Assembly: GCA_963751345.1 (NCBI GenBank)
Contig: CAVVUS010000024.1
Location: 103,918 to 167,917 of the forward strand
Reading direction: 5' to 3'
DNA: 64,000 nucleotides
Source of the DNA: an uncultured Chloroflexia bacterium
GTDB lineage: Bacteria; Chloroflexota; Anaerolineae; B4-G1; SLSP01
Part shown: positions 1-64,000 of the stretch, in pieces
How positions within the stretch are numbered: position 1 is the stretch's first letter
How the letters are laid out: every line of letters begins with the position of its first letter
Notes under the pieces: model-generated
The model's database searches: none
What the model was told of the DNA's origin: nothing
What the model saw: the letters and a program-made list of their open reading frames with translations, nothing else
Translations under genes and position numbers: made by a program

Positions 1-101
1 AAACATCCCTGGGATAGCGGGGACCAAGGCTGCAGTCGTAGTTGGGCCATGATTGTGGCTTGATGTGTAGACGTCACCTATAGTGTGGGAGACCATTAGC
101 G

Positions 102-634
102 ATGGCGAAACACTGGAGCAGTCGCAGAGGGAGACGCCGACAGACGTTGGCCGTGCCGTTTGTTCTCGCAGCGGCGGCCATCGTGGCGCTCGGGCGCACT
201 GATCTACGAGGCTGCTCGCCCAGAGCCGGGTCGGGCCGATGCCGGACTTGGGCCACCAGCATATCCTACCCCCCGGAACGATCGACTTCTACAACTCCAC
301 CCCACCCACCTCCGGCCCGCATTACGGGTCATTGGCACCGTGGGGCATCCACACGACGCCGATACAGAATGAGCTGCAGGTGCACAATCTCGAGGATGGT
401 GGGTGTTATGGTCCAGTACAATTGCCCGGAGGGCTGTCCCGGACGTCGTGGATCAACTTACGGCGATCGTCAGCCGGTACGACCAGCAAGTGATCCTGGC
501 ACCCTACCCCGGCATGGCCGTGAAGATCGCCCTCACGGCATGGGGACGCATCGAGACCCTCGACACCATCGATGAAACCAAGAGTCGTAAGGTTTATCGA
601 GGCTTATCGAGGGATCTACCACCACACAGGTTAG
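102..634 (+). CDS. DUF3105-like membrane-anchored protein, frameshifted
   Basis: Pieces in different frames join into one protein: N-terminal TM, 'HQHI..YNSTPPTSGPHY...QVHNLEDGG', 'VMVQYNCPEGCP', 'LAPYPGM..IALTAWGR', ending 'FIEAYRGIYHHTG*' (TAG 632-634). At least 4 frame changes. Confidence 0.65.
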
Positions 635-770
635 TGCAGTCACACTGCATCGGTCTTTACGGTGACCGGTCGACCGGTTCTGCAGGAAGCCACGAGTAAA
701 TCAGGCCCACGGCTTTGCCTTCTGCGGATTCGGGGCTAGACTGACGTAGACATCCGAAGGCGGATGCAAA

Positions 771-793
771 CGGGGCGCACAAGCTGCGCCCCG
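771..793 (+). terminator. GC-rich hairpin, possible terminator
   Basis: cggggcgca-caagc-tgcgccccg, a 9-bp perfect stem followed by a weak T-rich tract. Confidence 0.35.
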
Positions 794-827
794 TATTCTT
801 CCATTACCCTACTTAACGAGGTCATTT

Positions 828-2053
828 ATGAAGCGACTCTTGCGAGCGGCTCAATTTCGACACGACTATCTGGACCCAGTACTTGATCTTCCTGGCCGTC
901 TCGGGATTCATGCAGCGGTTCGGCCAAGGTCTGCTGAATGGTGCTCGCACCAATTTCTTCATTGACACGCCTAGGGCTGAGCGGGAACCAGGTGCTATGG
1001 CTGGAGGGAATTCGCGAGATCCCCGGCTTGGCGCTGATCTTTATCGCTGCGCTGACGATGCGCCTCCCGCTTATCATATCGAACAGCCGCTGCGATCTCA
1101 TCACCGGCATTGGCTATGGGCTTTACGCATTCGTGCACTCATACACAGTCGCTTCTGGCCGTCGCCATAGGTGCGAGCCTGGGTCTCCATATGTGGATGC
1201 CACTCAACAGCTCGCTCGCCATATCACTGAGTCCCAAGGGGCGTGCCGCTAGCGTGATGGGCATTCTCAACGGTGTCGGTTCGCTCGCCGCGATTGTAGG
1301 TATGGGTGCCCTGGCCCTCGTCTCAAAGATCGCCGGCGAGATCCCTTTGACCGCATACTACCTTGTTGGGGGCGGCTTTATCGTTGTCGCCGGCTTGCTG
1401 GTCCTCCGCATTCCTCCCACCGCCGGGGCCACAGCAGAGGCTCCCCCGCGCATGCTCCTCAAGGGGCGTTACTGGCTCTACTACGTCCTCACCTTCTTTC
1501 AGGGCTCGCGCAAACAGGTCCTCAACACCTTCGGCATGTTGGTTCTGGTGGATACCTTCAAACTGCAGGTGTGGCAGATCAGCCTGATTCTCGTAGCGAG
1601 CAGCGTCGTCAACCTTGTGGGCTCTCCCTATCTTGGCCGCCTGATTGATCGCTTCGGCGAGCGGAAGATGCTCACGGCGAGCTACACGATCCTGACGCTA
1701 GGCTGCGTCGGCTTCGCCACCGTCGGCAGCGTGCCGGTTCTGATCCTCTGCTGTTGGTGATCAAGTTGCTCGTGACGATGGAGATGGCACTCAATACCTA
1801 CGTGTACCGCTTCGACGCCTGCAGAGGAACTGACCCCTACGCTCAGCGCGGGTATCAGCATCAACCACGTCACCTCCGTAGCTATGCCGCTGGTGGCCGG
1901 CGCCGTCCTACCGCTCGTCGGCTACGAAGGCATCTTCCTGGGCGCAGCGGCCTTGATCCTGGTGTCGATCCCGTTCGTCTTTGCCATGGAAGGCAACAGG
2001 ACCCGCCACCCAGGCCCTGCCGATGGCAGCCCCATACGGCCGCAGGAGGGTAG
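828..2053 (+). CDS. MFS transporter, frameshifted
   Basis: Hydrophobic helices spread over ORFs 883, 938, 1110 and 1754; MFS motif 'GRLIDRFGERK'; ATG 828 preceded by GAGG. Confidence 0.75.
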
Positions 2054-2085
2054 CTAGGGGAGACCAAGTGCACCCCATAGAGAGT

Positions 2086-2902
2086 ATGATGATTAACGCA
2101 AACTACGTCGTGGGAACCCACGATATCGCCTTTGTCGTCTTGGATACCCTCCGGTACGATGTCGCCAGGGATGACGCTGAGAGCGGGCCGAACGCCCAGT
2201 TTGGCCGCCATCCTTCCCGATGGCCAGTGGGAGATGCGACACACGCCGGGGAATTTCACCTATGCCGCACATCACGCCTTTTTCGGCGGCTTCCTGCCCA
2301 CGCCCGCCACGCCTGGGCAACACCCACGCCTCTTCGCCGCACGCTTCCCGGGGAGCGGCACGACCACAGAGATCACCTATGCTTTTGACGCGCCGGATAT
2401 CGTCACCGGCCTGGCAAACGTCGGCTACCATACCCTGTGTATCGGGGGCGTGGATTTCTTCAACAAACTGAGCCCCCTGGGGAGCGTTCTCCCCGGCCTC
2501 TTCGCAGAGAGCCATTGGGATCCTGAACTCGGCGTGAGCGGCCGCCGCTCCACGGAGTATCAGGTCCGTCTGGCAGCCCGGCGATTGGAGGAGATCCCGC
2601 GCGCCCGGCGGGTCTTCCTGTTCCTCAACGTGTCAGCGATTCACCCACCCAACCACTTCTACCTACCGGGGGCCAAAGAGGACAGCCTGGAGACGCAAGC
2701 AGCCGCACTCGCCTACGTCGACCGCCATCTTCCGACACTCTTTGCGGCGCTCCGCCGCCGCGGTCCAACGCTCCTGATCATCTGCTCCGACCACGGCACC
2801 GCCTACGGAGAAGACGGATACTGGGGCCACCGCCTCAGCCATCCGGTCGTCTGGACCGTGCCCTACGCGGAGCTTATCCTACCCGGCGCGATTTCCCTCT
2901 AG
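2086..2902 (+). CDS. STM4013/SEN3800-family sulfatase-like hydrolase, frameshift near 2170
   Basis: '[19 protein letters not shown]' joins '[16 protein letters not shown]...[16 protein letters not shown]'; alkaline-phosphatase superfamily metal motifs. Confidence 0.75.
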
Positions 2903-4077
2903 AGCGAAATTCGCCCGGGAGGTGGGAGTCGCCGCAGCCGCTCCATCGCCTCCCGGATCCGGTCGGTCGGGGCCGTGGCAGAGATACGGACGTAGCCCGT
3001 CCCTGACGGACCGAAGAAGGCACCGGGCGCCACCGCCACCCCGGCCTGTTCCAGCCACCGGCGGGCCAGCACCTCCGAGCTCTCGCCCTCCGGCACCGCC
3101 GCCCAAAGATAGAGTGCAGCCCGCGGCAGCGAGGCATCGAGCCCGACCGCGGTCAAGCCCTCGGCCAGGATCTCTAGCCTGCCACGATAGATGGCGTTGC
3201 GCTCCGCGATCCAGGCAGGTTCGATAGCCAACGCCCGTACGGCAGCTTCCTGCAGAGGATGGAACATGCCCGAGTCCACGTTGGATTTGACCTGGGCTAG
3301 GGCAGCGAGGACGTCGGCGTTACCCACGGCCATGCCCATACGCCACCCGGCCATGTTGTAAGTCTTGGAGAGTGAGTTGAACTCGACGGCGACATCCTTC
3401 GCCCCCTCGACCTGGAGGACGCTGGGTGCCTCGTAGCCATCGTAGGTCACGTCGCAGTATGGGGCATCAAAGCACAGGAGGATGTCGTGGGCGCGGGCGA
3501 AGGCCACGGCTTCCTCCAGGAACGCGAGGTCGGCTACCGCTCCCGTGGGGTTGTTCGGGTAGTTGAGCCAGATCATCCTCGCCCGCGAGAGGGCCTCCGG
3601 CGGAATCGCGTCCAGATCGGGGAGGAAGTTGTTTGAGGCGACCAATGGGAACGTCGCGACTTCGGCACCGGCCAGCAGTGCGCCCATCGTGTAGGGAGCA
3701 TAGCCGGGGTCCGGCACGAGCACGACGTCACCTGGACCCACACAGGCCATGGCAAGGTTGACGATGCCCTCCTTGGATCCCATGAGCGGGACGACCTCGG
3801 TCTTGGGATCGAGGCCCACGTTGAATCGGCGTGCGTAGTATTCCACCACCGCACGCCGCAGGGATGGCAGCCCTCGATAGCCGGAATAGCCGTGATGGCT
3901 GGCTTCGTGCGCCGAAGCGCACAGCGTCTCAATAACGTCCGCAGCGGGAGCAAGATCCGGATTGCCGATATCCAATCGAATCACGTCCACACCTCGCTGC
4001 TGGACCCGACCGATCTCGGCCGCCCAGATGGCGAAAGGATACGGGGGAAGTGTAGCCAACCGCTCAGCTATTCTCAT
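2899..4077 (-). CDS. PLP-dependent class I/II aminotransferase (LL-DAP aminotransferase-like)
   Basis: 'LDIGNPD', 'NYPNNPTG', '[14 protein letters not shown]' (PLP Lys); own ATG at 4077 with a purine-rich RBS. Confidence 0.9.
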
Positions 4078-4082
4078 AATAC

Positions 4083-4545
4083 CTATCCATCCTTTTGGTT
4101 GCGATCCCGCAGGACACCCGAGGAGTGCCTGCAGACCGAGTTCATAACTACGCCAGCCAAAGCCGCTGATCTGGCCAACGCAGACAGGGGCAATCAGCGA
4201 GGTATGCCGAAAAGCCTCCCGCGCGTGGACATTGGAGAGATGAACTTCAACGGCGGGGAGCGCTATGCCGGCAATCGCGTCCCGCAGCGCTACGCTCGTA
4301 TGGGTGTAGGCCCCCGGATTGATCAGTACACCGTCCGCCCAGTCCATCGCAGCGTGAAGCGCATCGATCAGCGCGCCCTCACCGTTGGCCTGCAGGATTC
4401 GCAGATCGGCGCCAATCCGCTCAGCCGCTTGCCTCAAGCGGTCGTCGATCTCGGCAAGCGTGACACTGCCGTAGGTGTCGGGCTCGCGACGCCCCAGTAA
4501 GTTGAGATTCGGACCATGCAGCACAAGGATCTTGAAGGTAGTCAT
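4083..4545 (-). CDS. aroQ: Type II 3-dehydroquinate dehydratase
   Basis: '[17 protein letters not shown]', '[16 protein letters not shown]', '[15 protein letters not shown]'. The stop at 4083-4085 is reached if one extra G near 4118 is removed. Confidence 0.93.
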
Positions 4546-4630
4546 AGATCGGTTTCCCTTTCATCTATACTACGCCAGGGTGATCCGCGAAAGTAATCCG
4601 ATGGACCCGGCCAAGAGAGCTCGGCCAGCC

Positions 4631-6223
4631 TCAATCCCCAGCACGGGCGCCCAACTCGACCAGCACCGAACGCACCAGTTCCTCAGGCACATCGCGCACG
4701 ATCTCGGCCCTGCCAATCTCGTAGGGCAATATCCAGCGTAGTCCGGCTCCCTGGCGCTTCTTGTCGTGCCGCATCGCCGCCCATATCTCGTCCACGGGCC
4801 AGGGCGGGCACGTTATGGGCAGCCCCGCGGACCGCAACGTCGCCGCGATCCCGTCAGACAGGCGCGGCACGGCACGCCCCAGCGATTCGGAAATCCGAGC
4901 CGCTACCACCATGCCGATCGAGACCGCCTCCCCGTGACGCATTCCATAGTGGCTGAGCTGCTCGAGCGCGTGGCCCGCCGTGTGGCCCAGGTTGAGGACG
5001 GCACGGCGACCACGCTCGAAGGGATCCTCCTGGACGATATCAATCTTGACCTGGATCGAACGGGCCAACATTGCGGGCGTGATTCGCATGGCATCCTGCC
5101 GCCGCACCGCCGCCGCCAGCTCTTCATAGAGCAAGGCATCGCCGATGACACCGTGTTTGATGACCTCTGCCATCCCGGAGCGAAGCTCTGCCTCGGGCAG
5201 CGTCTCAAGAACCTCCAGGTCGACGAAGACGACCTCCGGCTGCTTAAAGGCACCGACCAGGTTCTTGCCCTGGGGCAGGTCGACGCCGGTCTTGGCCCCG
5301 ACGCTGGCATCGGTCATGGCTAACAGCGACGTGGGCACCTGAACAAAACGCACGCCGCGCATAAACGTGGCAGCAGCAAACCCCGCAATGTCACCGGTCA
5401 CGCCACCGCCCAGGGCGAGGATCGTGCCACTCCGGTCGAGATCGCCTTCGAGCAACTGATCATAGAGTCCGCGCACCGTCTCAGGCGTCTTGTAGTCCTC
5501 TCCATCCGGCAGGGCACAGATAAAGGACGAGAATCCGGCAGCGGCCAAGGCATCGCTGACCGGTCCTGCGTAGAGCGGCGCCACCACGTCATTCGACACG
5601 ATCGCAACGCGCGTCCCTGTCGAGATGCCCGCAGCCCGTATGACGCCCCCAAGATAGCCGAGCGTATCGCGACCGATGTGGATGTCATACGCTCCACCCG
5701 GATAGGAAACACTGAGCGTGCGAACGTGGGCCAGGTTAGCCACGGCCTCGGCGACTTCGGAGAGCGATCGCCCCTTCGTATCAAGCTGCCACGGGATCGA
5801 CGCGTAGGATTCCTCACGAGCGGACAACAGGCGCTCGGCATCGTCGCGGCGCTCGGGACCGGAGAGAAGCGGACGATCTTCGGCCTCGCCGACCCTACGC
5901 AGGATTTCGTCGACGTCCGCCCGCAGGCAGACGATCGTGGAAGAGCGCGCCCACGCCGCACGGTTCACAGGGCTCACAAGCGCTCCCCCGCCGGTAGCCA
6001 CGACCAGCCCACTGCGCGCACCCAACTCCCGGCAGAGCGCAGACTCCATCTCCCGGAAAGCAGGCTCACCGTCCTCCTCGAAGATGCGTGAGATGGGCTT
6101 GCCTGATCGCACCTCGATCTCGGTGTCCATGTCGATGAAGGGCCGATCCAGCCTCCGTGCCACCTCGCGTCCGACCGCGGTTTTCCCCGTCCCCATAAAG
6201 CCGGTCAGCACCAGGTTATCCAT
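4631..6223 (-). CDS. aroKB: Fused shikimate kinase / 3-dehydroquinate synthase
   Basis: N-terminal 'GFMGTGKT', 'ATGGG', 'RPLL'; C-terminal 'GGGVTGDIAGF', 'PTSLLAMTDASVGAKTG', 'LNLGHTAGHA'. Confidence 0.93.
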   Translation of the reverse strand: MDNLVLTGFMGTGKTAVGREVARRLDRPFIDMDTEIEVRSGKPISRIFEEDGEPAFREMESALCRELGARSGLVVATGGGALVSPVNRAAWARSSTIVCLRADVDEILRRVGEAEDRPLLSGPERRDDAERLLSAREESYASIPWQLDTKGRSLSEVAEAVANLAHVRTLSVSYPGGAYDIHIGRDTLGYLGGVIRAAGISTGTRVAIVSNDVVAPLYAGPVSDALAAAGFSSFICALPDGEDYKTPETVRGLYDQLLEGDLDRSGTILALGGGVTGDIAGFAAATFMRGVRFVQVPTSLLAMTDASVGAKTGVDLPQGKNLVGAFKQPEVVFVDLEVLETLPEAELRSGMAEVIKHGVIGDALLYEELAAAVRRQDAMRITPAMLARSIQVKIDIVQEDPFERGRRAVLNLGHTAGHALEQLSHYGMRHGEAVSIGMVVAARISESLGRAVPRLSDGIAATLRSAGLPITCPPWPVDEIWAAMRHDKKRQGAGLRWILPYEIGRAEIVRDVPEELVRSVLVELGARAGD

Positions 6224-6836
6224 CAGCCACCCCCAATCCCGCCTCCGGGGGAAAAGCACACGCGACCACGCTCGCCACGTCGCGAAGCCAGGTAGCCCTC
6301 TGCTCCGGCGTGCTGGTCACGATGACGCAGTACATCCGGCGATCGAATGCCCGCACTCCGCAGAGATCGAAAATACACCGACGCCAAAGACCCTCGAGGG
6401 GATCGCCGAAGGCCTCGCGCTCGCGCGGCTCCGGCGTGTTCGAGGTATTGAAGACCAAAGCCGCCTTTGCCCGCAGGAGGCCCACCGGCACCCCATCGCC
6501 CGTGTCGCCTTCCAGGAACTCATAGGCGATCCCTGGACGGATCACGCGATCGATCCATCCCTTGAGAATCGCGGGCGGCTGTCCCCACCAATTAGGGTGG
6601 ACGACGATAATCCCATCCGCTTCTGCCACCTCGCGACAATGCCGTTCGATCACAGGATCGAGCACCGCAGCCTTCGGGATCTCCTCGTACGGCAGGATCG
6701 GATCGAAACCCTCGGCATAAAGATCGTGGTAGGCTACGGCGTGTCCGTTCTGCTCAAGCGTCGCCGCGGCGGTCTCCGCGATGGCATGGTTGAAGCTCCC
6801 GGGTCTGGGATGTCCGAGAATGAGGGATATCTGCAA
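6216..6836 (-). CDS. Flavodoxin-fold NAD(P)H dehydrogenase (quinone) family protein
   Basis: 'HPRPGSFNHAI', 'DLYAEGFDP', 'PNWWGQPPAILKGWIDRV'. Confidence 0.88.
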   Translation of the reverse strand: MQISLILGHPRPGSFNHAIAETAAATLEQNGHAVAYHDLYAEGFDPILPYEEIPKAAVLDPVIERHCREVAEADGIIVVHPNWWGQPPAILKGWIDRVIRPGIAYEFLEGDTGDGVPVGLLRAKAALVFNTSNTPEPREREAFGDPLEGLWRRCIFDLCGVRAFDRRMYCVIVTSTPEQRATWLRDVASVVACAFPPEAGLGVADG

Positions 6837-6854
6837 CGGCTGTCTCCTGTCCGG

Positions 6855-8153
6855 TCAGAACAACGCGAACGCCCGCGGATCGACGGCACCTGCCTGGTGC
6901 ACGAGCATCGCGTTCATCAGCTCGACGGCCATGCGTGACTCCAACGTAATCCCCGCGCGCACGCCCACGCAGGGATCGTGGCGGCCCTTCTTAAGCCGGA
7001 ACTCGATCTCCTCCAGGTCCTTACGTACGGAGAGTTGTGGTTTCTGGATGGAAGATGTAGGTTTGAAGGTCACGCGACACACAAGGGGCATGCCGGTGGT
7101 GATCCCACCCAGAAGCCCGCCGTGATGGTTCGACTGAAATCCAGCGGCCCTGATAGCATCGTTGTTCTCACTGCCGCGTCGGTCCGCCACCGCAAACCCG
7201 GCCCCTACCTCGCACGCCTCCGCCGCGTTGAGCCCACCGAGGGCCCCCATCAGCCGCAGCTTGAGGCTCTGGTAGAGCGGCGTACCAGCCAGCGGCGGCA
7301 CGTTGACGGCCACGACCTCCACCACGGACCCGATCGAATCATCCTCGGCGCGAACCTGCTCGATCAGATCGCCGGCTTGCTGGGCAAATGCAGGATCAAG
7401 GCTCGGGATCGCAGCCTCAGTCAAGATGCGTTCGAGCTCGTGGAGCCGGGCGCCGGGTACCGGCGTCCTCTGCGTATGGTCAAGGACCAACCTTTCGACC
7501 TCTTCAGCGAGGGTGCGGGAGGACTTGAGAGAACCGACCTGGAGCACCGAGGAGAGAAAGACCGTTTGGAAGTGTGTTTCCAGAAAAATCCGCGCCACGG
7601 CGCCGCCAATAACGTCCGAGATCGTCGCACGGTAACTCGCCCGGCCTCCACCACGGGGGTCCGCAGTTCCGCGCGACTGGTAATACTTGAGGAGGTCGGC
7701 GTGGCCCGGCCTGACCTCACCCGCCGAGCCGGTGAACTGTGCATAGTCAGCCGAGCGCTTCGAGGAGGAGAGCACCACAGCAGCGATCGGCTCGCCTGTC
7801 GTGGTGCCCTCCTCATATGTGCGTGCTCCCGCAACTTCAGCCGGTGCGATCAGCTCCGCTTCGCCCTCTGGTGGGAGGCTGGGAAAGTAGGGCTCTGAGA
7901 CAAGCCCGGGTCCCGCTAACAAGCGCTCCAGGTCGTCATCGTACAGCCCTGAGAGCAGCAAGACCTGGTCCACCTCGCTCCTGGAGGTGCCGTAGCGGCT
8001 GCCGCCCGGCCGTCGCCGGTCCAAATAGCGCTGGATCTCACGACGCGTAAGACGGAGTCCTGCCGGGCAGCCAAAGACGATCGTCGTATAAGCAGGCCCG
8101 TGCGACTCACCCGCGCCCGCCACGCCAAAGAGCGGCCCTCCAAGGATTTCCAT
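6855..8153 (-). CDS. aroC: Chorismate synthase (divergent, with insertions)
   Basis: 'GESHG', 'RRPG', 'RPGHAD', 'GGRAS.R', 'GGITTG', 'FKPTSSI', 'GRHDPCV'. Confidence 0.92.
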   Translation of the reverse strand: MEILGGPLFGVAGAGESHGPAYTTIVFGCPAGLRLTRREIQRYLDRRRPGGSRYGTSRSEVDQVLLLSGLYDDDLERLLAGPGLVSEPYFPSLPPEGEAELIAPAEVAGARTYEEGTTTGEPIAAVVLSSSKRSADYAQFTGSAGEVRPGHADLLKYYQSRGTADPRGGGRASYRATISDVIGGAVARIFLETHFQTVFLSSVLQVGSLKSSRTLAEEVERLVLDHTQRTPVPGARLHELERILTEAAIPSLDPAFAQQAGDLIEQVRAEDDSIGSVVEVVAVNVPPLAGTPLYQSLKLRLMGALGGLNAAEACEVGAGFAVADRRGSENNDAIRAAGFQSNHHGGLLGGITTGMPLVCRVTFKPTSSIQKPQLSVRKDLEEIEFRLKKGRHDPCVGVRAGITLESRMAVELMNAMLVHQAGAVDPRAFALF

Positions 8154-8156
8154 AGT

Positions 8157-9482
8157 CTATGCCACAAGACGAACGAGATGGTACTGCTTCTTTCCCCGCC
8201 GCAGGACGACATACCGCCCCTCAAAGGCATCGGAGACCGTCAGGCTTCGATCGCTATCAGAGACCTGTACGTTGTTGACGTAGACCCCGCCATTGCTCAG
8301 GAGCCGCCGCGCCTCTCCCTTCGAGCGGGTGAGGCCAAGCTCATCAAAGAGATCGACGACAGAGAGGCCGGCGCCCTCCAAGCGAGACGTCGCGAGGTCA
8401 CTCGATGGCACGTCGGCAAAGATATCGGAGATGTCTTGGGCGTCGAGTCCCGCGATTTCGCCACCGAAGAGCACCTGCGAGGCCTGCTCAGCCTTTGCCA
8501 GGGCCGTCTCGCCATGGGTGAGCCGCGTCATCTCCTGCGCAAGCGTCCGCTGTGCCTCTCGCCTCTCCGGGTGCTCTGCCAGCTTGGTTTCGAACTCGGC
8601 AATCTCCGCCTGATCCAGCCACGTGAAGTATTTCAGGTAGGGGATCACATCGTCATCGCCCTGGTTGAGCCAGAATTGGTAGTAGCGGTAGGGTGAGGTC
8701 TTCTCGGCGTCCAGCCAGATCGTGCCGCGCTCCGTCTTTCCGAGCTTGTTGCCGTCGGCACCGGTCACCAATGGGTAGACGAGGCCATAGGCCCGTGTCC
8801 CACGCGTCCGCCGGATCAACTCGACCCCCGCGGTGATATTTCCCCACTGGTCGCTGCCGCCGGCCTGCAGGGTACAGCGATGACGGTCGTAGAGCTGCTG
8901 GAAATCGTAGGCTTGCAGCAGCATGTAGCTGAACTCGGTGTAGGAGATGCCCTCCTCACGCTGCAGTCGCGTCTTGACCGAGTCCTTGGCCGTCATGTAG
9001 TTGACGGTGAAGTGTTTGCCCACATCGCGCAGGAACTCCATCATCGAGATCTCAAGGAGCCAGTCGGCGTTGTTGACGATCCGCGCCGCATTATCCTTGG
9101 CCTCAAAATTCAGGAAGCGCGCTAACTGTCCCTTAATGGCCTCCACATTGGCCTGGACCTCGGCAGCTGTCATCAACTGTCGCTCGTTGGCCTTACCGCT
9201 TGGATCGCCGATCATGCCCGTACCGCCACCTGCCACCGCGATCGGCGTGTGCCCGAAACGCTGCAGCCGGGCCAGCCCCATCAGTGCCAGTAAGTTGCCG
9301 ACCTGCAGGCTGTCGGACGTTGGATCGAAGCCAATATAAACGGTGACCTTTTCCGATGCCAAGACCTCCGGCAGGCCTTCGGTGAAGTCGTAGACCAATC
9401 CTCGCCACCTGAACTCATCAAACACGCCCTGCGTGAGCACCGTTTCACCTGTCATGGGTCTCCCTTCGCTCTTGTCTGCCAT
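8157..9482 (-). CDS. tyrS: Tyrosyl-tRNA synthetase
   Basis: '[15 protein letters not shown]', 'IGDPSGK', 'GGSDQWGNI', 'KLGKT', C-terminal S4 domain; start may be 9455. Confidence 0.96.
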
Positions 9483-9485
9483 TGT

Positions 9486-10490
9486 TCATCCGTCCGTTCC
9501 ACGCCTGTCGGCCAACGCTCGCATAGAGACGTCGCGCATCTCCCGCGTCGTTCGCTCCACATCGAGTCCAGCATCCAACCATAGCGCCAGCGCCAGGGCG
9601 CCCTGTCGTGCCAACATGCCCAACCCGTCGATCACCCGCGCGCCGCAACGCCGGGCGTGCCGCAGGAGCCGGGTCTCCAGCGGATTATAAACGAGATCGA
9701 AGACCGTCAAATGCTGCGGGAGGGGAATGCGATCCGGCCAGATGCTTTCCTCGACGTGCGGCCACATACCCACCGTCGTCGCATTCACCAGCAGATCCAC
9801 CGTCTCCGCGGCGGCGGCCAGATTCTGCGGATCCAGCGTCAGAGCACCCAGACGCCCATTGCCAATACCCGCACCGTGCAGGTCCGCAACCAATCCTTCG
9901 GCGCGGGCCAACGTCCGGTTGAGCACGTGGACCTCGGCCATCCCCGATGCCAACAACGCGTAGACGACTGCGCGTGCAGCCCCACCCGCGCCAACCACCA
10001 GGGCCCTTCCACCGCCTGCGGGGTCATAGCCGCCGGCCCTTAGCGACCCAACAAAGCCTGGCACATCCGTATTGTAACCGTGGAGCGTTGACGTCCCACT
10101 GCTCTGCCGCCTGACCACAATGGTATTGACAGCGCCTAAGGCCGCAGCCTCAGGAGCGATCTCGTCCAGCAACCCCATGACGGCCCTCTTGTGCGGCACG
10201 GTCACATTGATACCTCGAAATCCAAGTGCCCGTATCCCGCGTATCGCGTCTCCGACCATCCCGGCGGGTACGGGCAAGGGCACGTAGCACCAATTCAGAT
10301 CGAGGCGGTGGAGGGCAGCGTTGTGCATCGCAGGTGACAGGCTGTGAGCCACCGGCCAACCGATGACCCCCACGAGCTGCGTTGCGGCGTCAATCCGGCC
10401 CCTATCTGCATCTCCTTCTACCGTCGGAACATAAGAGGGAGAACACCCGGCTGCAGGCGCGGGGTGAGGGCCGGCAGCCTCACTCACCAT
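9486..10490 (-). CDS. aroE: Shikimate dehydrogenase
   Basis: 'GWPVAHSLSPAMHN', 'NVTVPHK', 'GAVNT', 'NTD', 'GAGGAARA', 'DLVYNP'. Confidence 0.95.
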   Translation of the reverse strand: MVSEAAGPHPAPAAGCSPSYVPTVEGDADRGRIDAATQLVGVIGWPVAHSLSPAMHNAALHRLDLNWCYVPLPVPAGMVGDAIRGIRALGFRGINVTVPHKRAVMGLLDEIAPEAAALGAVNTIVVRRQSSGTSTLHGYNTDVPGFVGSLRAGGYDPAGGGRALVVGAGGAARAVVYALLASGMAEVHVLNRTLARAEGLVADLHGAGIGNGRLGALTLDPQNLAAAAETVDLLVNATTVGMWPHVEESIWPDRIPLPQHLTVFDLVYNPLETRLLRHARRCGARVIDGLGMLARQGALALALWLDAGLDVERTTREMRDVSMRALADRRGTDG

Positions 10491-11913
10491 GGCGCAGCTC
10501 CGCCCCCAGCATCGTCATCGTCTCCGCGAAGCCAGGGAACGAGTCCGGGATACATTCGGCTCCCATGACCTTCGTCTTCCCCCTCGCAATCAGTCCCGCG
10601 ACGACCAGGGCCATACCCAAACGGTGATCTCCTTGGCTGTCCACTTCGGCGCCCTGCAGCCGCGTCGGCCCTGCCACGACAAAGCCATCCGGCCGAGGTT
10701 CGATCTCAGCCCCTAGCTTGCGGAGCTCCATCACTACCGAAGCAATCCGATCGGTCTCCTTCACGCGCAGCTCCGCCGCGTCGCGGACCACCGTCGTGCC
10801 CTCTGCCTGGGTGGCCAAAACGGCAAGGATTGGGAACTCATCGATCATCCTCACCACGATATCCCCACTCACCTCGGCGGCCATAAGGCCGGAAGCGCTC
10901 GCCGTCACGTCCGCGACGGGCTCCCCGCCCTGTTCGCGTACGTTGTCCACGGTCACGTCGGCTCCCATCGAAAGCAGGACCTCCAACAGACCGGTACGAG
11001 TTCGGTTGACCCCGACCCCCAGGAGGGTCACCCTGGCACTTGGGATACACAGTGCGGCAGCCAGCAGGAACGCCGCGGAAGAGAAATCACCCGGGACGAC
11101 CCAGGTCAACGCCCGCAGATAATCGATGGCCCCAGGATCAAGCCTGGCGGTGACGGCATCGAACGCTATCGCCAAGGTGCTCGCTCCGCCCTCCGAGGAA
11201 ACCGCCGCCAGTCTGCCGGCGCTGGATGAGGATCTCTCGCCGGTCTGCCTGAGCGCGATCTGCGCCATCAGCATCCGCTCGGTGTGATCCCGAGCCGGGC
11301 CCGGAAGCAGTACGTTGACCGGCCCATCGGCATACAACCCGGCGAGCAGAATCGCGCTCTTGACCTGGGCGCTTGCCACCGGCAGCACGTGATCGGAGCC
11401 CCTCAGGGGGCCCCGTCCCCGGATGAGCAGCGGAGCGTGACCCTCCGTGTCCGTGATGTCGGCGCCCATCTGCCTCAGCGGCTCCGTGATGCGACGCATC
11501 GGCCGGCGCAGCAACTGGGACTCCCCTGTAAGCTCGGAGTCAAAGGACTGCCCTGCCAGGATGCCCGAGAGCAGGCGCATCGTCGTCCCGGAGCGCCGGC
11601 AGTTGAGTGGACGATCGGGCGCCACCAGACCATGGAGCCCGCGCCCTTTGATCTGCAGGCGTGGGCCATATCCGGGCGTCGCCACGGCGCCGACCGAGGG
11701 CCGATCTACTTGAGCCCCCAACTGCCGGACGCAGTCCAGCGTTGCCAGGCAGTCTCCGGAAGGCAGAAACCCCTCGACGACGCTCGTCCCATCGGCCAGG
11801 GCAGCAAGCATCAGTGCGCGATGGGAGATCGACTTGTCTCCCGGCACCGAGACCGTCCCCTCCAGCGTTGCGGACCCGCTAGCGCCGAATCCCTGAACGA
11901 TCAGCCAAGTCAT
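10480..11913 (-). CDS. aroA: EPSP synthase
   Basis: 'PGDKSISHR', 'SGTTMR', 'SAQVKS', 'ELRVKETDR', 'DHR'. Confidence 0.96.
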   Translation of the reverse strand: MTWLIVQGFGASGSATLEGTVSVPGDKSISHRALMLAALADGTSVVEGFLPSGDCLATLDCVRQLGAQVDRPSVGAVATPGYGPRLQIKGRGLHGLVAPDRPLNCRRSGTTMRLLSGILAGQSFDSELTGESQLLRRPMRRITEPLRQMGADITDTEGHAPLLIRGRGPLRGSDHVLPVASAQVKSAILLAGLYADGPVNVLLPGPARDHTERMLMAQIALRQTGERSSSSAGRLAAVSSEGGASTLAIAFDAVTARLDPGAIDYLRALTWVVPGDFSSAAFLLAAALCIPSARVTLLGVGVNRTRTGLLEVLLSMGADVTVDNVREQGGEPVADVTASASGLMAAEVSGDIVVRMIDEFPILAVLATQAEGTTVVRDAAELRVKETDRIASVVMELRKLGAEIEPRPDGFVVAGPTRLQGAEVDSQGDHRLGMALVVAGLIARGKTKVMGAECIPDSFPGFAETMTMLGAELRHGE

Positions 11914-12784
11914 GGGAACATCTCCTTGCGCGTGTCCCTGATATAGGACAGCGTCTCACGCAGCGCGGCTTCATCTCCATCCTCAACCAACTGGATAAGA
12001 CGTCCCAACTCGGCGGCGCAATGTCGCGCGGCCTTCACGACCTCGTCGCGGTTTGTCGTGAGGATATCGACCATCATCGTGACGTCGCTGCCTGCCACGC
12101 GCGACGTGTCGCGATACCCCCCTGCGACGATCTGCCAGGCCAGGGGATCGGTCGATGTTGTGGCATCCGCCGTGCTCACGAGCGCGCAGGCAAGTAGGTA
12201 GGGGAGATGGCTCACCGTACCCACGAGATAGTCCTGACGCTCGCCGTCGATGACCAGTGGGGTTGCTCCCGCGCTCCGCACCAGGGCTTCCCCCAGACTC
12301 AACGCTGCCTCCGACGTCCGAGGAAGCGGAGACAGGATGAACGTGCGGCTCTGAAAGAGCGTCGGATCCGCAGCTTCGATACCTGAGGTCTCCTTGCCAC
12401 ACATCGGGTGCCCACCCAGGGGCTGTACGTGATCGGGTAAGCCGTCATCGCCTCAAGAACCTTCTCCTTGGTGCTGCCCAGATCGAGAAGGAGCGAACCC
12501 TCTCGCAGCCACGGGCCTATCTCGCCCAGCAGCCTGATAATCGTGCGGACCGGCGTCGCCAGAATCGTAATATCGGCCTCCGCGACCCCTTCCTTCAGGT
12601 CCAGCACGCCACGATCGACAAAGCCCCGGCGCAAGGCGGCCTCCAGGGTCTCAGGGCTGCTGTCTACACCGATAACCTGTGCACAGTGACCACGCAGCGC
12701 GCCCGCCAAAGAGCCGCCCATCAAACCAAGGCCCACAACCGTGACCACAGACTGTGAAAGAGGTTTCATCTCCAACGACGCCAT
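11910..12784 (-). CDS. tyrA: Prephenate dehydrogenase, frameshift near 12440
   Basis: 'GLGLMGGS', 'DLGSTK' in one frame; 'GGHPMCGKE', 'SHLP', '[10 protein letters not shown]' in the next. Confidence 0.9.
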
Positions 12785-12797
12785 ATCTGTCGCCGCC

Positions 12798-13812
12798 CTA
12801 TATCTTTCGTCCGACAGCAGCGGCTATCGGCCGGAGCGAATCCATGAGTTCGGCGAAACGTTCCAGCTTGAGAGACTGCCCTCCGTCCGAGAGCGCCTCC
12901 TCTGGCCGCGGATGGACCTCGATAATCAGGCCATCCGCACCAGCCGCGATGGCTGCCCGCGCGACCGGACTTACCAACTCCCAGTGTCCGGTCCCGTGGC
13001 TCGGATCGACAAGGACGGGTAGATGGCTGAGCTGCTTAAGCAAAGGTATCGCACTGATGTCCAGCGTATTGCGTGTGTAGGGCTCAAAGGTCCGGATGCC
13101 TCGCTCGCAGAGAATCACGCGATTGTTGCCGTGTGACAGGATGTACTCCGCCGACATCAACAACTCCTCGATCGTCGACATCATGCCCCGCTTCAAGAGG
13201 ACGGGGCGCTGAGACTCACCCACGGCGTGCAACAGTGCATAGTTCTGCATACTCCGCGCGCCAATCTGCAGGATGTCGGCGTAGGTCGTGACCAGCGGCA
13301 CCTGTTCGGGAGACATCACCTCTGTCACTATCGGAAGGCCGGTAGCCTCTCTTGCCTCGGCGAGCAGCTTGAGTCCTGTTTCACCGAGACCCTGGAAACT
13401 GTAAGGAGATGTGCGAGGCTTGAACGCCCCCCCGCGTATTGCGTGAGCGCCGGCAGCCTTCACCGCTTCTGCGGTTTCCATGAGCTGGCTCGGCACTCTC
13501 GACAGCACAGGGACCAGCCATCACGATCACTTGCTCACCACCGATAGAAACGCCGTTGATCGGGAAAACGGAGTTCTGCGGATGGAATTCACGACTGGCC
13601 AACTTGAAGGGCCGCAGTACCGGAACGGTGCGCTCCACACCCGACATACGGTCGATCTGCTCGTGATCGATCGGGCGCCCATTGCCAATGACACCGATAA
13701 TCGTGCGCTCCTCGCCTTCGGAAAGATGGACCTGGCATCCCATCTGCTCCACGCGAGCCGAAACGTTGGCGATCTGTGCCGCCGTTGCTCCGTGCTTCAT
13801 AATGATAATCAT
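12798..13812 (-). CDS. aroF: DAHP synthase class I-beta with N-terminal regulatory domain, frameshift near 13490
   Basis: 'MIIIMK...RTIIGVIG...AGPCAVES' then '[15 protein letters not shown]', 'IGARSMQN', 'ERGIRTF', 'DPSH'. Confidence 0.93.
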
Positions 13813-14693
13813 CTCCCCTCCCCCACATTAGCCTCTGTAACAGCACCGTCCCATCTCCACACCTCATCAACCATCGGCGTCGTCGCCGCCGGGTAAGAGC
13901 CCAGCATCTTGACGAACGATGCATGGCGCAGCAACCCCATCAGCGCCGCCTCAGCCGCCAGATCCTGGCAATGCCCCTCGAAGTCGAGATAGAAAGTGTA
14001 GCGCCAGGGCTGATTCAGGCGCGGGCGCGACTCGATCTTGGTGAGGTTGATGCCTCGGTTGGCGAATTCGCCCATGCATTTATACAGTGCCCCGGGGCTG
14101 TGACGCGTGGAGAAGACGACCGACGTTTTCGTGCGTTGGGCTCGGGGCGGATCATCCGTGCCCATGACGAAGAAGCGTGTGTAGTTGAAGTGGAAATCCT
14201 CGATGCCCGGATCCAGGATCTCCAACCCGTACATCTCGGCCGCCAGTCCACTGGCGATCACGGCCACGTCCGGCTCGGGGTTTTCGGCCAAGTCCCGGGC
14301 ACTGCCTGCGGTGTCAAATGCCGGCTCCGGCTTCAGTTCGTAGCGAGACAGGTACCGCTGGCACTGCGCCAGAGCTTGGGGATGGGATCTCACACGGCGT
14401 ATGGCCGCGCGTTGGGTTCCGGGCTGCGCCATCAGCATGTGGCGAACACGCAGGATGACCTCTGCGTTGATCCGTAGATCGCGCTCCAGGAGCAGCTCGT
14501 AAGCGCCTGCAACCGAACCGGCAACCGCGTTCTCGACCGGCAACATGGCGTAGTCAACTCGGCCGGCCTCGACCTCCGGGAACATGTCCTCCAGCCCACG
14601 ACAGGGCAACGTCTCAACGTCCGAGCCAAAATACTGGCGGATGGCCTCCTCTGAATAGGCGCCCGCCACCCCCTGAAAAGCAACGCGTGTCAT
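13809..14693 (-). CDS. pheA: Prephenate dehydratase
   Basis: 'FQGVAGAYSE', 'PVENAVAG', 'SHPQALAQC', 'NYTRF', ACT domain 'INLTKIESRP'. Confidence 0.95.
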   Translation of the reverse strand: MTRVAFQGVAGAYSEEAIRQYFGSDVETLPCRGLEDMFPEVEAGRVDYAMLPVENAVAGSVAGAYELLLERDLRINAEVILRVRHMLMAQPGTQRAAIRRVRSHPQALAQCQRYLSRYELKPEPAFDTAGSARDLAENPEPDVAVIASGLAAEMYGLEILDPGIEDFHFNYTRFFVMGTDDPPRAQRTKTSVVFSTRHSPGALYKCMGEFANRGINLTKIESRPRLNQPWRYTFYLDFEGHCQDLAAEAALMGLLRHASFVKMLGSYPAATTPMVDEVWRWDGAVTEANVGEGR

Positions 14694-15064
14694 ACTCTCC
14701 CCCTCTTCAGATCCGGTCTCAACTGCACTGCATCTCGCAAATAGACATGGTTGATCTCTGCCGGCGCGCGATCCGTGTTCCAATGAACCAGCACCCGAAC
14801 GCAGCGCGGAAGGCTCCCCTCTACCCGCATCTCCTGCATACAGAGAAGGGGTGTTTGCGTCCAGCCCATCTCTCGCGCGACTACCGCAGGATAGACCGCA
14901 TCCAGGTCGGGCGTCGCCGTAAAGATCACGCTGGTAACATCCTCGACTTCCACCCCGTTCTCATCAACGACGGCCATCAACAGCGTGCGTGTGGCCTGAA
15001 TAATGGCGTCCACTGTGTTTTCCGGCACAGTGATGGCGCCCCGAATGCCACGACATCGAACCAT
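14690..15064 (-). CDS. aroH: AroH-type chorismate mutase
   Basis: 'RGIRGAITV', 'FTATPDLDAVYPA', 'CMQEM.V.GSLPRCVR', 'HVYL...LRPD'. Confidence 0.95.
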   Translation of the reverse strand: MVRCRGIRGAITVPENTVDAIIQATRTLLMAVVDENGVEVEDVTSVIFTATPDLDAVYPAVVAREMGWTQTPLLCMQEMRVEGSLPRCVRVLVHWNTDRAPAEINHVYLRDAVQLRPDLKRGRV

Positions 15065-15086
15065 AACAATGCCCCCTTCCAGATAC

Positions 15087-15120
15087 AAAAAAGACGTGGA
15101 GCCGGTCGGCTCCACGTCTT
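15087..15120 (-). terminator. Attenuator terminator of the aro operon leader
   Basis: Minus strand aagacgtggagcc-gacc-ggctccacgtctt followed by more T: 13-bp perfect stem plus U-tract, about 22 nt before the aroH ATG. Confidence 0.9.
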
Positions 15121-15145
15121 GGGTTGCTTTGGGGATTCTACTGAC

Positions 15146-15250
15146 CTACATCGCCCTCCCGGCAACGCAAAGTGGCCGACCCTGGGTGGGGCGGCTAAAA
15201 TAGAAGGTATACATGTAGGTTTTTACAGATTCTCGACTGTGATCGGTCAT
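15146..15250 (-). CDS. Tyr/Phe-rich attenuation leader peptide (34 aa)
   Basis: MTDHSRESVKTYMYTFYFSRPTQGRPLCVAGRAM*; 5 of codons 12-18 are Tyr or Phe; lies between the promoter and the terminator. Confidence 0.82.
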   Translation of the reverse strand: MTDHSRESVKTYMYTFYFSRPTQGRPLCVAGRAM

Positions 15251-15270
15251 AGATACTCAGCCTTAGGTGA

Positions 15271-15309
15271 CGATTAGTACAATACTAATCGCTTCGCGAG
15301 ACTTGTCAA
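15271..15309 (-). promoter_or_regulatory. Sigma70-type promoter of the aro operon with overlapping palindrome
   Basis: TTGACA (15309-15304), 16 nt, TAGTAT; perfect 9-bp inverted repeat CGATTAGTA-N3-TACTAATCG at 15271-15291. Confidence 0.65.
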
Positions 15310-15335
15310 GTGCAAATTGCAGTCCGGCGACAACG

Positions 15336-15728
15336 TCACCCGCTAACGCGCTGCAGGGCCTCCAGCGCGGACGTCAGGGCATCACCCATTGTGCGCAACA
15401 TCGTTTCCCGCGTCTTCAGCGCTTGGGTGACCATCGACTGGTGAATGTCCCACACGGCGCGATCGACCTGATCGTTGTTGTCAACGGGCAGACAGACCGT
15501 CGTGTCGCAGTCGAAATCCACGCGCGTGTACGCCCGCAGTCGCAGTTTGTCGGCGAGCCCGGGATCCAAAAGGTTCAATCCACCATCTGCTAGCATCTTG
15601 ATCTGCGCGCTGGGCGTGGTGAAGGTCCGGACCTCCAACGTACTGATGTCGCTCACAAATGTCTCCGCCTTAGATGCCAGATCTTTGGTGAACTTCTCAA
15701 TTGCGTTTCTCAGATCGCTCTCAGCCAT
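15336..15728 (-). CDS. Hypothetical protein, stand-alone 'domain X' (130 aa)
   Basis: Strong RBS GAGGAGG; visibly homologous to the C-terminus of 16633-19090. Confidence 0.85.
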   Translation of the reverse strand: MAESDLRNAIEKFTKDLASKAETFVSDISTLEVRTFTTPSAQIKMLADGGLNLLDPGLADKLRLRAYTRVDFDCDTTVCLPVDNNDQVDRAVWDIHQSMVTQALKTRETMLRTMGDALTSALEALQRVSG

Positions 15729-15790
15729 TCCTATCCTCCTCATGGATCCTTCGAGAATACGTATGCATCCTCAAGGCAACGGATACCGCT

Positions 15791-16636
15791 CTAGCCGGTC
15801 AGCACACCATCCGGCAAGTGCTCGAACTCGGACAACACGTCGCGGACGTATTTGTACACCGCAGGAATTAACAATATCTGCCCTCCCGGCACGGATGCCT
15901 TGAGTGCCAGGTCTAGCGCCCCGGTGGTCACAACTGAGATCAGTCGCAGTAACGCTCGACGGGACGCCAACGCCAGCTTCACGTCTTCCAGATGGAGCGC
16001 CATATCGAGAGCCGTCAGCCCGATCGACCAAGCCGTCTCGTAATCGCCGGTCCAGTCCACGGTGGTGATCGCAATCAGCTTATCGTCGATCCGCGTCTCA
16101 ACACGGGCCCAATGCTCCACAAGCTGGCGGAGCTGCGTAAGAAGCGCGCTTGTCGCCTCGATCCGCCCGACCTGTAAGGCGAGCTGACCATACGGCTTCA
16201 CCTGTTGAGCCTCTCCAGAGAAGGCTGTCACGGACCCGGCCAGCGCGGTGACCTCGGCGAGCAGCTCACCATCGTGTCGCAGAACGACCTGTCCGCCGTA
16301 GGAGGCCACCGGGCTCAGAGCGCCCAGATGCTGCGAGATGAGGTCCAACTCCTTCATCCGTCGATCAACGATCGCCAGTTGATCGTGCAATACCCGCCGG
16401 GTCTCTCTTGTGGCAGCCGGATGGCGCACCCGCCACACCATCCCATCGAGAGGACCGTCAGCCGCGTAAGCTGCTGGCTCCTCGGGTACAAATGCCGTCC
16501 CGGGCGCGTCCGCCGTCCGAGGCGCGTCCGCCGTCTGAGACGCGTCCGCCGTCCCAGGCGCCAGGTCCCACACACCCAGTGGGTCCTGACCGTCAGGCAG
16601 CGCGAATCCCGACCAGTCGTACGTCGATGCACTCAT
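15791..16636 (-). CDS. Hypothetical protein with divergent domain X and hydrophobic C-terminal hairpin
   Basis: 281 aa; start overlaps the upstream stop (ATGA); 'IAITTVDWTGD...ALHLEDVKLALASRRALL' matches the domain X pattern. Confidence 0.8.
   Translation of the reverse strand: MSASTYDWSGFALPDGQDPLGVWDLAPGTADASQTADAPRTADAPGTAFVPEEPAAYAADGPLDGMVWRVRHPAATRETRRVLHDQLAIVDRRMKELDLISQHLGALSPVASYGGQVVLRHDGELLAEVTALAGSVTAFSGEAQQVKPYGQLALQVGRIEATSALLTQLRQLVEHWARVETRIDDKLIAITTVDWTGDYETAWSIGLTALDMALHLEDVKLALASRRALLRLISVVTTGALDLALKASVPGGQILLIPAVYKYVRDVLSEFEHLPDGVLTG
16503..16556 (-). repeat. 3 x 18-bp in-frame tandem repeat (TADAxx)
   Basis: ggcgcgtccgccgtccga / ggcgcgtccgccgtctga / gacgcgtccgccgtccca. 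Confidence 0.85.
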
Positions 16637-19090
16637 GCCGAACCGATCTTCAGACTATCGAGGAGACGCGTCGCGAGTTCCGCCATCGTAGCCAAGAACT
16701 TAGATCGGCTGTCCTGGGCCTCCTCAACCATCGATTTGTGGATCTCCCATAGAGCGATATCGACCTCGCGGTCGCTGTTCTCGGGCACGTAGACCTCAAG
16801 GTCGCCGTCAAATGCCACCCGCGTGAGCGCGCGAAGCGTAGCAGGGTAATCCGCATGCGTCTCCAGGGCTGCCGCTACCCGTTCGATATCGTCGGTCGAG
16901 TAGGTTTTGACATCCAACGTCACAATATCCTCGGCTGCGTGACCCAGCGAAGTCGCCAACTGATCGGTAAAGGCACGCAGCGAATCCCTCAGCCTCTCAA
17001 ACTGATCCGCCAACCCAAAGGCCACAGCGACCTCAGCGTCGGACATCGCCGCGATCCCCGACACGGAAGGGCCAGGCTCCCGCGACTTGGGCTTGAGTTC
17101 AGCCTCCGCCCATGGTCGAGCGGCGCGGTCCACAGGCGCCGTCACGATAGGAACCTGGCCTTGCTCACTAACCGACGTCTCCATAGCTTCAGGAGCGTAG
17201 ACTTCAGCTTCCGATGGCTCAGCCGCGGGGATCGGGGGCGGCACGGGATAAGCCGCGTCTTGAGTCACCAGCTCCGGCACTACGAGAGATGGACCGCCCT
17301 GGAACTCCTCCGTCGAGGTGGCTGTCTCTTCCTCCTCGGGAGACACCGGCTGCTCCCGGCTCACTTGCTCCTCCGCTCCCTCGACTTCCGGCTCCACCGG
17401 CTCCTCGTCCTCAGCGGGCACCTCCGGGTGCCTCGGGTTCAGGCACCGTGATCGTGCCGGCGTCGGGACCCTCCTCAGACGGCGGTTCGGGAGGCGCAAA
17501 GGGAATGCGTGCCGCCGGGTCTCCTATGACCACATAGCTTCGGGCATCGTTGTTGGCCGTCCATCGATTGGCAAGCTCATAGTCGTCCATATAGCCGGGA
17601 TCCCACTTTAGCTCCTCGAGATCAGCACTCAGATCGGAGCTCAACTCGGCGTAGCGCATATCGAAACTGGTGTCGGTCGCGAGCCCGACCGGCTCGCCGT
17701 TCATCAGCATGCGCATCGCGGTGACAAACGACTGGTTTGTCATGCGCCCGGTTGGGGAGATGAAAGAGTAACCCCACGCCCGCTCCACGTGCCCCAGCAC
17801 GGCCAAGGCGCCCTGTCTGAGCATCTGCTGCGGTAGTGCAGCCGTGAACCCCCGCGGGGCAATCTTCTCCCTTACCTTGAAGGCCTGCGCTGCGAACTGA
17901 TCTAGTTGCGGCGTACCCGCGCCATAGCAGGCGAAGAAGAACGCCATCATGCCCAACAAGTCAGCATCTTCGGCGATGTCCTCGCCGGCGAAGTAGTAGT
18001 CTCTCAGGACGTCTCGACCAACACCCGGCCAATCCTGGCACAACAAAGCGCCCTGTTGCCGCAACTGTGCCGGATGTCCGGCAGGAAACTCAATCCCGTG
18101 GCTGGCACTGAAGAGCAGCGCCGGCGTCTGCGCAGGGTCACCGCCAAGGAGCTGTGTGAGTTGGTCGTGTGTGGCCAGGCCCTCACCCATATAGGGCGGG
18201 TGGATATCCCAATCATCCACCAACCCAAGCTCGAAATCCCGGGCCGCTATCGTGAGATTCTCGTACAGGGGCTGGACCAGATACTGCGAACTCAACTTGG
18301 TCGCCTTGTCCCCCGGATTCTCCGGGGCGAAGAAGGCAGCGCGCCTCGGGAGGGCGATCTGTCCCGTCTCACACGCGACGACGTTCTGCGCATACCGGGC
18401 ATACGCCTCGATGTCGGTCCCGAAATCCAGGCGGCCCACCCCACGCATCACGTCGATTTGGTACTGGAAACGGTAGGGTATCTCCTCGGGCGTGCCGATC
18501 AGGAGCACGTAGAATGGCATCTCCTGGGGGTCGACCAGTCCCGGCCCGACGCCGAGACGCTCGAACACCTGATCCTTACGCTCGCCGGCCCGGTACGCGT
18601 CCCCCCCCTCGTACATGCGAAAGAGATCCCCAGCCTGTTCATGTCGCAGGTCTAGCAGCGGCTGAAGCGCATCCTTGATCTCCTCCCGCACCCGCGGGTG
18701 CATGTCGGCGGGGAACATCACGGCCCACCCCACATCCTCCACGCGCGAGGGATCACCGGCCCCGGGCTTGACCGGATAGGGCGTGCGTGTCGCCGCCTTG
18801 AATCTCAGTTCCTCAAGGCGGACGGCGTCGTGCGACTCCTCAAGTGCAGACTGGACATCTGTGACCCGGGTCAGACGGTCCTCGAGGCCGGTGAGCTCTG
18901 CAAGCTGCCGCTGTCGATCGACGAATTCGCGGTAGTCCTGAGGAATAGGCTTCCCCTGGATGAGCCGCGCCAACTGCTGCGGTGAAAGCGGTGGCTGTCC
19001 ATAGTTGCCAGTGACAGCATTGATCCCGTTGAAGACCAAGCGAGAGGGCTCGTCATCCTCTTCAGGAAGCGCTCTCAACTTATCGGCCAT
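16633..19090 (-). CDS. Gingipain/C25-like (clan CD) cysteine protease + acidic Pro-rich linker + domain X (~818 aa after correcting an extra base near 17425)
   Basis: 'YVLLIG.PEEIP...DV..GVGRL', 'LLFSASHG' (His 18098-18100), 'FFFACYGAG' (Cys 17927-17929), 'YVVIGDP'. 'VPEPEAP' continues as 'EVPAEDEE' in the adjacent frame. Confidence 0.75.
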
Positions 19091-19125
19091 GTTCAGTCTC
19101 CTTTCGACCGGAGCTAACCATCAGG

Positions 19126-21391
19126 TTACGCCTGTTCCGTCGTACTACCGAGGCGGACCACAGGGACGCCACGAAGGCGTACCGCTGGGTCACCGACGAC
19201 AATGTAGCCTCGGGCGTCGTTGTTTGCCGTCCACAGCTCGGCGAGCCTGATACACATCCTCCACCGATGGGGGATCCCCAATCTGATCGTAGAGATAGGT
19301 CAGCTCGGTGGCAATCGCAGCATAGCGCATATTCATGAAATCCAGCGCAGACCCTACCGGGTGGCCGGCAAGCAGTCGTTCGATCACACTCGCAAAGACC
19401 TCAACGTGCTCACGCTTCCGGCCTTCCATCCCCCCGGGCCGGCTGGTGACATCAGTGAGGAAGGAGAGACCCCAGGCGCGCTCCACGTGCCCGATCACGG
19501 CCAATGCCCCGTGGTCCTTGAGTGCCAGTATCGCCTTCGGAAGCGCCGCAACGAATGGGTTCTCGGCAATCGACGTCGCCCGCTCCTTGAACTCAGCTCG
19601 GTGATAGGCATCAGTCTGCGGGGTGCCCGCACCGAAGCACGCAAAGAAGAAGAGGATCATTCCCCTGAGGTTGACAGCTTCGGTGACGTCCGATGCCGAA
19701 AGGTAGGCCTCCGGCGGGACGTAGCCCTTGCGGCCACTCCAGTTTTGGCAGAGAAGCGATCCCTGCAGATTCCGCTGTCGTGGATCATCCGGCGCAAACT
19801 CCAAGCCGTGCGTCGCCGTAAAAAGCAGCGCCGGCGGGGGCGTCAACTGGAGGATCTTCAGGAGGTTCGCCTTCGTCGCCTTGGCCGGGGCAATTCGTAG
19901 GATCTGCCAAGGGGACCCCACTGCCCTTGCCCTGAAATGCTGAGCAAGCGGCGCAATCAGATGGTCGGACGTCAGCGCCGTGGCCTCATCTCCAGGGTGT
20001 TCCGTCCCAAAGAAGACGACCTGGGAGTTAGGTGTCGCTGCCGCCGCTGATTCCTCCTCAACAGATACAACGTTCAGCGCATAGTTCCGGTAAGCCGTCA
20101 GATCATCGCCAAAATCCAGACGGCCTACCGCGTATTGAACGTCCAATTGGTACTGGAAGCTGAACGGGATGTCGTTTGGGTCGCCCACCAGCAACAAATA
20201 GTAGGGGACGCCTGTGGCGCGTGGATCTGCCGGGTTTGCCGCGTCGGCATTGCGTGGTGGGCGCCTCAGAAACATGCTGGCAGTATCACCGGAACGGTAG
20301 CCGTGCCGTCCCGCATAAACGCGGTAGAGGACACCGGCCTGGCGCTGGCGCAACGCCAAGAGCGGAGCCAGGGCCTTCTGGATGATCTGGCAGTGATCCT
20401 CCGGCATCGAGGCAGAGAAAACGATGCCCCAGCCGGTCTGCCCGATCTGCATAGGATCCACCCAGGGGACCGTGCCCAACTGCCCGGTCACGCTGCGCCT
20501 CAGCTCGTCGAGCCACGCACGCATCGCATCGATAAAGTCGGACTGGCGTAGAGGCTGCCTGGCGCGTCGAAGCGCCGTTAACACGCTGCGGAGCCCGGCG
20601 ACGATCTCGTGCCACGAGTCGAACGCATCCGCCCTCGACAGCGCCGCCAGCCGCTCGCGCGGTTCGGACGCCGAGGGCCGTCCCTCGCTCCGCAGACCCC
20701 CAAGCGTTCCGAGCACATAGACCAACATCCGGAGCGGCCCGGCAATTGCATCGGTGCCCGGCAAGACCTTGAGGGACTCCACCGGCAGCTCGTCCAGGGC
20801 CCAACAGAACTCGTCGATCCACGGCGAACGCAGGACGCCCTGCTTGTCCAGAGGACCTGTCGCACCCTCGCTTAGGTACGTCTTCCGAACCGCGGCCAAT
20901 GCCTGATCAAATCGCGATTCGAGCGTGCTGCGGAGCGTCGCCGAATTGGCATTCTCCTGGTCAAGCAACCATTGTGCGAGCGCAGCACCCTGCCCTCCAT
21001 TGAGCAACCTGACGATGCGGACGAGGGTGTCCACCGGCTCTTGCTTGAGCTTGCTTGCCAGCACAGCGACATCCCCGGCGAGGGGTTTGCCCTGCCCGCC
21101 TAAGAGGATCGACAAAAGACGGTGGGCACTGTCTACGTACCAGACATTGCGCGGGCGAAGCTGCCCGCCCAGTAACTTGAGAATATCCTGTGCCAGGAAC
21201 TCGACAATTGAGAGGATCTTCCGCTCGCTAGTCGCCCGAACCATCAGTTCCCGCTGCAACTCACGAAGCTGGCGGGCGGTGTCATAGCGGTCGGTCAAGA
21301 CGTGATCGGCGAGGGTCTCGACCGTCATAGGCTGGAGCCCATACGCGCCTGTCACGCCGTTGACGCCGTTGAAGTAGAGTTTCTCGGTCAC
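19126..21391 (-). CDS. Second gingipain/C25-like cysteine protease with a large helical N-terminal insert, frameshift near 19246
   Basis: GTG start with RBS; '[12 protein letters not shown]...AVGRL', 'LLFTATHG', 'FFFACFGAG', 'GHVERAWG'. Corrected end '[24 protein letters not shown]...QA*' (TAA 19126-19128). Confidence 0.78.
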
Positions 21392-21540
21392 GACCCTCTC
21401 TCGTCACTGATGATTATGCCGGGCCCGATCCACGTCATCAATCGACGCGTCCGTCGGGCTCCCTATGAGCAGGTGCAGGACACGGGACCGTGCGGCCAGA
21501 GGCGACACGAAACTATGCTGACGCAGCCGAAATCGTTAGC

Positions 21541-21569
21541 AGTATAGCACACCAATCATACCAACGCAA
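21541..21569 (-). promoter_or_regulatory. Putative promoter of the protease operon
   Basis: TTGCGT-N17-TATACT with extended -10 TG. Confidence 0.55.
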
Positions 21570-21629
21570 CGGACGGTGCGAGAAGGTTTCGTGACAGACT
21601 GGGGGCAACAATTGCAGACCTCACGAATC

Positions 21630-21658
21630 TTGTCTTATCATCTCAGTTATGTTATAAT
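21630..21658 (+). promoter_or_regulatory. Promoter of the nusA operon
   Basis: TTGTCT-N17-TATAAT with extended -10 TG. Confidence 0.7.
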
Positions 21659-21686
21659 GCGTTCAGAACCAGTATATGGGATACTG

Positions 21687-21710
21687 AAAAGTGGGGCGAG
21701 CCCCACTTTT
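21687..21710 (+). promoter_or_regulatory. rimP/nusA-type leader hairpin (weak terminator)
   Basis: aaaagtgggg-cgag-ccccactttt; resembles the AGTGGG..CCCACT leader of rimP-nusA operons. Confidence 0.7.
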
Positions 21711-21754
21711 CTTCGTAGAGAGCATTTGGGGGAAATGGGGAGGCAGAGTCTTAT

Positions 21755-23800
21755 ATGAAGAGCGAGTTCGCCCTAGCCTTTAACCAGATCTGTGCTGAAT
21801 ACAGCTTGCCAAGAGAGGTTGTGCTGGACGCAGTCCGCGCCGCCTTGGCGACCGCGTTCCGGCGTGACTGGAAGGTTCCGGCCACGCAAAACGTGTCCGC
21901 AGAGATCAACCTGGAGACAGGGTTAGCGCGTATCTACATAGAGCGAACGGCGGTTGAGGAAGTAGTAGATCCTGACATCGAGATCCCGCTCAAAGAAGCT
22001 CGCCGCAAGAAGGCCAATGTGCAGTTGGGTGACATCGTGTTGGTTGACGTCACACCCCAAGATTTTGGTCGTATTGCCGCGCAGACCGCAAAGCAGGTTA
22101 TTACGCAGCGTCTGCGGGAAGCGGAACGTGAAAGCCAGTTCAACCGATTCAGCCGGCAGGAAAACGAGATCATCATCGGCACCGTCCAGTCGGTCAACCC
22201 GCATGGCGTGACCCTGCATCTGGAGCGGACGGAAGAGGCCCACATGCCGAGGCGCGAGCAGATTCCGGGAGAACGTTACGTTCTGCACCAGAAGATCCGC
22301 GTCTACGTGCTGGAGGTTCGTCGAACTTCTCGGGGCCCGGAGATCATCGTCAGTCGCAGCCATCCGCTGATGCTGCGAAGGCTGCTGGAACTCGAGGTGC
22401 CTGAGATCCGCAATGGGCAGGTGGAGATCAACGCAGTTGCCCGAGAGGCCGGCACCCGAGCGAAAGTTGCGGTTTCGGCCCGACAGGCGGGTATCGACCC
22501 GGTCGGTTCCTGCGTGGGGATGAGGGGGATCCGCATCCAGACGATATCCCGCGAATTGCACGGGGAACGCGTCGACGTCGTCGAGTGGAGTGAAGATCCC
22601 GAGCACTTCATCACCAATGCATTGAGCGTTCCCGCTATCGTCTGTGTCACGCTGGACGAGAACAACCCCGGGGGCCGAACAGCCTCCGTCGTCGTGATGG
22701 ATGACCAGCTTTCGCTGGCGATTGGGCGTTCAGGGCAAAACGCGCGACTCGCCGCCAAGTTAACGAATTGGCGGATTGATATCCAGGGCGGTACGGAAGC
22801 CGCCATCTGGGCACTGGAGCAGGTGAACCATACACCCGAGCTGTTGGATGCGTTGAAGGGTGAGGCGACCCTAATCCCACGTCTGGCTACGATTATGCGG
22901 ACGCACGAAGAGGATCAATATCCGTATACCGACGAGGAACGGCACATCATCGGGTCCGTTGTCAAGGCGGTACGGCAGGCGATCATCGCGCGCCGAGAGG
23001 CCGAACGGCCCGGATCAGTCCAGACGCGGGCACGGCAGCATGCCCAACGCAGGGCCGAAGCGGAACGCGTCAAGGCCACAGAAGTAGCTCATGCACGGGT
23101 ACCAAGAGGTGCCTACAAGGTACCTCTCAGCGATCTTGAGTTGTCCAAGAAAGTCTATACGCACCTCATCACGAATGGCCTCAAGAATGTGGGCGAGGTG
23201 ATGGAGAGAATGGCTGTCGGCGACGAGGCCCTGCTGATGCTTAACGGCGTCGGCGTAAAGGCACTTCGGGAGATCAAGCAAGCCGTTGATGAGAGTGGGC
23301 TCGGTCTGCTGGATCAAGAAGAGCCCGAGGGTGACGGAGCCGCCGTAGCCGAGGCCTTCGCAGACGAAGGCCTCGCAGACGAAGCGGGAACAGACGACGG
23401 TCTTGCGGAGAGCAGCGAAGAAGCGGAAGCTCCATCCGAGGAAGCCGAGACGGCGGAACCGGAGGTGGGAGCGGAGACACAGATCGTTGAAGAAGCTGCC
23501 GAGCCGGTCGATGGAGCCGCGAGCGCGGAGTCCGATGAAAAGGTGTTGGAGGAGGAGGCTACGCCGGCTGTTGAGGCGTCTCCTGAGCTTGCTGAGATCG
23601 CGGCGAACCTTGAGGGGGTCCTCTTCGAGGAACCTGAGGATGAGGAACTTGAGGAAACCAGCCCATCCGGTAGGACACGGAAGGGGCGAAAACGCCGTCG
23701 CACCGTGGTGTATGATGACGCTACCGGCGAGACTTTCGTCATGCGAAAGCATCGCAGCCGCACCACAGACTCGTGGGACGAATACAGCGAAGATTTTTAG
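21755..23800 (+). CDS. nusA: Transcription factor NusA with C-terminal extension
   Basis: 'FGRIAAQTAKQVI.QRLREAER', S1 and KH domains, 'LSLAIGRSGQNARLAAKLT'. Confidence 0.97.
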   Translation: MKSEFALAFNQICAEYSLPREVVLDAVRAALATAFRRDWKVPATQNVSAEINLETGLARIYIERTAVEEVVDPDIEIPLKEARRKKANVQLGDIVLVDVTPQDFGRIAAQTAKQVITQRLREAERESQFNRFSRQENEIIIGTVQSVNPHGVTLHLERTEEAHMPRREQIPGERYVLHQKIRVYVLEVRRTSRGPEIIVSRSHPLMLRRLLELEVPEIRNGQVEINAVAREAGTRAKVAVSARQAGIDPVGSCVGMRGIRIQTISRELHGERVDVVEWSEDPEHFITNALSVPAIVCVTLDENNPGGRTASVVVMDDQLSLAIGRSGQNARLAAKLTNWRIDIQGGTEAAIWALEQVNHTPELLDALKGEATLIPRLATIMRTHEEDQYPYTDEERHIIGSVVKAVRQAIIARREAERPGSVQTRARQHAQRRAEAERVKATEVAHARVPRGAYKVPLSDLELSKKVYTHLITNGLKNVGEVMERMAVGDEALLMLNGVGVKALREIKQAVDESGLGLLDQEEPEGDGAAVAEAFADEGLADEAGTDDGLAESSEEAEAPSEEAETAEPEVGAETQIVEEAAEPVDGAASAESDEKVLEEEATPAVEASPELAEIAANLEGVLFEEPEDEELEETSPSGRTRKGRKRRRTVVYDDATGETFVMRKHRSRTTDSWDEYSEDF

Positions 23801-23939
23801 CACGATTGAATGTCCGATGATGACCCTTAGGGTGAGCCCTGTCGCGACACCTGGAGTTCTGCCAGGACACGAATTGCCATGCTGAGACGACTGCGACTAC
23901 GATAGAGTAGCTTTTCGCAGGATCTCTCTGTCTTAGGTG

Positions 23940-23974
23940 ATGGGACGCCGAAGGGTTTCTGGCGTCCCATTTTT
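23940..23974 (+). terminator. Intrinsic terminator after nusA
   Basis: atgggacgcc...ggcgtcccat followed by tttt. Confidence 0.7.
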
Positions 23975-24045
23975 CGTGTCGTCTTTCGAGCCGACCATCA
24001 GACATCAATTGACACGCATGTGCGTAGACAAGATGAGTACTTACT

Positions 24046-24366
24046 ATGGCGACGAAACAGAAGGCAAAACCAAGGCAGAAGCACGTACCACAACGGACAT
24101 GTGTGGTATGTCGGGAGACCAAGCCGAAGCGAGATCTGGTGCGGGTCGTGCTCCTCGCCGAAGGCGGCATCATTGTGGATGAAACAGGCAAACGTAATGG
24201 ACGAGGTGCGTATTTATGTAAGCAACGCGTCTGCTGGGACCAAGCGATCAAGCGAGGCAGTCTGAACCGGGCTCTACACGTCGACCTTAAGCCCGATGAG
24301 ATTGCGGGGCTGGAAGCTTATGCTGCATCTCTCTCAGATCCGGCAGAGGGTGACGAAGCGCTTTGA
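24046..24366 (+). CDS. ylxR: YlxR/RnpM (DUF448) RNA-binding protein
   Basis: 'PQRTCVVCR...KRDLVRVV...GRGAYLC'; position in the nusA operon. Confidence 0.92.
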   Translation: MATKQKAKPRQKHVPQRTCVVCRETKPKRDLVRVVLLAEGGIIVDETGKRNGRGAYLCKQRVCWDQAIKRGSLNRALHVDLKPDEIAGLEAYAASLSDPAEGDEAL

Positions 24367-24407
24367 TGGTCCTGGTCCCCGTTAGGAAGAGTAAAGGAGA
24401 AATGTGT

Positions 24408-26189
24408 ATGGCAGAGAAGGAAATCACAGTTCCAGAGGTTATCACGGTGCGCGATCTTGCGGATCTGATGGAGGAAACGCCCATCAAGATCATCAAGTCG
24501 CTGATGGGCAATGGCGTTCTCGCCAGCATCAACCAGCAGGTCGATTTTGACACAGCCGCCATCATCGCTGCCGAGTTCGGCTACGAGGCCAAACAGCCCT
24601 ACGCGGATATGGAAGAGGAGACGGAATCGGAGTTGTCCGCATGGCAAATCCTGCTTGCGAACGAGGCCCCGGAAGACCTGAAAGGGCGTCCCCCGGTTGT
24701 CACAGTCCTTGGGCATGTCGATCATGGGAAGACCTCACTCCTGGATGCGATCCGCCATACGGATGTCGTCGGCGGCGAGAGCGGAGGCATTACACAACAT
24801 ATTGGCGCCTATCAGGTCAAACATAACGGGCGCCGCATCACGTTCCTGGACACGCCAGGGCACGAGGCATTCACGGCAATGCGGGCGCGTGGGGCAAATA
24901 CCACGGATGTCGCCGTTCTGGTCGTAGCTGCAGATGACGGCGTCAAGCCCCAGACCATTGAGGCCATCAACCATGCACGGGCGGCCCACGTCCCCATCAT
25001 TGTCGCCCTTAACAAGATGGACAAGCCGAATGCGCGACCCGAGATGGTCAAGCAAGAGCTATCGGACCTGGGTCTGACATCTGATGAATGGGGCGGCTCG
25101 ACGATGGTCATCCCGGTCTCGGCGAAGATGAAAACCGGCCTTGACGATCTGCTCGAAGCAATTCTCCTTGTAACCGACGAGCTCAACGTCCAGGCCAACC
25201 CGGCGCGCGCAGCCGTGGGAACGGTGCTTGAGGGGAGACTCGACAAGCGCCGTGGTCCATTGGCAACGGTGCTGATTCAGAACGGCACGTTGGACACGGG
25301 CGATGTCGTCGTCGTCGGCCGAACGTGGGGGAAGATTCGCGCACTCGAGGACGAGAACATCGTCCGCCACAAGACCGCCCCGCCGGCGACGCCCACCGTA
25401 ATCATCGGCCTGCACGACGTACCCGAGGCCGGAGACTTCCTGGAAGTCGTCAAGGACGAGCGCACGGCGCGTGCAATTGCGGACAAGCGCGAGCAAGCTG
25501 CCAAGCTGCGGGAGCTCACGCGTCCGACACGCCCGCTCTCACTGGACGACTTCTCATCGGCCATTCGCGAGGGACAGGTTCAGGAACTCAACGTAGTCCT
25601 CAAGACGGACGTCCAGGGGTCCATTGAGCCCATCGTCACCAGCATCGAACGCCTGAGTACGGGCGACGTCAAGGTAAATGTGATCCACGCCGCTGCCGGC
25701 AACATATCGGAATCGGATATGAACCTGGCGTTGGCGTCGGACGCGATTGTCCTTGGTTTCCGCGTCGCCGCGGACAGCGCGGCCCGCCGTATGGCAGACA
25801 GCGAGGGGATGGAGATCCAGACCTACGAGATCATCTATCGCCTCGTCGAGGATGTGGAGAAGGCGCTCAAGGGTATGTTGGAGCCCACCTATGCCCAGGT
25901 GTTGGTTGGCGAGGCTGAAGTCCGCCAGATCTTCGAAGTCTCAAGCCTTGGCAAGATCGCCGGATGCTATGTAACCCGCGGCTTGGCCCGCCGAAATGCC
26001 AAGGTCCGGGTCGTGCGTAACGACGAGGTCATTCACGACGGCGCAGTCGATTCCCTCAAGCGCTTCACCGAAGATGTCCGCGAGGTCAGACAGAACTTCG
26101 AGTGTGGCGTCAAGGTCGAGGGATTCAACGATCTCCAGGTCGGTGACCGGCTGCAGTTCTACGTCATGCGCCGCGTGGAGCAAGAATAG
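24408..26189 (+). CDS. infB: Translation initiation factor IF-2 (short form)
   Basis: 'RPPVVTVLGHVDHGKTSLLD', 'DTPGHEAF', 'NKMD', 'SAK'; RBS AAAGGAG. Confidence 0.97.
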   Translation: MAEKEITVPEVITVRDLADLMEETPIKIIKSLMGNGVLASINQQVDFDTAAIIAAEFGYEAKQPYADMEEETESELSAWQILLANEAPEDLKGRPPVVTVLGHVDHGKTSLLDAIRHTDVVGGESGGITQHIGAYQVKHNGRRITFLDTPGHEAFTAMRARGANTTDVAVLVVAADDGVKPQTIEAINHARAAHVPIIVALNKMDKPNARPEMVKQELSDLGLTSDEWGGSTMVIPVSAKMKTGLDDLLEAILLVTDELNVQANPARAAVGTVLEGRLDKRRGPLATVLIQNGTLDTGDVVVVGRTWGKIRALEDENIVRHKTAPPATPTVIIGLHDVPEAGDFLEVVKDERTARAIADKREQAAKLRELTRPTRPLSLDDFSSAIREGQVQELNVVLKTDVQGSIEPIVTSIERLSTGDVKVNVIHAAAGNISESDMNLALASDAIVLGFRVAADSAARRMADSEGMEIQTYEIIYRLVEDVEKALKGMLEPTYAQVLVGEAEVRQIFEVSSLGKIAGCYVTRGLARRNAKVRVVRNDEVIHDGAVDSLKRFTEDVREVRQNFECGVKVEGFNDLQVGDRLQFYVMRRVEQE

Positions 26190-26240
26190 CCGGACCTAGC
26201 GCCGGTCAGGGTGCGACACGATGTGATCAATCCAGGATTG

Positions 26241-26273
26241 GACGAGACCGGGCTCGGGGAGTCCGGTCTCGTC
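26241..26273. other. Stable intergenic hairpin
   Basis: gacgagaccgggctc-ggg-gagtccggtctcgtc, 15-bp stem with one G-U, no U-tract. Confidence 0.6.
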
Positions 26274-26297
26274 TATCGAGTCCTGGGGGAGGAAGGC

Positions 26298-26714
26298 ATG
26301 GGTAAGAAATACGAGCGACGCGTGAACCAACTGATTCTACGCAAGGTCACGATGTTGCTTCTGGAGCAGAGTAACGACCCTAGGCTGTCGGAAGTCACTA
26401 TTACAGACGTTAGTGTGAACGGAGACACGACCCGGGCCGAAGTCTATTTCAGCATCATTGGGGATGCAGATGAGATCGCCGAAACACAGCAGGCGCTGAA
26501 TGGAGCTGCGGGATGGCTCCGAAATCAGATGGCTCCGAGCTTGAGGCTTCGCAATCTTCCGAAACTTGAGTTTATCTACGACCCATCGCTGGCCAACGGT
26601 GCACGCATCGAGGAACTCCTGCATCAGCTACACGAGGAAGATAAGATCCATGACACAGACGATGACACCGTCGGAGACGCTGAGACAGACCGCGTCGTGG
26701 CTGAGGGGGAGTGA
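26298..26714 (+). CDS. rbfA: Ribosome-binding factor A
   Basis: 'DPRL..VTITDV', 'LRLRNLPKLEFIYD.S'; RBS GGAGG; follows infB. Confidence 0.93.
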   Translation: MGKKYERRVNQLILRKVTMLLLEQSNDPRLSEVTITDVSVNGDTTRAEVYFSIIGDADEIAETQQALNGAAGWLRNQMAPSLRLRNLPKLEFIYDPSLANGARIEELLHQLHEEDKIHDTDDDTVGDAETDRVVAEGE

Positions 26715-27660
26715 GCGCCCCCTCCTGATCGCGCATCCGAATCCGGATGGAGACACCATCGGGTCAACCTTGGCCTTGAGGTTGGCCCTTCTACAAATGG
26801 GCAAAGATCCCATCGTTGCATGCGTCCATCCTCCGCCGCCCAATCTGGCCTACCTGCCCGGTGCTGAAGCGTTCGTCAGGGAGGCTCCCCAGATATCCAC
26901 GATCGATCTGGTCATAGCCGTCGACATGAGTGACTTGAAGCGTACCGGAGGCATCTATCGTGAGGACTGGAAAGGCCAGATTCCTCTCCTTGTCATCGAC
27001 CACCACCTGACAAACGAGTCGTTTGGGGACGTGAACCTGGTCGACCCACACGCCGCAGCGACGGCCCTATTGGTGATAGACGTCCTGGAAGCGCTTGGCG
27101 TCTCGCCGGTGGGTGACATTGCCACTTGTCTATTGGCAGGGCTCTTGACCGACACTCGTGGCCTCCGCACAGGAACGACCACGCCCGCGGTCCTCAGGAC
27201 TGTTAGCCAGCTCATTGAAGCCGGCGGTGATTACCAAGGCGTGATGCAGAGGACGCTCGACGCGGTACCTTACCTTCAGATGCGCAGTTGGGGCATTGCC
27301 CTCGACCGGCTCAAGCTGGAGGGCACCCTTGCCTGGACGACGTTTCCGATGTCGAAAAAGGAAGCCTTGGGGATCAGCGACCACGACGACCTTGATCTCG
27401 GCAACTTGCTGAGCCGAGTTGCCGAAGCGAAGATCATCGCTGCCTTCGTCGAGATGCGCGACGGCACGGTGAAGGTGAGCATGCGCGCAAGACCGAGCTA
27501 TGACGTGTCCCAGGTTGCCTATGCCCTCGGCGGTGGGGGACACCGCCAGGCCGCCGGCTGCACTATTGAGGGATCCTTGGATGACGTGGAAAACCAGGTG
27601 CTGACTATGCTCAGGGAGACATTGGCTCGACACGATGAACGGTGTGCTGATTGTAGATAA
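26650..27660 (+). CDS. nrnA: DHH/DHHA1 phosphoesterase (NrnA-like)
   Basis: 'HPNPDGDTIGS', 'IDHH', 'TDT', 'GGGGHRQAAG'. Confidence 0.88.
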   Translation: MTQTMTPSETLRQTASWLRGSERPLLIAHPNPDGDTIGSTLALRLALLQMGKDPIVACVHPPPPNLAYLPGAEAFVREAPQISTIDLVIAVDMSDLKRTGGIYREDWKGQIPLLVIDHHLTNESFGDVNLVDPHAAATALLVIDVLEALGVSPVGDIATCLLAGLLTDTRGLRTGTTTPAVLRTVSQLIEAGGDYQGVMQRTLDAVPYLQMRSWGIALDRLKLEGTLAWTTFPMSKKEALGISDHDDLDLGNLLSRVAEAKIIAAFVEMRDGTVKVSMRARPSYDVSQVAYALGGGGHRQAAGCTIEGSLDDVENQVLTMLRETLARHDERCADCR

Positions 27661-28511
27661 GCCGACGGGCATGACGTCGCACGACGTGGTCAACCAGGTG
27701 CGGCGCCTTGCCGGCATGCGCCGCGTCGGACATGCAGGCACGCTCGACCCGATGGCAACCGGCGTGTTGGTGCTGCTCCTGGGGTCGGCGACACGGCTAT
27801 CCCGTTTCGCGACGGCCCATACCAAGCGGTATCTCGGCATAGTCCGATTGGGCGAGACCACGACTACGTACGACGCAGAGGGTGAGACGGTCAACCGGCT
27901 TCCCGTCGACGTCGACCGTCCGGCGATCGAACGAGCCCTGGTTGACTTTCGAGGCCCAATCGAGCAGATTCCCCCTATGTACTCCGCAATCAGGGTCCAG
28001 GGGCGGCGGCTCTACGATCTGGCGCGAGAGGGCGAGGAGATCGAACGCAAGGCACGTCCCGTCGACATTTATGCCCTGGAGATCATCGCCTGGCAATCGC
28101 CCGACCTCACCCTGGACATTCGCTGCTCGTCCGGCACCTACATCCGCAGTCTGGCGCACGATCTGGGACACTCTCTGGGCTGCGGAGCACACCTCCGGGC
28201 CCTGCGTCGTCTGGAAAGCGGCCCGTTTTCCCTGGCGCACGGCCATACGTTGGATGAGCTGCAAAGCCTCAAGGCCGAGGGGAACTTCGAGTCTGCCCTG
28301 CTGCCGCCGCAAGCGGCCCTGGGATCGATGCCGGCCGCTCACCTGGACCCCGCACAGGAGCAGGCCGTCCGCTACGGGCAGCCCATCAACCTGACTCTTT
28401 CCGGCGATGCTGAACTGGTGCAGGCTCAGGATCAGGATGGTCACCTGATCTCCGTATTGTGCAGACTGCCCGATAGCCACTACCGGCCTACAATTGTCTT
28501 TCCTACCGTAA
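27635..28511 (+). CDS. truB: tRNA pseudouridine(55) synthase
   Basis: 'DKP.GMTSHDVV', 'GHAGTLDP', 'PPMYSA', 'GTYIRSL'. Removing one T near 28500 gives 'VFLP*' at 28509-28511; the raw ORF runs to 28693. Confidence 0.93.
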
Positions 28512-28529
28512 AGCAGCGAGGGCTGAGAC

Positions 28530-29768
28530 ATGGACCAATACGCGACCGGGAATCTGGATGTCTACGTGAAGAAGACCGTGAACCTGTCGCTGGCAAGGGA
28601 GAGTTTAGAGTTCGCGGTCTCTCAAAGCCTATTCAGCAGCCACCAGGTCGATCTCGGGACCATGCACTTGCTCAGGACGCTTCAGGACCGTGAACTGCAG
28701 GACGGCGCGAAGATCCTGGACCTTGGCTGTGGCTATGGCCCGCTCGGACTCACGCTGGGACGCCTCAATCCGGGAACCCAGGTTCACCTGGTGGATAGAG
28801 ATGCACTTGCCGTCACATTCTCGAAGCACAATGCTCGCACCCTCCTCCCCTCCGGCGAGGAGTTGGAGGGAGGGAACGCGGTCGCGTACGGCAGTCTCGG
28901 CTACGATGACGTCCGGGCACGCGACTTCGACCTGATCGTCTCCAACATCCCGGGGAAGGCGGGCACCTCGGTCATCCGGGCTATGCTGCTCGACGCCAAG
29001 GCGTTCCTGGCCCCTCGAGGGATGGCAGCGGTGGTAGTGGTCTCGCCGCTCGAGGCCCTGGTCAGCGAGATCCTTGCCGATCCCGGCATTGAGGTGCTGC
29101 TTCACCAGACAACCAGCGCCTACGCTATCTTTCACTACCGGTTCGTCTCGCCGGACGTTGGGCCGACGTGGACGGGCGGCCTGCAGCGCGGCATCTACGA
29201 TCGGGAGGAGCTCACATTTCTGCTCGACGACCTGACATTTCCTATGCACACCGCCTACGGCCTGCCCGAATTCGACACCCTCAGCTTTGAATCGCGGTTG
29301 TTGATCAAAGCGCTCGGGGACCTGAAAGAAGAGCGCCCGCGCACGGTAACGGTTTTCAACCCCGGCCAGGGCCACGTGCCCGTGGTCCTGTGGCGGCTTC
29401 TCTCACCGCAGGCGGTCGACCTCGTCGATCGAGATCTGCTGAGCCTCCGCTATGCCCGGATGAACTTGAGCCGCAATGGCTGCAAAGCCGGTTCCATCCG
29501 GATCCACCATCAGATCGACCTACTGCCCGCGGGTGAAGCACCCGACCTGATCGTTGGGCTGCTCCGAGAGGAGGAAGGCCCCGAGGCCATCGAGCGGGCT
29601 CTGGCGCAGGCAGGCAGCGCGCTGCATCCGGGCGCCCACATTCTTGTCGCCGGGGGATCGACACCCATCACACGGGTCCTCAAGTCACCGGAAATCGGCC
29701 GGTACCTTCGCCCCGTGAAGCGCAAGCGCAGCAAGGGGAACAGCACAGTACTGCTTCAGCGCAAGTAG
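28530..29768 (+). CDS. Class I SAM methyltransferase, RsmC/RlmG-like, two domains
   Basis: 'LFSS..VDLGT.LL', 'LDLGCGYGPLG', 'IVSNIP'; second degenerate domain with 'LVDRDLL'. Confidence 0.75.
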   Translation: MDQYATGNLDVYVKKTVNLSLARESLEFAVSQSLFSSHQVDLGTMHLLRTLQDRELQDGAKILDLGCGYGPLGLTLGRLNPGTQVHLVDRDALAVTFSKHNARTLLPSGEELEGGNAVAYGSLGYDDVRARDFDLIVSNIPGKAGTSVIRAMLLDAKAFLAPRGMAAVVVVSPLEALVSEILADPGIEVLLHQTTSAYAIFHYRFVSPDVGPTWTGGLQRGIYDREELTFLLDDLTFPMHTAYGLPEFDTLSFESRLLIKALGDLKEERPRTVTVFNPGQGHVPVVLWRLLSPQAVDLVDRDLLSLRYARMNLSRNGCKAGSIRIHHQIDLLPAGEAPDLIVGLLREEEGPEAIERALAQAGSALHPGAHILVAGGSTPITRVLKSPEIGRYLRPVKRKRSKGNSTVLLQRK

Positions 29769-29823
29769 CGCGCCTCCGAGGGGAGCATGATGCCTATTGA
29801 CATCCCCTGCCCGCTCTGCCCCA

Positions 29824-31401
29824 CTACTCTTCGACCCGGACGCTTCGCCCTTGCCCCTCCACCAGCCAGCGGTAAGTCTTCTCGATGCGGTCCCAGTTGC
29901 CCTCCCGGTCCAGGCTCCAGAACCTGCCGATCACCGAGACCTCCTTGCCGACGCCCAGGCGCTCCATCTCCCGTTCGACACCTTCCACGTAGTGCGCACC
30001 GCTGCCCACATGCTCCCCTCGGCGACCGAGCATCGCGTGATGATAGACTTCCGGGACACCTTCGCGCCGCGCCATCTCCAGCAGGGCATTCAGATGCTCG
30101 ACGGCACCGTGTGAGCTGTAGAAGGAGACGATGCCAAGCAGATGCAGGCGCGTGCCGTCGCGCTTGGCGCCGCGCATCGCCCACAAGAACGCCTCATTCT
30201 CGTAGAATGAGCCGTCGTCTATCGCCTCATTGATGCGCACGCGGTCCGCCAAGATCCGGCGTCCCGCTCCAATGTGAGAGTGGCCCGATTCCGAGTTACC
30301 AACGGTGCCGGCAGGCATCCCGACGGCCTTTCCCGCCGCCTCCAACCGTGTAGCCGGCCAGTTGGACTGAAGATCGTCCATGCAAGGCGTGTGAGCTTCC
30401 GCGATCATATTGCCCCAGACGTCGTCCCGGGTCCCCCACCCATCCGCAATGACCAGGAGAACACGGCGGCGCTTCGAAGGTACCGTCGGGGGCAACAGAC
30501 TCCGTCCGGTCATCTCCGCCGGCTTCGGAAGGTCAAGCAGTTGCAGCACCGTTGGCGCCACATCGGTCAACGCGCCGCCCTGGCGAAGCCCCACGTCTTG
30601 CAGAGAAGGATCGGCAACGACAAACGGCACGAGGCTGTCCGTGTGTCCGGTGTCTATCGTACCATCGGGGTAGAGCCACTTCTCGACTGTGCCGTGATCG
30701 GCCGTCACGATCGGCGTCACACCGCGGGCCTGTGCCGCCGCGACCACCTCGCCGATGCGACGGTCGACCTCCTCGACGGCACGCAGCACGGACGCACGGT
30801 TCTCGATGTGCCCCACCACATCGACGTTGACGAAGTTGACGACGATCAGATCAAGGTCCGGATCGTCCAGCGCGTCGATCACCGAGGCCGCTACCCGGCC
30901 GGCGCTCATCTCGGGAACCTCCGCGTAGTCCTCGACTTCGGGCGACGGGATCGCGACCAGATGCTCGCCGGGAAACAGCGGTTCGCGCTTCCCGTTCAGG
31001 AAGTAGCTTACGTGAATCGACTTCTCCGACTCGGAGATCTTGGCCTGCCTGAGCCCGTGGCGGCTTACGACTTCGCTCAACGTGTTGCGGATCTCTCCCT
31101 CGGGCGGGAAAGCCACCTTCACGGGCAGATCCTGGGCATATTCGATCATGGTCGCGAAGTGGACGGCCATATCTTTGCGCTCGAAATAGGGAAACTCGTG
31201 AGACACAAAAGCGCTCGTTAGCTCAACCTCGCGCTCGCCTCGAAGGTCGTAGAAGATCACGTAGTCGCCCGGGCCGATGCGCCCCACCGGCTCGCCGGAT
31301 GCGTCCACGCGCACAATGGGCTCGAGCGCCTCGTCCTCTTCTCCTCGATCGTAAGCTGCGCGTATGGCGTCGGCCATAGGGTAGGTTTCATCTGACGTCA
31401 T
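29824..31401 (-). CDS. gpmI: 2,3-BPG-independent phosphoglycerate mutase-like protein, circularly permuted
   Basis: All iPGM motifs present, but 'SESEK', 'DVVGH', 'TADHG' and 'MTGRSLL' precede 'VIADGWG' and 'GNSESGH'. Confidence 0.85.
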   Translation of the reverse strand: MTSDETYPMADAIRAAYDRGEEDEALEPIVRVDASGEPVGRIGPGDYVIFYDLRGEREVELTSAFVSHEFPYFERKDMAVHFATMIEYAQDLPVKVAFPPEGEIRNTLSEVVSRHGLRQAKISESEKSIHVSYFLNGKREPLFPGEHLVAIPSPEVEDYAEVPEMSAGRVAASVIDALDDPDLDLIVVNFVNVDVVGHIENRASVLRAVEEVDRRIGEVVAAAQARGVTPIVTADHGTVEKWLYPDGTIDTGHTDSLVPFVVADPSLQDVGLRQGGALTDVAPTVLQLLDLPKPAEMTGRSLLPPTVPSKRRRVLLVIADGWGTRDDVWGNMIAEAHTPCMDDLQSNWPATRLEAAGKAVGMPAGTVGNSESGHSHIGAGRRILADRVRINEAIDDGSFYENEAFLWAMRGAKRDGTRLHLLGIVSFYSSHGAVEHLNALLEMARREGVPEVYHHAMLGRRGEHVGSGAHYVEGVEREMERLGVGKEVSVIGRFWSLDREGNWDRIEKTYRWLVEGQGRSVRVEE

Positions 31402-31442
31402 CGTGTCTCCTTATCTCCGGTAATGTTCTCCCAGCCGGAGGC

Positions 31443-31490
31443 ATTATAGACAAAGGCCCATGAGCGTCAATGTGCCGCTTGCGGTATAAT
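31443..31490. promoter_or_regulatory. Divergent promoters gpmI/ribF
   Basis: Minus strand TTGACG-N16-TATAAT (31470-31443); plus strand TATAAT at 31485-31490. Confidence 0.55.
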
Positions 31491-31504
31491 AGGCGCCTGA
31501 AACC

Positions 31505-32444
31505 ATGTGGATCGAACACGACGTCACACACCTGAATCTCGAACGGTGGAGCGGCATCACGATCGGCGCCTTTGACGGTGTTCACCTCGGACACAAAGCG
31601 CTGATCCGAAAAATGGTGAACGGGGCATACCGCCAGGGATGGCAGGCCTTGGTGGTTACCTTCGATCCCCTTCCCGGACAGATCCTGGACCCCGAGGGAT
31701 ACCGGCTGCTCTCCACACTGCCGGAACGCATCGACCACTTCGAGGAACTTGGCGTCGAGGGCCTCGTCGTCTTGCCCTTCGATAGGAAGTTGATGGAGAC
31801 CCCCGCGGCGACATTTGTCGAGATGCTCACCCTCCATCTGTCGCTGGGCGGCCTGTGGATCGGGCCGGATTTCAGGCTCGGGAGAGGGCGTGAGGGCGAC
31901 ATTATCTATTTGAAGGAGACCGGGGCGCGCGAGGGTTTCACCGTCGAGGTACTCCACGACACAGTCGAGTGGCAGGGAGAGCCCGTTCGCAGCAGCCGCA
32001 TTCGCGAGGCCCTCGCGGCGGGAGATCTGGCGCAGGCCAACGGCTGCCTGGGCTATCCCTACGCGCTGACCGGGGAGATCGTCCAAGGGGACCGTCGAGG
32101 CCGTGACCTGGGCTTTCCCACTGCTAACCTGGCGGCGCCGCAGGAACGTCTGCTCCCGGCCAACGGAGTCTACGTCTGCAGAGCGACTCTAGGGGCGGAG
32201 ACCTGGGGAGCGGTGACCAACGTCGGTACGCGGCCCACCTTCGACGACCGCTCGCCAACGGTCGAGGCTTTCCTATTGGACTTCTCGGGCGACGTCTACG
32301 GACGCACGATGACGCTGGAGTTCCTGAGGCGCCTGCGGCCCGGAGCTGAAGTTCCCCTCGGCCGCAGCGCTCATCGAACAGATGCAGCGCGACGAAGCCG
32401 ACGCCAGGGCCTGTCTAGGTAATAACCAGAGTCACTGTGGATAG
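31505..32444 (+). CDS. ribF: Bifunctional riboflavin kinase/FAD synthetase, frameshift near 32340
   Basis: 'IGAFDGVHLGH', 'SSRIR', 'GFPTAN', 'NVGTRPTF'; corrected end 'RPELKF...D...*' at 32444. Confidence 0.94.
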
Positions 32445-32509
32445 CCCACGCCTATTGTAGGGTAGGGTCGTAGTAGCTGCTTCGCCGGTTCTGCGCTCTG
32501 CCGTGCGAG

Positions 32510-33310
32510 TTACTGAAGATCGTAGACGCGGCGACGGGGCCAGCCTGAGAGGGCCGCAACCTCACGGGCTGCCTGGGAGCGGGACAAACCTTGCGCTACG
32601 TGGTCGAGAAGAGCCTCACGCACGCGCGTCTCGTCCCACACTTCCTGTCGATCTTCGGCGCCCGCGACGACCAAGGTGTATTCTCCCCTCGGCGGTACCT
32701 CCGTGGTCAACGCCAGCGCGCCGTCGAGATCACCTCGCCAGACCTCCTCGTAGAGCTTGGTGAGCTCACGGCAGAGCGCGATCTGGCGGTTGCCCAACAC
32801 CTCCCGCATCGCCCGGAGGGTCTGCTCCAGGCGATGCGGAGCTTCGTAGAAGACGAGGGTCGACCGGACGGATGCCAACTCAGATAAGACGCGCTCCGGT
32901 CGCTTGCGGGGAAGGAACCCCGCGAAGAAGAACCGATCCATCGGCAGCCCCGAGACCACGATCGCCACGGTGTGCGCGGACGGGCCAGGGACGGCGACAA
33001 TATGGACGCCGCGCTCGATCGCGGCCCGGATCAACGGGTACCCCGGGTCGGAGATGCCCGGCATCCCCGCCTCGGAGATCACGGCGACGTCACCTTGTTC
33101 CAACGCATCTAGGATGCGGTCCAGCTTTTTGCGCTCGTTGGCCTCAAAGTACGAAGTCACCGGGGTAGTAATCTCATAGTGGCGCAACAGAATCTCTGCT
33201 CTGCGGGTATCCTCTGCGGCGATGAGGCTCACTCCCTTGAGGACACGTAGGGCGCGCAACGTGATGTCCTCGAGGTTGCCAATCGGCGTCCCCACAATGT
33301 AGAGCGTCAT
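32510..33310 (-). CDS. rsmI: 16S rRNA C1402 2'-O-methyltransferase
   Basis: 'TPIGNLEDITLRA', 'AEDTR', 'SEAGMPGISDPG', 'YEAPHR', 'RELTK'. Confidence 0.95.
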   Translation of the reverse strand: MTLYIVGTPIGNLEDITLRALRVLKGVSLIAAEDTRRAEILLRHYEITTPVTSYFEANERKKLDRILDALEQGDVAVISEAGMPGISDPGYPLIRAAIERGVHIVAVPGPSAHTVAIVVSGLPMDRFFFAGFLPRKRPERVLSELASVRSTLVFYEAPHRLEQTLRAMREVLGNRQIALCRELTKLYEEVWRGDLDGALALTTEVPPRGEYTLVVAGAEDRQEVWDETRVREALLDHVAQGLSRSQAAREVAALSGWPRRRVYDLQ

Positions 33311-33315
33311 ACGCC

Positions 33316-34017
33316 TCAGTGATTCTTGATAAAGACGACTCGCGCCAGCGCCTGCGAGCAGAAACCCGGATAGTCCAGGACGATCTCCGACGAAATGGGA
33401 GGGTGGTTGGGATCATCCCTGGAGTGAATCTGGACGCGGAACACTCCGTGCGTCTCCTGGGGTGCGCTGTTGAAGAACTGCTCCCAACCGGAGTCACCAT
33501 AGAGCTGCTTATCGCCTGAGGTAACGACGGTATCGATGCCCCCACCCCAGACATGGACCGGATATCCCACCAGCGGGTTCCCATCGAGATCCTCGACCGT
33601 ACCGGCCACGCCCGTCCAGGCGCAACCGTAATACGGTGTCTCATAGGTGATCTCATATGTGAACGGATAGGGCGAGCGGGTTACCCGGGGCGTCGGGGTC
33701 ACCGTCGGCACCAGCGTCGCCGTCGGTGCCGGGGTACCCGTGGGCCCGGGCGTCGGCGTGAGTGTCGGAGTGAAGCTGGCAGGCGGCGTCGGGGTGATCG
33801 TCGGCGTCGTGGTGGGTGTCCACGTTGCTGCGGGCACGTGGGTCGGCGTGGCCGTCGGCGTGTTGGTGGCTACGATGAACGCGTTCTCTGGGGGTGGAAA
33901 TGGATTGAAGGGCAGGTACGGATTGATAGCGATCGAAGCAAAGCAGAGGAGGGTGACGACCGTGAGCCCGAGCATCACCAAGGTCAAGATGTTGAACAGC
34001 CGATCCCGTTGCCCCAT
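33316..34017 (-). CDS. Membrane-anchored Pro/Thr-rich protein with C-terminal beta domain
   Basis: N-terminal TM, long TPT linker, 'VAGTVEDLDGNPL' carboxypeptidase-regulatory-like strand. Confidence 0.7.
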   Translation of the reverse strand: MGQRDRLFNILTLVMLGLTVVTLLCFASIAINPYLPFNPFPPPENAFIVATNTPTATPTHVPAATWTPTTTPTITPTPPASFTPTLTPTPGPTGTPAPTATLVPTVTPTPRVTRSPYPFTYEITYETPYYGCAWTGVAGTVEDLDGNPLVGYPVHVWGGGIDTVVTSGDKQLYGDSGWEQFFNSAPQETHGVFRVQIHSRDDPNHPPISSEIVLDYPGFCSQALARVVFIKNH

Positions 34018-34035
34018 AATATCTCCTCCTGGAAT

Positions 34036-34989
34036 TTAGGGAGTCACAAAGACCTGAATATCTGCGGAAGCCTTGAGTTGGTCCAGCCACTCCCGTACGG
34101 CCTGATCGCGCAGCAGCCGGAGGTTTTCCGGGCTGATCTCCTGATCGGGCACTCGCTCAACGACTTGGACGATGTGGTAGCCAAGATCGCTCTGAATGAC
34201 GTCGCTGAGTTGTCCCGGTTGGAGAGCAAATGCGGCGGCCTCGACCTCCTTGGAGGTTAGCACACCCTGCGGGAAGAAGCCCAAATCCCCCCCCAGATCG
34301 CGGGTGCTGATGTCCTGTGAATACGTGCGCGCAAGCGTCGCGAAGTCCGCCCCAGCCTGCAACTGCCCGAGGATCTGACGAGCTTCTTCTTCTGTCGCAA
34401 CCAGAATATGCCGGGCATGAACGTGCTCGGCCCGGGTCGGGATTGTCTCCGCAATGCGGTTGGCCATTTGCGTTGCGATCATATCGCCCCGCAACCGAGC
34501 ACGCATTTCGTCAAACGTCATATCTTCCTGGACAAGCCAAGCATTGAAGTCTTCTTCGCCGATATCGGCTCGCAGCCCCTCGATGTTGGCATCCACGTCA
34601 CTATCCGTGACAACTATGCCTTCAGCCACGGCCTGTTGCTCGATCACCGCTTGTTCGATCATCATATCGAGCACCCACTGACGTCCCTGCGCCATAGCCT
34701 CTTTGCCCTCCGGCGTGTTGGGGTCCTGACCGGCAGCCACCATGGAAGCCTCATATCGAGATACTTGACGTTGATAGGCCTCCAGCGGGATCGCCTGGCC
34801 ATTGACCATCGCGGCAAGTGGCTCTGTCGTCGCCGTAGCAGCAGGGGATACGGGTGTCGCTGTCGGTTCTACAGAGGGCGCCCCGGGCTCCGGCGCAGCC
34901 GTCGTAGCCACCGGGCCCGGCCCGATGGCCGGGGCAGTGCAAGCCGTCAGAAGCAGTAGTGCAAAAGGGATGAGCTTGATGTGTCTCAT
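34036..34989 (-). CDS. PrsA/SurA-like parvulin PPIase lipoprotein
   Basis: Lipobox 'LTAC', 'VNGQAI', 'HARHILV', 'GGDLGF', 'GYHIVQV'. Confidence 0.88.
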   Translation of the reverse strand: MRHIKLIPFALLLLTACTAPAIGPGPVATTAAPEPGAPSVEPTATPVSPAATATTEPLAAMVNGQAIPLEAYQRQVSRYEASMVAAGQDPNTPEGKEAMAQGRQWVLDMMIEQAVIEQQAVAEGIVVTDSDVDANIEGLRADIGEEDFNAWLVQEDMTFDEMRARLRGDMIATQMANRIAETIPTRAEHVHARHILVATEEEARQILGQLQAGADFATLARTYSQDISTRDLGGDLGFFPQGVLTSKEVEAAAFALQPGQLSDVIQSDLGYHIVQVVERVPDQEISPENLRLLRDQAVREWLDQLKASADIQVFVTP

Positions 34990-35227
34990 ACATATCCTCC
35001 CAAGTAGGATGCCGCATCAATTGACATTATAGTCTGAGGAACACTTTAACGCAATTCTACCCTATACGACGGCCCAACTCTTGACCCCACATTGTTTGTG
35101 ATTACAATCGCACGGAGTCGCGCGACAGGCAATAGCGGTTATTCGTCGAAGACCGATCGTAGTTGGAGACACTGACATAGAACTCAACGCAACATCACAC
35201 CTCAGGCGCCTGAATGCTTCCCGCGAT

Positions 35228-36139
35228 ATGCCTCAGGTCCTGGATCTCATCGAGATCGGGTTCAGAGATGAGCTGGATCCACAGGGCTGGAAAATGCTAC
35301 GGCAGATGCGACAGCTTTACCAGCCGAATGGCCTCGCTCGCGTCGTCTACAACGCCGCCCTCGAAACCACCGGATTTGTGTGGGAGGAGGACGGCCGCAT
35401 TGTCGGCAACCTCTCGTTGCGCCACGCTCAGCCTCGCAGCAGCCGCGGGCGCCTGATTGGGAATGTGGTCGTCCATCCGAACTACCGCCATCGCGGAATC
35501 GGTCGAGCTCTTATGGAAAGCGCAATTGCCGCGGCGAGCAATGAGTATGCGTCGTGGGTCGGATTGGAGGTCCGAGCGGACAACGAGATCGCCGGTCAAC
35601 TCTATCGGCACCTGGGTTTCCACGCCGTCGGGACGACCAAGCACATGCTCCGGCCAAAGGGTCTCCCCTGGCCGGAAAATCCAGGCCCAGACGGTGCGTG
35701 GCGTCGATCCAAATCACACGACGCGCTTAGCTGGCAGCACCTGGCTACCCTGGTCCACGACCGCGATCAGCGACTCGTCCTGGAAATCCGCGCCGACCTA
35801 TACCGGTTCGGCGGACTCGATAGCTGGATCAACCGCTGGCTCAGCCGCCAACGCGAGGGGGCCTGGGTCCACAGCGACAACGAGGGTCACATTGACCTCG
35901 CCGCACATGTTCAGACCGATAGGAAATTCCGGTTCCACGTTTGGGACGTGTTGATGCATCCCGCGCTTGGTGAACCAGGCGCACAGGAACTCCTCGCCCA
36001 AGCGCTGTCTGCCACCCGGCAGGCAGGGCACTGGCCCATCGTCACGATCGTCGCCGATCAGCCGGACCTTGTCCGAGCACTCGAGGGAATTGGCTTCGAG
36101 CAGCACCGGACGCTCCAGCAGATGATCCTGGCGTACTAG
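35228..36139 (+). CDS. GNAT-family acetyltransferase
   Basis: 'NVVVHPNYRHRGIGRALM', 'LEVRADN..A..LYRHLGF'; true start probably somewhat upstream. Confidence 0.85.
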   Translation: MPQVLDLIEIGFRDELDPQGWKMLRQMRQLYQPNGLARVVYNAALETTGFVWEEDGRIVGNLSLRHAQPRSSRGRLIGNVVVHPNYRHRGIGRALMESAIAAASNEYASWVGLEVRADNEIAGQLYRHLGFHAVGTTKHMLRPKGLPWPENPGPDGAWRRSKSHDALSWQHLATLVHDRDQRLVLEIRADLYRFGGLDSWINRWLSRQREGAWVHSDNEGHIDLAAHVQTDRKFRFHVWDVLMHPALGEPGAQELLAQALSATRQAGHWPIVTIVADQPDLVRALEGIGFEQHRTLQQMILAY

Positions 36140-36154
36140 CCCGGACCATGACCG

Positions 36155-36700
36155 TTATGCAGGCACGTCATCCGCCTGCGAATAGCCAAAGAACACATCC
36201 GCCCAGGCGAAGGCCGTCCCTGCACGATCCGCCGCTTCTGCGTCGCTACTTGAGTCCCCCACATAGATCGCCTGCGAGGGCGGCACGTCGTAGATCTCAC
36301 ACGCCGCCAACAGCATACCGGGCTCAGGTTTCCGCCAATCGAACGCCGCCGAGACATGCAGGTCCAGACCCCCGACGCCGGACAGGATGCGCTGAACTAA
36401 CGTATCGTAGTCCCACATCGTCAACGACAGTCGCGGGTCTCCGACGGCCACAAGCCAGGGAACTCGGCTGAGCTCCGGGATCAGTGCTGCGATCTCGTGG
36501 AATCGATCGGGAAGGGTCTCGGGTGAGGGGAATTTCGGATCTCCCGTTGCCATCCCCCAAGCAGGACCAGCCTGGTTTGTCGCGACTGCTATTCGATGCC
36601 CATCAGCGGCAAGGGAGGCAAGCCGATCCGAGACGCCAGGAAGAGGGTCGGTGCGATACATACCTACTAGCGTGCGATCCAGGTCGAAGATGTAGAGCAT
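36155..36700 (-). CDS. HAD-IIIA hydrolase (GmhB-like)
   Basis: 'FDLDRTL', 'ATNQAG', 'RKPEPGML', 'YVGDSSSD'. Confidence 0.85.
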   Translation of the reverse strand: MLYIFDLDRTLVGMYRTDPLPGVSDRLASLAADGHRIAVATNQAGPAWGMATGDPKFPSPETLPDRFHEIAALIPELSRVPWLVAVGDPRLSLTMWDYDTLVQRILSGVGGLDLHVSAAFDWRKPEPGMLLAACEIYDVPPSQAIYVGDSSSDAEAADRAGTAFAWADVFFGYSQADDVPA

Positions 36701-36733
36701 AACGCTGCGTCTCTTGGGCTCCGGTGGCGAACC

Positions 36734-37483
36734 CTAGACAGGCTGACCGCGCTGCCTCAGCACCTCATAAAGTGCAATGGAGCCCGCGATCGAGGCATTG
36801 AGTGAGTTGATATGGCCCCGCATCGGCATGCGGATCAGCCAATCGCAGCGATCCCGTACCAGACGGCGGAGCCCTTCACCCTCGCTGCCCACGACAAGTC
36901 CCAGGGGAAGGCTCAGATCTACTGCTGTATAAAGCTGGGCATCGGCGACGTCCTCGAGGCCGACCAGCCATACCTCGGCATTCTTGAGACGTATCATTTC
37001 CTGTGCGAGATTCGTGACCTGCGCGATCAGCAGGTGCTCCGTAGCACCGGCCGAAGTGTGGACGGTCGCAGGCGTAATGCCGGCGGCACGACGGTTCTGA
37101 ATAATGAGCCCATGGGCACCGGCGGCTTCGGCCGTGCGGATAAGGCTGCCGAGGTTGTGAACGTCCTGAATCAGGTCCAGCAACAACAGAAGAGGGGCCT
37201 CATTATGATTGCGGGCAAGATCAAGCATGCTCCGGGTTTCGACATAGGGGTACTCCGATGTCTCCAGAGCAATCCCCTGGTGCTGGTCGTGACCCACAAG
37301 CTGTGCCATCTCATTGCGGCTGGCACTGCCAATCCGCACGCCGCGGTCTCTGGCGAGCGTCTGGATCTCATCGGTCAGCGGAGTGCGTATTGTGCCTTCC
37401 AGGATCACAAGGCGGTAGGGGATGCGGCGCCCAGCTCGCAGCGACTCGAGCACGGCATGGCGCCCAAACAGGGTCTCGCGCAT
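36734..37483 (-). CDS. rlmB: 23S rRNA G2251 2'-O-methyltransferase
   Basis: 'HQG', 'QDVHNLGSLIRTA', 'GSEGEG', 'SLNAS'. Confidence 0.93.
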   Translation of the reverse strand: MRETLFGRHAVLESLRAGRRIPYRLVILEGTIRTPLTDEIQTLARDRGVRIGSASRNEMAQLVGHDQHQGIALETSEYPYVETRSMLDLARNHNEAPLLLLLDLIQDVHNLGSLIRTAEAAGAHGLIIQNRRAAGITPATVHTSAGATEHLLIAQVTNLAQEMIRLKNAEVWLVGLEDVADAQLYTAVDLSLPLGLVVGSEGEGLRRLVRDRCDWLIRMPMRGHINSLNASIAGSIALYEVLRQRGQPV

Positions 37484-37491
37484 GGGCAGGG

Positions 37492-38949
37492 CTATCCCTT
37501 CAATCGCCAGGTCGTATCGAGGGGACCATCCTCAATGGCGACACCAAGGTCTTCCAGTCGGTTGCGAATGGCATCAGCCTCGGCCCACGCTTTGGCCTCC
37601 CTGAATTGGTCCCGCAACCCAAGCAGCGTCTCCACCAAGCCTTCGACGAGGTCTCCCCCTGAGCGAGCCTCCAGATCAGGAGACACTAAGCCCAACACCT
37701 CACCCGCAAGATCTCGGAAGAGCTTGTCCATCGCCGACAAAGTCCCCAGACTCACTACATCCGAAGCGTCAAGTGTGCGATTGACCTCTTTGACCAGATC
37801 GAAGACGACGGCCAGCGCCTGTGGTGTGTTGAAGTCGTCATCCATGGCAGCCATAAAGCCTTCGCGGTAACCCTCAAGAGAGGCAACGTCCGACAGCGCC
37901 GCAGTGCCGGCGCCATCCAAGGGCAACGCGGCCCGCATCCGGCGGTGCAGGTGGAGAATGGTCTGATGGAGGCGGTTCACACCTCGCTGAGCTGACAGAA
38001 GCGCGTCACGGCTGAAGTCCTGAGGACCTCGATAGTGGCTACTCGATACGAAGTAGCGGATGGCCTCGGGCGAATAGAGCTTGAGTGCGTCCTTGATCGT
38101 GAGGAAGTTGCCCAAACTCTTGCTCATCTTCGTGCCGTTCACACGAAGCGAACCAACGAGAAGCCAGTAGTTCGCATACGATGCACCATTGTGTGCTTCC
38201 GACTGCGCGATCTCGCAGTCATTGTGGGGGAAGATGTTCTCCACACCACCACCGTGAATATCGAAGGTGCTCCCAAGGTACTTGTTCGCCATTACAGAGC
38301 ACTCGATGTGCCACCCGGGATAACCTTCACCCCAAGGGCTGGACCACCGCATCACATGTTCGGGGTCCGCAGCCTTCCACAAAGAGAAGTCCGCGGGATT
38401 GCGCTTCTCGTCGCGCACCTCAACTCGATGGCCGGCATCGAGTTCCGCCACCACTTGATGGCCCAGTCGGCCATAATCGGGGAAACTATCGACCGAGAAG
38501 AAAACGTTCCCGTCGACTTCGTAGGCATAGCCAAGACCGATGAGATCCCTGACCCAGGCAATGATATCGGGAACGTGACAGGTCGCACGAGGGGCGATAT
38601 TCGGCCGTAGCACGCCGAGGGCATCCATATCGTCCTGGAAGCTTCGGATGTAGGTCTCGACCACTTCCATAGGGCTCAGCCCATCACGCCGAGCGCCCCG
38701 GGCAACACGATCCTCGCCCGTTTCCAGAATGTGTCCCACATCGGTAAAGTTGCGGATGTGCCGGACTTGGTAGCCACGGAATCGCAGGTAGCGGATGACC
38801 GTGTCCATAGCGATATAGGTCTTCGCGTGTCCCAGATGGGCGTGGTCATAGACCGTGGGTCCACAGACGTACATCCGTACGAACTCGTGGTCGGCGGGCC
38901 GAAAACGCTCAAGATTGCGCGTCAGGTAGTTGAAGACTCTCAGTGCCAT
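37492..38949 (-). CDS. cysS: Cysteinyl-tRNA synthetase
   Basis: 'CGPTVYD.AHLGH', 'PGWHIECS', 'KMSKSLGN'. Confidence 0.97.
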
Positions 38950-39067
38950 ACGAAAGAACCAACCTTACGAGAATTTATGGCGTACTGCGTAGACAGGCAC
39001 GACCACAGGCAACGGCACTCATACGAGCCGGGACCACAGAACCCTCGCACGTTTGGGCGCCCTGTGC

Positions 39068-40151
39068 CTAGTTTTCGTCGCCCATTGGGCGAGCAAAGAT
39101 CATACGACCTGCAGCGGTCTGGAGCACCTTGTTGACCATCACATCGATCGTGGATCCAATGAACGAGATGCCCTCCTCTACCACGACCATCGTTCCATCA
39201 TCAAGGTAGCCCACGCCCTGGTTGTACTCTTTACCCTCTTGCAGTACGTGGATCGTGAAGCTCTCTCCCGGAAGCAGCACCGTCTTGACCGCGTTGGCCA
39301 ACTCATTCACATTGAGGACCTGAACAGACTGCAGCTCCGCCACGCGATTGAGGTTATAGTCGTTGGTCAGGATAGAGGCTTCCCTTAGCTTGGCCAGGGC
39401 GATCAGCTTGTCGTCAACTTCACGCACTCTTGGGACATCCTCGTCCACCAGATGAACAGGCACGGGCGAGTCCTCCTGAAGCTGGCGAAGGATTTCGAGC
39501 CCGCGGCGTCCTCGATTGCGGCGTAGCGTATCCGCCGAATCCGCCACGTGCTGAAGCTCGTTCAGGACGAAGAGAGGCACGATTAGCTGGCCCTGGATGA
39601 AACCGGTCCGGCAGACATCCGCAATACGACCGTCGATGATCACGCTTGTGTCAAGCAGGATGGCTGTCGAGGTTACGGGATTCGCCACGACCGAAGGCTC
39701 GACTATCTCCTTGGGAGAGAACCGGTCGCGAAAGCCCTGAAGAAGATCCGGTCGAGCAATCGCAATCGCGAGTCCAGCATACCCGAAAGCGGCGGCGATG
39801 ATAAATGGCAGAAACTGCCCCAAGGGTTCCGGCAACAGAGGAGACCGGATACGCCGCTATGGCACCCAGGGCAAGCCCGATAAAGAGTCCAATGGTTGCT
39901 GTCAGGATGACAGAGGCGGGCACTTGCTGCACCGCTTTTCGCAAGCGATTGAAGGGGCCAATCACCAGGTGCGGCGTCAAAAACCAACCAATCCCAGCGC
40001 TAATCACACCCGCAAAGATCATCGCATAGAGATGAATTGATTCAGGGACGGATGGGAACTGGCCTAATAGGGAGCCGAGCGCAATACCGGCTGATGCGAA
40101 AACAAGAAGTCCAACGATGCTGAAAATAAGTCTGATTTGCTTCAACGGCAT
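39068..40151 (-). CDS. Membrane PIN/TRAM-domain protein (YacL-like), frameshift near 39836
   Basis: TM N-terminus, 'LLDTSVIIDGRI', 'RGRRGL', 'TNDYNLN', 'QGVGYLDDGTMVVVE'. Confidence 0.9.
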
Positions 40152-40342
40152 AATAATAGCTCCATAGGTATCTGTGTAGGACGGTCGTTGAGGCCGCCCT
40201 CGTATAAAGGTGCATGTTCCGTGTAGGGATCAACTGCGGGGAATAGAGCCAGCTTACCGCCTGCTCATATCCATAATAGCCTGCAACACTTGACCCTACC
40301 GGAAATAACAAAACGAATAAGTGCACAACCTGATTTGTCGAG

Positions 40343-40404
40343 ATCTTATCACGGTCAGCGTAAATGTCAAAAAGATTGACTTTCCCGGCCTTTTTCGATA
40401 TAGT
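40343..40404. promoter_or_regulatory. Back-to-back sigma70-type promoters
   Basis: Minus strand TTGACA-N16-TAAGAT (40370-40343); plus strand TTGACT-N17-TATAGT (40376-40404). Confidence 0.65.
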
Positions 40405-40440
40405 TAGGCGGAACTACTCCCCCTTCCAAGGAGAAGAACT

Positions 40441-40722
40441 ATGGCCCGCTGTCCAGAGTGCGGTGAGAAACTGACCCTTCCTGACGGTCTCGCTCGCTGG
40501 GATCGCATCTATTGTGAGTCCTGCAACGCAGAACTAGAAGTCCTGACCCTCAAGCCCCTGGAGCTCGAGGCCGTCTACGATTCCGAGGCGAACGGCCTTC
40601 TCGATGATCTGGAGGAGAACGACGATTCAGAGGACCTGGAGGACTTGGACGACCTCGAATGGGACGAAGATGACGCAGATGAAGAGGATGAAGAGGACGA
40701 AGAAGAAGAAGAGGACTGGTAG
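40441..40722 (+). CDS. LysW-like zinc-ribbon protein with extended acidic tail
   Basis: 'CPECG...CESCNAELEV....PLEL'; RBS AAGGAG; ends EEDW. Confidence 0.8.
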   Translation: MARCPECGEKLTLPDGLARWDRIYCESCNAELEVLTLKPLELEAVYDSEANGLLDDLEENDDSEDLEDLDDLEWDEDDADEEDEEDEEEEEDW

Positions 40723-40742
40723 CTCACAGACAGCAGAGATAG

Positions 40743-40780
40743 AAACAGGCCATCGGATGATCCGATGGCCTGTTTGGTTT
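40743..40780. terminator. Probable bidirectional terminator
   Basis: aaacaggccatcgga-tga-tccgatggcctgttt followed by ggtttt, between convergent genes. Confidence 0.8.
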
Positions 40781-40793
40781 TATGCAGTAACCG

Positions 40794-42440
40794 CTAGGCG
40801 GAGCGTCGAGATAGCACAAACAGAACCAAGACGGCGATGGCTAGTGCCAGGACGATGAAGCCACTCACCCGCAACACCACGTTCAGGATATTGGTCACCG
40901 GTGTTCCACTGTCACTCGCGGCAGGATCATTCGTCACGCCATCCTCGCTCGTGCTCGGGTTGGGGAGGGCCGTTTCGCCCGCAGCCGTCGCCGAGGCATC
41001 CCGGGTATAGGCCAGCTCAATGCTTTCGACCTCACCCGGATCCAGAGTGAAGTTCGTCTGACCTCCATCGGTCAATACGTAACCGGGAGGCGCCGTGTGC
41101 CGGAGGATGTAGTTCCCGGGTTCCAGGTCATTGAAACACCATGGCTCGCTGATACCATCGGTGGTGCGGCTGTCGACCGGCCCGCTGCGGGCCAGTAGGC
41201 TAATCTGCGCATTGGGCAGCAGCATCTCGCCCCCATCGGCCTCACGGAACAAATCCCCATTGGCATCATCGAAGGCCAACACACAGACGGCGGCCTTATC
41301 CGCGGCGGGCGCTGCAGGAAGGTCACCTGTCGAAGGCTGACCACCGGTGACGATCTGGGCGGTTGCTGTCGGCAGCACTTCCGGCGTCGTATCAACGGCC
41401 TCAGGTGTGGCGGTCGCTGCCGGCAAGGCGTCACCGGTTGTCGCGATCACGATTTCCTGCCCAATGCTCAGGAGGCTCTGCGAGTCCAGGCCGTTCAGGT
41501 CATAAATATCCTGGACATCCACGTTGTACTCCAGGGAAATGCCGAAGAGCGTATCACCTGCGACAACGGTGTGAACAATGGCACCATCGGGACGCGGCGT
41601 AGGCGTGTATTGGGCGGTGGGAGGAATCTCGGGCGCTTCCTCTGTCGGCGGCGGCGGTTCCAACGTGGGGGTCGGGGTCTCCGCAACGCTCACGACTGTG
41701 AGCGCAGCATCGTCGAAGTAGGCATCATTGTGTTTGTTGGGCCACTTGCCGTAAGCTTTGATAAACAGCGTAGCAGCGCCGCCGCCGCCCACGGTAGCCT
41801 GCACGGGGCCGACGTACCCATACGTGTCGTAGTTATAGGCCGGAGAGCTCCACACTACGCTCTGAGCGTACGGATCCGTACCTCCGTTGGCATCGATGCC
41901 GACCTGAAAGTAGAAGGCATAGGGATCGCCACAGGATGTCGGCGGGCTATCCTCACTACAGGACCAAGCGTGAGCGAAGAACGAACCCTCAACGATCGAA
42001 CCAGCAGGAATGTTGCGAACGACCTGATAGTAGCCCGCGTTCTGCTTTCCGAAGAAGGTGAAGCACATCCCGCTGTAATACCCATCGTAGATGCGGTTGG
42101 GCGTGCCGTTGAAAGGTGCTTCGTTGGGGATGACTTTGCATTCAGGGCGCTTGAAGTCCCCTTCTTGCCACCACGTCACCCACCCCTGCGGCGTGAAGAT
42201 CTCCCCATAGACGGCTCCACTGAACGTATCACGAGTCCAGTTATCCGGGTTAGGAAGAGGATTACCCACGGATTTTCCAATGCCCTCGAAGCCCGGGTTC
42301 ACGAGGAGGTTGGTGCCGGCTGCTTGACGCTGCGGGGCCTGCGTCTCGTTGGCTTCCACGACTGAGGTTGGGAATAACGTCAATAGGGTGACCGCTATAA
42401 CCATCAGGGTGGTCACCACCCTTAGCTTCTTACCAAACAT
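40794..42440 (-). CDS. Cell-surface LysM protein with carbohydrate-binding-like and SdrD-B-like domains, C-terminal TM anchor
   Basis: Signal peptide, 'NLLVNPGFE', LysM 'HTVVAGDTLFGI...LSIGQEI', 'FDDANGD', C-terminal TM + RR. Confidence 0.85.
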   Translation of the reverse strand: MFGKKLRVVTTLMVIAVTLLTLFPTSVVEANETQAPQRQAAGTNLLVNPGFEGIGKSVGNPLPNPDNWTRDTFSGAVYGEIFTPQGWVTWWQEGDFKRPECKVIPNEAPFNGTPNRIYDGYYSGMCFTFFGKQNAGYYQVVRNIPAGSIVEGSFFAHAWSCSEDSPPTSCGDPYAFYFQVGIDANGGTDPYAQSVVWSSPAYNYDTYGYVGPVQATVGGGGAATLFIKAYGKWPNKHNDAYFDDAALTVVSVAETPTPTLEPPPPTEEAPEIPPTAQYTPTPRPDGAIVHTVVAGDTLFGISLEYNVDVQDIYDLNGLDSQSLLSIGQEIVIATTGDALPAATATPEAVDTTPEVLPTATAQIVTGGQPSTGDLPAAPAADKAAVCVLAFDDANGDLFREADGGEMLLPNAQISLLARSGPVDSRTTDGISEPWCFNDLEPGNYILRHTAPPGYVLTDGGQTNFTLDPGEVESIELAYTRDASATAAGETALPNPSTSEDGVTNDPAASDSGTPVTNILNVVLRVSGFIVLALAIAVLVLFVLSRRSA

Positions 42441-42650
42441 GAGCTAGTGCCTCCTTGGTCTGTTTGTGCACAGCACATGGTTCGGATTCCTGAGCCACTT
42501 CGATGCACGGGATGATCAATCGCCATCGTGATAGGGATGGGTTACGCCAGCGGCGACTGGATGGACGAGGAATCGCGAGCCAAACACGCCGCGATTATAG
42601 CATACGCAAATGCGTTGTCAACGGATGCGACGAGAGTATACTCCGGGCCG

Positions 42651-44735
42651 ATGACGAAACCCCGGAAACGTTCCCCGGCTAGGACCCATATCGCGCGGTG
42701 GGTGGTGCCGGCCTTTCTGGTCGCGGCCACGCTTCCGCTCTATCTGACATTCAGAAGCATCTCCCTGGATGACTTTGACAGCTATAGTTTCGCGCTGGCA
42801 CTTGGCGACTTCGACATTCTCCTCCAACAGCCGCAGCCGCCCGGGTTTCCTGTCTACGTGGCTATGGGACGTATGCTTTTCGCGATGCTCCACGATCCCA
42901 CCCGGGCACTGACGACGCTCAGTGCGTTCAGCGGGGCAATCTCGATCCTCCTGGTCTATGGCATCGGGCGCGAGTTTATCCCGCGGCGACCCGCGGCTGC
43001 GATCCTGGGCGCGGTGCTCTTCGCTCTACTACCCCTCACCTGGCTGACCGCCGAGAAAGCACTCAGTGATATGCCGGGGGTGATGTGGACGCTCCTGGCG
43101 ATTTGGCTCTGGATGAGATGGCGGCGACATCGGACCCGTGGCCATGCGGCAGTCGTCATGGCCGCGGGCGCCGGCTTCACCACGGGCCTGGCTCTTGGAG
43201 TGCGACCGCAGAACGCGCTGCCGATCCTGCTCCTGACGGGCGAGTTCTTCATTACAGACCTGATCCGCAGGAGAGGGAAAGCTTTGAGCTCATGCCCGAG
43301 CAGGCCGCTCGGGTGCCCGAGCAGCCTCGGGCCGAAAAGAGCAAAGCTCTTCCTGGTTCCGTGGGTGGTTGCCGGTATTGCAGGTGCCGTGGCCGTGCTC
43401 CTTTGGCTCGTGCCCACCGCCTCCGCCAGTGGGGGTCTCGGCGTCTATGTAAGCGCCGTACGGGCCCACAGCGCCCACGTCGGTCGTGCAGACTCCTGTT
43501 CGCCGTCGAACTGCCACTCCTCCAGGCTCTTCGAGCCCGGGCGACGGCCGCACTCGACACCTTGCTGACCGGCCTCGTGGGAACCGGCCTCTATATTTCG
43601 CCGAAGGTCACGGCGTGGTCGATCCTGGTCTTGTCACTGGCCGGGGTGCCGGGGCTTCTTGAGTGCCGGCTGGCGGCAACCGGCCACGCGCCGCATGGGT
43701 GTCTGGACCGCGATGATCCTCGGGCAGATCGTGATCTTCGAGGATCTGCAGCGTCCACGCTTGTTTCTGCCGTTGGTTCCCTGGGTAACACTGCTTGTCG
43801 CGTCAGGGGTAACCCGTTGGTCTCGCCCACGCTTTCTCCGGACCGCCTACCTGGCTATCGCCGGCCTGGGGCTGCTCATAGTAGTAGCCCCTCTGGCAAC
43901 GACGCTGTCGCAGGTCCCGTCACCACCGGCGCAGGCGGCAGCTTATATCGCCCAACACTATCCACCGGAAGAGACCCTCATTGCAGCCGCGGGATCATTC
44001 AGAGCAGCGCAGGTCGAGCTTCCTCGCTATCCCCTCGTCTATCTCTATGGGTTTGACACAGACGCCGTTGCACACGCCAGAGAGGCGGGAAAACACTACA
44101 TCGTTATCCTGGATCGCGACCAGTTCCCCCCGGACGTTGTCGAAACGTTGAGTTACCAGGGCGACTGGGTCACGCTCGAGGATCGAACTTTCACCCGCGA
44201 TCGTCGCGTACATACACAACACGACCAGGTGCGTATGCAGGTTCTGGCACCTCCGGAACTCATCCCGGAGGCAGCGCTCAACCTGCCGCCAGACGGCTGC
44301 GTCGACGTCGGGGCCGACGGCGACGGTCGCTATCTGGGGCAGGGATGGTTTCGACCTGAAGCGGTCTCGGGAGCGCAAGCTCGATGGGCCGGCCCGACGT
44401 TGACGACGACGGTACGGCTTCGCCTGCCATCGTCGGGCGACTACGTGCTGCACCTGCGGGCGCTCGCATTTCCACCCTCACAATCGGTGTCGATCAGCGT
44501 CAACGGCGTCCCCGTGGATACTGCGTCGCTCCCACAGGCCTGGACCGAGGTAACCGCGGTTATCCCACAGGAGGCACTTGCCGCCGATGAGGTCAGCACG
44601 CTGTCCCTCGTCCATTCTGCCTCCGCGTCCCCCTTCAGGGCGACGAATGGCGGCAGTTCAGACACGCGCGATCTGACCGTGGCCTACGACTGGATATGTG
44701 TGGTGCCGAATGACCGGCCGTCTGGGGGTGACTGA
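42651..44735 (+). CDS. Multi-TM GT-C/PMT-like membrane protein, frameshifts near 43497 and 43660
   Basis: 'DDFDSYSFALAL..FD....QPQPPGFPVY', many TMs, extracellular C-terminal 'GWFRPE....RWAG' domain. Confidence 0.65.
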
Positions 44736-45828
44736 AACCAGCGCAGCGATTCAGGCCTGATCCAACCCCGAACGATGTCGCCCTCGCGGGGGCTCACTTG
44801 ACCCATCTCAAGGGTGAGGCTCAGCGTCGCCTCACCGATCTGGAGTTGGAGCTTGGTCGTGGACCCCTGAAACACGCGCTGCTTAACCGTAGCAGTGAAA
44901 AGATTGGGACGCTGCTCACCATCTGAGAGGCTATCCTCGTCTGAGAGGCGACCTCGTCCGAGAGGCGAACCTCGTCCGAGAGGCAGATACCCCAGGGCAG
45001 GATCAGGAGCGTGCCTTCGATGCCGGCCTCAGGCAGGTGGCGTGCGGGCTCGGCGACGAGCGTGCCCAACACGGTGTCCACCCGGCCGGGCCCGGTCGTC
45101 CGGGCCGGGAGCAGATTATCGAAGCCCAGGAAACGCGCAACCCAGGGCGTGACGGGTTGGCCGTAGATCGTCTCGGGTGTGCCTATTTGCACGATCCCGG
45201 CGTCGTGAAGCAGTGCCACCCGGTCGGCAACGGCGAACGCCTCCGCCTGGTCGTGCGTGACCGATATCGTGGTGACCCTCACGCGCTGGAGGATAGCTGC
45301 CAACTGCTCGAGAAGTCGCTCGCGCAGGTTGCGGTCCAGGGAACCCAGAGGTTCGTCCAGCAGTAGAAGACGTGGTTCAGGCGCAAGGCTGCGAGCCAGG
45401 GCGACCCGTTGGCGCTCCCCCCCGGACAGCGCCACAACGTTGCGAGGGCCGAACTCCTCCAGACCGACCAACGTCAGCATCTCTTTGACCCGGTGCCGGA
45501 TGGCCGAAGCCGGCAACCCCTTCATTCGAAGCCCAAAGGCTACGTTTTCCGCCACCGTACGATGAGGAAAGAGCGCGTACTCCTGAAACATCAGGACCAC
45601 GCCACGACGGTGGACCGGCATCCGGGTCACGTCGCGCCCGTCCAGAAATACGCGCCCTGACTCACAGGACTCCAGACCGGCGATAATCCGCAACAGTGTG
45701 GTCTTTCCACTCCCGGACGGGCCAAGCAGGCTGACGATCTCTCCCCGATCCATCGACAGGGAGACACCGTCCAGCAGCGGGACGCCCTCATATGTCTTGT
45801 GGATGCCGTCGATGGTCAAGAACGCCAT
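44684..45828 (-). CDS. thiQ: Thiamine ABC transporter ATPase, frameshifted in the C-terminal part
   Basis: 'GPSGSGKTT', 'LSGGERQR', 'LLLDEP', 'VTHDQ'; last gene of the TPP-regulated operon. Confidence 0.82.
44922..44984 (-). repeat. ~4 x 18-bp tandem repeat (LSDExx)
   Basis: tctgagaggctatcctcg / tctgagaggcgacctcg (17 nt) / tccgagaggcgaacctcg / tccgagaggc. Confidence 0.8.
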
Positions 45829-45850
45829 AGAGTGTAGTCCCTTCGTGACA

Positions 45851-47510
45851 CTAGAATGCCTGCGCTCCGCCCGGACGGAGCTGCTCGATCGCCAGAAATC
45901 CGGTAACGCAGACGGCCATCAGGATCGTGGACATTGCCAGCGCCTGCCCATAGTTGACCGCCCCAGGCCGGGAGAGAAAACGGTAGACCGCGATTGGTAT
46001 GGTCGGAGTCTCCGGCCGTGCGATCATCGAGGTCGCCCCAAACTCGCCCATCGAGATCGTGAAGGCAAAGATCGCGCCGACGGCAAGCGCTCGCCAGACG
46101 ATGGGCAAATCCACCTCTCGGAAGACCCTTAGTGGCGAGGCGCCCAGCGTCGATGCAGCCTCCCGCAGACTCGGGCGGATCGACTGTAGCGCCGGAAGCA
46201 GGCTTCTGACTACAAAAGGTAGGGCAACCAGGGTGTGGGCAAATACGATCAAGGCTATCGTCCCACGCAAGGCCAGCGGAGGGCGGTCCATTGAGATCAG
46301 GTAGCCCAGCCCCAGGGTGACAGCCGACGTCCCCAGAGGCAGCATAAAGAGGGCATCGATCAACCAACCACGGCGATGGCGATGGAGTGCCGTTGAGACG
46401 AGCAGTCCGAGGGCCAGCGCCATGACCGTGACCGCGAGCGCGATTTTCAGTGAGTTACCCACCGCCGCCAGGGGTGGCACGTAAAAGACGGACTGCCGGG
46501 GATTCTGGAAGAGCATGCGTGTAGTAGCGTAACCCTGCCCCAAAGGAGCCGGCGACCAGAGTGAGCAGGGGATAAGCCATCAGCGCGGTCATCGCAAACA
46601 GATTCAGAGCCACGAACGCAATCTCAGATGGCTTTTGTGGCCGCCGCTGCGTGGCCCAGCGAGGCTTCAGATCCAGGGGGCGGGAGATCTGTCCCTGACG
46701 TCGCGCGTAGATCACCGTGAATCCCAGCGTGAAGAGTATCTGCACGAGTGAAAGTGCAGCGGCCAGGGGCAGATTGGCAAACTGGATGGTCTGGCGATAG
46801 ATCTCGACCTCCAGTGTGGCGAATCTCGGGCCGCCAAGGATGAGCACGACGCCGAAGCTTGTAAAACAGAAGATGAAAACGAGCATCCCGGCTGTCATCA
46901 CGACGGGCAGCAAGAGCGGGAGCGTCACCTCCCGGAAGACACGCAAGGGCGAAGCCCCTAGCGTGCGCGCGGCCTCCTCAAGCTGTGGATCCAGAGTTTC
47001 CCAGAACCCACGCACCATCCTCAGGACGATCGTGTAGTTGTAAAAGATATGGGCAAGCAGGATAGCGCCTAACGTGTAGCGCAGGTCGAGCGCCACGCCC
47101 AGCCACCGGTCGAGCGGCGAATTTGGGCCCAGGGCGGCGGCAAAGGCAGCAGCGACGACGACGGTGGGCAACACGAAGGGCACAGTGGTAAGTGCCTGGA
47201 TCACGCGCTTGCCCCGAAACTCGAAGCGCGCGAAGACGTAGGCTCCCGGCAGCCCGATTGCCAGCGTCAACAGTGTCGAGAGAAGCGCCTGCCCAAAGGT
47301 GAAGCCGATCACCCGCAGATTCCCCGCAGACAGCAGTTTCCGCACCAGTGTCATCGGCTGAAGCTGTCCCTGCCACGTCAAGCTCACTCGGGCAATCTCG
47401 CCTAGCGGGTAGAAATAGAAGATGATCAGGAATACCAGGGGCACAGCAAGAAGGGCCAGGAACACCCAGCCTCCCGACCCTTCTCGTCTTCTGTCAACCG
47501 GTCTTTTCAA
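45851..47510 (-). CDS. thiP: Thiamine ABC transporter permease, frameshift near 46530
   Basis: Two EAA repeats 'EEAARTLGAS' and 'REAASTLGAS', 'FCFTSFG', 'GEFGAT'. Confidence 0.88.
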
Positions 47511-47556
47511 AGCTGGCCGCCCCCTGGTGCTGCCTCACAGAAGATCATATGCGGGA

Positions 47557-48630
47557 TCACTGCAGGACCACGTTCGTCCACGCATCGATCCACGCCTGCC
47601 GATTCTGCTCTATGGCGTCGACCGACATCGTCGCCGGGTCTTCAGCTGTCGCGGCGTAAGTGACGAAGACGTCGGGGAGAGTGGCCGTGTCGCTCACAGG
47701 GTAGACAAACATGTGAAGGGGTATGTCATTCTGAAAGGTATCGCTCAACACGTAATCGACAAAGGCCTGGGCAAGGTCGCCATTTTCGCCATTCTTAAGG
47801 ACACCCGCAAACTCGATCTGCCGGAAGCACGTTCCGGGTGCGGTGACCGCGCCGGTGGGCGACTCACTGACAGGCGCCTCGCTGAAATAGACCTCGGCAG
47901 CAGGGCTCGTCGCATAGCTGACGACGATTGGCCGCGTCCCATTACTGCCACTCCCCCCACTGAACTCACTGTAGTATGCGGTGTCCCAGCTATCCACAAC
48001 TAGCACATCGTTCTGACGAAGCTGGCGCCAGTAATCCACATACCCATTCTCGCCCATCGTGGCGACGGTCGTCAGCAAGAACGCAAGACCCGGCGAGGAG
48101 GTAGCAGGATTCTCCACAACTAATAGGCCATCATAGGCAGGCTGGGTCAGATCGGTAAGGGACACCGGCACCGCCACGTTATGCTCGCCGAAGTAGGCCC
48201 GGTCATAGTTGAGACACACATCGCCGTAGTCCACCGGCGTCACACGATGCTGCGTATCGAGTTGGTATTGGTCCGGGACCCGATCCAGACCCTCCGCGCG
48301 ATACGGCACAAAGATGTCAGCCGCCAACGCACGACTGAGAAATGTGTTGTCGATACCGTACATAACGTCCGCCTGCGGGTTGTCCTTGCTTAAGATGGCC
48401 TGACTGACCATCTGGCCGGTGTCCCCGGCATCGAGGAACTGCAGTTGCGCGTTGTGGGCTTCCTCAAATGCTTTGACGACGTCCTCACTGATATCGAAGC
48501 TGCTGTACGCCATCACCCGGAGTTGTCGCGGCGCTGAAGACGTCGCAGCCGGCACGGCTGTCGGGGCCTTCACCGCACAACCAACCAACAGCAACACTGA
48601 CAATGATGTCAAGGCAAATCCGGCTTTCAT
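47557..48630 (-). CDS. thiB: Thiamine ABC transporter substrate-binding lipoprotein
   Basis: Lipobox 'LVGC', 'GIDNTFL', 'NPATSSPGLAF', 'VSYATSP', 'CFRQIE'. Confidence 0.92.
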   Translation of the reverse strand: MKAGFALTSLSVLLLVGCAVKAPTAVPAATSSAPRQLRVMAYSSFDISEDVVKAFEEAHNAQLQFLDAGDTGQMVSQAILSKDNPQADVMYGIDNTFLSRALAADIFVPYRAEGLDRVPDQYQLDTQHRVTPVDYGDVCLNYDRAYFGEHNVAVPVSLTDLTQPAYDGLLVVENPATSSPGLAFLLTTVATMGENGYVDYWRQLRQNDVLVVDSWDTAYYSEFSGGSGSNGTRPIVVSYATSPAAEVYFSEAPVSESPTGAVTAPGTCFRQIEFAGVLKNGENGDLAQAFVDYVLSDTFQNDIPLHMFVYPVSDTATLPDVFVTYAATAEDPATMSVDAIEQNRQAWIDAWTNVVLQ

Positions 48631-48658
48631 CCCTTTTCTCCTCTTGCACCGGCGCGGT

Positions 48659-49372
48659 CTAGCTATGCTGGGGCTGACGCTCGTGAAAACACCACAGCAA
48701 CCCACAACGCACGCTCACCGTCGCCACAGCATCTACCAGTCGGTTGCTCACGCCGCGGGCTGGACCAAAGGAGAGCGTTTCGTCGTGCAGGGGAAAGACG
48801 AGGCCATCCGTCGTCACGCCCTCTGCCTGCCCTCCAAGTGGAATGAGCGAGACACGATCCCCGGCACACCCGCGCACCTCCAGTGTTGCCTCCCCGCGAA
48901 TGAGAACAACCGTCCAAGCGCCATCGACCATCCACACTCGGCACCCGCCCCCACTCTCCTCTCGTCCCTCAACGGACGCGGGCTCGCCGGGTGACAGTGC
49001 GGGATGAGCCAGCAATAACAGGTTGGCCAAAGCCTGATCCGGCCGCCCACCAAACGCGCCGAGGACGACGACCTCTTCCACGCCCGGCTGTGCTACGGCC
49101 CACATCAGCGCAAGCTCCAGGTCGGTCTCGTCCTTATCGACCGGCGCACTATAGAAGGTCACACGCTCAGATTCCAGACGCCGAAGGAGATTGGGCGATA
49201 GAGAGTCGAGGTCACCGATCACGACCGAAGGGACAATGCCTGCATCCAGCGCGTGGAGCGACCCGCCATCGGCAGCAACGATGATGTCTCCTGGTCGTGT
49301 CCATGCGGCGGCCTCGCCGGCCGCGTCGGACATCACGCCATTGGCAAAGATCACGATGCGCATAGCCTCCAT
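48659..49372 (-). CDS. thiN: Thiamine pyrophosphokinase
   Basis: 'AADGG', 'IGDLDS', 'KDETDLELA', 'GAFGGRPDQ', 'RGVSN'. Confidence 0.92.
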   Translation of the reverse strand: MEAMRIVIFANGVMSDAAGEAAAWTRPGDIIVAADGGSLHALDAGIVPSVVIGDLDSLSPNLLRRLESERVTFYSAPVDKDETDLELALMWAVAQPGVEEVVVLGAFGGRPDQALANLLLLAHPALSPGEPASVEGREESGGGCRVWMVDGAWTVVLIRGEATLEVRGCAGDRVSLIPLGGQAEGVTTDGLVFPLHDETLSFGPARGVSNRLVDAVATVSVRCGLLWCFHERQPQHS

Positions 49373-49396
49373 CCTCAGAAATACCCGTAGCTAACG

Positions 49397-49437
49397 AAAA
49401 ATCCCCGCCGGCCCAAGAGAGGGCTTTGCGGGGATTT
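49397..49437 (-). terminator. Riboswitch expression-platform terminator
   Basis: Minus strand aaatccccgc...gcggggattttt. Confidence 0.75.
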
Positions 49438-49449
49438 GGTGACATCGCT

Positions 49450-49538
49450 CGCACTCCCTACGCTGGCATGATCCAGATCAGGTTCTAGGGTCGGTGTGAT
49501 CAACACCCTCTCAGCCCATTCCTGGGCTCCCCTGGCTT
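49450..49538 (-). ncRNA. TPP riboswitch
   Basis: Minus strand ggggagccc..gggCTGAGA..gaccctagaaCCTGATctggatcaTGCCAGCGTAGGGA; upstream of thiamine genes. Confidence 0.95.
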
Positions 49539-49678
49539 CAGACATTGTAACTGGCTGTGTGAATGTACTGAAGAGATTATACCATCCGTCTGGCACCTGT
49601 AAAGGTGGCGGCACGTTCTTCATAATTGCCATGATCCAGGTATAATAGCCGATCAAGTCGGCCAAGGGGGAGTTTTCG

Positions 49679-51088
49679 ATGAGGACCATCGTCATGAAAT
49701 TCGGGGGTACCTCCGTGGGCAGCGCGCAAGCCATCGCCCAGGCGGCACTACTCGTGAAGCAGGAAGCGCCAAAATGGGATCACACCGTCGTCGTCGTCTC
49801 GGCTATGCGCGGGGTCACGGATGCCCTGATCGAGGGGGCCAGGACCGCGGCGCAGGGAGACGACCAGGTGTATCGCGGCCTGGTCTCCGACCTTCGGGTA
49901 AAGCACACGCTGGCAGTTGCAGAGTTGCTGATCGACACTGAGGCCAGAACTGCCTTACTCAAAGCTGTCGAGACCTACCTGGACGAGTTCTCGGCCTTCT
50001 GCCACAGTGTTCACGTTCTGGGTGAGGTCACCCCGAGGGCCATGGATGCCATCAGCTCTCTCGGCGAGCGAATGAATGCCCGTGTGGTAGCTGCACGACT
50101 GGAGGCTGAGGGGGTCGCCGCCAGACCGGTCGACGCCACCGATCTCATTGTGACCGATCGTCGTTTCCAGCAGGCGGCCCCGCTGATGGAGATCACCCGT
50201 GATCGTGTGACTCGCAATCTGCTGCCGCTCCTGGAAGAGGGCATCATACCCGTCGTCACGGGGTTTATGGGAGCGACAGAGGATGGCGTCATCACCACCC
50301 TTGGCCGCGGCGGGAGCGACTACAGTGCATCGATTCTCGGCGCCGCCCTGGGAGCGGATGAGGTCTGGACCTGGACCGACGTCGACGGCGTCTTGACAGC
50401 CGACCCTCGCATCGTCCCCGAAGCGCGGATTATACCGGAACTCTCCTACACGGAGGTCGCTGAACTGGCCTATTTCGGTGCCAAGGTACTCCACCCCAAG
50501 ACGATCCGTCCGGTGGTGGAGCAGGGAATTCCACTGTGGGTCAAGAACACATTCAACCCCACGTGTCCCGGGACGCGGATTGTCTCGGCACCTACCAGCA
50601 CGCCCGGCACCGTCAAGGCGGTCACGGCCATCCATGGCTTGAGCATGGTGACGGTCGAGGGGCGCGGTATGATGGGGGTCCCTGGCATCGCCGCGCGCAC
50701 TTTCGCCGCAGTCGCCAGCAGGGGCGCGAACGTCCTTATGATCTCGCAGGCATCCTCTGAACAGTCTATCTGCTTCGTGATCCCCACGATCGACGTTGCT
50801 CCCGTGATCTCTGCATTGGAGGCGGAGTTAGCCCTGGAGCTCTCCCGGCGCGACATTGACCACGTGTGGTCGATGGACAACGTCGTGATTGTCTCCGCTG
50901 TTGGATCCGGCATGCGCGGCACCCCAGGTGTAGCCGCCGGCCTTTTCAATGCATTGGCCGCGCAGCAGATCAACGTCATCGCTATTGCGCAAGGATCGTC
51001 AGAGTGTAGCATCTCGCTGGTTGTAGATGCCGAGCAGGCGACCCAGGCGGTTCGACAGATTCACCAAGAGGTAATCAACCATGGGTGA
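49679..51088 (+). CDS. lysC: Aspartate kinase
   Basis: 'MKFGGTSV', 'TLGRGGSDYSA', 'TDVDG', two ACT domains. Confidence 0.93.
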   Translation: MRTIVMKFGGTSVGSAQAIAQAALLVKQEAPKWDHTVVVVSAMRGVTDALIEGARTAAQGDDQVYRGLVSDLRVKHTLAVAELLIDTEARTALLKAVETYLDEFSAFCHSVHVLGEVTPRAMDAISSLGERMNARVVAARLEAEGVAARPVDATDLIVTDRRFQQAAPLMEITRDRVTRNLLPLLEEGIIPVVTGFMGATEDGVITTLGRGGSDYSASILGAALGADEVWTWTDVDGVLTADPRIVPEARIIPELSYTEVAELAYFGAKVLHPKTIRPVVEQGIPLWVKNTFNPTCPGTRIVSAPTSTPGTVKAVTAIHGLSMVTVEGRGMMGVPGIAARTFAAVASRGANVLMISQASSEQSICFVIPTIDVAPVISALEAELALELSRRDIDHVWSMDNVVIVSAVGSGMRGTPGVAAGLFNALAAQQINVIAIAQGSSECSISLVVDAEQATQAVRQIHQEVINHG

Positions 51089-52142
51089 GGGGAAGAGAAT
51101 ATCCGTTGGCGTTCTGGGAGCGACCGGTGCTGTGGGGCAACGTTTCGTCCAGCTCCTGGCAGCTCATCCGTGGTTTGAGATCACGGCGTTGGCTGCATCC
51201 GAGCGCAGCGCGGGCCGGCGGTATGCCGATGCATGTCAATGGGTCATCCCGGGCGATCCTCCGGCGGCGATTGGCGACCTGGAAGTCCAGCCACTGCAGC
51301 CCGACCTGCCGGCTGAGATCGTCTTCTCGGCACTGCCTTCCAGCGTAGCCCGCCAGATCGAGCCTGAGTTCGCCCGCGAGGGCTACCTCGTCTGCTCCAA
51401 TGCGTCGGCCTATCGCAACGTGGACGACGTGCCGCTGCTCATTCCGGAACTGAACGCCGGACACCTGGCCCTGATCGAGCGCCAGCGTGCCCAACGCGGA
51501 TGGCCAGGGCTGATCGTCACGAGCCCCAACTGCACCATCACGGGCGTGGCCGTGGCACTCAAGCCCCTGGATGATGCCTTCGGCGTCCGCAAAGTCTTCA
51601 TGGTCTCTATGCAGGCTGTTTCCGGGGCGGGATATCCTGGCGTTTCGGCACTCGATATCATGGGCAACGTCGTGCCCTACATTCCCGGCGAGGAGGAGAA
51701 GTTCCAGCAAGAGCTCCAGAAGCTGCTGGGCAGTGTCGAACAGGGGACGCTCGTTCCGGCCGACCTGGTCGTCAGTGCCCACGCAAACCGGGTACCGGTG
51801 ATTGACGGGCATACCGTCAGCATTTCTGTGGGGTTCGAACGGCGCCCCACGCCCGCTGAAGCGCTAGAGGTGCTAGCCAACTACGAGCCTCCCGAGGCGT
51901 GCACAGGGCTGTATAGCTCGCCCGACCGCATCATCTACGTCAGGACCGAGCCGGATCGCCCCCAACCGCGGCGCGACCGCGACGCAGCGGGCGGTATGGC
52001 GGTGAGTGTCGGGAGGGTTCGCCCCTGCCCCATCCTGGACCTGCGCCTCACGACGGTCACCCACAATACCCTGCGCGGGGCGGCTAGCGGCGCTGTGCTC
52101 AATGCGGAACTACTGGTCACACAGGGCTATACCAAGCCATAG
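51081..52142 (+). CDS. asd: Aspartate-semialdehyde dehydrogenase (archaeal/fungal type)
   Basis: 'GATGAVGQRF', 'SPNC', 'QAVSGAGYPG', 'RVPVIDGH', 'HNTLRGAA'. Confidence 0.95.
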   Translation: MGEGKRISVGVLGATGAVGQRFVQLLAAHPWFEITALAASERSAGRRYADACQWVIPGDPPAAIGDLEVQPLQPDLPAEIVFSALPSSVARQIEPEFAREGYLVCSNASAYRNVDDVPLLIPELNAGHLALIERQRAQRGWPGLIVTSPNCTITGVAVALKPLDDAFGVRKVFMVSMQAVSGAGYPGVSALDIMGNVVPYIPGEEEKFQQELQKLLGSVEQGTLVPADLVVSAHANRVPVIDGHTVSISVGFERRPTPAEALEVLANYEPPEACTGLYSSPDRIIYVRTEPDRPQPRRDRDAAGGMAVSVGRVRPCPILDLRLTTVTHNTLRGAASGAVLNAELLVTQGYTKP

Positions 52143-52163
52143 GAATGAGGAGCGAAGGCCCAG

Positions 52164-53321
52164 ATGCGAAGCTACGGACAAACCTCGGTATCTACCTTCC
52201 TTGACGACAGTATCGTCTACCGGAATCTGAAGCCTATGGATGATCGCCTGCCCGGGCTTCGGGAGATCGCGATTCGTCTGGATATCGACACTCGGCAGGT
52301 GCCGCGCAAAAGCGAGCCGGACTACGCCCGCGTGATGGTCGAGCTGCTCGTAGCTGCCAGGGCTCTTGATGCGGACAAGACAGCGGTGCAGCGTTTGGTC
52401 TACGTGGGTGACACACGCCTGAATGACGGCACAGCTTTTGCCAATCTGTGTAGCGCGGGCAAGTGGCCGGGCATCGCGTTCATCGGGTCTGAAAATCAGC
52501 AGCCAGCACAGAGGCAGATCATCGACCAGGGCGAGACAACGACCTATCTCGCCAATCGCTGGGCCCTGCTCAATGATTTCGATGACTACGCGGCCCACCA
52601 CGGCTTTCCCTTTGATGCGACCACCGCCGTGGTCCTGGATCTTGACAAGACCACCCTCGGTGCTCGCGGTCGCAACGACCGGGTCATCAACCAGGCACGC
52701 CTGACCGCGGTCAGAGAGACGGTCGAGGCACTGTTGGGCCCGGATTTCAACGCCGGGCAGTTCGAGGCCAATTACGACCTTTTCAACCAAACGGAGTTTC
52801 ACCCATTTACGACGGACAATCAGGACTACCTCGCCTATCTCTGCCTGATCCTGGGGAGTGATCTCTTCTCCGTGCCTGCCCTAGCTGATACCATCAGGGA
52901 AGGTCAACTGGCACAGTTCACGGACTTCCTGGACCAGGTTGAGGCCAGGGCGGGGGCGCTGCCGGAGCGACTGTGCGACCTTCACGATGACATCTACAGC
53001 CGGGTGAGAGCGGGTGACCCAACGCCTTTCAAGGCCTTCCGTTACAACGAGTATCTGGCTACAATCAGACGTATGGGAAGTCTGCCCGACGACGTCTGCG
53101 TGGACCGGATGCTTGCCGAGGAGATCGTGATCACGCAGGAAGTCCGGGACTTGGCGTCTAGGTGGAGAGAGCAGGGCGCCCTGCTGTTCGCATTGTCGGA
53201 TAAGCCCGATGAAGCGTCAGTTCCCACGGGGGAGTTAGCACAGGCCGGCTTCAAGGCGATCCACAGGATGCCGACACACGCCGTCGGGGCCGGCGCAGAT
53301 GCAGCCCCCTGCCGGGAATAG
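52164..53321 (+). CDS. Hypothetical HAD-superfamily protein, apparently circularly permuted
   Basis: Motifs in order III 'RKSEPDY', IV 'VYVGDTRLND', I 'VVLDLDKT', II 'FALSDKP'. Confidence 0.65.
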   Translation: MRSYGQTSVSTFLDDSIVYRNLKPMDDRLPGLREIAIRLDIDTRQVPRKSEPDYARVMVELLVAARALDADKTAVQRLVYVGDTRLNDGTAFANLCSAGKWPGIAFIGSENQQPAQRQIIDQGETTTYLANRWALLNDFDDYAAHHGFPFDATTAVVLDLDKTTLGARGRNDRVINQARLTAVRETVEALLGPDFNAGQFEANYDLFNQTEFHPFTTDNQDYLAYLCLILGSDLFSVPALADTIREGQLAQFTDFLDQVEARAGALPERLCDLHDDIYSRVRAGDPTPFKAFRYNEYLATIRRMGSLPDDVCVDRMLAEEIVITQEVRDLASRWREQGALLFALSDKPDEASVPTGELAQAGFKAIHRMPTHAVGAGADAAPCRE

Positions 53322-53324
53322 CAG

Positions 53325-53738
53325 ATGCTCCTCGGCCATATTGCCGTCTCACTTCTCGAGAGCCACTACCTGGATCTGGAGCTCAAGCCCACAATGCTCG
53401 GGGGGCTCTTCCCGGACATGCTTGACAAGAGCCTGTGCCAGGTCCTTCATATCACCCCGAGCGGGCGCATGTGGGGACACACGCTCCTCAGCTTTGCCCT
53501 GTCGACGGCCATCGTCAGAATTGCCAGCGGGAAGAGAGCCGCGCGCAGTTGGGCTCTAGGTTATGCGGGCCATCTCGTCGCGGATGTGAGGGGACAGGTA
53601 CCCCTCCTCTATCCCTTTGCACGTTACGATTTCGGACCATCGCCGGATCTCTCCACTATCCTCGAACGGTTCTTTGCGGACCGGAGGGAAGTTACACTGG
53701 AACTCGGGCTACTGGCGTGGGCGTTACTCACGGCTTAG
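53325..53738 (+). CDS. YdjM-like membrane metal-dependent hydrolase
   Basis: 'GH', 'PDMLDK', 'RMWGHTL', 'GHLVAD'. Confidence 0.75.
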   Translation: MLLGHIAVSLLESHYLDLELKPTMLGGLFPDMLDKSLCQVLHITPSGRMWGHTLLSFALSTAIVRIASGKRAARSWALGYAGHLVADVRGQVPLLYPFARYDFGPSPDLSTILERFFADRREVTLELGLLAWALLTA

Positions 53739-53770
53739 CCCGGTGACGATTCCCTGGTAGACTACGACTT

Positions 53771-54263
53771 ATGCTAGATCGGACATCTGGCGGTCTCCGT
53801 GCTCGAACACCGATATGCGAAGGCTGCGTTCGTGCCGGTGGTGGCTGCTGCGATTCTTCCGGATGCCGTTGACAAGGTGTCGCACTATGTATTTGGGCAG
53901 AATGCGACAGGACGAATGTGGGGACACACACTCATCGCGGCGTTCCTGTCGTCACTGGTCGTCCTGGCCTTCTTCGGCACGCACAATGCATCCAGCTGGA
54001 TACTCGGGTATCTATCCCACCTGATCTGCGATATGGGAGGCGTGGTGCCCCTGCTTGCCCCTTTCGTAACGTATCAGTTCCCGCCGGCAGAGGATTTCCT
54101 GACCACGCTGTGGGCTGCACTCAGCCGCCCCCTGATCATCGCCGAACTGCTTCTCTCCTTCTGGGCCGTAATAGCAGTGCGGCGAGACATCAACACTGTA
54201 TACTCACGTGTGCGGCGTAGGTTTGGTATCACCGATTCGTCGGTCTCGGAATCTGGCCTGTAA
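53771..54263 (+). CDS. YdjM-like membrane metal-dependent hydrolase paralog, frameshift just after the start
   Basis: 'IGHLAVSVLE', 'PDAVDK', 'RMWGHTL', 'SHLICD'. Confidence 0.72.
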
Positions 54264-55631
<1,368 letters not shown>

Positions 55632-55642
55632 CGAGCCACCAC

Positions 55643-56830
55643 TTACGAGATGACGCCCAGGGTCCGTCCGATCGTCTCGAACTGCTCAAGCCCGAAGTCC
55701 AGGTCCGACCTCGAAAGCGCTGCAGAGACCATCACGCGGATGCGCGCCATCCCAACCGGGACGGTTGGGAATCCCAGTGCCATCGCAAAGACACCCGCGT
55801 CAAAGAGCCGGCTGCTGAACTCCTTGGCGAGCTTGACGTCACCCAGCATCACAGGCGTGATAGGCGTCACGCTGCTGCCAATGTCGAACCCTAACGACTC
55901 CATTGCCGACTTGAAATAGTCGGTGTTCTCCCATAGACGGTCCACGAGATCCGTGGATGAAGCCAACACGTTCACCGCAGCGAGACACGCGGCGCTATCG
56001 GCCGCCGTCACCGCATTGGAGAACAGGAAGGGGCGGGCCTTCTGACGCAGGTAATCGACGATGACCTTCTTCCCGGCCACCACGCCACCCACAACACCGA
56101 AAGCCTTGGAGAACGTTCCGATCTCAATGTCGAACTTACCGTGGAGCCCGAAGTGGTCGACGATACCCCGGCCGCCGGTCCCGAGCACACCTTCACCGTG
56201 TGCATCGTCCACCATCGTCATGAGCCCGTAAGTCTCGGCGACGTCGTAGATCTCGTCAAGCGGAGCAATGTCGCCATCCATGGAGAAGACACCGTCGGTG
56301 ACCACAAGTCCCCGGCGATAGGCCGGCAGGTTATCCTTGACCTTCTCTGCCAGATCGGCACTATCCGCGTGCTCATAGACGACAATCTTCGCCCGGCTCA
56401 ACCGTGCACCGTCGATGATACTTGCGTGGTTCAGACGATCCGAGAAGATCACATCCTCACGCCCCACCAGGGGTGGAATCGCCGCCTGATTGGCGACGAA
56501 CCCGGCCTGCACGTAGAGCGCATCCTCCACACCCTTGAAGGCGGCGACAGCCTTCTCGAGCTCGATGTGAACGGCAAGCGTGCCGGCAATCGACCGTACA
56601 GCCGTAGGCCCCACACCATAGGCATCGATCGCCTGCTGCGCGGCCACTTTCAACCGAGAGTCACCGGCCAAGCCAAGGTAGTTATTGGTGCAGAGATTGA
56701 GGACTCTCTTGCCGTCTACATGCATCCACGCGCCGGGCGGCGAGTCGATCACACGCAGGTTGATGAACAGCCCACTCTCTTTCAACGAAGCCAGTTCTTC
56801 CTCGATCCAGGCGAGTTTTTCCTCAACCAT
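55643..56830 (-). CDS. kbl: Glycine C-acetyltransferase (Kbl/BioF family)
   Basis: 'NNYLGL', 'NHASIIDG', 'DGVFSMDGD', 'DDAHG', 'GTFSKAFG', 'ARIRV'. Confidence 0.85.
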
Positions 56831-56981
56831 AAGCCCTCCTTTGTTAGGCACCGTTCCAGTATAGCACGATTGTGCATCCGTCGCTTTTTCCCTGGATCAT
56901 CCCTTCATGGTATACTACGCCAGGATTCAATCTAAGCGGGCAATCGGCCATACAGACCGCCCGCATCAGGAGGCGAGATAG

Positions 56982-57905
56982 ATGAAACACTTCCTCACCC
57001 TGGCGGATCTCAGCCCGGAGACTATGCGTGAAATCCTGGACCTGGCTGTGAAGATCAAGGCAGACTGGCAAGGCGGCGATCCACGGCCTTACCTCAAGCA
57101 CAAGGTGCTGGGCATGATTTTCCAGAAACCCAGCCTGCGCACCAGAGTCTCGTTCGATGTAGCGATGCTACAATTGGGGGGGAATGGCCTCTATCTGTCA
57201 CCTAACGAGATCCAGTTAGGCCAACGAGAGAGCACCGCAGATGTGGCCCGCGTGATCTCCAGATATGTCGACGTCGTGATGGCAAGGGTCTTTAGCCATC
57301 AAGACGTCGTTGAGCTCGCCGAGTATGCCGGCGTGCCCGTGATCAACGGTCTCTCCGATTATGCCCACCCCTGTCAGGGCATGGCGGACTTCCTTACGAT
57401 TCTGGAGTACAAGGGAGCCTTCCGAGGACGGAAACTGGCCTATCTGGGCGATGGAAACAATGTCGCCACCTCGTTACTCATTGGTGCGGCGCTGCTGGGT
57501 ATGGACTTTACAATCGCCACACCCCGGGGGTACGAATTGCACCCCGCTACCTGGGGAATCGGGCAGCGATTCGCCGCGCAGAGCGGCGCAACCATCGTCG
57601 CCACCCACGATCCCGTGGAAGCTGCAACCGGTGCCGACGTCATCTATACCGATACCTGGACCTCGATGGGACAGGAGGAAGAGGCGCAAGCGCGGCGAAA
57701 GATCTTTCCCCCGTACCGCGTCGACGAAGCTTGCCTGCAGTATGCCCAGGAGGACGTGATGGTGATGCACTGTCTGCCTGCGCATCGGGGCGAGGAGATC
57801 ACGGATGCAGTTGCGGATGGACCGCATTCGGCGTTGTTCGACCAGGCCGAGAACCGCTTGCACGCACAAAAAGCTATCTTGGTGTGGGTACTCGACGCGA
57901 TGTAA
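56982..57905 (+). CDS. argF: Ornithine carbamoyltransferase
   Basis: 'KPSLRTRVSF', 'HPCQ', 'GDGNNV', 'WTSMG', 'HCLP'. Confidence 0.93.
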   Translation: MKHFLTLADLSPETMREILDLAVKIKADWQGGDPRPYLKHKVLGMIFQKPSLRTRVSFDVAMLQLGGNGLYLSPNEIQLGQRESTADVARVISRYVDVVMARVFSHQDVVELAEYAGVPVINGLSDYAHPCQGMADFLTILEYKGAFRGRKLAYLGDGNNVATSLLIGAALLGMDFTIATPRGYELHPATWGIGQRFAAQSGATIVATHDPVEAATGADVIYTDTWTSMGQEEEAQARRKIFPPYRVDEACLQYAQEDVMVMHCLPAHRGEEITDAVADGPHSALFDQAENRLHAQKAILVWVLDAM

Positions 57906-57920
57906 CTGAAGAGGTAATCC

Positions 57921-60188
57921 ATGGCAGGGAACCGCTTGCATTTCGAGGAAGCAATTCAGAAAGCCAACGACTTCGTCTGGGCCGAAGAGTGGAACGCTGC
58001 CGTGGCGTCATACCGTCAAGCCCTCGCTGAATTCCCCGACAACGACTCGGCATTGATGGGCTATGCTTGGGCGCTGCTGAACGCGGATGACCAGGAGGCA
58101 GCGCTGCAAGTGTATGAAAGGTTGACCCAAGTGGTACCAGGAGATCCCGGTCCCTATGAGCGGATGGCGGAGATTCTGGACAGCAAGCACGACGGGCGCC
58201 GCGCGGCCGAGACCTATCTCGAAGCAGCCGAGCGCTATGCCCAGCAAGGGCTGACTGCCAAACAGACCTCCGCGATCGAGTCCGCCATGCTCCTTCGCCC
58301 CCGCAATGAGGAAGCCTGGGCCAAGCTCCTGGAGCTCTATCAGGCCCAGAACCAGATGCACCGTGCCGTGCTAGCTACTCTCTGGCTGTCTTTCCTCTAT
58401 CAAGACCAGAGACGCGATCAGGCTATGAAGCTCTGTCGTGAGTTGCAGTTGTCCGTGCCTGACGACTCTCGTCTCGGCCAGATGCTGATCTTGCTCCGGA
58501 GCAATCGACCGATCCCCCAGCCGCCGGCGATCGATTCCGACGAGGATGTCGCCCTGGAGGGAGAGTTTGACATCGAAGGGTCGGATGTGGACCGGGAGAC
58601 GGGCACTCCGGTGGAGATCGCCCGCCAGCGAGCGCTCACCAAGTTGGCGGAATCGATCTTCGCGGAGGATCGAGCCCAGGCCAAGGGTGCATCTGAAGCC
58701 GAAGTCGATATTCTGATTGGCAAGGCCATTGACGCACAGACGCGTGGCGACATCGACACAGCGATCCAGCTTTACCGGCGGTTGCTTGACACCGGTGTCT
58801 CGATGCCTTCGGTTCACTTCAACCTCGGCCTGCTCTACAAGGAGCAGATGCGCTTCGACGATGCCATCTCCGAATTCGGGGCTTCGCTTGGCGATCCCGA
58901 GTACGTCCTTGGCAGCCATTTCTCCCTCGGCGAATGCTATCAGGCCAAGGGCGAAGTCCGCGACGCGCTCAACCACTTTGTAGAAGCCGTCAAGATTGTG
59001 GACACCGCCACCATCGAGCGCGAGCATATGGACGACCTTATCCGTGTCTACGAAGGTCTTGCGCAGAGTCTCGTCAATACCGGGGAGCCTCGTCGGGCAC
59101 AGCAGGTAAGCCAGATGCTGGTAGACTTCCTCGGACAGCGCGGCTGGGAAGATGGCGCGATCAGAGCCCGCAAGCGACTCGATGATCTCGCACATTCCGG
59201 GGCGGTGCTGAGCCTCGTGGAACTCATCAGCTTGCCGGGATCCGAGGAAATCCTGAAGTCGATTGCCCTGGCTCAGGAATACGAGCGTCGCGGCAGAACA
59301 TATTCTGCCCTTGAGGAGCTCTTCCACGCGTTGGGAACCTCGCCCGACTACCTCCCACTTCACCATCTCCTGGGCGTAATGATGCGGGAGGGCGGCCACC
59401 TGGAGGAAGCGATTGACAAGTTTCGCGTCGTGGCGCGCACCTATGAGATCCGCGGGCAGATCCCCCAGGCACTGACGACCTACCAACTGATTCTTGAGAT
59501 CTCGCCCCTGGATATTCAGGTCCATCGCCGCGTCGTCGACCTGTTAGTCCAGCATGGGCGAATCGACGATGCGCTGGCACAGTATCTGCAGACCGCGGAT
59601 GCCTACTACCAGTTAGCCCAGCCGGAGCGCGCCCGCGAGATCTATGGTGAGGCATTGCGCCTGACCCCCCGGGGATCGCCGGAGAAAGCGTGGGAAGCCA
59701 GGATCCTTCACAAGATGGCGGATCTTGACGTCCAACGTCTGGACTGGGCGGCTGCCATCAAGGATAACGAGGAGATTTTGCGCATCGCACCGGATGACGA
59801 ACGCGCCCACCTGGCATTATTCCGTCTCTATCCACGCACGGGCCGTGCTCATCTGGGCATCAACGCACTGGACAAACTCATCCGACACTACCTTGCCAGC
59901 CAAAAGGTCAGAAAGGCAGTCACGATCCTGGAGGACCTTGTAAGTAGCCAGCCCGACAGCATCCCCCTGCGGGCACGAATCGCGCAGCTTCAACTCAACC
60001 TGGGGAACCGGGAAAAGGCACTTGAGCACCTGGATATCCTCGGAGATCTGCAGCTAGAGGGAGGCCACAAGGAGGCCGCCACCAAAACGATTGAGGCCAT
60101 CTTGGCCCTGAACCCGCCCAACCGGGAGGCCTACGCCGATCTGTATCGAGAGATGACACAGCACGAGCCACCAACGGGCGCTGCCTAG
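57921..60188 (+). CDS. Large TPR-repeat protein
   Basis: Repeated TPR-like helices, e.g. 'VHFNLGLLY...FDDAI', 'HFSLGECY', 'LRARIAQL'. Confidence 0.85.
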   Translation: MAGNRLHFEEAIQKANDFVWAEEWNAAVASYRQALAEFPDNDSALMGYAWALLNADDQEAALQVYERLTQVVPGDPGPYERMAEILDSKHDGRRAAETYLEAAERYAQQGLTAKQTSAIESAMLLRPRNEEAWAKLLELYQAQNQMHRAVLATLWLSFLYQDQRRDQAMKLCRELQLSVPDDSRLGQMLILLRSNRPIPQPPAIDSDEDVALEGEFDIEGSDVDRETGTPVEIARQRALTKLAESIFAEDRAQAKGASEAEVDILIGKAIDAQTRGDIDTAIQLYRRLLDTGVSMPSVHFNLGLLYKEQMRFDDAISEFGASLGDPEYVLGSHFSLGECYQAKGEVRDALNHFVEAVKIVDTATIEREHMDDLIRVYEGLAQSLVNTGEPRRAQQVSQMLVDFLGQRGWEDGAIRARKRLDDLAHSGAVLSLVELISLPGSEEILKSIALAQEYERRGRTYSALEELFHALGTSPDYLPLHHLLGVMMREGGHLEEAIDKFRVVARTYEIRGQIPQALTTYQLILEISPLDIQVHRRVVDLLVQHGRIDDALAQYLQTADAYYQLAQPERAREIYGEALRLTPRGSPEKAWEARILHKMADLDVQRLDWAAAIKDNEEILRIAPDDERAHLALFRLYPRTGRAHLGINALDKLIRHYLASQKVRKAVTILEDLVSSQPDSIPLRARIAQLQLNLGNREKALEHLDILGDLQLEGGHKEAATKTIEAILALNPPNREAYADLYREMTQHEPPTGAA

Positions 60189-60332
60189 AGTAGCGAAGGA
60201 CATAGACCAGTCAGCGATCACGCCGGGGGGAAGCCATAGTGATGCGCCTGGGGCGGCGGGCGCCTCGGAGGATTGGACCCCTGGGTGATCGTCGATGACA
60301 GCAAGCAAGTATAGCTTGCCAGTATACCGATT

Positions 60333-61151
60333 ATGTGGAACCTCGAATGGTTGATAGAGCGGATATCGTGGACCGATATCCTCGATATCCTGTTAGTTGC
60401 CTTTCTCTTCTTCTGGATCTTTTACGCCATCAGGGGAACGCGTGCCGTTCCTCTGGTGCGCGGCATCACCGCGCTGCTCATCACCCTGACCATTTTGACC
60501 CGCGTTGTCGAGCTGAGAGCTTTCGCGTGGCTTACGGCGCAGTTGCTACCGGCCCTGCTCGTCGGCATCCCGGTGCTGTTTCAACCCGAACTCCGCCGCG
60601 CTCTCGAACAACTGGGACGAGGGCGGGTTCTCGTCCTCTCACAAAAGGACGAGGAGCGGGTTATCCACATGATCGAAAGCGTCGTCGAGGCCACAGCCTA
60701 TATGGCCGAACGGAGCGTCGGAGCCCTCATCGTCTTTGAACGACAGACGGGCCTCCAGGAATACGTAGAGACCGGCGTGATGGTGGATTCAGAGGTCACG
60801 CCGGAGTTGGTAACAACCATCTTCGACCATCACACGATTCTACACGACGGTGCCGTCATCATCCGCGAGGGCCGTTTGGCTGCCGCGGCCTGCGTCATGC
60901 CTCTGACCGCGGCCTTTCTTGCCGACCGGGAGCTGGGACTGCGTCATAGGGCCGCCATCGGCATCACCGAAGACGCGGATGCCGTAGCGGTCGTTGTCTC
61001 CGAGGAACGCGGGGCGATCTCGCTCACGCACAGTGGGCGCATCATCCGGGACATCGATACCAAGCGCTTGGAGTCGATCTTGCGTGCCTTCCTAATTCCA
61101 CGCCAGCGACGTGGCAAAGGATGGTTCGGCTGGCTACGGCGGATCGCGTGA
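60333..61151 (+). CDS. cdaA: Diadenylate cyclase CdaA
   Basis: 3 TMs, 'FQPELRRAL', 'HDGAVII', 'GLRHRAA', 'VSEE'. Confidence 0.93.
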   Translation: MWNLEWLIERISWTDILDILLVAFLFFWIFYAIRGTRAVPLVRGITALLITLTILTRVVELRAFAWLTAQLLPALLVGIPVLFQPELRRALEQLGRGRVLVLSQKDEERVIHMIESVVEATAYMAERSVGALIVFERQTGLQEYVETGVMVDSEVTPELVTTIFDHHTILHDGAVIIREGRLAAAACVMPLTAAFLADRELGLRHRAAIGITEDADAVAVVVSEERGAISLTHSGRIIRDIDTKRLESILRAFLIPRQRRGKGWFGWLRRIA

Positions 61152-61185
61152 GCAGGATTTGCTCGACTCCAATGGAGACTGACCG

Positions 61186-62424
61186 GTGAGTAGCTGGCTT
61201 GTGAAGAACCTGAGTCTCATCTTTGTATCGCTGTTATTGGCGTTCTTTTTCTGGGCCGTCGCCACCGAGGCAGAGGATCCAACCACGACACAGGCCTTCA
61301 ACACCCCCATACCCGTGGAAATTCGTGGACTGCCGGATGGGATGACGACGTATGGCGCAGAATCGGCTCGCGTTCGCGTTGAGATCACCGCGCCCCAGTC
61401 GGTATGGGACAGGCTGCAGGTTGAGGACATCCAGGCCTACGTTGACCTATCCAATGTAGAAACAGGCACCGTTCAGGCCCCCGTACAGGTAGTCATCAAC
61501 GTGCAACCGGCCAAGATCGCCAGCATCACACCCAAGGAGATTCAACTCACTGTCGAGAATGTCGCAGAGAAGGAAATTCCGGTTGTCGTGAGGGTTCAGG
61601 GCAGCCCGGCTCTGGGCTTCACAGCCGGGCAGCGCCAAGTCGCACCGGAATCAGTCCGTGTCAGCGGGCCGCAATCCAAAGTCGATCAGGTGACCGAAGC
61701 CCTGGTGATCGTCTCGGTCGCGGACCTTCAAAGGGATCTACGGGCCGACTATAAGCCGGTTCCGGTGGATCGAAATGAGAACGAAGTACTGCTGGTAGAG
61801 GTAGTGCCAAGCTCGGTCACGGTGTACGTGCCGATAACCCAGTGGCTCGACACCCGTGACGTGCCCGTGGACCCCACAATCGTGGGACAGCCCGCCCCGG
61901 GCTATCGCGTTGCGGACATCGAGTACGCTCCGCAGGTCCTCACCGTATATGGTCGCGCCGATGTCCTGGAAACTACAACAGCTATCCAGACCGATCCGGT
62001 CAATATGGAAGGGATTACAGAGACGCTGGAGGTCACAGTTGCGCTGCGGCTGCCCACGGGACTCTTTGTCTTCTCATCTGAGTCCAGTGCGGCAATCACG
62101 CTGACGATCGAGGCCGTCCGGAGCGGGCTTAACCTTGAGATCACGCCTACCGTTCGCGGCCTCGGCCCGAACCTGACCGTCACCGTTGGCCTGGATACGG
62201 TCATCGTCATCCTCAGCGGGCCATTGTCGGAAATGGAAGCACTGGACCCATCGACCGTCCAGGCCGTCCTGGATCTTACCGGCTACGCTCCTGGAGAGTA
62301 CAGCATCACGCCGACCATCGTGGTCCCGAACGCGATCGATGTTGAAAACATCACGCCGCAGGCTGTGCCTGTTCGAATCGAGGCCGTAGTACCTCCGACA
62401 GGAACGACCGGCGGCTTGAGATGA
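61186..62424 (+). CDS. cdaR: CdaR/YbbR-domain regulator
   Basis: N-terminal TM 'SLLLAFFFW', repeated YbbR units 'P..V.V.G', adjacent to cdaA. Confidence 0.88.
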   Translation: MSSWLVKNLSLIFVSLLLAFFFWAVATEAEDPTTTQAFNTPIPVEIRGLPDGMTTYGAESARVRVEITAPQSVWDRLQVEDIQAYVDLSNVETGTVQAPVQVVINVQPAKIASITPKEIQLTVENVAEKEIPVVVRVQGSPALGFTAGQRQVAPESVRVSGPQSKVDQVTEALVIVSVADLQRDLRADYKPVPVDRNENEVLLVEVVPSSVTVYVPITQWLDTRDVPVDPTIVGQPAPGYRVADIEYAPQVLTVYGRADVLETTTAIQTDPVNMEGITETLEVTVALRLPTGLFVFSSESSAAITLTIEAVRSGLNLEITPTVRGLGPNLTVTVGLDTVIVILSGPLSEMEALDPSTVQAVLDLTGYAPGEYSITPTIVVPNAIDVENITPQAVPVRIEAVVPPTGTTGGLR

Positions 62425-62430
62425 TAAGGG

Positions 62431-62481
62431 AAGGGTGCCTGGCAATCACACCGCTGAACGTCGGTAGTGTCAGGCACCCTT
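62431..62481. terminator. Hairpin between convergent cdaR and sufU
   Basis: aagggtgcctggca...tgtcaggcaccctt. Confidence 0.55.
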
Positions 62482-62494
62482 GTTTCACCTTACC

Positions 62495-62884
62495 CTAGCT
62501 CTGCTGCTCCTCCAACTCACGTAGCCCTTGCTTCATCGCATTAAGAGACAGCAGTGCGCACTTCACGCGCCCCATGCTCAGCTTGATCCCGCCCATCATC
62601 TCCTGAACGTCACTCAGGCCCATCACTTCGATCTCTTCAAGCGTCTTTCCCACAAGCTCCTCGGTCATCATGGAAGACGCAGCCATACTGACCACGCAGC
62701 CTTGGCCTTCAAACATCACTTTGGCGATACGTCCCTCGGAATCCAATTGTGCCGTGAGGTGAATCATGTCCCCACACGTTGGGTTGTCCATCTCCACGTC
62801 AATATCGGCATCATCCAAAATGCCGAAATTCAGCGGATTGTGATAGTGATCCAATAATTGCTCACGGTATAGATCATGACTCAT
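62495..62884 (-). CDS. sufU: SufU/IscU-type Fe-S scaffold protein
   Basis: 'LYRE.LLDHY..P.N', 'NPTCGD', 'GQGC', 'RVKCA'; RBS GGAGG. Confidence 0.9.
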   Translation of the reverse strand: MSHDLYREQLLDHYHNPLNFGILDDADIDVEMDNPTCGDMIHLTAQLDSEGRIAKVMFEGQGCVVSMAASSMMTEELVGKTLEEIEVMGLSDVQEMMGGIKLSMGRVKCALLSLNAMKQGLRELEEQQS

Positions 62885-62911
62885 AGATGCCTCCTACTGA
62901 TCCTGACGCAA

Positions 62912-63951
62912 CTAACTAAAGGCGAGATCTGGGTAGACCTCGCGGGTGAAACCTTGGATGACCGAGACCTTGTGGCGGAGACGCGCGATGGCTTTGCGGA
63001 GCTGGTCCCGTAACTCAGCCAGACTATGACAGCACACATTCCGCAGTTCCACCCGTTTCAGATAGTTCCAGACCCCCTCGTCGGGGTTCAGGTCGGGCGC
63101 ATAACTGGGCAACTGCGCCAGATGCATGCGCTGAGTACCCCCAGCTCGCAGAAAGTCTTTGATGACATTGCTACGATGAGCCGGGAGCCGATCCCATACC
63201 ACCAGCAGCTTGCCGGGAATGTGCCGCAACAGGTGTTTCAGAAAGTCCACAATGGCAGCTCCGTCAAAGCTCTCCGGGCGCGTCGTCGTGTACAGCCGGC
63301 CCGCAGGCGTCACCGCGCTGATCACCGACAGATGCTCCCAGTAGCGGTAGCGCAAGATCGGCGTCTCCCCCTGGGGCGCATACGTGCGCACCGCCGCAGG
63401 CAGCAGATAGAAGCCCGCTTCGTCTACGAAGACGAGCGTGCGTCCTTCGCGCTGCGCTTTTTTTTGAGATCCGGCAGCGTTTCCGTTCGCCACGCTGCCA
63501 CCTCCTCCTCATCGCGCTGGTCGGCACGCTCCGCAGGCTTCTGGCGCGTCCAGCCGATCTTCTGCAGCAACCGCCCTACGTGTCGCGGCGTGTACGTGAT
63601 GCCGAATTCCTGGGCGATCACCGCGCGCACCCGCTTCTGGGTCCACACCTCCCCGCGAAAGTCATATGCTTCCGGCCCGCGCTGCAGACACTGCGCCAAA
63701 CGTTCCAGATCTGCTGCGCTGAGGCCGGGCCGGCGCCCGCTCTCTTCGCGGCGGCTGCGTAACGCTGCTAAGCCCTCTTCGCGGACCCGCTTGAACCACT
63801 GGCTGACTGCGCCTTCGGTCACCCCCAGCGCTTCAGCTATCCGCGCTTGGCTCCACCCTGCTTCGTGCAACTGCCAGGCCCGGAACCGGCGCCACTCCCA
63901 GTGGTCGCGAAAGGTAGTTGGTACTGCGTCTCGTTCTCGTTCTGTACTCAT
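62912..63951 (-). CDS. IS630 transposase, OrfA+OrfB joined by a -1 frameshift at an A8G tract (63457-63465)
   Basis: HTH OrfA 'WSQARIAEALGV'; DDE OrfB 'VFVDEAGF', 'VWD..PAH', 'LPSYAPDLNPDE'. Confidence 0.92.
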
Positions 63952-63985
63952 ACCTCCAGTCTACCACATTGGTGCGCTTTAAGTA
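62913..63985 (-). mobile_element. IS630-family insertion sequence (~1.07 kb) with TA duplication
   Basis: TA at 62913-14 and 63984-85; imperfect TIRs (actaaaggcg..ggtagac and cttaaagcgc..ggtagac); the reconstructed empty site contains CTAG. Confidence 0.85.
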
Positions 63986-64000
63986 GTTATGTCAGGATCA

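Follow-up and report, generated by a model that had tools for sequence, protein, structure and literature searches.

We analysed a window of 64,000 nucleotides (the whole stretch of DNA under study, to which all positions refer) from an uncultured Chloroflexia bacterium. On its minus strand, a candidate attenuator leader lies between an unassigned ORF at 15743-15336 and aroH (ATG 15064), the first gene of an operon for aromatic amino-acid biosynthesis. The features of the leader and of the operon behind it are as follows.

15282-15309, minus strand: sigma-70-type promoter, TTGACA (15309-15304) and TAGTAT (15287-15282) with a 16-nt spacer
15261-15264, minus strand: weak Shine-Dalgarno-like AAGG, read from the sequence, 10 nt 5' of the leader ATG
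15146-15250, minus strand: predicted leader ORF, ATG 15250 to TAG 15148-15146, 34 sense codons, MTDHSRESVKTYMYTFYFSRPTQGRPLCVAGRAM
15197-15217, minus strand: putative regulatory codon cluster Y M Y T F Y F (TAC ATG TAT ACC TTC TAT TTT)
15175-15195, minus strand: predicted hairpin 1:2 (anti-antiterminator), GCCG-CCC pairing with GGG-CGGC, -12.0 kcal/mol
15157-15181, minus strand: segment 2, the 5' strand of the predicted antiterminator, GGUCGGCCACUUUGCGUUGCCGGGA
15104-15133, minus strand: segment 3, the 3' strand of the predicted antiterminator, spanning the terminator 5' arm and loop
15087-15120, minus strand: predicted intrinsic terminator, 13-bp stem 15120-15091 (8 G-C), GACC loop, U-tract 15092-15087, -24.2 kcal/mol
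14690-15064, minus strand: aroH, AroH-type chorismate mutase (TIGR01796, E 9e-44), the first gene 3' of the attenuator
2899-14783, minus strand: remaining operon, genes named by NCBIfam
8157-9482, minus strand: tyrS, inside the operon

The promoter boxes match the consensus at 10 of 12 positions, and TTGACA was present at the equivalent site in 26 of the 29 aligned leaders of relatives, with exceptions in this count for L012, where a contig end cuts the leader, for L019, and for L029, whose TTGACA was found but had to be entered by hand. The distance from start site to U-tract is about 190 nt, and folding of the leader (~195 nt) gave z = -3.65 against 200 shuffles. As would be expected of a leader-peptide attenuator, the 5' leader holds a short candidate ORF with a start codon and a ribosome-binding site, although the weakness of this Shine-Dalgarno sequence (AAGG, 10-nt spacing) is a point against such a reading; in most relatives it is stronger, with GGAG, GAGG or AGGAG placed 4-12 nt 5' of the start codon. 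The regulatory cluster comprises codons 12-18 of the leader ORF, with three Tyr and two Phe codons, and thus matches the amino acids made by the regulated genes. A Tyr/Phe density this high (5 in an 8-codon window) was equalled in 7 of 5000 dinucleotide-preserving shuffles of the ~195-nt leader (P ~0.0014), but the cluster contains just five regulatory codons, with Met and Thr interspersed, which also speaks against an attenuator. The leader stop codon is followed after 82 nt by the ATG of aroH, and the intrinsic terminator stands between the leader ORF and this first structural gene, ending 22 nt 5' of the aroH start.

Behind the leader, aroH has a strong ribosome-binding site of its own (GGAAGGGGG, 15080-15072) that lies outside the hairpin. 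It is followed by pheA, DAHP synthase, tyrA, aroA, aroE, tyrS, aroC, an NAD(P)H oxidoreductase gene, aroK-aroB, and aroQ together with an aminotransferase gene, with intergenic gaps or overlaps of at most 18 nt and a sole exception of 85 nt before the last ORF. We found no strong internal terminator in the operon; terminator-like sites within it are weak and occur at chance number (10, compared with 7.3 +/- 2.5 in shuffles). With genes packed this closely and strong terminators absent from the interior, the whole operon is probably carried on one transcript. The preliminary description had counted twelve genes including tyrS, a number that stands if aroQ and the aminotransferase are taken as two genes; the assembly has a single ORF for the pair, with aroQ running into the aminotransferase. 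DAHP synthase and tyrA each appear as two overlapping ORFs in the same assembly, and this split of two operon genes is a point against the attenuator reading. The breaks look like assembly errors, because the nearest relative (G002, 82-92% identical in DNA across the operon) has an intact DAHP synthase (337 aa), an intact tyrA (262 aa) and a free-standing aroQ, while a different gene, aroK-aroB, is split there instead; real frameshifts are possible.

Folding of the leader RNA predicted three structures that could alternate with one another. Hairpin 1:2 starts 2 nt 3' of the last Phe codon, its 5' strand being segment 1 (15195-15189), so positioned that a ribosome stalled at the regulatory codons could cover this upstream competing hairpin. 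The stretch GGUCGGC is common to hairpin 1:2 and to segment 2, the position at which GCUUCRCG, a core found family-wide, aligns; hairpin 1:2 sequesters the 5' part of the antiterminator strand only, which weakens the case for an attenuator. When the RNA was ended at the terminator loop and a ribosome mask was set on the last Phe codon (through +12 nt), the antiterminator (15181-15157 with 15133-15104) was the minimum-energy fold of 15186-15104, at -29.7 kcal/mol, and in these models it excludes the terminator. If the ribosome is placed on the stop codon instead, masking 15163-15134, the fold contains both hairpin 1:2 and the terminator. When the 3' arm is present together with the stalled ribosome, the terminator fold is favoured over the antiterminated fold (-44.9 vs -31.3 kcal/mol), a further point against the attenuator reading; the terminator fold being the more stable at equilibrium, the antiterminator must act kinetically, like those of other attenuators. 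If the terminator loop is paired inside the antiterminator, the 3' arm would lose its toehold. Alternative pairings 1:2, 2:3 and 3:4 make up the trpL/pheL scheme. The preliminary description had proposed this logic for a 34-codon leader with YMYTFYF at 15217-15197; its codons and coordinates are exact, folding placed the segment 1 hairpin, the segment 2/3 antiterminator and the 13-bp terminator at the sites it gave, and the scheme itself was reproduced when the alternative structures were folded.

In the mechanism we propose, transcription would start about 25 nt 5' of the 34-codon leader ORF. Under a shortage of charged tRNA-Tyr or tRNA-Phe, a ribosome would stall in Y-M-Y-T-F-Y-F, and its footprint would cover segment 1, leaving segment 2 free to pair with the emerging terminator 5' arm and loop. 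Once this antiterminator had formed, RNA polymerase would read through into aroH and the downstream operon. When Tyr and Phe are both plentiful, the ribosome would pass over segment 2 to the UAG at 15148-15146 and block the antiterminator, so that the 13-bp terminator would fold and transcription would end at the U-tract. If the leader were left untranslated, hairpin 1:2 would form, with termination as the likely outcome again. We infer that the switch would work through ribosome stalling and kinetic trapping of the antiterminator, and that scarcity of either Tyr or Phe alone would be sufficient for antitermination.

To compare close relatives, we used 41 genomes including that of the window, 30 of which were found to have AroH: besides the window's own genome, these are the 21 others of its genus without exception, 7 of the 8 from a second family and 1 of the 8 from a third. 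All 29 relatives with aroH have the attenuator element. The same layout is seen within 450 nt 5' of aroH in 28 of them (among these the leader cut by the contig end, L012), and in the remaining genome (G011) a group II intron reverse transcriptase/maturase ORF (RVT_1, GIIM) lies directly before aroH, with the leader (121.7 bits) about 1.95 kb upstream of the gene and the intron between them. An open frame with a Tyr/Phe cluster was found in 29/29 of these order-level leaders, and the stop codon falls 26-44 nt 5' of the terminator in all of them. Of the 28 complete leaders of relatives, 24 have an ATG in frame; four (L005, L019, L020 and L030) have GTG or TTG starts only, and in L020 a stop two codons past the usual ATG leaves a TTG start alone, both of which are points against the attenuator reading.

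The Tyr/Phe clusters of these leaders vary by whole codons and by synonymous changes, with TAT used 61 times, TAC 45, TTT 44 and TTC 21. Across the 29 leaders, 171 of 236 cluster codons read in frame are Tyr or Phe, compared with 9 and 45 in the other two frames, a contrast that is partly circular because in-frame Tyr/Phe codons set the cluster borders. The conserved CUUCACGG falls in another reading frame in three of the relatives, L022, L024 and L027, which indicates that the 3' half of the leader is kept as RNA and the 5' half as codons. When each of the 29 leaders was folded up to the terminator loop, with a ribosome mask over its last Tyr/Phe codon, 5-10 of the 8-10 bases of the terminator 5' arm paired in every case with the upstream GCUUCRCG segment.

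We then widened the comparison to the class, which record titles give as Anaerolineae and where 97 loci were examined and 89 were accepted as genuine. Downstream genes were named by Pfam, and aroH also by its R-G-[IV]-R-G-A motif; for two loci (L190 and L219) the tyrS frames, and for three others (L155, L182 and L262) the labels, were taken from direct reading of the sequence instead of the script tally. Six weak model matches (L209, L213, L217, L220, L225 and L228) were set aside as plain terminators at gene ends, and two more (L226 and L263) as matches with no leader carrying a codon cluster. The accepted loci are listed here by downstream gene, with the regulatory codons of their leaders.

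aroH or aroH-pheA, about 72 loci: Tyr and Phe
stand-alone pheA, 3 loci: Tyr and Phe
DAHP synthase, 3 loci: Phe with Trp (FFFFWWFF, FFYFWFSYF, FFFGWYF; Trp in 3/3)
tyrS (two with an N-terminal B3/4 domain), 5 loci: Tyr only (TYAYYYA, RYYVYA, HYYAYA, VYYAYIYA, GYYHC)
Liv-type ABC transporter, 3 loci: Tyr and Phe
aspartate kinase, 2 loci: Thr-rich (YTTTTGTPAT, PTTTMMTAT)
unnamed downstream gene, 1 locus: regulatory codons without assignment

At least one Tyr and at least one Phe codon occur in all 69 leaders that the script classed as aroH, and Phe is absent from 5/5 tyrS clusters. The two aspartate kinase leaders share the scaffold, scoring 73 and 35 bits with the scaffold-only covariance model R2. 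A common scaffold with codons that track the gene places the specificity in the codons, and this points to ribosome-mediated attenuation; it is the strongest support for the proposal in the preliminary description and exceeds the checks listed there. We lean, by a little, towards seeing in these loci a modular attenuator chassis of the Chloroflexota (hairpin, GCUUCRCG, stop-codon loop and CGUGGAGC terminator), conserved in sequence and redeployed before different operons by swapping only the leader codons, for Tyr and Phe, Tyr only, Phe and Trp, or Thr or Thr/Met.

Covariation was scored on 79 leaders aligned by the covariance model R1 (alignment A2). A MAFFT alignment (A1) puts hairpin 1:2 out of register between families, and pairs were therefore counted on A2, which, being fitted by the model, leans towards the fitted structure. 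Under this fitted alignment, hairpin 1:2 and the terminator together showed pairing in 90.8% of cells, compared with 33-57% for slid partners, and compensatory changes in 15 of 19 pairs; with the same leaning, all 7 pairs of hairpin 1:2 and 8 of the 12 terminator pairs changed in a compensatory manner, with 96.3% of terminator cells pairing. The antiterminator, whose pairing was specified after alignment, paired in 87.7% of cells, compared with 31-54% for a slid partner. Only two of its ten pairs covary, both joining the upstream strand to terminator-loop bases (UA 22-25 and CG 12-15); the remaining eight show one-sided variation only (GU/AU or CG/UG), which is a point against the attenuator reading and means that support for the antiterminator is mostly conserved complementarity. 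In addition, the core CGUGGAG/CUCCACG shows almost no variation throughout a class, a constancy that attenuators do not usually have and that again counts against this reading; the core may be under a further constraint, for example as a polymerase pause or termination signal or through a lineage-specific factor. Conservation and covariation had been put forward in the preliminary description among the means to probe its proposal, with a lack of conservation as one refuting outcome: the leader ORF and an in-frame Tyr/Phe cluster were instead found in every one of the 29 relatives with aroH and are also kept at the 89 class-wide loci, and covariation bore the proposal out for hairpin 1:2 and the terminator and, in the antiterminator, for the two pairs given above.

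In the class sample, R1 matched 69 of 151 genomes at E<=0.01, representing 54 of 101 genera, while R2, at E<=0.001, matched 79 of the 151. Among 151 genomes sampled over the whole phylum, R1 matched 9 at E<=1e-4; seven of these come from a single family outside the class, represented by 9 genomes, and have FY-rich leaders before aroH with a degenerate U-tract. A scan for the exact pattern of the antiterminator and terminator cores returned at least 119 loci, and among the matches listed were 12 genuine members, from records titled Anaerolineales, Anaerolineae or Chloroflexota, and one borderline match (L105, 35.4 bits) from a record titled Actinomycetota; two of the titled records repeat contigs from the same-genus set of genomes. 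The other 106 of these at least 119 loci were rejected as chance matches in GC-rich genomes, lacking a Tyr/Phe cluster or a U-tract. In the genome of the window only one copy is convincing, with a single occurrence of the terminator pattern and one full-length R1 match; two extra R2 matches there (28 and 25 bits) were too weak to be accepted as family members.

A search of 14900-15500 with 4227 Rfam families and permissive filters returned no T-box or leader family at E<=10. The leader families compared comprise the Phe, Trp, His, Leu, Thr and leu/phe leaders of Proteobacteria and Firmicutes. At E<=10 this interval matched only one lncRNA region and three microRNA precursors, of which two fell on the terminator hairpin; we dismissed all four as chance-level. 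At the gathering score, the only match in the whole window was a TPP riboswitch elsewhere, with the attenuator unmatched. In the literature searched, which takes in a minority of subscription journals, nothing describing leader-peptide attenuation was found for Chloroflexi or Anaerolineae. The attenuator family thus matches no Rfam model, and we found no published description of it in this literature.

Taken with the folding models, the sequence evidence makes it highly likely in our judgement that the element is a classical ribosome-mediated (leader-peptide) transcription attenuator, which very probably turns the aromatic amino-acid operon on when Tyr or Phe runs short. The strong conservation of the 3' scaffold (hairpin, GCUUCRCG, GGAGG box and CGUGGAG terminator) could also be accounted for by a riboswitch-like or protein-binding switch, in which a ligand or a trans-acting factor would set termination and the ORF would be incidental or modulatory. 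Such a switch would fit the terminator-arm bases C206 and G207, which are invariant in 79/79 leaders, and the antiterminator pairs, most of which never change on both sides, a degree of conservation beyond the needs of pairing; it would also fit the three relatives that read part of the scaffold in another frame. We nevertheless judge it very unlikely, as the same scaffold precedes aroH, tyrS, DAHP synthase, ABC transporter and aspartate kinase genes while the in-frame codons change with the gene, and specificities as different as Tyr, Phe/Trp and Thr cannot come from a single ligand or protein acting on that scaffold; nor did the Rfam scan of 14900-15500 match any riboswitch or leader family.

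The correlation between codons and genes is what amino-acid sensing predicts, and it weighs against the idea that the hairpin is a constitutive or leaky terminator, or serves to stabilise the transcript, while the leader ORF acts on translation through ribosome delivery or reinitiation for aroH. We hold this to be very improbable, considering also that the leader stops 82 nt before the aroH ATG and that aroH has its own strong ribosome-binding site outside the hairpin, and that the antiterminator pairing is conserved, with the stop codon consistently between the antiterminator core and the terminator. This is so even though the terminator fold is the thermodynamic ground state in every computed scenario, the U-tract is degenerate in the phylum's second class, and leader ORFs have been proposed, in one report (PMC4833913), to boost translation of the downstream gene. 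A divergent T-box reading uncharged tRNA-Tyr or tRNA-Phe might be suspected from the presence of tyrS in the operon and from the use of T-boxes elsewhere in the genome, where the T-box model has six matches, three of them above the Rfam cut-off. The chance of this appears negligible, with no T-box match at E<=10 under permissive filters in 14900-15500, a leader of only ~190 nt from start site to U-tract, and a gene-dependent part consisting of several in-frame codons in succession instead of one specifier codon.

Among known systems, the leader-peptide attenuator interpretation finds its closest precedent in the aroR leader (Phe-Tyr-Phe) before aroF in Corynebacterium glutamicum (Neshat et al. 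2014, as cited in a review, PMC11802643), likewise a leader-peptide attenuator with mixed Phe and Tyr codons before aromatic biosynthesis genes. The preliminary description had called a mixed Tyr and Phe leader unusual, and aroR is a precedent that qualifies this. The two differ in that aroR belongs to the Actinomycetota and controls the aroF operon, whereas the present attenuator belongs to the Chloroflexota and would control an aroH-led operon of about 12 genes with pheA, tyrA and tyrS, and in that the present cluster has more Tyr than Phe codons, unlike aroR; the Rfam scan of 14900-15500 revealed no sequence or Rfam relation between them. In the same review, aroR is described as responding to Phe limitation, with Tyr availability having no effect (PMC11802643), so that dual sensing of Tyr and Phe is not assured here, and this counts against that part of the attenuator reading.

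The resemblance to E. coli pheL-pheA and trpL, as these are described in two sources (PMC11802643 and PMC3082878), extends to the short ORF, the clustered cognate codons, the hairpin after the cluster, the mutually exclusive antiterminator and terminator, and the U-tract right before the first structural gene. The E. coli leaders each use a single amino acid and have their stop codon between segments 1 and 2, whereas the present leader mixes Tyr and Phe and has its stop codon beyond segment 2, and its antiterminator, unlike theirs, extends into the terminator loop. The Rfam models of proteobacterial leaders gave no match at E<=10 in 14900-15500.

Synthetase genes under leader codons for their own amino acid are also known, E. 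coli pheST being controlled by a leader-peptide attenuator (PMC11802643) and Streptomyces trpS and leuS by predicted classical attenuators (PMC1262725). The latter source reports that Phe and Tyr operons of Actinobacteria have no conserved RNA elements upstream. The amino acid in the present case is tyrosine, unlike in these three; tyrS lies inside the operon here, and where it stands alone, in other Anaerolineae, its leaders are Tyr-only and share the scaffold. We found no description of a Tyr-codon attenuator for tyrS in the literature searched.

The T-box (RF00230) similarly senses tRNA charging and switches between terminator and antiterminator before amino-acid and tRNA-synthetase genes, but it binds uncharged tRNA directly, translation is uninvolved, and it has no match on the attenuator. 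In Firmicutes, tyrS is a classic T-box gene. Five of the six T-box sites in the window's genome precede trpE, thrS, trpS, pheS and valS. The remark in the preliminary description that a T-box might be expected here was apt, but tyrS is an exception, none of the six matches preceding it. T-boxes have been listed in two Chloroflexi genomes (PMC2494555).

These observations suggest a division of labour within one genome, in which T-boxes would serve pheS, trpS, thrS, valS and trpE, while tyrS would ride on a Tyr/Phe leader-peptide attenuator together with the common pathway and the Phe/Tyr branches. The mechanism proposed for this mixed Phe/Tyr attenuator is classical, and its phylum is little studied. 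Proteobacteria supply the best-known cases of classical attenuation, further ones being predicted for Actinobacteria and a few Firmicutes, and to our knowledge the Chloroflexota have few cultured members and almost no studied gene regulation. If the reading as a modular chassis is true, no leader-peptide attenuators of the phylum would have been described before these, which would include the first Tyr-codon attenuator of tyrS. The different clusters on one scaffold form a natural experiment that ties specificity to the leader codons without a bench test. The covariance models could be used to annotate such leaders in metagenome-assembled genomes, and could help to infer which amino acids are carried by transporters encoded nearby, among them the Liv-type ABC transporters with Tyr/Phe leaders. 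More broadly, the distribution of these sequences suggests that classical attenuation would be a widespread and evidently ancient regulatory device in the Chloroflexota.

The core of the attenuator's terminator (CGUGGAG/CUCCACG), together with the facing GCUUCRCG, is near-invariant across a bacterial class in our model-fitted alignment of 79 leaders (A2), and this conservation exceeds what base pairing alone would need.

Window 15116-15110 and 15101-15095, minus strand (A2 columns 206-212 and 226-232): terminator core CGUGGAG/CUCCACG

In one same-genus genome (G011), a group II intron ORF encoding a reverse transcriptase and a maturase domain lies between the attenuator terminator and aroH (locus L007, contig C3, approximately 138603-140548). 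Because some bacterial group II introns have insertion sites directly 3' of intrinsic terminators, this placement would fit the attenuator hairpin being a real terminator.

On the other side of the leader, an ORF of 135 amino acids ends 26 nt before the leader promoter; it matched no NCBIfam or Pfam family, and several genomes of the genus retain its C-terminus 5' of the leader.

Window 15336-15743, minus strand: 135-aa ORF

Within the aro operon itself, two genes are each divided into overlapping ORFs and a third reading frame joins two enzymes.

Window 12798-13812, minus strand: DAHP synthase, two overlapping ORFs
Window 11910-12784, minus strand: prephenate dehydrogenase (tyrA), two overlapping ORFs
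Window 2899-4545, minus strand: aroQ and aminotransferase, one ORF of 548 aa

DAHP synthase and tyrA are each unbroken in the close relative G002, where aroK-aroB is split instead, and the splits look more like assembly frameshifts than decay. The 548-aa ORF couples a type II 3-dehydroquinate dehydratase (residues 1-142) with an LL-diaminopimelate/aspartate-type aminotransferase; aroQ of G002 is an ORF of its own (153 aa), and the joined frame is a fusion unless a stop codon has been lost.

The organism's own genome (G000) also carries a TPP riboswitch in the window, whose 65.2 bits exceed the Rfam gathering score, and six T-box matches outside it, five of which lie 5' of trpE, thrS, trpS, pheS and valS.

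Window 49437-49543, minus strand: TPP riboswitch
G000, contig C14, 126863-127193: T-box match
G000, contig C18, 123492-123744: T-box match
G000, contig C30, 211375-211689: T-box match
G000, contig C18, 157206-157507: T-box match
G000, contig C32, 71752-72055: T-box match
G000, contig C18, 173245-173513: T-box match

The scaffold-only model (R2) gave a weak match in the same genome (L204), where a 20-codon ORF (MLDKARVYLAVRDDGEDSLS) and a terminator precede a gene whose product, judged by eye, is ABC-F ATPase-like; this locus may be an unrelated ribosome-sensing leader.

G000, contig C7, 4597-4705, minus strand: L204, scaffold-model match of 28 bits

In other Anaerolineae, the same RNA scaffold carries Thr-rich leader peptides 5' of aspartate kinase genes (L166 in G167, contig C81; L223 in G095, contig C10), that of L223 also containing two Met. 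Tyr/Phe-rich leaders on this scaffold additionally precede Liv-type ABC transporter genes, encoding a permease and a periplasmic binding protein (L175, L185 and L186, in genomes G050 and G096), and these leaders suggest that the transporters take up aromatic amino acids.

Follow-up and report, generated by a model that had tools for sequence, protein, structure and literature searches.

A gingipain-fold peptidase module in an Anaerolineae genus, possibly an effector arm of NLR-like conflict systems

Introduction

The 64,000-nucleotide stretch of DNA analysed here (the window) comes from an uncultured Chloroflexia bacterium. An earlier note, made from the letters of this stretch, proposed that a set of its minus-strand genes encodes a self-contained proteolytic switch, possibly for defence, in which two gingipain- or caspase-like proteases are joined by three carriers of one unnamed domain. 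This locus raises the question of whether these genes belong together as one system and, if so, what the system does and whether it works alone.

Results

Four genes in series, two of them frameshifted

Five co-oriented ORFs were present on the minus strand of the locus, as judged from the ORF list and the sequence (Table 1). Once two 1-nt frameshifts are read through, they make up four genes in series: P1, P2-X, g4 and g5. The spacer between P1 and P2 is 35 nt and that between g4 and g5 is 47 nt, and the ORF coordinates give an ATGA overlap of P2-X and g4 at 16633-16636. The ORF list, the sequence and intact relatives thus agree on the four co-oriented genes that the earlier note had obtained by correcting two 1-nt indels, and the short spacers and the overlap that it described are present.

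Table 1. Coordinates of features at the locus, in window positions
Feature	Position	Strand	Description
Promoter-like site upstream of P1	21413-21441	-	TTGATG-17-CATAAT, 9/12 consensus match only
P1	19126-21391	-	Cysteine peptidase paralogue of gingipain fold (C25-like, clan CD); frame 19190-21391 followed by frame 19126-19239
ORF	19190-21391	-	733 aa, main frame of P1
P1 putative catalytic His528	19808-19810	-	T-H-G; column invariant 72/72
P1 putative catalytic Cys585	19637-19639	-	F-A-C; column invariant 72/72
P2-X fusion gene	16633-19090	-	Gingipain-fold peptidase (aa 1-about 535), long Pro/Glu/Ala-rich linker of low complexity, domain X
ORF	17411-19090	-	559 aa, first frame of P2
P2 putative catalytic His331	18098-18100	-	S-H-G; column invariant 72/72
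P2 putative catalytic Cys388	17927-17929	-	F-A-C; column invariant 72/72
ORF	16633-17499	-	288 aa, second frame of P2, with domain X
Domain X of P2	16648-16998	-	A3 profile i-E-value 1.5e-37, aa 168-284 of 288-aa ORF
g4	15791-16636	-	281 aa, member of no known family
X-like core of g4	15911-16084	-	aa 185-242
g5	15336-15743	-	135 aa, domain X alone
Hairpin, 13 bp, then T-run	15091-15120	-	216 nt downstream of g5 stop; terminator-like on both strands

The promoter assigned by the earlier note, at 21541-21569 (TTGCGT-17-TATACT), matches the consensus at 8/12 positions and falls under the scan threshold; the scan lists the site at 21441-21413 instead. From its sequence, the hairpin downstream of g5 is likely the operon terminator. 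On one side the module is flanked by nusA-infB and on the other by an aromatic amino-acid cluster. These are housekeeping genes rather than a defence island, and they lend no support to the suggested role in defence.

P2 is split in the window by a 1-nt shift near 17425 into the two ORFs of Table 1. Because relatives encode both ORFs as one protein, the window has a -1/-2 frame change near 17425: P0002, a relative of P2-X, is a single 818-aa protein that is 94% identical, and the P2-X frame is open, at 711-855 aa, in 21 of the 21 other genomes of the genus. P1 can be read only in two frames because of a 1-nt shift near 19240-19248, and its C-terminus was found in the second of these. One contig from run X2 (about 97.6% identical, 250 nt) omits one base at 19248 of P1. 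Within 8 kb, two housekeeping genes are split as well, that for DAHP synthase near 13488 and that for prephenate dehydrogenase near 12437.

Because the two neighbouring housekeeping genes are broken alike and the related contig is one base shorter at 19248, both frameshifts are most likely assembly errors. It is very improbable that the locus is a decaying remnant in which both frameshifts are real, leaving P1 without its last strand and P2 without domain X. Both frame changes are present in the assembly as deposited, and none of the four sequencing runs compared covers the P2 site at about 17425. However, the split housekeeping genes point to assembly indels, the related contig restores the frame of P1, the fusion is intact elsewhere in the genus, and the downstream frames are all open and conserved, with the 94% identity to P0002 extending over the fusion.

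Fold and catalytic pair of P1 and P2

The predicted model of P2 (pLDDT 92.4, pTM 0.91) found Kgp and RgpB as its best Foldseek matches, with E values from 1e-6 to 9e-6. In VIA-align the model gave Z 23.5 against 4ief_D (304 residues aligned, rmsd 3.2), Z 23.0 against 1cvr (chain residues 1-352) and Z 21.7 against 4rbm. Within the model, residues about 100-534 carry the likeness (RgpB, Z 23.5 and 23.0; Kgp, Z 21.7 and 21.6), and the next fold family below the gingipains consists of separase and CHAT proteins at Z of at most 14.8. On this model, P2 is predicted to be a two-subdomain gingipain catalytic domain of the clan CD caspase-haemoglobinase fold. The same fold is probable for P1, given its identity to P2 (39% in the alignment, 42% in a genome search).

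P2 contains the motifs VLLIGT..IP, VGRLDF, SHG (H331) and FAC (C388), and P1 contains THG (H528) and FAC (C585). In P2 numbering, H331, G332, A387 and C388 are invariant in 72/72 aligned homologues. The proposal of two clan CD paralogues with a His-Cys pair is thereby strengthened, and comparison with the RgpB and CHAT structures placed the P2 model nearest to the gingipains. In P1 the FNGVNG motif near the N-terminus is separated from the catalytic domain by an expanded insert of about 320 aa. P2 has a shorter insert, helical in its model, and by analogy that of P1 may be helical as well. P1-type sequences group in a single clade (local support 96 for 25 rows; SH-aLRT 90 for 22 rows), and P1 and P2 appear to be the products of an ancient duplication.

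The family is large and lies at the edge of the existing models. Among 8000 candidates scored, 3525 protease homologues were found at E <= 0.001. The gingipain model PF01364 matched neither window protease at E <= 0.1, and it matched 28/72 homologues at E <= 0.01, with a best E of 4.4e-9; the family profile of the proteases matched no chain among PDB sequences at E <= 10. Pfam and NCBIfam searches with the five window ORFs gave no matches. By eye, no signal-like N-terminal hydrophobic stretch was visible in the translations of P1 or P2, as the earlier note had observed, and both proteins look cytoplasmic.

Domain X and the g4 protein

Domain X comprises about 115 aa and, in the predicted model of g5 (pLDDT 90.4), folds as a long helix, a three-stranded sheet and another long helix. 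Its alignment shows an invariant Thr and the pattern His-x3-Val-x6-Arg. A structure search with the g5 model found no structural relatives, and X matched none of the Pfam models, EADs included. We propose that X is a new non-catalytic alpha/beta domain.

The claim that one unnamed domain is present on three products was upheld: X at the C-terminus of P2 and in g5 is similar by tblastn (E 1e-10 to 1e-18 across loci), and hhalign of X against g4 detected an X-like core (probability 92.2%, E 5.9e-7). At E <= 0.001, the X profile matched 1024 cluster representatives. In the 150 proteins listed, X lies at the C-terminus or stands free, with the exception of P0249 (284 aa, X match at 121-219) and P0127 (2675 aa), in which Trypsin_2, nSTAND1, four tandem X cores and WD40 follow each other in that order.

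An alignment of 37 g4 sequences revealed an N-terminal DPLG.W motif and, at about aa 228-265, two helices joined by a PGG turn, the first of them hydrophobic and conserved. The Kyte-Doolittle maximum over 19 residues is at least 1.6 in 23/37 sequences (median 1.73); the window copy reaches 1.4, and its hydrophobic segment includes Arg, Asp and Lys. Motifs of the form hydrophobic-[SA]-[FY]-[GDAST] occur 1.92 times per g4 protein versus 0.46 in shuffles. Pfam searches with g4 found neither a gasdermin nor a holin nor any other family.

Distribution and gene neighbourhood

Across 145 genomes of the order, the protease was present in 67 and g4 in 57. The expectation that these genes occur together was borne out, since 57/57 g4-positive genomes carry the protease and g4 was found in 0/78 protease-negative genomes. 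Within the genus of the window, the module is present in 22/22 genomes (two protease copies in 21, three matches in one) and is kept at one syntenic place; in the window and in L004-L010, L019 and L033 it has nusA on one side and the chorismate mutase / prephenate dehydratase genes on the other. By family, 53/70 genomes of the window's own family carry the protease, as do 12/48 and 1/26 in the sister families. Homologous loci also occur in Cyanobacteriota, Acidobacteriota, Planctomycetota and others, a spread that suggests horizontal transfer.

We compared 80 related loci, the best 80 of 415 confirmed matches, a sample that is not random and in which related genomes are not independent. The loci were picked by similarity, and their record titles are mostly those of Anaerolineae, Chloroflexia and filamentous cyanobacteria (Nostocales, Oscillatoriales-type). 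Besides the protease, X was found in 57 of these loci, g4 in 47, CHAT in 40 and nSTAND1 in 40. In 45/80 the module adjoins a gene for an nSTAND1-WD40 NTPase, a CHAT(-SIR2) protein or both, so that it cannot in general be called self-contained, as the earlier note had it; it stands alone only in the genus of the window. The other 35 loci have neither CHAT nor STAND within the available DNA; 16 of them are the window's close kin and several are short contigs.

The same association was seen across the order. At E <= 1e-30, a STAND orthologue is present in 37/45 protease-positive genomes outside the genus, in 5/78 protease-negative genomes and in 0/22 genomes of the genus. The window's genome, which is 93% complete, has no nSTAND1 orthologue, only P-loop-level PF20703 matches and a WD40-only match, and its sole CHAT gene is unlinked, on another contig.

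Peptidoglycan hydrolase genes adjoin the module in at least seven loci (L018, L054, L066, L067, L035, L040, L052). These genes encode M23+SH3 proteins or muramidases and are co-oriented with the module. The M23 proteins of L018, L054, L066 and L067 start directly with the M23 domain, and the hydrolase N-termini of L040 and L052 show no signal-like stretch. No peptidoglycan hydrolase gene lies next to the module in the window or its close kin.

Comparison with known systems

The closest structural counterparts of the proteases are the gingipains RgpB and Kgp of Porphyromonas gingivalis (MEROPS C25, clan CD; PDB 1cvr, 4ief, 4rbm, 6i9a), which share the two-subdomain catalytic fold (Z 21.6-23.5, 304-330 aligned residues) and the placement of His (H-G) after one strand and Cys (A-C) after the next hydrophobic strand. 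However, P2 is just 12-14% identical to them in sequence, and its likeness covers the catalytic domain only (1cvr 1-352), while the prodomain, Ig-like domain and C-terminal sorting domain of gingipains have no aligned counterpart. Unlike gingipains, the module proteases lack a visible signal peptide, carry at the N-terminus an FNG.NG.TG.Y motif and an insert that is helical in the model of P2, and are tandem paralogues linked to STAND, CHAT and SIR2 genes; P2 moreover ends in a linker and domain X.

P1 and P2 could conceivably be secreted for nutrition or virulence, like the gingipains of Porphyromonas, since RgpB and Kgp are the nearest solved structures, but we hold this to be extremely unlikely in view of the missing signal-like stretch, the restriction of the alignment to the catalytic domain, and the cytoplasmic STAND, CHAT and SIR2 proteins that are the neighbours in relatives.

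STAND/NLR-like conflict systems with caspase-like effectors and EADs have been described in multicellular bacteria (Kaur et al. eLife 2020, PMC7159879; 2021, PMC8195603), and nSTAND1 was named in the later of these papers. As in those systems, relatives of the module place an nSTAND1-WD40 NTPase near a clan CD peptidase. Judged by record titles, the 80 loci, which were picked by similarity, come mostly from filamentous or multicellular taxa. X recurs on P2 and g5, and g4 contains an X-like core, in keeping with the EAD principle of a small domain repeated on adjacent gene products; one STAND protein (P0127) itself bears X. In contrast, the module peptidase is gingipain-like rather than caspase or CHAT, and STAND is missing from the window's genus. 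Neither 'gingipain' nor 'C25' appears in the main text of either paper or in eight supplementary files of the 2021 paper.

In the EACC1-caspase two-gene 'System 4' (Kaur et al. 2020, PMC7159879), a small constant partner is encoded beside a clan CD peptidase; in this partner a hydrophobic helix with many small residues is conserved, and nSTAND1 is sometimes part of such systems. g4 likewise is small, adjoins a clan CD peptidase and keeps a hydrophobic helix of this kind, although at 250-290 aa with an X-like core it differs from EACC1, a domain of about 107 positions. PF19953 (EACC1) matched nothing in the window's genome, in a search that was also silent in 14/14 control genomes.

Clan CD proteases also act as switches of immune or cell-death responses elsewhere, and in this respect the module would resemble protease-activated immune effectors. 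Bacterial gasdermins, for example, are immune effectors activated by associated proteases. The P2 model gave Z 12-14.7 against Csx29 (TPR-CHAT, type III-E CRISPR, Craspase) and Z 11.7 against SAVED-CHAT. Unlike the Craspase, SAVED-CHAT and gasdermin systems, however, neither the window nor its relatives showed a CRISPR, SAVED or gasdermin component. PADLOC-DB 2.0 returned no families for the five window ORFs or for the L054 homologues of P2-X and g4, and only domain-level matches for the STAND and CHAT-SIR2 partners. The statement that the cluster matches no named system therefore holds as far as PADLOC is concerned, but it needs qualifying, as STAND-centred conflict systems of that kind have been described (PMC7159879, PMC8195603).

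Discussion

We read the module as a new effector arm, of gingipain fold, that serves NLR-like conflict or cell-death systems and is orphaned in the window's genus, its frameshifts being most likely assembly errors, and we give this reading as a whole a probability of roughly 55%. What the sequences and models show directly is the fold with its conserved dyad, a domain shared between products, linkage of the genes, their association with STAND and CHAT, and the loss of the partners in the genus. The module would be a cytoplasmic proteolytic unit of two gingipain-fold peptidases with X on P2 and g5 and an X-like region in g4. It would supply the protease and effector functions to an nSTAND1-WD40 system of conflict or programmed cell death in which CHAT(-SIR2) also takes part. 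X may act as a homotypic adaptor that joins P2, g4 and g5 and, in some lineages, the STAND protein too. Once triggered, the peptidases would cut, most likely their own linker and g4 before other substrates, and membrane or cell-wall damage would be a plausible output. Because the STAND and CHAT-SIR2 partners are absent in the genus, there either another trigger operates or the module acts alone.

Several observations sit uneasily with an effector arm of a conflict system. Defence systems are usually patchy in distribution, yet all 22 genomes of the genus carry the module at one place, flanked by nusA-infB and aromatic amino-acid genes and not by defence genes; the nearly complete genome of the window has no nSTAND1 orthologue and keeps its CHAT gene unlinked; PADLOC matched neither the module proteins nor the L054 homologues; and 35/80 loci show neither partner in the available DNA. 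An alternative is a domesticated housekeeping or developmental protease system of the genus, which would cleave or assemble a cytoplasmic or membrane complex in a regulated way and have no role in conflict. Presence in all 22 genomes of the genus, with two protease copies in nearly all, synteny from nusA to the chorismate mutase / prephenate dehydratase genes, the missing STAND orthologue and the silence of PADLOC would all fit. We nevertheless judge such a system rather improbable, for outside the genus the genes are tightly linked to STAND, CHAT and SIR2, which are hallmarks of conflict systems, their wider distribution over the three families is patchy, and their spread over several phyla suggests horizontal transfer.

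The persistence of the module without STAND in 22/22 genomes would also suit an autonomous programmed-lysis cassette with no need of a STAND protein, which we regard as unlikely. Here g4 would be a holin-like or gasdermin-like membrane effector freed by protease cleavage, and the membrane lesion would admit signal-less peptidoglycan hydrolases to the wall; if true, this could serve filament fragmentation or altruistic death. The helix-PGG-helix segment of g4 with its hydropathy, the repeated motifs and the adjacent, co-oriented hydrolase genes, four of whose M23 products start at the catalytic domain, all speak for it. Against it stand the low hydropathy and charged residues of the window's own g4, the lack of an adjoining hydrolase gene in the window and close kin, the absence of any gasdermin, holin or other Pfam family in g4, and a protein atlas search that yielded nothing.

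The effector-arm reading can be carried further, in a form that we offer as a doubtful conjecture, about as improbable as domestication. X might be an unrecognised death-fold-like homotypic adaptor and g4 a protease-gated membrane effector, the four genes together forming an 'executioner' cassette that is fired in most lineages by an Apaf-1-like nSTAND1-WD40 / CHAT-SIR2 sensor and that has been uncoupled and fixed here as a programmed-lysis system of filamentous Anaerolineae. In such a cassette the proteases would cut the P2 linker and g4, the membrane would be breached, and signal-less wall hydrolases would gain access.

Gene organization of the module

The module comprises five co-oriented ORFs on the minus strand at 15336-21391. 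The second and third of these, which carry the protease part and the linker/X part of P2-X, form a single gene in relatives. Their nearest homologue (P0002, 818 aa, 94% identical) joins the protease to the domain of window ORF 3 by a Pro/Glu/Ala-rich linker, and P2-X is an open frame of 711-855 aa in all 21 other genomes of the genus. The frame of P1 also changes near its end, and its conserved C-terminus is read from 19126-19239. Reading through both 1-nt shifts, as the earlier note had proposed, yields four genes (P1, P2-X, g4 and g5), in agreement with the frames and with relatives. The short spacers that it described are 35 nt (P1/P2) and 47 nt (g4/g5) by the ORF coordinates and sequence, and the stop codon of P2-X and the start codon of g4 share an ATGA, as stated. 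Its promoter at 21541-21569 was not borne out: the site agrees with the consensus at no more than 8 of 12 positions, and the promoter scan did not report it.

Features of the module and its borders
Feature	Position	Strand	Length or extent	Remark
ORF 1 (P1)	19190-21391	-	733 aa	
ORF 2 (P2, protease part)	17411-19090	-	559 aa	
ORF 3 (P2, linker/X part)	16633-17499	-	288 aa	
ORF 4 (g4)	15791-16636	-	281 aa	
ORF 5 (g5)	15336-15743	-	135 aa	
Hairpin with T-run	15091-15120		13 bp	3' of g5; sequence scan
Promoter-like site	21441-21413		9/12 consensus positions	listed by promoter scan

Comparison with syntenic relatives showed that two nearby housekeeping genes are also split by frame changes, DAHP synthase near 13488 (window 13480-13500) and prephenate dehydrogenase near 12437 (window 12410-12770). 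Together with the two in the operon, this makes four frame changes in about 12 kb, suggesting an assembly prone to indel errors. Because four shifts among about ten genes follow the pattern of assembly indel errors, those in P1 and P2 are probably not real. Four public sequencing runs were compared, with patchy contig cover that left the P2 site near 17425 uncovered; one contig (250 nt, about 97.6% identical) leaves out one base at 19248, the P1 site. The public runs listed included no RNA data for the locus, and none of them contained more than 0.21 of the sampled words.

Predicted fold and phylogeny of P1 and P2

None of the five ORFs gave a match above noise in Pfam, NCBIfam or PADLOC, and a PDB sequence search returned no match with P2 alone or with a 72-sequence profile. 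Using the AlphaFold model of P2 (pLDDT 92.4, pTM 0.91), Foldseek placed Kgp and RgpB at the top (E 1.2e-6 to 8.8e-6), with separase and CHAT proteins next. VIA-align gave Z scores of 23.5 against 4ief_D (304 residues, rmsd 3.2), 23.0 for model residues 103-534 against 1cvr chain 1-352, and 21.7/21.6 against Kgp, compared with 14.8 or less against all remaining clan CD folds. The catalytic domain is the only part of the gingipains that aligns to the model. These top matches to RgpB and Kgp uphold the gingipain/clan CD fold that had been proposed from the sequence, directly for P2 and by similarity to P2 for P1.

The HG and AC motifs that the earlier note had read as a His-Cys pair correspond to His331-Gly332 and Ala387-Cys388 (P2 numbering), which are invariant in 72 of 72 aligned homologues, six of them P1-type sequences. 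The putative catalytic residues of P1 are His528 and Cys585. PF01364 is matched by 28 of the 72 homologues (best E 4.4e-9). By eye, the N-termini of both proteins lack a signal-like stretch, again as previously noted. Each instead begins with an FNG.NG.TG.Y motif, after which comes an insert that varies in length and is helical in the P2 model; for the P1 insert, about 320 aa long, alignment and searches found no match.

The alignment puts the identity between P1 and P2 at 39% and the genome search at 42%, consistent with the paralogy already suspected. P1-type sequences lay on one side of a branch both with FastTree (25 of 110 rows, local support 96) and in a short IQ-TREE search from which split-domain duplicates and one long-branch row were left out (22 of 105 rows, SH-aLRT 90). 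Since this branch is supported, the tandem duplication in the Anaerolineae is an old one. The gingipain-fold family to which both proteins belong contains thousands of homologues, mainly from Anaerolineae and also from cyanobacteria, Acidobacteriota and Planctomycetota. In organisms ranging from bacteria to animals, clan CD proteases such as caspases, CHAT proteins and separase serve again and again as switches in cell death and immunity. Gingipains, to our knowledge, have been described only as virulence enzymes that are secreted. As judged from the sequences and the P2 model, the locus reveals a large, unnamed family of gingipain-fold peptidases that keep an intact dyad and are predicted to work inside the cell.

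Domain X and g4

In an alignment of 30 free-standing copies and 16 protease C-termini (46 in all), X is a domain of about 115 residues with an invariant Thr and the pattern His-x3-Val-x6-Arg. Its model (pLDDT 90.4) consists of a long helix, three strands and a second long helix. The best matches of X were at E 0.64 against the PDB by Foldseek, at Z 7.4 against 48,161 chains by VIA-align, where all were helical-hairpin background, and at E 0.26 in a viral structure library. No known fold can be named for X, though these null structure searches do not imply that the fold is novel. In a protein atlas, g5 (0.88) and g4 (0.78) resembled unnamed clusters only at scores below the level that counts.

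Of 1.84 billion cluster representatives, 1024 matched the X profile at E <= 0.001, and X is C-terminal or free-standing in the 150 matches listed except in P0127 and in P0249, a protein of 284 aa with X at 121-219. When 13 longer or mid-sized X proteins were scanned, six had C25-like matches, six had no Pfam hit and one was P0127. This last, a predicted metagenomic protein of 2675 aa (region of note, residues 1000-1327), carries Trypsin_2 and nSTAND1, then four X cores in tandem and then WD40, with a second P-loop-like motif in between; among the matches listed, this predicted gene is the only one in which X lies within a STAND protein. In the window's genome, X is confined to the two copies in this operon.

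The 37 aligned members of the g4 family share an N-terminal DPLG.W motif and a conserved hydrophobic helix that leads through a PGG turn into a second helix; Kyte-Doolittle hydropathy peaks at 1.6 or more in 23 of the 37 and at 1.4 in the window copy. All 34 homologues found by word search are unnamed. Because the g4 core aligns to X (hhalign probability 92.2%, E 5.9e-7) with the same His-x3-Val-x6-Arg spacing, the earlier proposal that three products carry one domain holds, with X on P2 and g5 and an X-like core in g4. Motifs of the form hydrophobic-[SA]-[FY]-[GDAST] occur 1.92 times per g4 protein versus 0.46 in shuffles. A strongly conserved junction, AVAFGL.DQF, opens the X domain of P2-type proteins (window 16990-17050), and up to three hydrophobic-[SA]-[FY]-[GD] motifs in the N-terminal half of g4 resemble it. 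To judge from their sequences, the junction and the g4 motifs could be docking or cleavage sites.

Linked genes in relatives

A scan of one genome per species gave at least 607 matches to the pattern, and 415 of these could be confirmed. We took the best 80 loci, and because these were chosen, the following counts do not come from a random sample. X was present in 57 of the best 80 (on two or more ORFs in 41), g4 in 47 and two proteases in 28, while a CHAT domain was found in 40, SIR2 in 23, nSTAND1 in 40, and either CHAT or STAND in 45. The 35 loci with neither include 16 near kin of the window and several short contigs. By Pfam, one partner combines CHAT with SIR2_2 (about 700 aa) and the other combines nSTAND1 with WD40 (1200-2000 aa); in cyanobacterial loci, the CHAT domain and the STAND protein are fused, with CHAT in front. 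PADLOC gave only domain-level matches for the partners (ThsA-type SIR2, SAVED_CHAT) and none for the module proteins. In these neighborhoods the module is frequently linked to nSTAND1-WD40 and CHAT(-SIR2) genes.

Several of these loci had other neighbors, peptidoglycan hydrolases among them. An M23 and SH3 protein lies directly adjacent and co-oriented in L018 (11494-12759), L054 (11626-14544), L066 (3507-4331) and L067 (11151-14108), as does an N-acetylmuramidase in L035 (4960-7392), L040 (5886-7925) and L052 (5170-7965); L076 has a C39-like and SH3 protein and L047 an SH3 protein. In the M23 neighbors, the catalytic domain stands at the very start with no signal-like N-terminus, as in phage endolysins. 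In eight cyanobacterial loci (L056, L059, L068, L075, L077, L080, L081, L083), a conserved ORF of about 450 aa lies just upstream of the protease. It was rejected as a protease homologue (hhalign probability 0.5, no Pfam hit), and we therefore no longer suppose that cyanobacteria carry protease paralogues in tandem. At their C-termini, the proteases of these loci bear a tail of about 90 aa in which the X profile finds no match, and the one at L056 8001-9467 (Scytonema sp. HK-05, a nearly complete genome) has one in-frame stop in the matched stretch. Small ORF clusters 8, 15, 24, 28 and 29 were discarded as spurious, since they overlap larger genes in other frames.

Distribution in the order

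The protease was found in 67 of the 145 genomes of the order (53/70, 12/48 and 1/26 in three families). Comparing the lists by hand, we found g4 in 57 of the 145 genomes; all 57 carry the protease, and none of the 78 protease-negative genomes has g4. The genes therefore do occur together in other genomes, as the proposal of a single system implied, and by these matches the co-occurrence of protease and g4 is strict. Because related genomes are not independent, the order counts describe linkage and are no statistical test.

A STAND orthologue (E <= 1e-30) was present in 42 genomes of the order: 37 of the 45 protease-positive genomes outside the genus, 5 of the 78 protease-negative genomes, and none of the 22 genomes of the genus. 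Within the genus, 5 of 22 genomes gave weak matches to other STANDs (24-34% identity), and the STAND search of the window's genome returned P-loop-level and WD40-only matches only. The protease is present in all 22, including the window's own, with two copies in 21 and three matches in one. By these matches, the STAND partner has been lost in this one genus, which kept the module throughout.

The window's genome does contain an unlinked CHAT ORF of 587 aa (G000 C22:107127-108173; L090 1507-3270, minus strand), which shares 50% identity with the CHAT portion of the relatives' CHAT-SIR2 partner, the match spanning one TAG. A PQQ-like beta-propeller ORF adjoins it. We do not take this ORF to be the missing partner: it lacks SIR2 and has no STAND or SIR2 neighbor in the 4 kb read.

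Proposed role and relation to known systems

The effector-associated domains described by Kaur et al. (PMC7159879, PMC8195603) suggest, by analogy, that X would be a homotypic adaptor. The proteases would then act downstream of the STAND sensor, with the P2 linker and g4 as likely substrates and membrane or wall damage as a possible output. Through X, a domain with no known relative, they would be wired to Apaf-1-like STAND-WD40 sensors and to CHAT-SIR2 proteins. If this role is true, bacterial NLR-type immunity gains a new protease class and a new adaptor, in a compact four-gene set that is testable in E. coli. The genus would also offer a natural case, across all its genomes, of an effector arm outliving its sensor, which bears on how such systems become domesticated.

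The module might be an autonomous lysis cassette, which we consider unlikely, or in this genus a housekeeping protease by domestication, which seems to us slightly less likely still; both may be partly true for the genus. That the locus is a decaying remnant we regard as very improbable: the window copies of P1 and P2 are interrupted, the interruptions look like assembly errors, and P2-X is intact in the sister genomes. With moderate confidence, we favor an adaptor-linked protease module that would act with a STAND sensor and would have outlived it in this genus.

Systems of this general kind are already known from multicellular bacteria: conflict systems that are built around a STAND protein and include clan CD peptidases and adaptor domains (PMC7159879, PMC8195603). 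A limited literature search, covering the text of PMC7159879, PMC8195603 (supplements included), PMC10907252, 10.64898/2026.01.04.697583 and 10.1101/2025.09.30.679545, found no mention of gingipain-like or C25 peptidases in STAND conflict systems. The parts particular to this module, the intracellular gingipain-fold protease pair, X and g4, were found neither in the libraries searched nor in the literature covered by this limited search. The earlier statement that the cluster matches no named system stands for the module, which is missing from Pfam, NCBIfam and PADLOC.

Flanking genes

The module is flanked on one side by nusA-infB and on the other by genes for chorismate mutase, prephenate dehydratase, DAHP synthase, prephenate dehydrogenase, EPSP synthase and shikimate dehydrogenase, and this order recurs in L004-L010, L019 and L033. 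NusA (window 21755-23800) is 681 aa long; its Pfam matches to NusA_N and KH reach no further than about residue 300, and roughly its last 150 residues form a highly acidic, low-complexity tail. The GTG start listed for the chorismate mutase ORF (15115) falls within the terminator hairpin downstream of g5. Because of this position, and because the Pfam CM_1 match begins at residue 22, an ATG at about 15064 (MVRCRGIRG...) appears to be the likelier start.

Follow-up and report, generated by a model that had tools for sequence, protein, structure and literature searches.

The window, by which we mean the whole 64,000-nucleotide stretch of DNA analysed here, carries on its minus strand a compact set of genes in which one small domain, Domain X (DomX), recurs as a stand-alone protein, as the tail of a C25-like cysteine peptidase and, in divergent form, in the protein encoded between the two (the middle protein). 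The relevant features, with the evidence for each where applicable, are the following:

15336−15338, minus strand: stop codon of the DomX-only gene.
15339−15728, minus strand: stand-alone DomX protein of 130 aa when M6 of ORF 15336−15743 is taken as its start (translation, BLASTP, homologues).
15791−16636, minus strand: middle protein, 281 aa (family alignment, AF2 pLDDT 80.1).
15827−15961, minus strand: hydrophobic hairpin (helix-PGG-helix) at residues ~226−270 of the middle protein (Kyte-Doolittle, AF2 helices).
15899−16234, minus strand: divergent third DomX, residues ~135−246 of the middle protein (hhalign, HMM cross-matches, secondary-structure order).
16636−17022, minus strand: DomX ending the second C25-like protease, here inside the separate ORF 16633−17499.
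17023−17425, minus strand: Pro/Glu/Ala-rich low-complexity linker from the protease body to DomX (translation).
17426−17428, minus strand: frame break, a CCC run as compared with CC in the close relative G002 (alignments).
17411−19090, minus strand: 559-aa body of the second cysteine peptidase, C25-like and of clan CD (Atlas, Pfam of relatives, invariant columns).
19126−19281: ORF corresponding to the canonical end of the first C25-like paralogue, whose 3' end is frame-broken near 19249.
19190−21391, minus strand: first C25-like paralogue, a peptidase of 733 aa in the window that has no DomX.

The three peptide strings quoted in the original prediction as copies of one domain are all present, at correctly assigned positions, in the translations of the minus-strand ORFs, and the homology it proposed between the DomX-only protein and the last ~125 residues of ORF 16633−17499 is recovered by BLASTP, where the small protein aligns to residues 170−284 of that ORF at E 1e-18, the 126 aligned columns being 35% identical. 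These two copies are the sole matches when the whole genome is searched with DomX. The DomX-only protein probably starts at M6, which gives it the length of 130 aa seen in 38 of its 51 homologues; all 51 are unnamed or annotated as 'hypothetical'. The second copy had been described as the C-terminus of a protease, and this holds for the relatives, in which protease and DomX form a single ORF at 20 of 20 loci of the same taxonomic family and order (604−936 aa, with linkers of differing length ahead of DomX), but not for the window as it stands, where the copy lies in an ORF of its own. Relative to the 96%-identical G002, the run at 17426−17428 contains one extra C, because of which the copy is displaced from the protease ORF into an overlapping ORF in another frame. 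ORF 16633−17499, with 288 aa apparently a gene in its own right, is thus a tail that has come off the peptidase gene, and we correct the annotation of the window to this effect.

Since the neighbouring prephenate dehydrogenase and DAHP synthase genes are also broken by single-base indels (12440, 12697 and 13489, within 7 kb), the split of the peptidase-DomX gene is probably an assembly error. It is unlikely that the breaks are instead real mutations in a decaying pseudogene cluster: compared with G002, both peptidase ORFs do lose their frame, at 17428 and 19249, and among the contigs compared none spans the former site, but the housekeeping indels point to faulty assembly, the extra base at 19248 is missing from one independent contig of ~98% identity, and both downstream frames stay open and conserved. 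The frame-broken peptidase copy of this particular window might be inactive.

DomX is a real, unannotated domain of ~115−125 residues with a predicted alpha+beta fold, in which a helix is followed by three strands and a long helix; in the AF2 model of the small protein (pLDDT 88.3) the helices span residues 3−28 and 90−129 and the strands residues 30−37, 63−71 and 76−79. A profile search for homologues and fused partners retrieves 847 representative clusters at E ≤ 1e-3. Among the best 150 of these 847 matches the domain ends at most 20 residues from the C-terminus in 150 of 150 cases, with 90 proteins carrying a C25-like body, 35 standing alone and 25 bearing other N-terminal extensions; three unrelated types of thiol peptidase, C25-like, CHAT and C39_2-like + SH3_3, are found fused to DomX. 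A shared-word search for longer homologues returned no fused forms, whereas the profile search did find them. DomX fits no Pfam family, and nothing meaningful was returned by Pfam, NCBIfam or PADLOC for all five ORFs, by an Atlas search with the small protein (no usable match) or by Foldseek against the PDB at E ≤ 1e-3 with the AF2 models of the small and middle proteins; a VIA-align wide search with the small model yielded generic helical hairpins alone (Z ≤ 7.7). The best, weak Foldseek row is the YbaB/EbfC family (PF02575) with 1pug (E 0.48, TM 0.33/0.42, the latter target-normalised) and 1ybx (TM 0.45). YbaB proteins are dimers with a similar order of elements (helix, three strands, helix). 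At the profile level relatedness to them was rejected, as hhalign of DomX against 21 YbaB sequences gives 0.4% and there is no Pfam match; a shared fold may be suggested by the weak Foldseek row, but 1pug has no place in the top 50 of the VIA-align search. Trypco1 (PF19493) was likewise set aside, as it matches 1 of 41 DomX sequences at E 0.052, scores 0.9% in hhalign against 24 Trypco1 sequences and differs in element order.

The third copy is beyond the reach of BLASTP (E 2.1 and 3.5), and its presence in the C-terminal half of the middle protein is borne out by profile-profile comparison with shuffled controls. Aligning 41 DomX sequences with 20 middle proteins in hhalign gives a probability of 63.5% (E 6.8e-5) over 59 columns and pairs the T-x-V-x-x-x-G-D and H-x3-V-x2-A-x3-R motifs exactly as in the manual alignment of the original prediction; once the more diverse Chloroflexaceae-type members are added, the probability climbs, reaching 90.6% with an E of 1.3e-6, and the alignment lengthens to 96 columns at about 22% identity, so that helix 1 and strand 1 ('VET' opposite 'LEVRT') are included and nearly the whole domain is covered. 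These two comparisons score 35.8 and 45.8, whereas none of 280 shuffles (100 column, 100 block and a further 80 block shuffles) goes beyond 21.8, reversed alignments score 16.6−18.2 and unrelated control families 13.5−16.0. Furthermore, single sequences match the HMM of the other family reciprocally (E 1.6e-5 to 1.2e-3 in small local ORF sets). In '-M first' mode, hhalign against the middle family (A7) gives 81−92% for alignment A5 and 36−85% for A6, which holds just the protease tails. Scores of ~155−167 obtained with '-norealign' were disregarded because an unrelated YbaB control reached 99.4% in that mode, over 18 columns. The proposed topology is also shared, in that the AF2 model of the middle protein (pLDDT 80.1) presents, over its DomX, the same succession of helix (149−174), three strands (177−183, 186−193 and 199−203) and long helix (209−246). 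The middle family conserves T191, G197, H215, A222 and R226, with T191, G197-D, H215 and R226 matching the DomX T/D/H/R and being invariant or nearly so. That the third copy is not homologous and has converged on a simple helix-hairpin-helix pattern, leaving two copies rather than three, is highly improbable, for the silence of BLASTP, the modest probability of the first comparison and the 36% seen in one direction with the protease tails are outweighed by the distance from every control, the gain on widening the alignment, the reciprocal HMM matches and the identity of conserved residues and element order.

The middle protein itself consists of a conserved N-terminal DPLGxW motif, a variable loop (residues ~29−62) that AF2 renders as disordered (pLDDT < 50), a helical region, the divergent DomX and a C-terminal hairpin, and its 31 homologues carry no Pfam domain and no informative name. 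The hairpin, formed by helices 209−246 and 252−271, prolongs the long DomX helix, has no counterpart in the other two copies and is packed by AF2 onto the middle protein. Its hydrophobicity is conserved in the middle family: the maximal 19-residue Kyte-Doolittle mean is 1.3−2.3 in the 26 members, many of which are borderline at 1.3−1.6, as against 0.4−1.1 in the six small proteins sampled. Neither this hydrophobic hairpin nor the frame-broken gene had been noted in the original prediction.

The peptidase to which DomX is attached in the window has the His-Gly ... Ala-Cys order of clan CD, and the putative catalytic dyad, H331-G332/A387-C388, is intact as judged from the alignment, being invariant in 23 of 23 sequences. 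Its Atlas look-alikes are Peptidase_C25 clusters (0.98), 13 of the 23 aligned relatives match PF01364 at E ≤ 1, the best of them at 1.9e-6, and several DomX-fused proteins exceed the 23-bit cut-off of that model, e.g. P0172 at 38.4 bits; the window's own two C25-like proteins have no Pfam match at E ≤ 1. A search of PDB sequences with the peptidase-family profile gave chance-level rows alone, with E values near 1; one of them, PtuA, aligned with the DomX portion. The peptidase family shares the H-G ... A-C dyad with the gingipain-type C25 family and differs from it in a conserved N-terminal motif of its own, FNG-x-N-x-x-T-G-x-Y-G. Gingipains are secreted peptidases; at the N-termini of the window proteins no signal peptide was seen by eye.

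Comparison across genomes reveals a fixed gene order around an exchangeable enzyme. The middle gene and then the small gene follow protease-DomX at 19 of the 20 loci introduced above (a second C25 ORF is present at 14 of the 20), and the order peptidase, middle, small recurs at 8 loci from two other families. At locus L141 the DomX-bearing enzyme is a CHAT peptidase (PF12770, E 2e-11) and at loci L142−L144 a C39_2-like + SH3_3 protein, each again followed by middle and small genes, such that the trio persists while the peptidase swaps between C25-like (most loci), CHAT and C39-like + SH3 types. Two further DomX proteins are thus co-encoded in every complete locus examined (19 of the 20, the 8, L141 and L142−L144), and 31 of 34 genomes with a DomX match carry exactly two matches. 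The operon looks vertically inherited, with no pointer to a mobile defence island, because it is present in 21 of 21 genomes of the genus and lies amid housekeeping genes. No NTPase, vWA or other sensor core occurs in the operon at the 20 loci or adjoining it, and the flanks vary and are mostly housekeeping; a MoxR/DUF58 pair lies ~1 kb downstream, on the opposite strand, at L142 only. Among the papers listed by literature searches on C25/gingipain-type or CHAT peptidases, operons and adaptors, none concerned a DomX module.

This pattern fits an assembly or adaptor module, and the closest parallel is offered by the effector-associated domains (EADs) of NTPase-centred bacterial conflict systems, which are proposed to act by homotypic recruitment of an effector that is often a caspase-superfamily peptidase, and among which EAD4, EAD5 and EAD10 are noted as alpha+beta (PMC7159879, PMC8195603). 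EADs and DomX are alike in being small terminal domains outside known enzymatic families, in having one copy on the effector and related copies in adjacent genes, and in the exchangeability of the fused effector. DomX differs in that its partners are all thiol peptidases, a variety narrower than that of EAD1/2; in that no MoxR-vWA, GTPase (GAP1-type) or STAND core lies in or beside the operon; in that each three-gene module holds three copies, one with a hydrophobic hairpin; and in the invariance of polar residues. Pfam holds models of EADs, and among 25 of the 30 Pfam families that the 41 DomX sequences match at E ≤ 10 none is EAD-named; DomX may be listed in the EAD papers under another name. 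The logic likewise resembles that of death-fold adaptors (CARD, DD, DED, PYD) and caspases, in which a single interaction domain is common to a clan-CD peptidase, its adaptor and a protein made of that domain alone. The death fold is an all-alpha six-helix bundle, whereas DomX is predicted to place three strands between two long helices and bears no sequence relation to it; the likeness drawn in the original prediction therefore holds as analogy and fails as membership.

DomX most likely serves to hold the peptidase and its two partners together, in the way death-fold adaptors do for caspases. The small protein was modelled as partner in a three-chain complex with the protease tail and the middle protein, and the score of 0.52 (best of three controls 0.14), with at least 71% of contacts agreeing between runs and a partner pLDDT of at least 64, gives weak support to its binding, as scores of this size that pass are wrong more often than right, except for guesses that were already likely. 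In calibration, 58 of 80 solved complexes passed the mark, as did 2 of 110 mismatched pairs; passing scores ≤ 0.60 account for 7 of the 80 solved complexes and for both mismatches. The 0.14 control retained the protease DomX and replaced the middle protein, and since the score collapsed on this replacement, it is the middle protein, and not the tail of the protease, with which the small protein pairs in the model. The original interpretation thus stands in part: the C-terminal position in 150 of 150, the three peptidase types, the co-encoded paralogues and the complex score argue for an adaptor, whereas the oligomer, ring or filament of the small protein is putative.

We therefore somewhat favour a model in which DomX is the constant element of a self-contained, three-part Chloroflexota module. 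The first part is a thiol peptidase, putatively cytoplasmic, with DomX at its C-terminus behind a flexible linker; the second, a middle protein of 240−300 aa, whose divergent DomX forms its C-terminal half and is prolonged by the hydrophobic hairpin; and the third, the DomX-only protein. The analysis shows the copies to be homologous, the genes to keep their order, DomX to be C-terminal, the peptidase type to be exchanged and the dyad to be intact, whereas binding, membrane association and the target of cleavage are inferred. Mutual association of the three copies would tether the peptidase to the middle protein, which could reside at the membrane or be inserted into it via the hairpin, while the DomX-only protein may serve as a third subunit or, like CARD-only proteins, as a competing decoy that regulates tethering.

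It is conceivable, if improbable, that DomX is instead a regulatory or substrate module, which in cis auto-inhibits the peptidase or is removed from it, and which in trans makes the middle and small proteins substrates or pseudo-substrate inhibitors, loop cleavage freeing an active and possibly membrane-active fragment. The long flexible linker ahead of the peptidase DomX, the variable low-confidence loop (29−62) between conserved elements of the middle protein, its hydrophobic hairpin and the intact dyad are all in line with such a role, but the three copies have no common cleavage-site motif, and one trio serves three peptidase families of presumably different specificity, for which docking is the better fit; processing of this kind would be compatible with the adaptor function rather than exclusive of it.

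The conservation pattern raises a separate possibility. Eight residues (T35, A66, D75, P81, H96, V100, A103 and R107) are invariant in the alignment of 41 DomX sequences, and T, D, H and R stay constant across three paralogous families, which would not usually be expected of an adaptor alone and could point to a site for catalysis or for the binding of a ligand. We regard it as quite unlikely that DomX is a small sensor or enzyme that uses its invariant Thr, Asp, His and Arg for catalysis or to bind a metal, nucleotide or other ligand, and whose paralogues have diversified in function without being partners. The retention of T35, D75, H96 and R107 and of their middle-family equivalents, despite the low identity, would favour it, as would the description of EADs without enzymatic features (PMC7159879). 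However, the Pfam, NCBIfam, PADLOC, Foldseek and VIA-align searches linked DomX to no family or fold of enzymes or ligand binders, H96, V100, A103 and R107 lie at i, i+4, i+7 and i+11 and thus share one helix face with invariant small residues, a typical packing surface, and DomX is always terminal with its paralogues always alongside.

The analysis brings to light an unannotated domain family and a compact three-gene module in which a peptidase, either clan-CD or papain-like, has a putative interaction domain in common with its two partner proteins. The principle of the same adaptor on effector and partner, for which EADs provide a published precedent (PMC7159879, PMC8195603) and which is also familiar from death-fold signalling in animals, would thereby be extended to an NTPase-free module and to a new fold of the alpha+beta class. 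We also advance, as a long shot, that the trio acts as a self-contained, protease-armed membrane-attack or cell-fate switch in filamentous multicellular bacteria: the middle protein would be a latent membrane-inserting effector, its hairpin buried by its own N-terminal cap and the DomX-only protein, and the thiol peptidase of the given lineage, recruited by DomX docking, would cut the disordered loop and free the hairpin to enter the membrane, a gasdermin-like logic on an unrelated fold and wired through a new homotypic domain. The module is present in two complete, single-contig Chloroflexota genomes (G291 and G323), and what is predicted here about binding, processing and association with the membrane is therefore open to direct testing.

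Five minus-strand open reading frames (ORFs) lie between nusA and the aromatic amino-acid genes, and include those in which Domain X, a small domain, was originally predicted to occur in three architectures: on its own, at a protease C-terminus and, as a divergent copy, in a middle protein.

Minus-strand ORFs between the aromatic amino-acid genes and nusA
19190-21391, minus strand: 733 aa, first C25-like peptidase
17411-19090, minus strand: 559 aa, body of the second C25-like peptidase
16633-17499, minus strand: 288 aa, carries a Domain X copy; in a different frame, with an 89-nt overlap with the ORF at 17411-19090
15791-16636, minus strand: 281 aa, middle protein
15336-15743, minus strand: 135 aa, small protein; likely start at M6, giving 130 aa

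Of the 51 homologues of the small protein, 38 share its length of 130 aa. Its match to the C-terminal ~125 residues of the 288-aa ORF shows 35% identity (E 1e-18), and the 5.4-Mb genome contains no Domain X match besides these two. In relatives, this second copy forms the C-terminus of the second peptidase: of the 33 other genomes with a match, 30 have their best match inside an open frame of 608-939 aa, and in all 20 loci fetched the C25-like body shares a single ORF of 604-936 aa with Domain X. The predicted fusion is found intact in the relatives but not in the window, where the gene is frame-shifted inside a Pro/Glu-rich linker by an extra C in a CCC run (17426-17428) compared with relative G002 (96% identical). 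A one-base insertion at 19249 likewise shifts the frame of the first peptidase gene, whose conserved C-terminal end of 24 residues is thereby lost (canonical end in 19126-19281); the extra base at 19248 is absent from one independent contig (run X3, ~98% identity), and none of the compared contigs spans 17428. Furthermore, single-base indels relative to G002 (12440, 12697 and 13489) split the prephenate dehydrogenase and DAHP synthase genes (11910-13812) into pairs of overlapping ORFs.

Aromatic amino-acid genes split by indels relative to G002
12299-12784 and 11910-12404: prephenate dehydrogenase, two overlapping ORFs
13381-13812 and 12798-13508: DAHP synthase, two overlapping ORFs

This pattern suggests that indel errors are frequent in the window's assembly, and the breaks in the peptidase and nearby genes are in all likelihood assembly errors.

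None of the five ORFs has a meaningful model match in Pfam, NCBIfam or PADLOC. The two large proteins are paralogues (38% identity) and, judged by their sequences, distant gingipain-type C25/clan CD peptidases: C25 clusters are their language-model neighbours at 0.98, of the 23 family members aligned, 13 match PF01364 at E ≤ 1 (1.9e-6 at best), and the H-G and A-C dyad is invariant in the family alignment. Both proteins also have in common an N-terminal motif, (L/V)-(Y/V)-F-N-G-(I/V)-N-x-x-T-G-x-Y-G (19000-19090 and 21300-21391), in which N21, G22 and G28 do not vary across 23 sequences; in the first peptidase it is followed by ~300 additional, mostly helical residues.

BLASTP does not link the middle protein to either of the other Domain X copies. 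Profile-profile alignment, with 41 Domain X sequences set against 20 middle proteins, nevertheless links them over 59 columns (probability 63.5%, E 6.8e-5) and reproduces exactly the originally predicted pairing of a T-x-V-x3-G-D strand-turn and an H-x3-V-x2-A-x3-R helix. Once small proteins of the shorter Chloroflexaceae type are included together with the middle proteins that accompany them, the match extends to 96 columns (90.6%, E 1.3e-6), taking in the first helix and first strand and setting a 25-residue insert of the small protein against a tight turn in the middle protein. The observed scores of 35.8 and 45.8 compare with 16.6-18.2 for reversed alignments, a maximum of 21.8 in 280 shuffles and 13.5-16.0 for unrelated small families. 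Further Domain X alignments run against the middle family in hhalign with '-M first' gave 36-92%, and within small local ORF sets single sequences match the opposite family's HMM (E 1.6e-5 to 1.2e-3). AlphaFold2 places the elements in identical order in the small protein (pLDDT 88.3; H3-28, E30-37, an insert with two short helices, E63-71, E76-79, H90-129) and in the Domain X part of the middle protein (pLDDT 80.1; H149-174, E177-183, E186-193, E199-203, H209-246). We consider the threefold repetition, the divergent third copy included, established with little remaining doubt.

A profile search of 1.84 billion representatives retrieved 847 proteins at E ≤ 1e-3, 415 of them at E ≤ 1e-10. Among the best 150 of the 847, Domain X always ends no more than 20 residues from the C-terminus; 90 of these proteins have a C25-like body, 35 consist of the domain alone and 25 carry other N-terminal parts; many mid-length matches are 5'-truncated peptidase fragments. 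The other partners include a CHAT domain (P0163, E 2e-11) and a C39_2-like peptidase with SH3_3 (P0180). In a Chloroflexaceae MAG record (L141), two C25-like genes without Domain X (2294-5852) lie directly upstream of a CHAT-Domain X gene, which is followed by the middle and small genes; adaptor-less C25-like paralogues therefore accompany the module even when the adaptor is on another peptidase. In Anaerolineaceae/Anaerolinea MAG records (L142-L144), a C39-like-SH3-Domain X gene precedes the middle and small genes, with no C25 gene. Since these loci retain the rest of the module, the Domain X trio is constant and the enzyme variable. Matches occur in 34 of 61 sampled relatives; all 21 sampled members of the genus have one, and the counts for three families are 30/36, 3/12 and 0/12. 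Phylum-wide, 18 of 301 sampled genomes have a match, 14 of them from one family, which includes complete single-contig genomes and in which the module has a single peptidase. Flanks vary among lineages and are mostly housekeeping genes; those inspected place no NTPase, vWA or STAND component with the module.

Several loci depart from this layout. In L030 (genome G036), tandem small Domain X genes (7484-7900 and 7786-8265) follow the middle gene, the second having diverged further, with 32% identity to the small protein of the window. In genome G039, a peptidase-Domain X gene (L041, contig C22) is followed, over the 2.9 kb fetched downstream, by neither a middle nor a small gene, and a small Domain X gene lies on another contig (C109, 1120-1482), reflecting either a split module or a misassembly. 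Orphan Domain-X-like ORFs of 126 and 141 aa (L077 3951-4331 in G235 and L078 5679-6104 in G286; E ~1e-11 to the Domain X HMM) have no peptidase or middle gene nearby; the L077 candidate, which overlaps an opposite-strand ORF, has a large WD40 protein and a MoxR-like AAA+/vWA fusion as neighbours.

No characterised Pfam family matches Domain X meaningfully, and its modelled fold is not a death fold. Foldseek against the PDB returns nothing at E ≤ 1e-3; its top row is YbaB (1pug, E 0.48), a relatedness we reject at the level of profiles (probability 0.4%). An independent structure search of 48,161 chains yields generic helical hairpins only (Z ≤ 7.7), and one weak Pfam match, to Trypco1, was rejected on follow-up. 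The principle of a terminal domain common to an effector and its neighbour is already known: in the published 'EAD principle', effectors, many of them caspase-superfamily peptidases, and the products of neighbouring genes each carry a small effector-associated domain (EAD) at one terminus, through which homotypic recruitment takes place (PMC7159879, PMC8195603), and the architecture of the module conforms to that description. Searches of Pfam, NCBIfam, PADLOC, the PDB and the literature returned neither Domain X itself, nor its fold, nor a three-gene module that lacks an NTPase and exchanges its thiol peptidase; the eLife supplementary lists might name Domain X (PMC7159879, PMC8195603).

We lean towards Domain X being an assembly module that joins peptidase, middle protein and small protein. 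A three-chain prediction of the protease tail and middle protein, with the small protein as partner, lends weak support to such a complex: it scores 0.52 against 0.14 for the best of three controls. In calibration, 58 of 80 solved complexes and 2 of 110 mismatches passed the mark; with scores no higher than 0.60, just 7 of those 80 did so, along with both of the passing mismatches. The runs share at least 71% of their contacts, with a partner pLDDT of at least 64. As the drop to 0.14 is that of the control with the middle protein replaced, the partner of the small protein in the model is the middle protein, not the protease tail. The main reservation is a Thr/Asp/His/Arg constellation conserved in all three paralogue families, which may instead mark a ligand or catalytic site; its i, i+4, i+7, i+11 spacing and the invariant Ala/Val are also compatible with a packing face. 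In the assembly model, the middle protein would provide the platform and might sit at the membrane, with the small protein acting as a co-subunit or decoy.

The 31 database homologues of the middle protein carry no domain and no informative name. Its conserved N-terminal motif (F-x-x-S-G ... D-P-L-G-x-W) is accompanied by a variable disordered loop and two further long helices, and a conserved helix-PGG-helix hairpin lies past the long Domain X helix. The 19-residue hydropathy maximum of this hairpin (1.3-2.3 in 26 members, versus 0.4-1.1 in small proteins) is borderline to clearly membrane-like, and we hypothesize that the middle protein is membrane-associated.

What the first reader, a model, noticed from the sequence alone, without database searches (positions are those of the whole stretch)
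52164..53321. Circularly permuted HAD enzyme inside lysC-asd-thrC: candidate non-orthologous homoserine kinase or phosphatase
Seen: the HAD motifs occur in order III (PRKSEPDY), IV (LVYVGDTRLND), I (AVVLDLDKTTL), a large helical cap, then II (EVRDLASRWREQGALLFALSDKP), instead of I-II-III-IV. The operon has aspartokinase, asd and thrC but no thrB or hom. Established: Pseudomonas ThrH, a HAD enzyme, replaces ThrB by phosphotransfer to homoserine. Inference: a permuted HAD family that may supply O-phosphohomoserine. It would be the second permuted enzyme in this window.
Basis: partly seen in the sequence, partly recalled or inferred. Interest (0 to 1): 0.72.

Follow-up and report, generated by a model that had tools for sequence, protein, structure and literature searches.

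The report
Permuted HAD-fold candidate homoserine kinase
A conserved, unannotated enzyme of Anaerolineae-type bacteria carries the catalytic motifs of HAD phosphatases in a circularly rearranged order and sits in the threonine operon only in genomes that lack homoserine kinase, so it probably supplies that missing step.

Summary
The ORF at 52164-53321 (+) is real: 385 aa, in a tight lysC-asd-X-ydjM-ydjM-thrC operon. It matches no Pfam or NCBIfam model, but belongs to a large family (over 3,000 database hits, all 'hypothetical'). The permuted motif order is confirmed. Motifs III/IV (K49, G82-D83...D88) precede motif I (D159-x-D161-x-T163), a 165-residue helical cap and motif II (S345), and all are 97-100% conserved in 95 sequences. 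Divergent members hit HAD Pfam models in permuted order. Rotating the family profile to start at residues 90-150 makes it collinear with a HAD_2 profile (E about 1e-6, against 6e-4 in native order). The AlphaFold model is very confident (pLDDT 97) and has no collinear match in the PDB.

Function is inferred, not shown. thrC follows X in 46 of 60 related loci. Natural LysC-X fusions exist. In 201 genomes of the class, X (97) and thrB (57) never co-occur. Among 104 genomes with a window-like ThrC, 88 have X, 11 have thrB, none has both and 5 have neither.

The best reading (about 0.6) is a new, fourth non-orthologous homoserine kinase or phosphotransferase with an unknown phosphate donor. Rivals are another phosphatase role, or an apgM-like HomK filling the gap.

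The parts
49619..49646 (+). promoter-like site (TTCATA-16-TATAAT) 30 nt before lysC
   Evidence: This is a consensus match only; 2 sites were found against 1.9 expected in shuffles, so it is weak.
49679..51088 (+). lysC, aspartate kinase (AA_kinase + 2 ACT)
   Evidence: NF004938 532 bits against a cut-off of 528; PF00696 E 9e-53. Its end overlaps the asd start by 8 nt.
51081..52142 (+). asd, aspartate-semialdehyde dehydrogenase (archaeal/EA type)
   Evidence: TIGR00978 426 bits against a cut-off of 301.
52164..53321 (+). X: 385-aa circularly permuted HAD-superfamily protein, candidate homoserine phosphotransferase/kinase
   Evidence: GAGGAG lies 8-13 nt before the ATG, and homologues start at the same position.
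52302..52325 (+). PRKSEPDY, residues 47-54: candidate HAD motif III (K49), just before helix 52-67
   Evidence: P47, R48 and K49 are kept in 97-99% of 95 sequences. The position before the helix that leads into the motif IV strand comes from the model. It is not aligned to the template's motif III Lys.
52395..52427 (+). LVYVGDTRLND, residues 78-88: HAD motif IV (G82-D83...D88) at the end of strand 77-82
   Evidence: Aligned to the template's G174-D175 and D179. G82 is kept in 100%, D83 in 98% and D88 in 99% of rows.
52626..52658 (+). AVVLDLDKTTL, residues 155-165: HAD motif I (D159 nucleophile, D161 acid/base, T163) at the end of strand 154-159
   Evidence: Aligned to the template's D18, D20 and T22. 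Kept in 97-99% of rows.
52677..53171 (+). all-helical cap, residues 172-336, inserted between motifs I and II, with near-invariant R179, H213, T216, D218, N219, D221, T287, K290, R293, E296, E326
   Evidence: Helices are predicted at pLDDT about 98. No convincing structural match was found for this part.
53181..53207 (+). LLFALSDKP, residues 340-348: HAD motif II (S345) at the end of strand 340-344
   Evidence: S345 aligns to the template's S117. S345 is kept in 98%, D346 in 100% and P348 in 100% of rows.
53325..53738 (+). YdjM-like small membrane protein 1
   Evidence: PF04307 32.3 bits against a cut-off of 29. A ydjM-like gene lies between X and thrC in 24 of 60 related loci. Its role in the operon is unknown.
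53799..54263 (+). YdjM-like small membrane protein 2
   Evidence: PF04307 38.9 bits against a cut-off of 29.
54306..55631 (+). thrC, threonine synthase with N-terminal Cys4 ribbon
   Evidence: TIGR00260 237.7 bits against a cut-off of 167.1. Orthologues at 60-98% identity follow X in related loci.

Best explanation
X is a circularly permuted member of the HAD (haloacid-dehalogenase-like) phosphotransferase superfamily. It replaces homoserine kinase in Anaerolineae-type Chloroflexota.

Proposed mechanism:
- D159 is phosphorylated by a donor to give an aspartyl-phosphate enzyme (Mg2+ held by D159, D161, D83/D88).
- The large, highly conserved helical cap closes over L-homoserine.
- D161 deprotonates the gamma-hydroxyl of homoserine.
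- The phosphoryl group is passed on to give O-phospho-L-homoserine, the substrate of the ThrC encoded downstream.

Shown here: the family, the catalytic motifs and their permuted order, operon linkage, LysC fusions, and mutual exclusion with thrB.

Inferred: the acceptor (homoserine), transfer rather than hydrolysis, and the donor (ATP, phosphoserine as in ThrH, or an acyl phosphate).
For: HAD catalytic set in permuted order:
- Motifs are kept in 97-100% of 95 sequences.
- Pfam partial hits occur in permuted order in 3 divergent members. Overall, 3 of 72 members hit PF00702, 3 hit DUF2608 and 2 hit PF12710.
- The rotation scan peaks at cuts 90-150 with E about 1e-6. The reversed-profile control never did better than E 0.28.
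- The model (pLDDT 97, pTM 0.93) has alternating strand-helix elements that place each motif at a strand end.
- The Rossmann-like core spans residues 45-160 plus 340-349 in the best structural rows, and a HAD phosphatase (6iah_A) aligns model 154-373 to its residues 1-165 (Z 5.9-6.6).

Pathway link:
- The genes form one tight operon, lysC-asd-X-(ydjM x2)-thrC.
- In 80 loci from other species, thrC is adjacent in 46 of 60, asd in 48 of 64 and lysC in 42 of 53. At least one is adjacent in 37 of the 43 loci with both flanks available.
- A LysC-X fusion cluster has 6 members from three sources.

Missing step:
- The own genome has hom and thrC but none of the four known homoserine-kinase types over cut-off.
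- Class sample of 201 genomes: X in 97, thrB over cut-off in 57, overlap 0.
- Of 104 genomes with a window-like ThrC, 88 have X, 11 have thrB, 0 have both and 5 have neither.
- Three family-level groups (f70, f75, f79) hold both kinds of genome, never in one genome. In f75 the same ThrC orthologue (about 72% identity) goes with thrB in 5 genomes and with X in 1.
- 21 of 97 X-holders also lack any apgM/HomK-like gene.
- Five high-quality X-holders, two of them single-contig, lack thrB, thrB_alt, ThrH and apgM.

Precedent: the HAD enzyme ThrH makes phosphohomoserine by phosphotransfer (passages). thrB is still an open gap in 16 of 208 prototrophs.
Against: - There are no biochemical or genetic data. 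Most HAD enzymes are plain phosphatases.
- thrB is also missing from 47 of 104 X-less genomes of the class, so its absence is common there. Of 5 such genomes checked, 4 also lacked an Asd match to the window's protein and all 5 had only about 30% identical ThrC-like paralogues, so they may be auxotrophs.
- Five genomes have a window-like ThrC but neither X nor thrB: G301, G305, G371, G374, G407.
- One X-holder, G424, also has a TIGR02535 HomK over cut-off.
- The own genome has two apgM-class genes, and an apgM-class protein of Dehalococcoides, in the same phylum, is a proven HomK.
- X lies outside any thr context in 6 of 43 loci.
- The rotation-scan peak was not reproduced with two small HAD sub-alignments of 6 and 5 sequences.
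- Motif III is not aligned, and 3D convergence of the motifs was not measured.
- Related genomes are not independent, so the counts overstate the number of independent events.
Confidence: 0.6

Rival explanations
1. X is an ordinary HAD phosphatase (a hydrolase) acting on a phosphoester near this pathway. Candidates are phosphoserine, or O-phosphohomoserine / aspartyl phosphate as a flux valve. It makes no phosphohomoserine.
For: - The full phosphatase-type motif set, including the D+2 Asp, is present.
- Most characterised HADs are phosphatases (established knowledge).
- Canonical SerB is not found in the own genome (best hit 29 bits), and is over cut-off in only 1 of 201 genomes of the class. 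So a phosphoserine phosphatase of unknown family must exist.
- One source labelled a family member 'FMN phosphatase YigB'.
Against: - SerB is missing from X-less genomes just as much, so X does not track that gap, whereas it tracks the thrB gap exactly.
- A hydrolase of pathway intermediates inside the biosynthetic operon, and fused to LysC, would be futile.
- About 25 near-invariant residues, many of them in a closed 165-residue cap, suggest exclusion of water and a two-substrate site. This is inference.
Confidence: 0.15
2. The homoserine-kinase step in X-holders is carried out by another protein: an apgM-class HomK as in Dehalococcoides, or an unrecognised kinase. X has an unrelated job and merely travels with the operon.
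For: - GapMind 2026 shows that a TIGR00306-class protein of D. mccartyi rescues E. coli thrB::kan (passages).
- The own genome has two such genes.
- 76 of 97 X-holders have at least one.
- In family f75, thrC is directly followed by an apgM-like gene in 5 genomes.
- G424 has X and a TIGR02535 HomK together.
- X sits beside dCTP deaminase-like genes instead of thr genes in 4 loci.
Against: - apgM-like genes are as frequent in thrB-holders (43 of 57) as in X-holders (76 of 97), mostly in a single copy, so they do not behave as a thrB substitute.
- 21 X-holders, including the closed genomes G343 and G414, have neither thrB nor an apgM-like gene.
- The own apgM copies lie next to recJ and an oxidative-stress gene, not thr genes.
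- Hitch-hiking does not explain the strict exclusion with thrB across three mixed families, or the LysC-X fusions.
Confidence: 0.15
3. X phosphorylates a different acceptor related to threonine, for example L-threonine to give threonine phosphate for cobamide synthesis, or acts on another amino-acid alcohol.
For: It is adjacent to thrC and has a conserved charged cap suited to an amino acid. The known threonine kinase PduX is a ThrB-like GHMP kinase (recalled, not tested here).
Against: This leaves O-phosphohomoserine supply unexplained in genomes that keep ThrC but have no known homoserine kinase. No cobamide genes were seen next to X in the loci examined.
Confidence: 0.04

Closest known systems
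ThrH of Pseudomonas aeruginosa (phosphoserine:homoserine phosphotransferase / phosphoserine phosphatase; HAD superfamily; NCBIfam TIGR02137)
   Same: It is a HAD aspartyl-phosphate enzyme that forms O-phosphohomoserine by phosphotransfer rather than as an ATP kinase, and it can stand in for ThrB (passages read). This is the mechanism proposed for X.
   Different: X gives no match to TIGR02137 (none in the genome). Its motifs are in the order III-IV-I-cap-II. It is 385 aa with a 165-residue cap. ThrH complements only when over-expressed, whereas X occurs only where thrB is not found.
HomK / ThrB2 (BT2402, TIGR02535; and the apgM-class DET_RS08350 of Dehalococcoides)
   Same: It is a non-orthologous replacement of ThrB, found through operon linkage with thrC and complementary occurrence with thrB. 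It probably uses a donor other than ATP.
   Different: It has an unrelated fold (cofactor-independent phosphoglycerate-mutase / metalloenzyme). It is experimentally confirmed, and X is not. TIGR02535 over cut-off was found in 1 of 201 genomes of this class.
ThrB, GHMP-family homoserine kinase (TIGR00191)
   Same: The proposed product and pathway position are the same. It pairs with the same ThrC orthologues in sister lineages (f75).
   Different: It has an unrelated fold and is an ATP-dependent direct kinase. It never occurs in the same genome as X in the samples searched (0 of 97, 0 of 20).
Canonical HAD phosphatases with C1 caps (Pfam PF00702, PF13419 HAD_2; e.g. phosphatase Tt82, PDB 6iah)
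   Same: Motifs I, II and IV align residue for residue after rotation. 6iah_A aligns its first 165 residues with model residues 154-373 (Z 5.9-6.6, 149-150 aligned).
   Different: The order of the halves is swapped. The cap is about twice as long and has no convincing structural match. The query itself hits no Pfam HAD model.

Membership tests
HAD superfamily | Motif I DxDx[TV] at the end of a core strand | tested here: met
   D159-L-D161-K-T163 follows strand 154-159. It aligns to the template's D18, D20 and T22 and is kept in 97-99% of 95 sequences.
HAD superfamily | Motif II Ser/Thr at the end of strand S2 | tested here: met
   S345 follows strand 340-344. It aligns to the template's S117 and is kept in 98% of rows.
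HAD superfamily | Motif III Lys/Arg at the start of the helix before strand S4 | tested here: inconclusive
   K49 is kept in 97% of rows and lies before helix 52-67, which leads into strand 77-82. In the profile alignment it falls in a gap. K347 is an alternative candidate.
HAD superfamily | Motif IV (G/S)(D/S)x3-4(D/E) at the end of strand S4 | tested here: met
   G82-D83-T-R-L-N-D88 aligns to the template's G174-D175...D179. These residues are kept in 98-100% of rows.
HAD superfamily | Motifs collinear in the order I-II-III-IV | tested here: not met
   The order is III-IV-I-cap-II. A collinear profile match appears only after rotation at residues 90-150. This is why it is filed as a permuted variant, not a typical member.
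HAD superfamily | Match to a curated HAD profile | tested here: inconclusive
   P0001 has no hit at E<=1. Family member P0224 scores 26.6 bits against the PF00702 cut-off of 26.4. Only 3 of 72 members hit PF00702 at E<=10.
HAD superfamily | Rossmannoid core with squiggle and flap, motif residues around one Mg2+/phosphate site | not testable with these tools
Sequential aligners give only Z 5.9-7.7, and Foldseek gives nothing at E<=0.001.
ThrH (TIGR02137) | Score over the family cut-off (223.4 bits) | tested here: not met
   P0001 has no hit at E<=1, and the genome has none at E<=0.001. None of the 14 control genomes scored over the cut-off either, so the search had no positive control.
ThrB GHMP homoserine kinase (TIGR00191) | Score over the cut-off (168.25 bits) | tested here: not met
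   P0001 has no hit. The only genome hit (23.8 bits) is a mevalonate kinase.
HomK/ThrB2 (TIGR02535) | Score over the cut-off (446.3 bits); phosphoglycerate-mutase-like metalloenzyme fold | tested here: not met
   P0001 has no hit. The genome's apgM-class genes score 160-163 bits.
SerB phosphoserine phosphatase (TIGR00338) | Score over the cut-off (144.15 bits) | tested here: not met
   P0001 has no hit.
Functional class: homoserine kinase / phosphotransferase | Forms O-phospho-L-homoserine; rescues a thrB mutant | not testable with these tools
   This needs complementation and enzyme assays. Only genomic evidence is available here.

The most novel reading that the evidence does not exclude
X is not an ATP kinase. 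It takes its phosphoryl group from beta-aspartyl phosphate, the labile product of the LysC encoded two genes upstream, which in some Anaerolineaceae is fused to X. Aspartokinase would then supply both the carbon skeleton and the phosphate that activates homoserine. This would be a self-priming threonine pathway run by a naturally circularly permuted HAD enzyme, a topology I found no report of.
Probability: 0.12. Interest if true: 0.92.

Novelty: new variant of a known kind. Interest (0 to 1): 0.78.

Why it matters
Homoserine kinase is one of the four steps that still account for most unexplained gaps in amino-acid biosynthesis of proven prototrophs. It is missing in 16 of 208 genomes (GapMind 2026, passage read).

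A fourth non-orthologous family would close that gap for a large, environmentally dominant and poorly cultured group: Anaerolineae and allied Chloroflexota. X was found in 97 of 201 sampled genomes of the class. Those genomes would no longer be scored as threonine auxotrophs in metabolic models.

It would also be a natural circular permutant of the HAD fold, with a new, highly conserved cap. That is useful for understanding how this superfamily evolves and how phosphotransfer is favoured over hydrolysis.

The hypothesis is directly testable with a thrB complementation and a coupled ThrC assay.

Tried and rejected
- Foldseek against the PDB gave no match at E<=0.001 with either model.
- VIA-align against 48,161 chains gave only generic Rossmann-like rows at Z up to 7.7, with the HAD phosphatase 6iah_A at Z 5.9-6.6. 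Sequential aligners cannot test a permutation.
- phmmer and profile searches of PDB sequences found nothing relevant.
- The rotation scan in local hhalign mode gave no gain, because only the motif IV segment is picked at every cut.
- The global-mode scan was repeated with two small HAD sub-alignments (6 and 5 sequences). It did not reproduce the peak: best Prob 1.9% and 14%, at other cuts.
- A second HAD family (PF12710) was sought as a template. Only 1 of 21 relatives' genomes had a member, so no template was built.
- Mean-field DCA on 267 sequences (Neff 172) was dominated by indel columns. Only the S2-S3 pairing stood out, and the S1-S4 and S1-S2 blocks were at the 92nd-94th percentile, so it was inconclusive.
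- ESM Atlas, whole protein: own clusters scored 0.97-0.98 and HAD_2 clusters only 0.77-0.78, a lead only. Residues 147-385 against named clusters gave no usable hit.
- The SerB correlation was uninformative, because SerB is over cut-off in only 1 of 201 genomes whether or not X is present.
- Expression: no RNA holder was listed for the operon.
- I considered that the 698-aa hom ORF carries a fused kinase. Its C-terminal half is low-complexity and has no family match.
Full report
**What is there.** Window 52164-53321 (+) is an uninterrupted ORF of 385 codons. It has a GAGGAG Shine-Dalgarno 8-13 nt before the ATG. It is the third gene of a tightly packed same-strand set:
- lysC, 49679-51088: aspartate kinase with two ACT domains. 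Its end overlaps the asd start.
- asd, 51081-52142.
- X, 52164-53321.
- Two small YdjM-like membrane proteins, 53325-53738 and 53799-54263.
- thrC, 54306-55631.

A promoter-like site lies 30 nt before lysC. It is a weak consensus match. X itself matches no Pfam-A and no NCBIfam model, even at E<=1. It matches no PDB sequence either.

**The family.** X is not an orphan.
- The word-indexed search found 3,144 proteins with E<=0.001 among the 8,000 candidates scored.
- The best 120 are 58-99% identical over the full length, carry no precomputed Pfam domain, and where named are 'hypothetical protein' of Anaerolineae/Chloroflexota MAGs.
- The exhaustive search of 50%-identity representatives found 406 clusters at E<=0.001.
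- In an alignment of 95 members reaching down to 26% identity, about 25 residues are kept in at least 93% of rows. They include R20, P47-R48-K49, G82-D83, D88, D159, D161, T163, R170, R179, T216, D218-N219, D221, T287, R293, E296, E326, S345-D346 and P348.
- This degree of conservation is that of a specific enzyme with an extensive active site.

Four lines of evidence say they are genuine HAD motifs in a rotated order.

1. Pfam hits in divergent members. The query hits no HAD model, but some divergent family members do, and in a telling way.
   - P0224 matches PF00702 just over its curated cut-off (26.6 against 26.4 bits). Protein residues 145-353 lie on profile positions 3-142 of 191.
   - P0264 matches the last part of HAD_2 (profile 139-171 of 178) with its residues 54-86, and the middle of PF00702 (44-127) with its residues 247-327.
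   - P0254 matches the C-terminal ends of DUF2608 and PF12710 with residues 55-106.
   - Over all 72 members scanned, 3 hit PF00702, 3 hit DUF2608 and 2 hit PF12710. The signal is thin but consistently HAD.

2. Profile-profile comparison. I compared the family with an alignment of 30 HAD_2 proteins taken from relatives' genomes. In native order this gave two separate local matches:
   - Query 15-107 on template 83-195 (P 0.0018), with GDT on the template's motif IV.
   - Query 147-347 on template 6-196 (P 0.01), with DLDKT on DLDGT.

3. Rotation scan. I rotated the family profile at every tenth residue and aligned each rotation end to end with the HAD_2 profile.
   - Cuts after residues 90-150 gave a collinear match over 181-223 columns (Prob 56-85%, E 8e-7 to 2e-5).
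   - Native order gave Prob 12%, E 6e-4. All other cuts gave Prob 0.4-20%.
   - A reversed-profile control never did better than E 0.28.
   - In the rotated alignment D159/D161/T163 fall on the template's motif I, S345 on motif II, and G82-D83 and D88 on motif IV. K49 falls in a gap, so its assignment as motif III rests on position and conservation only.
   - Against this, the peak was not reproduced with two very small sub-alignments of 6 and 5 sequences, and local-mode scanning shows no gain.

4. Structure prediction. AlphaFold2 with the 95-sequence alignment gives a very confident model (pLDDT 97.0, pTM 0.93). Its elements run as follows:
   - Helix 52-67, strand 77-82 (ending in GD), helix, strand 103-108, a hairpin, helix.
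   - Strand 154-159 (ending in DLD), then nine or more helices (172-336).
   - Strand 340-344 (ending in S345), a short helix, then strand 371-375.
   - This is the HAD order S4-S5 ... S1-cap-S2-S3.

Structural search of the model:
- Sequential aligners find no collinear counterpart. Foldseek finds nothing at E<=0.001.
- The best VIA rows (Z up to 7.7) are generic Rossmann-like domains that cover model residues about 45-160 plus 340-349.
- A HAD phosphatase (6iah_A) aligns its residues 1-165 with model residues 154-373, at Z 5.9-6.6.

I could not measure whether the motif residues meet in space, because coordinates and permutation-aware aligners are not available here. I found no report of a natural circularly permuted HAD enzyme. 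The searches were made, with the two candidate passages read.

**Link to threonine synthesis.** I took 80 loci from other species.
- A ThrC orthologue (at least 60% identical) starts within 2.5 kb downstream on the same strand in 46 of the 60 loci with enough flank.
- asd lies upstream in 48 of 64 loci, and lysC in 42 of 53.
- At least one of the three is adjacent in 37 of the 43 loci with both flanks available.
- The ydjM-like genes intervene in 24 of 60 loci.
- In the six loci with none of the three, X mostly follows a dCTP-deaminase-like gene.
- A cluster of six proteins from JGI, NCBI (Anaerolineaceae MAGs) and Logan fuses a complete aspartate kinase to X. The fused and N-terminally extended forms keep all key residues.

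**The missing step in the own genome.** The genome is 93% complete.
- It has hom on another contig.
- It has two ThrC-family genes. The second sits with a carbamoyltransferase, a carbamate kinase and a CysK-like gene, not with thr genes.
- No GHMP ThrB was found. The only weak hit is a mevalonate kinase beside isopentenyl-phosphate kinase.
- No APH-type thrB_alt over cut-off, no ThrH, and no TIGR02535 over cut-off.
- It does have two apgM-class genes, both over the cut-off of the phosphoglycerate-mutase equivalog NF003160.

**Phyletic pattern, phylum sample (251 genomes).** X occurs in 20 and thrB (E<=1e-10) in 188. None of the 20 X-holders has thrB. The thrB tally includes four genomes flagged as unpublished: G227, G038, G145 and G173. 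None of them is an X-holder.

**Phyletic pattern, class sample (201 genomes).**

| Feature | Count |
|---|---|
| X | 97 |
| thrB over cut-off | 57 |
| Both X and thrB over cut-off | 0 |
| TIGR00260 ThrC at E<=1e-40 | 195 |
| ThrC like the window's (E<=1e-100) | 104 |
| ...of those: X / thrB / both / neither | 88 / 11 / 0 / 5 |

- The one genome with X and a thrB-model hit scores 44 bits, far below the 168-bit cut-off.
- Both ThrC subtypes (60-84% and 43-49% identical to the window's) pair with X in some lineages and with thrB in others.
- Three family-level groups (f70, f75, f79) contain both solutions. In f75 the same ThrC orthologue goes with thrB in five genomes and with X in one.
- This is the signature of non-orthologous gene displacement.

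**Caveats on the pattern.**
- Related genomes are not independent.
- 47 X-less genomes also lack thrB. I checked five of these, the closest relatives of the window's genome. Four have no match to the window's Asd, and all five have only about 30% identical ThrC-like paralogues, so they may be auxotrophs.
- In the five genomes with a window-like ThrC but neither gene, thrC lies in leu or other contexts.

**The main rival.** GapMind 2026 (bioRxiv 10.1101/2024.10.14.618325; passages read) reports the following:
- BT2402/TIGR02535 ('HomK') rescues E. coli thrB::kan.
- So does a divergent, apgM-classed protein of Dehalococcoides mccartyi, in the same phylum.
- thrB remains missing in 16 of 208 prototrophs.

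One of the two apgM-class genes of this genome could therefore be the real homoserine phosphotransferase. I tested this phyletically.
- apgM-class genes occur in 76 of 97 X-holders and 43 of 57 thrB-holders, nearly always in a single copy. Two copies occur in 3, 3 and 3 genomes of the X, thrB and other groups.
- They therefore do not track the thrB gap.
- 21 X-holders have neither thrB nor an apgM-class gene.
- Five high-quality genomes among these, two of them single-contig, also lack thrB_alt over cut-off and ThrH.
- TIGR02535 over cut-off occurs in 1 of 201 genomes, G424, which also has X.
- The rival is therefore weakened but not excluded for this particular genome.

**Mechanism.** The catalytic set is that of phosphoaspartyl transferases: nucleophile D159, D+2 acid/base D161, T163, S345, a Lys, and the acidic motif IV. 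ThrH shows that such an enzyme can make O-phosphohomoserine by phosphotransfer from phosphoserine. I therefore propose a ping-pong transfer through phospho-D159 to the gamma-hydroxyl of homoserine, under a closed and highly conserved cap.

The donor is open.
- Canonical SerB is almost unseen in the whole class (1 of 201). That neither supports nor excludes phosphoserine.
- The LysC fusions make beta-aspartyl phosphate an attractive but untested donor.

**Verdict.** X is a new family without a curated model. It is a permuted variant of the HAD fold and a candidate fourth type of homoserine kinase. I found nothing in print on it: searches, and no mention of Chloroflexota or Anaerolineae in GapMind 2026. 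That preprint's figure and supplements, which list the genomes lacking thrB, could not be seen.

Noticed in passing
window 49437-49543 (-): A TPP riboswitch (RF00059, 65.2 bits against a gathering score of 54.3). It is divergent from lysC and presumably controls the minus-strand genes ending near 49372. A strong promoter-like site (11 of 12 matches) lies at 49603-49576 (-).
   Followed up: no
window 53325-53738 and 53799-54263 (+): Two paralogous YdjM-like small membrane proteins sit between X and thrC. A ydjM-like gene occupies this position in 24 of 60 related loci. There is no obvious role in threonine synthesis.
   Followed up: partly
P0128 and its cluster (P0278-P0282): Natural fusion of a complete aspartate kinase (AA_kinase + ACT) to X, seen in 6 cluster members from JGI, NCBI Anaerolineaceae MAGs and Logan.
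   Followed up: partly
P0232 (816 aa), P0242, P0249, P0250, P0260 (607-620 aa); P0174 (528 aa): Distant family members carry N-terminal extensions of about 230-430 residues with no Pfam match, yet keep all catalytic and cap residues. P0174 has a C-terminal prokaryotic JAB domain.
   Followed up: partly
G000:C18:222000-237000 (L097): A second ThrC-family gene (PRK08197 303.6 bits) lies in a cluster with a GntR regulator, an ornithine/YgeW-like carbamoyltransferase, a carbamate kinase, a glycoside-hydrolase-like protein and a CysK-like PLP enzyme. This looks like a catabolic or specialised pathway, not threonine synthesis.
   Followed up: partly
G000:C32 (L098:5253-7349, -): The homoserine dehydrogenase ORF runs on for about 350 extra residues of Arg/Gly/Pro/Ala-rich low-complexity sequence with no family match. 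This may be a lost stop, a frameshift or an assembly error.
   Followed up: partly
G329:C2, G369:C4, G435:C24, G459:C355, G404:C99 (family f75): thrC is directly followed by an apgM-class gene in five genomes that also have thrB. The one f75 genome with X (G288) lacks both. The apgM-class gene may be a HomK there.
   Followed up: partly
class sample of 201 genomes: Canonical SerB (TIGR00338 over cut-off) was found in only 1 of 201 genomes, so the phosphoserine phosphatase of this class is also unidentified.
   Followed up: no
L035, L045, L080, L083 (and L086, L088, L090): A minority context for X: a dCTP-deaminase-like gene lies upstream, and a 350-aa PLP-dependent (PALP) enzyme, 29-39% identical to ThrC, lies convergent downstream.
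   Followed up: partly
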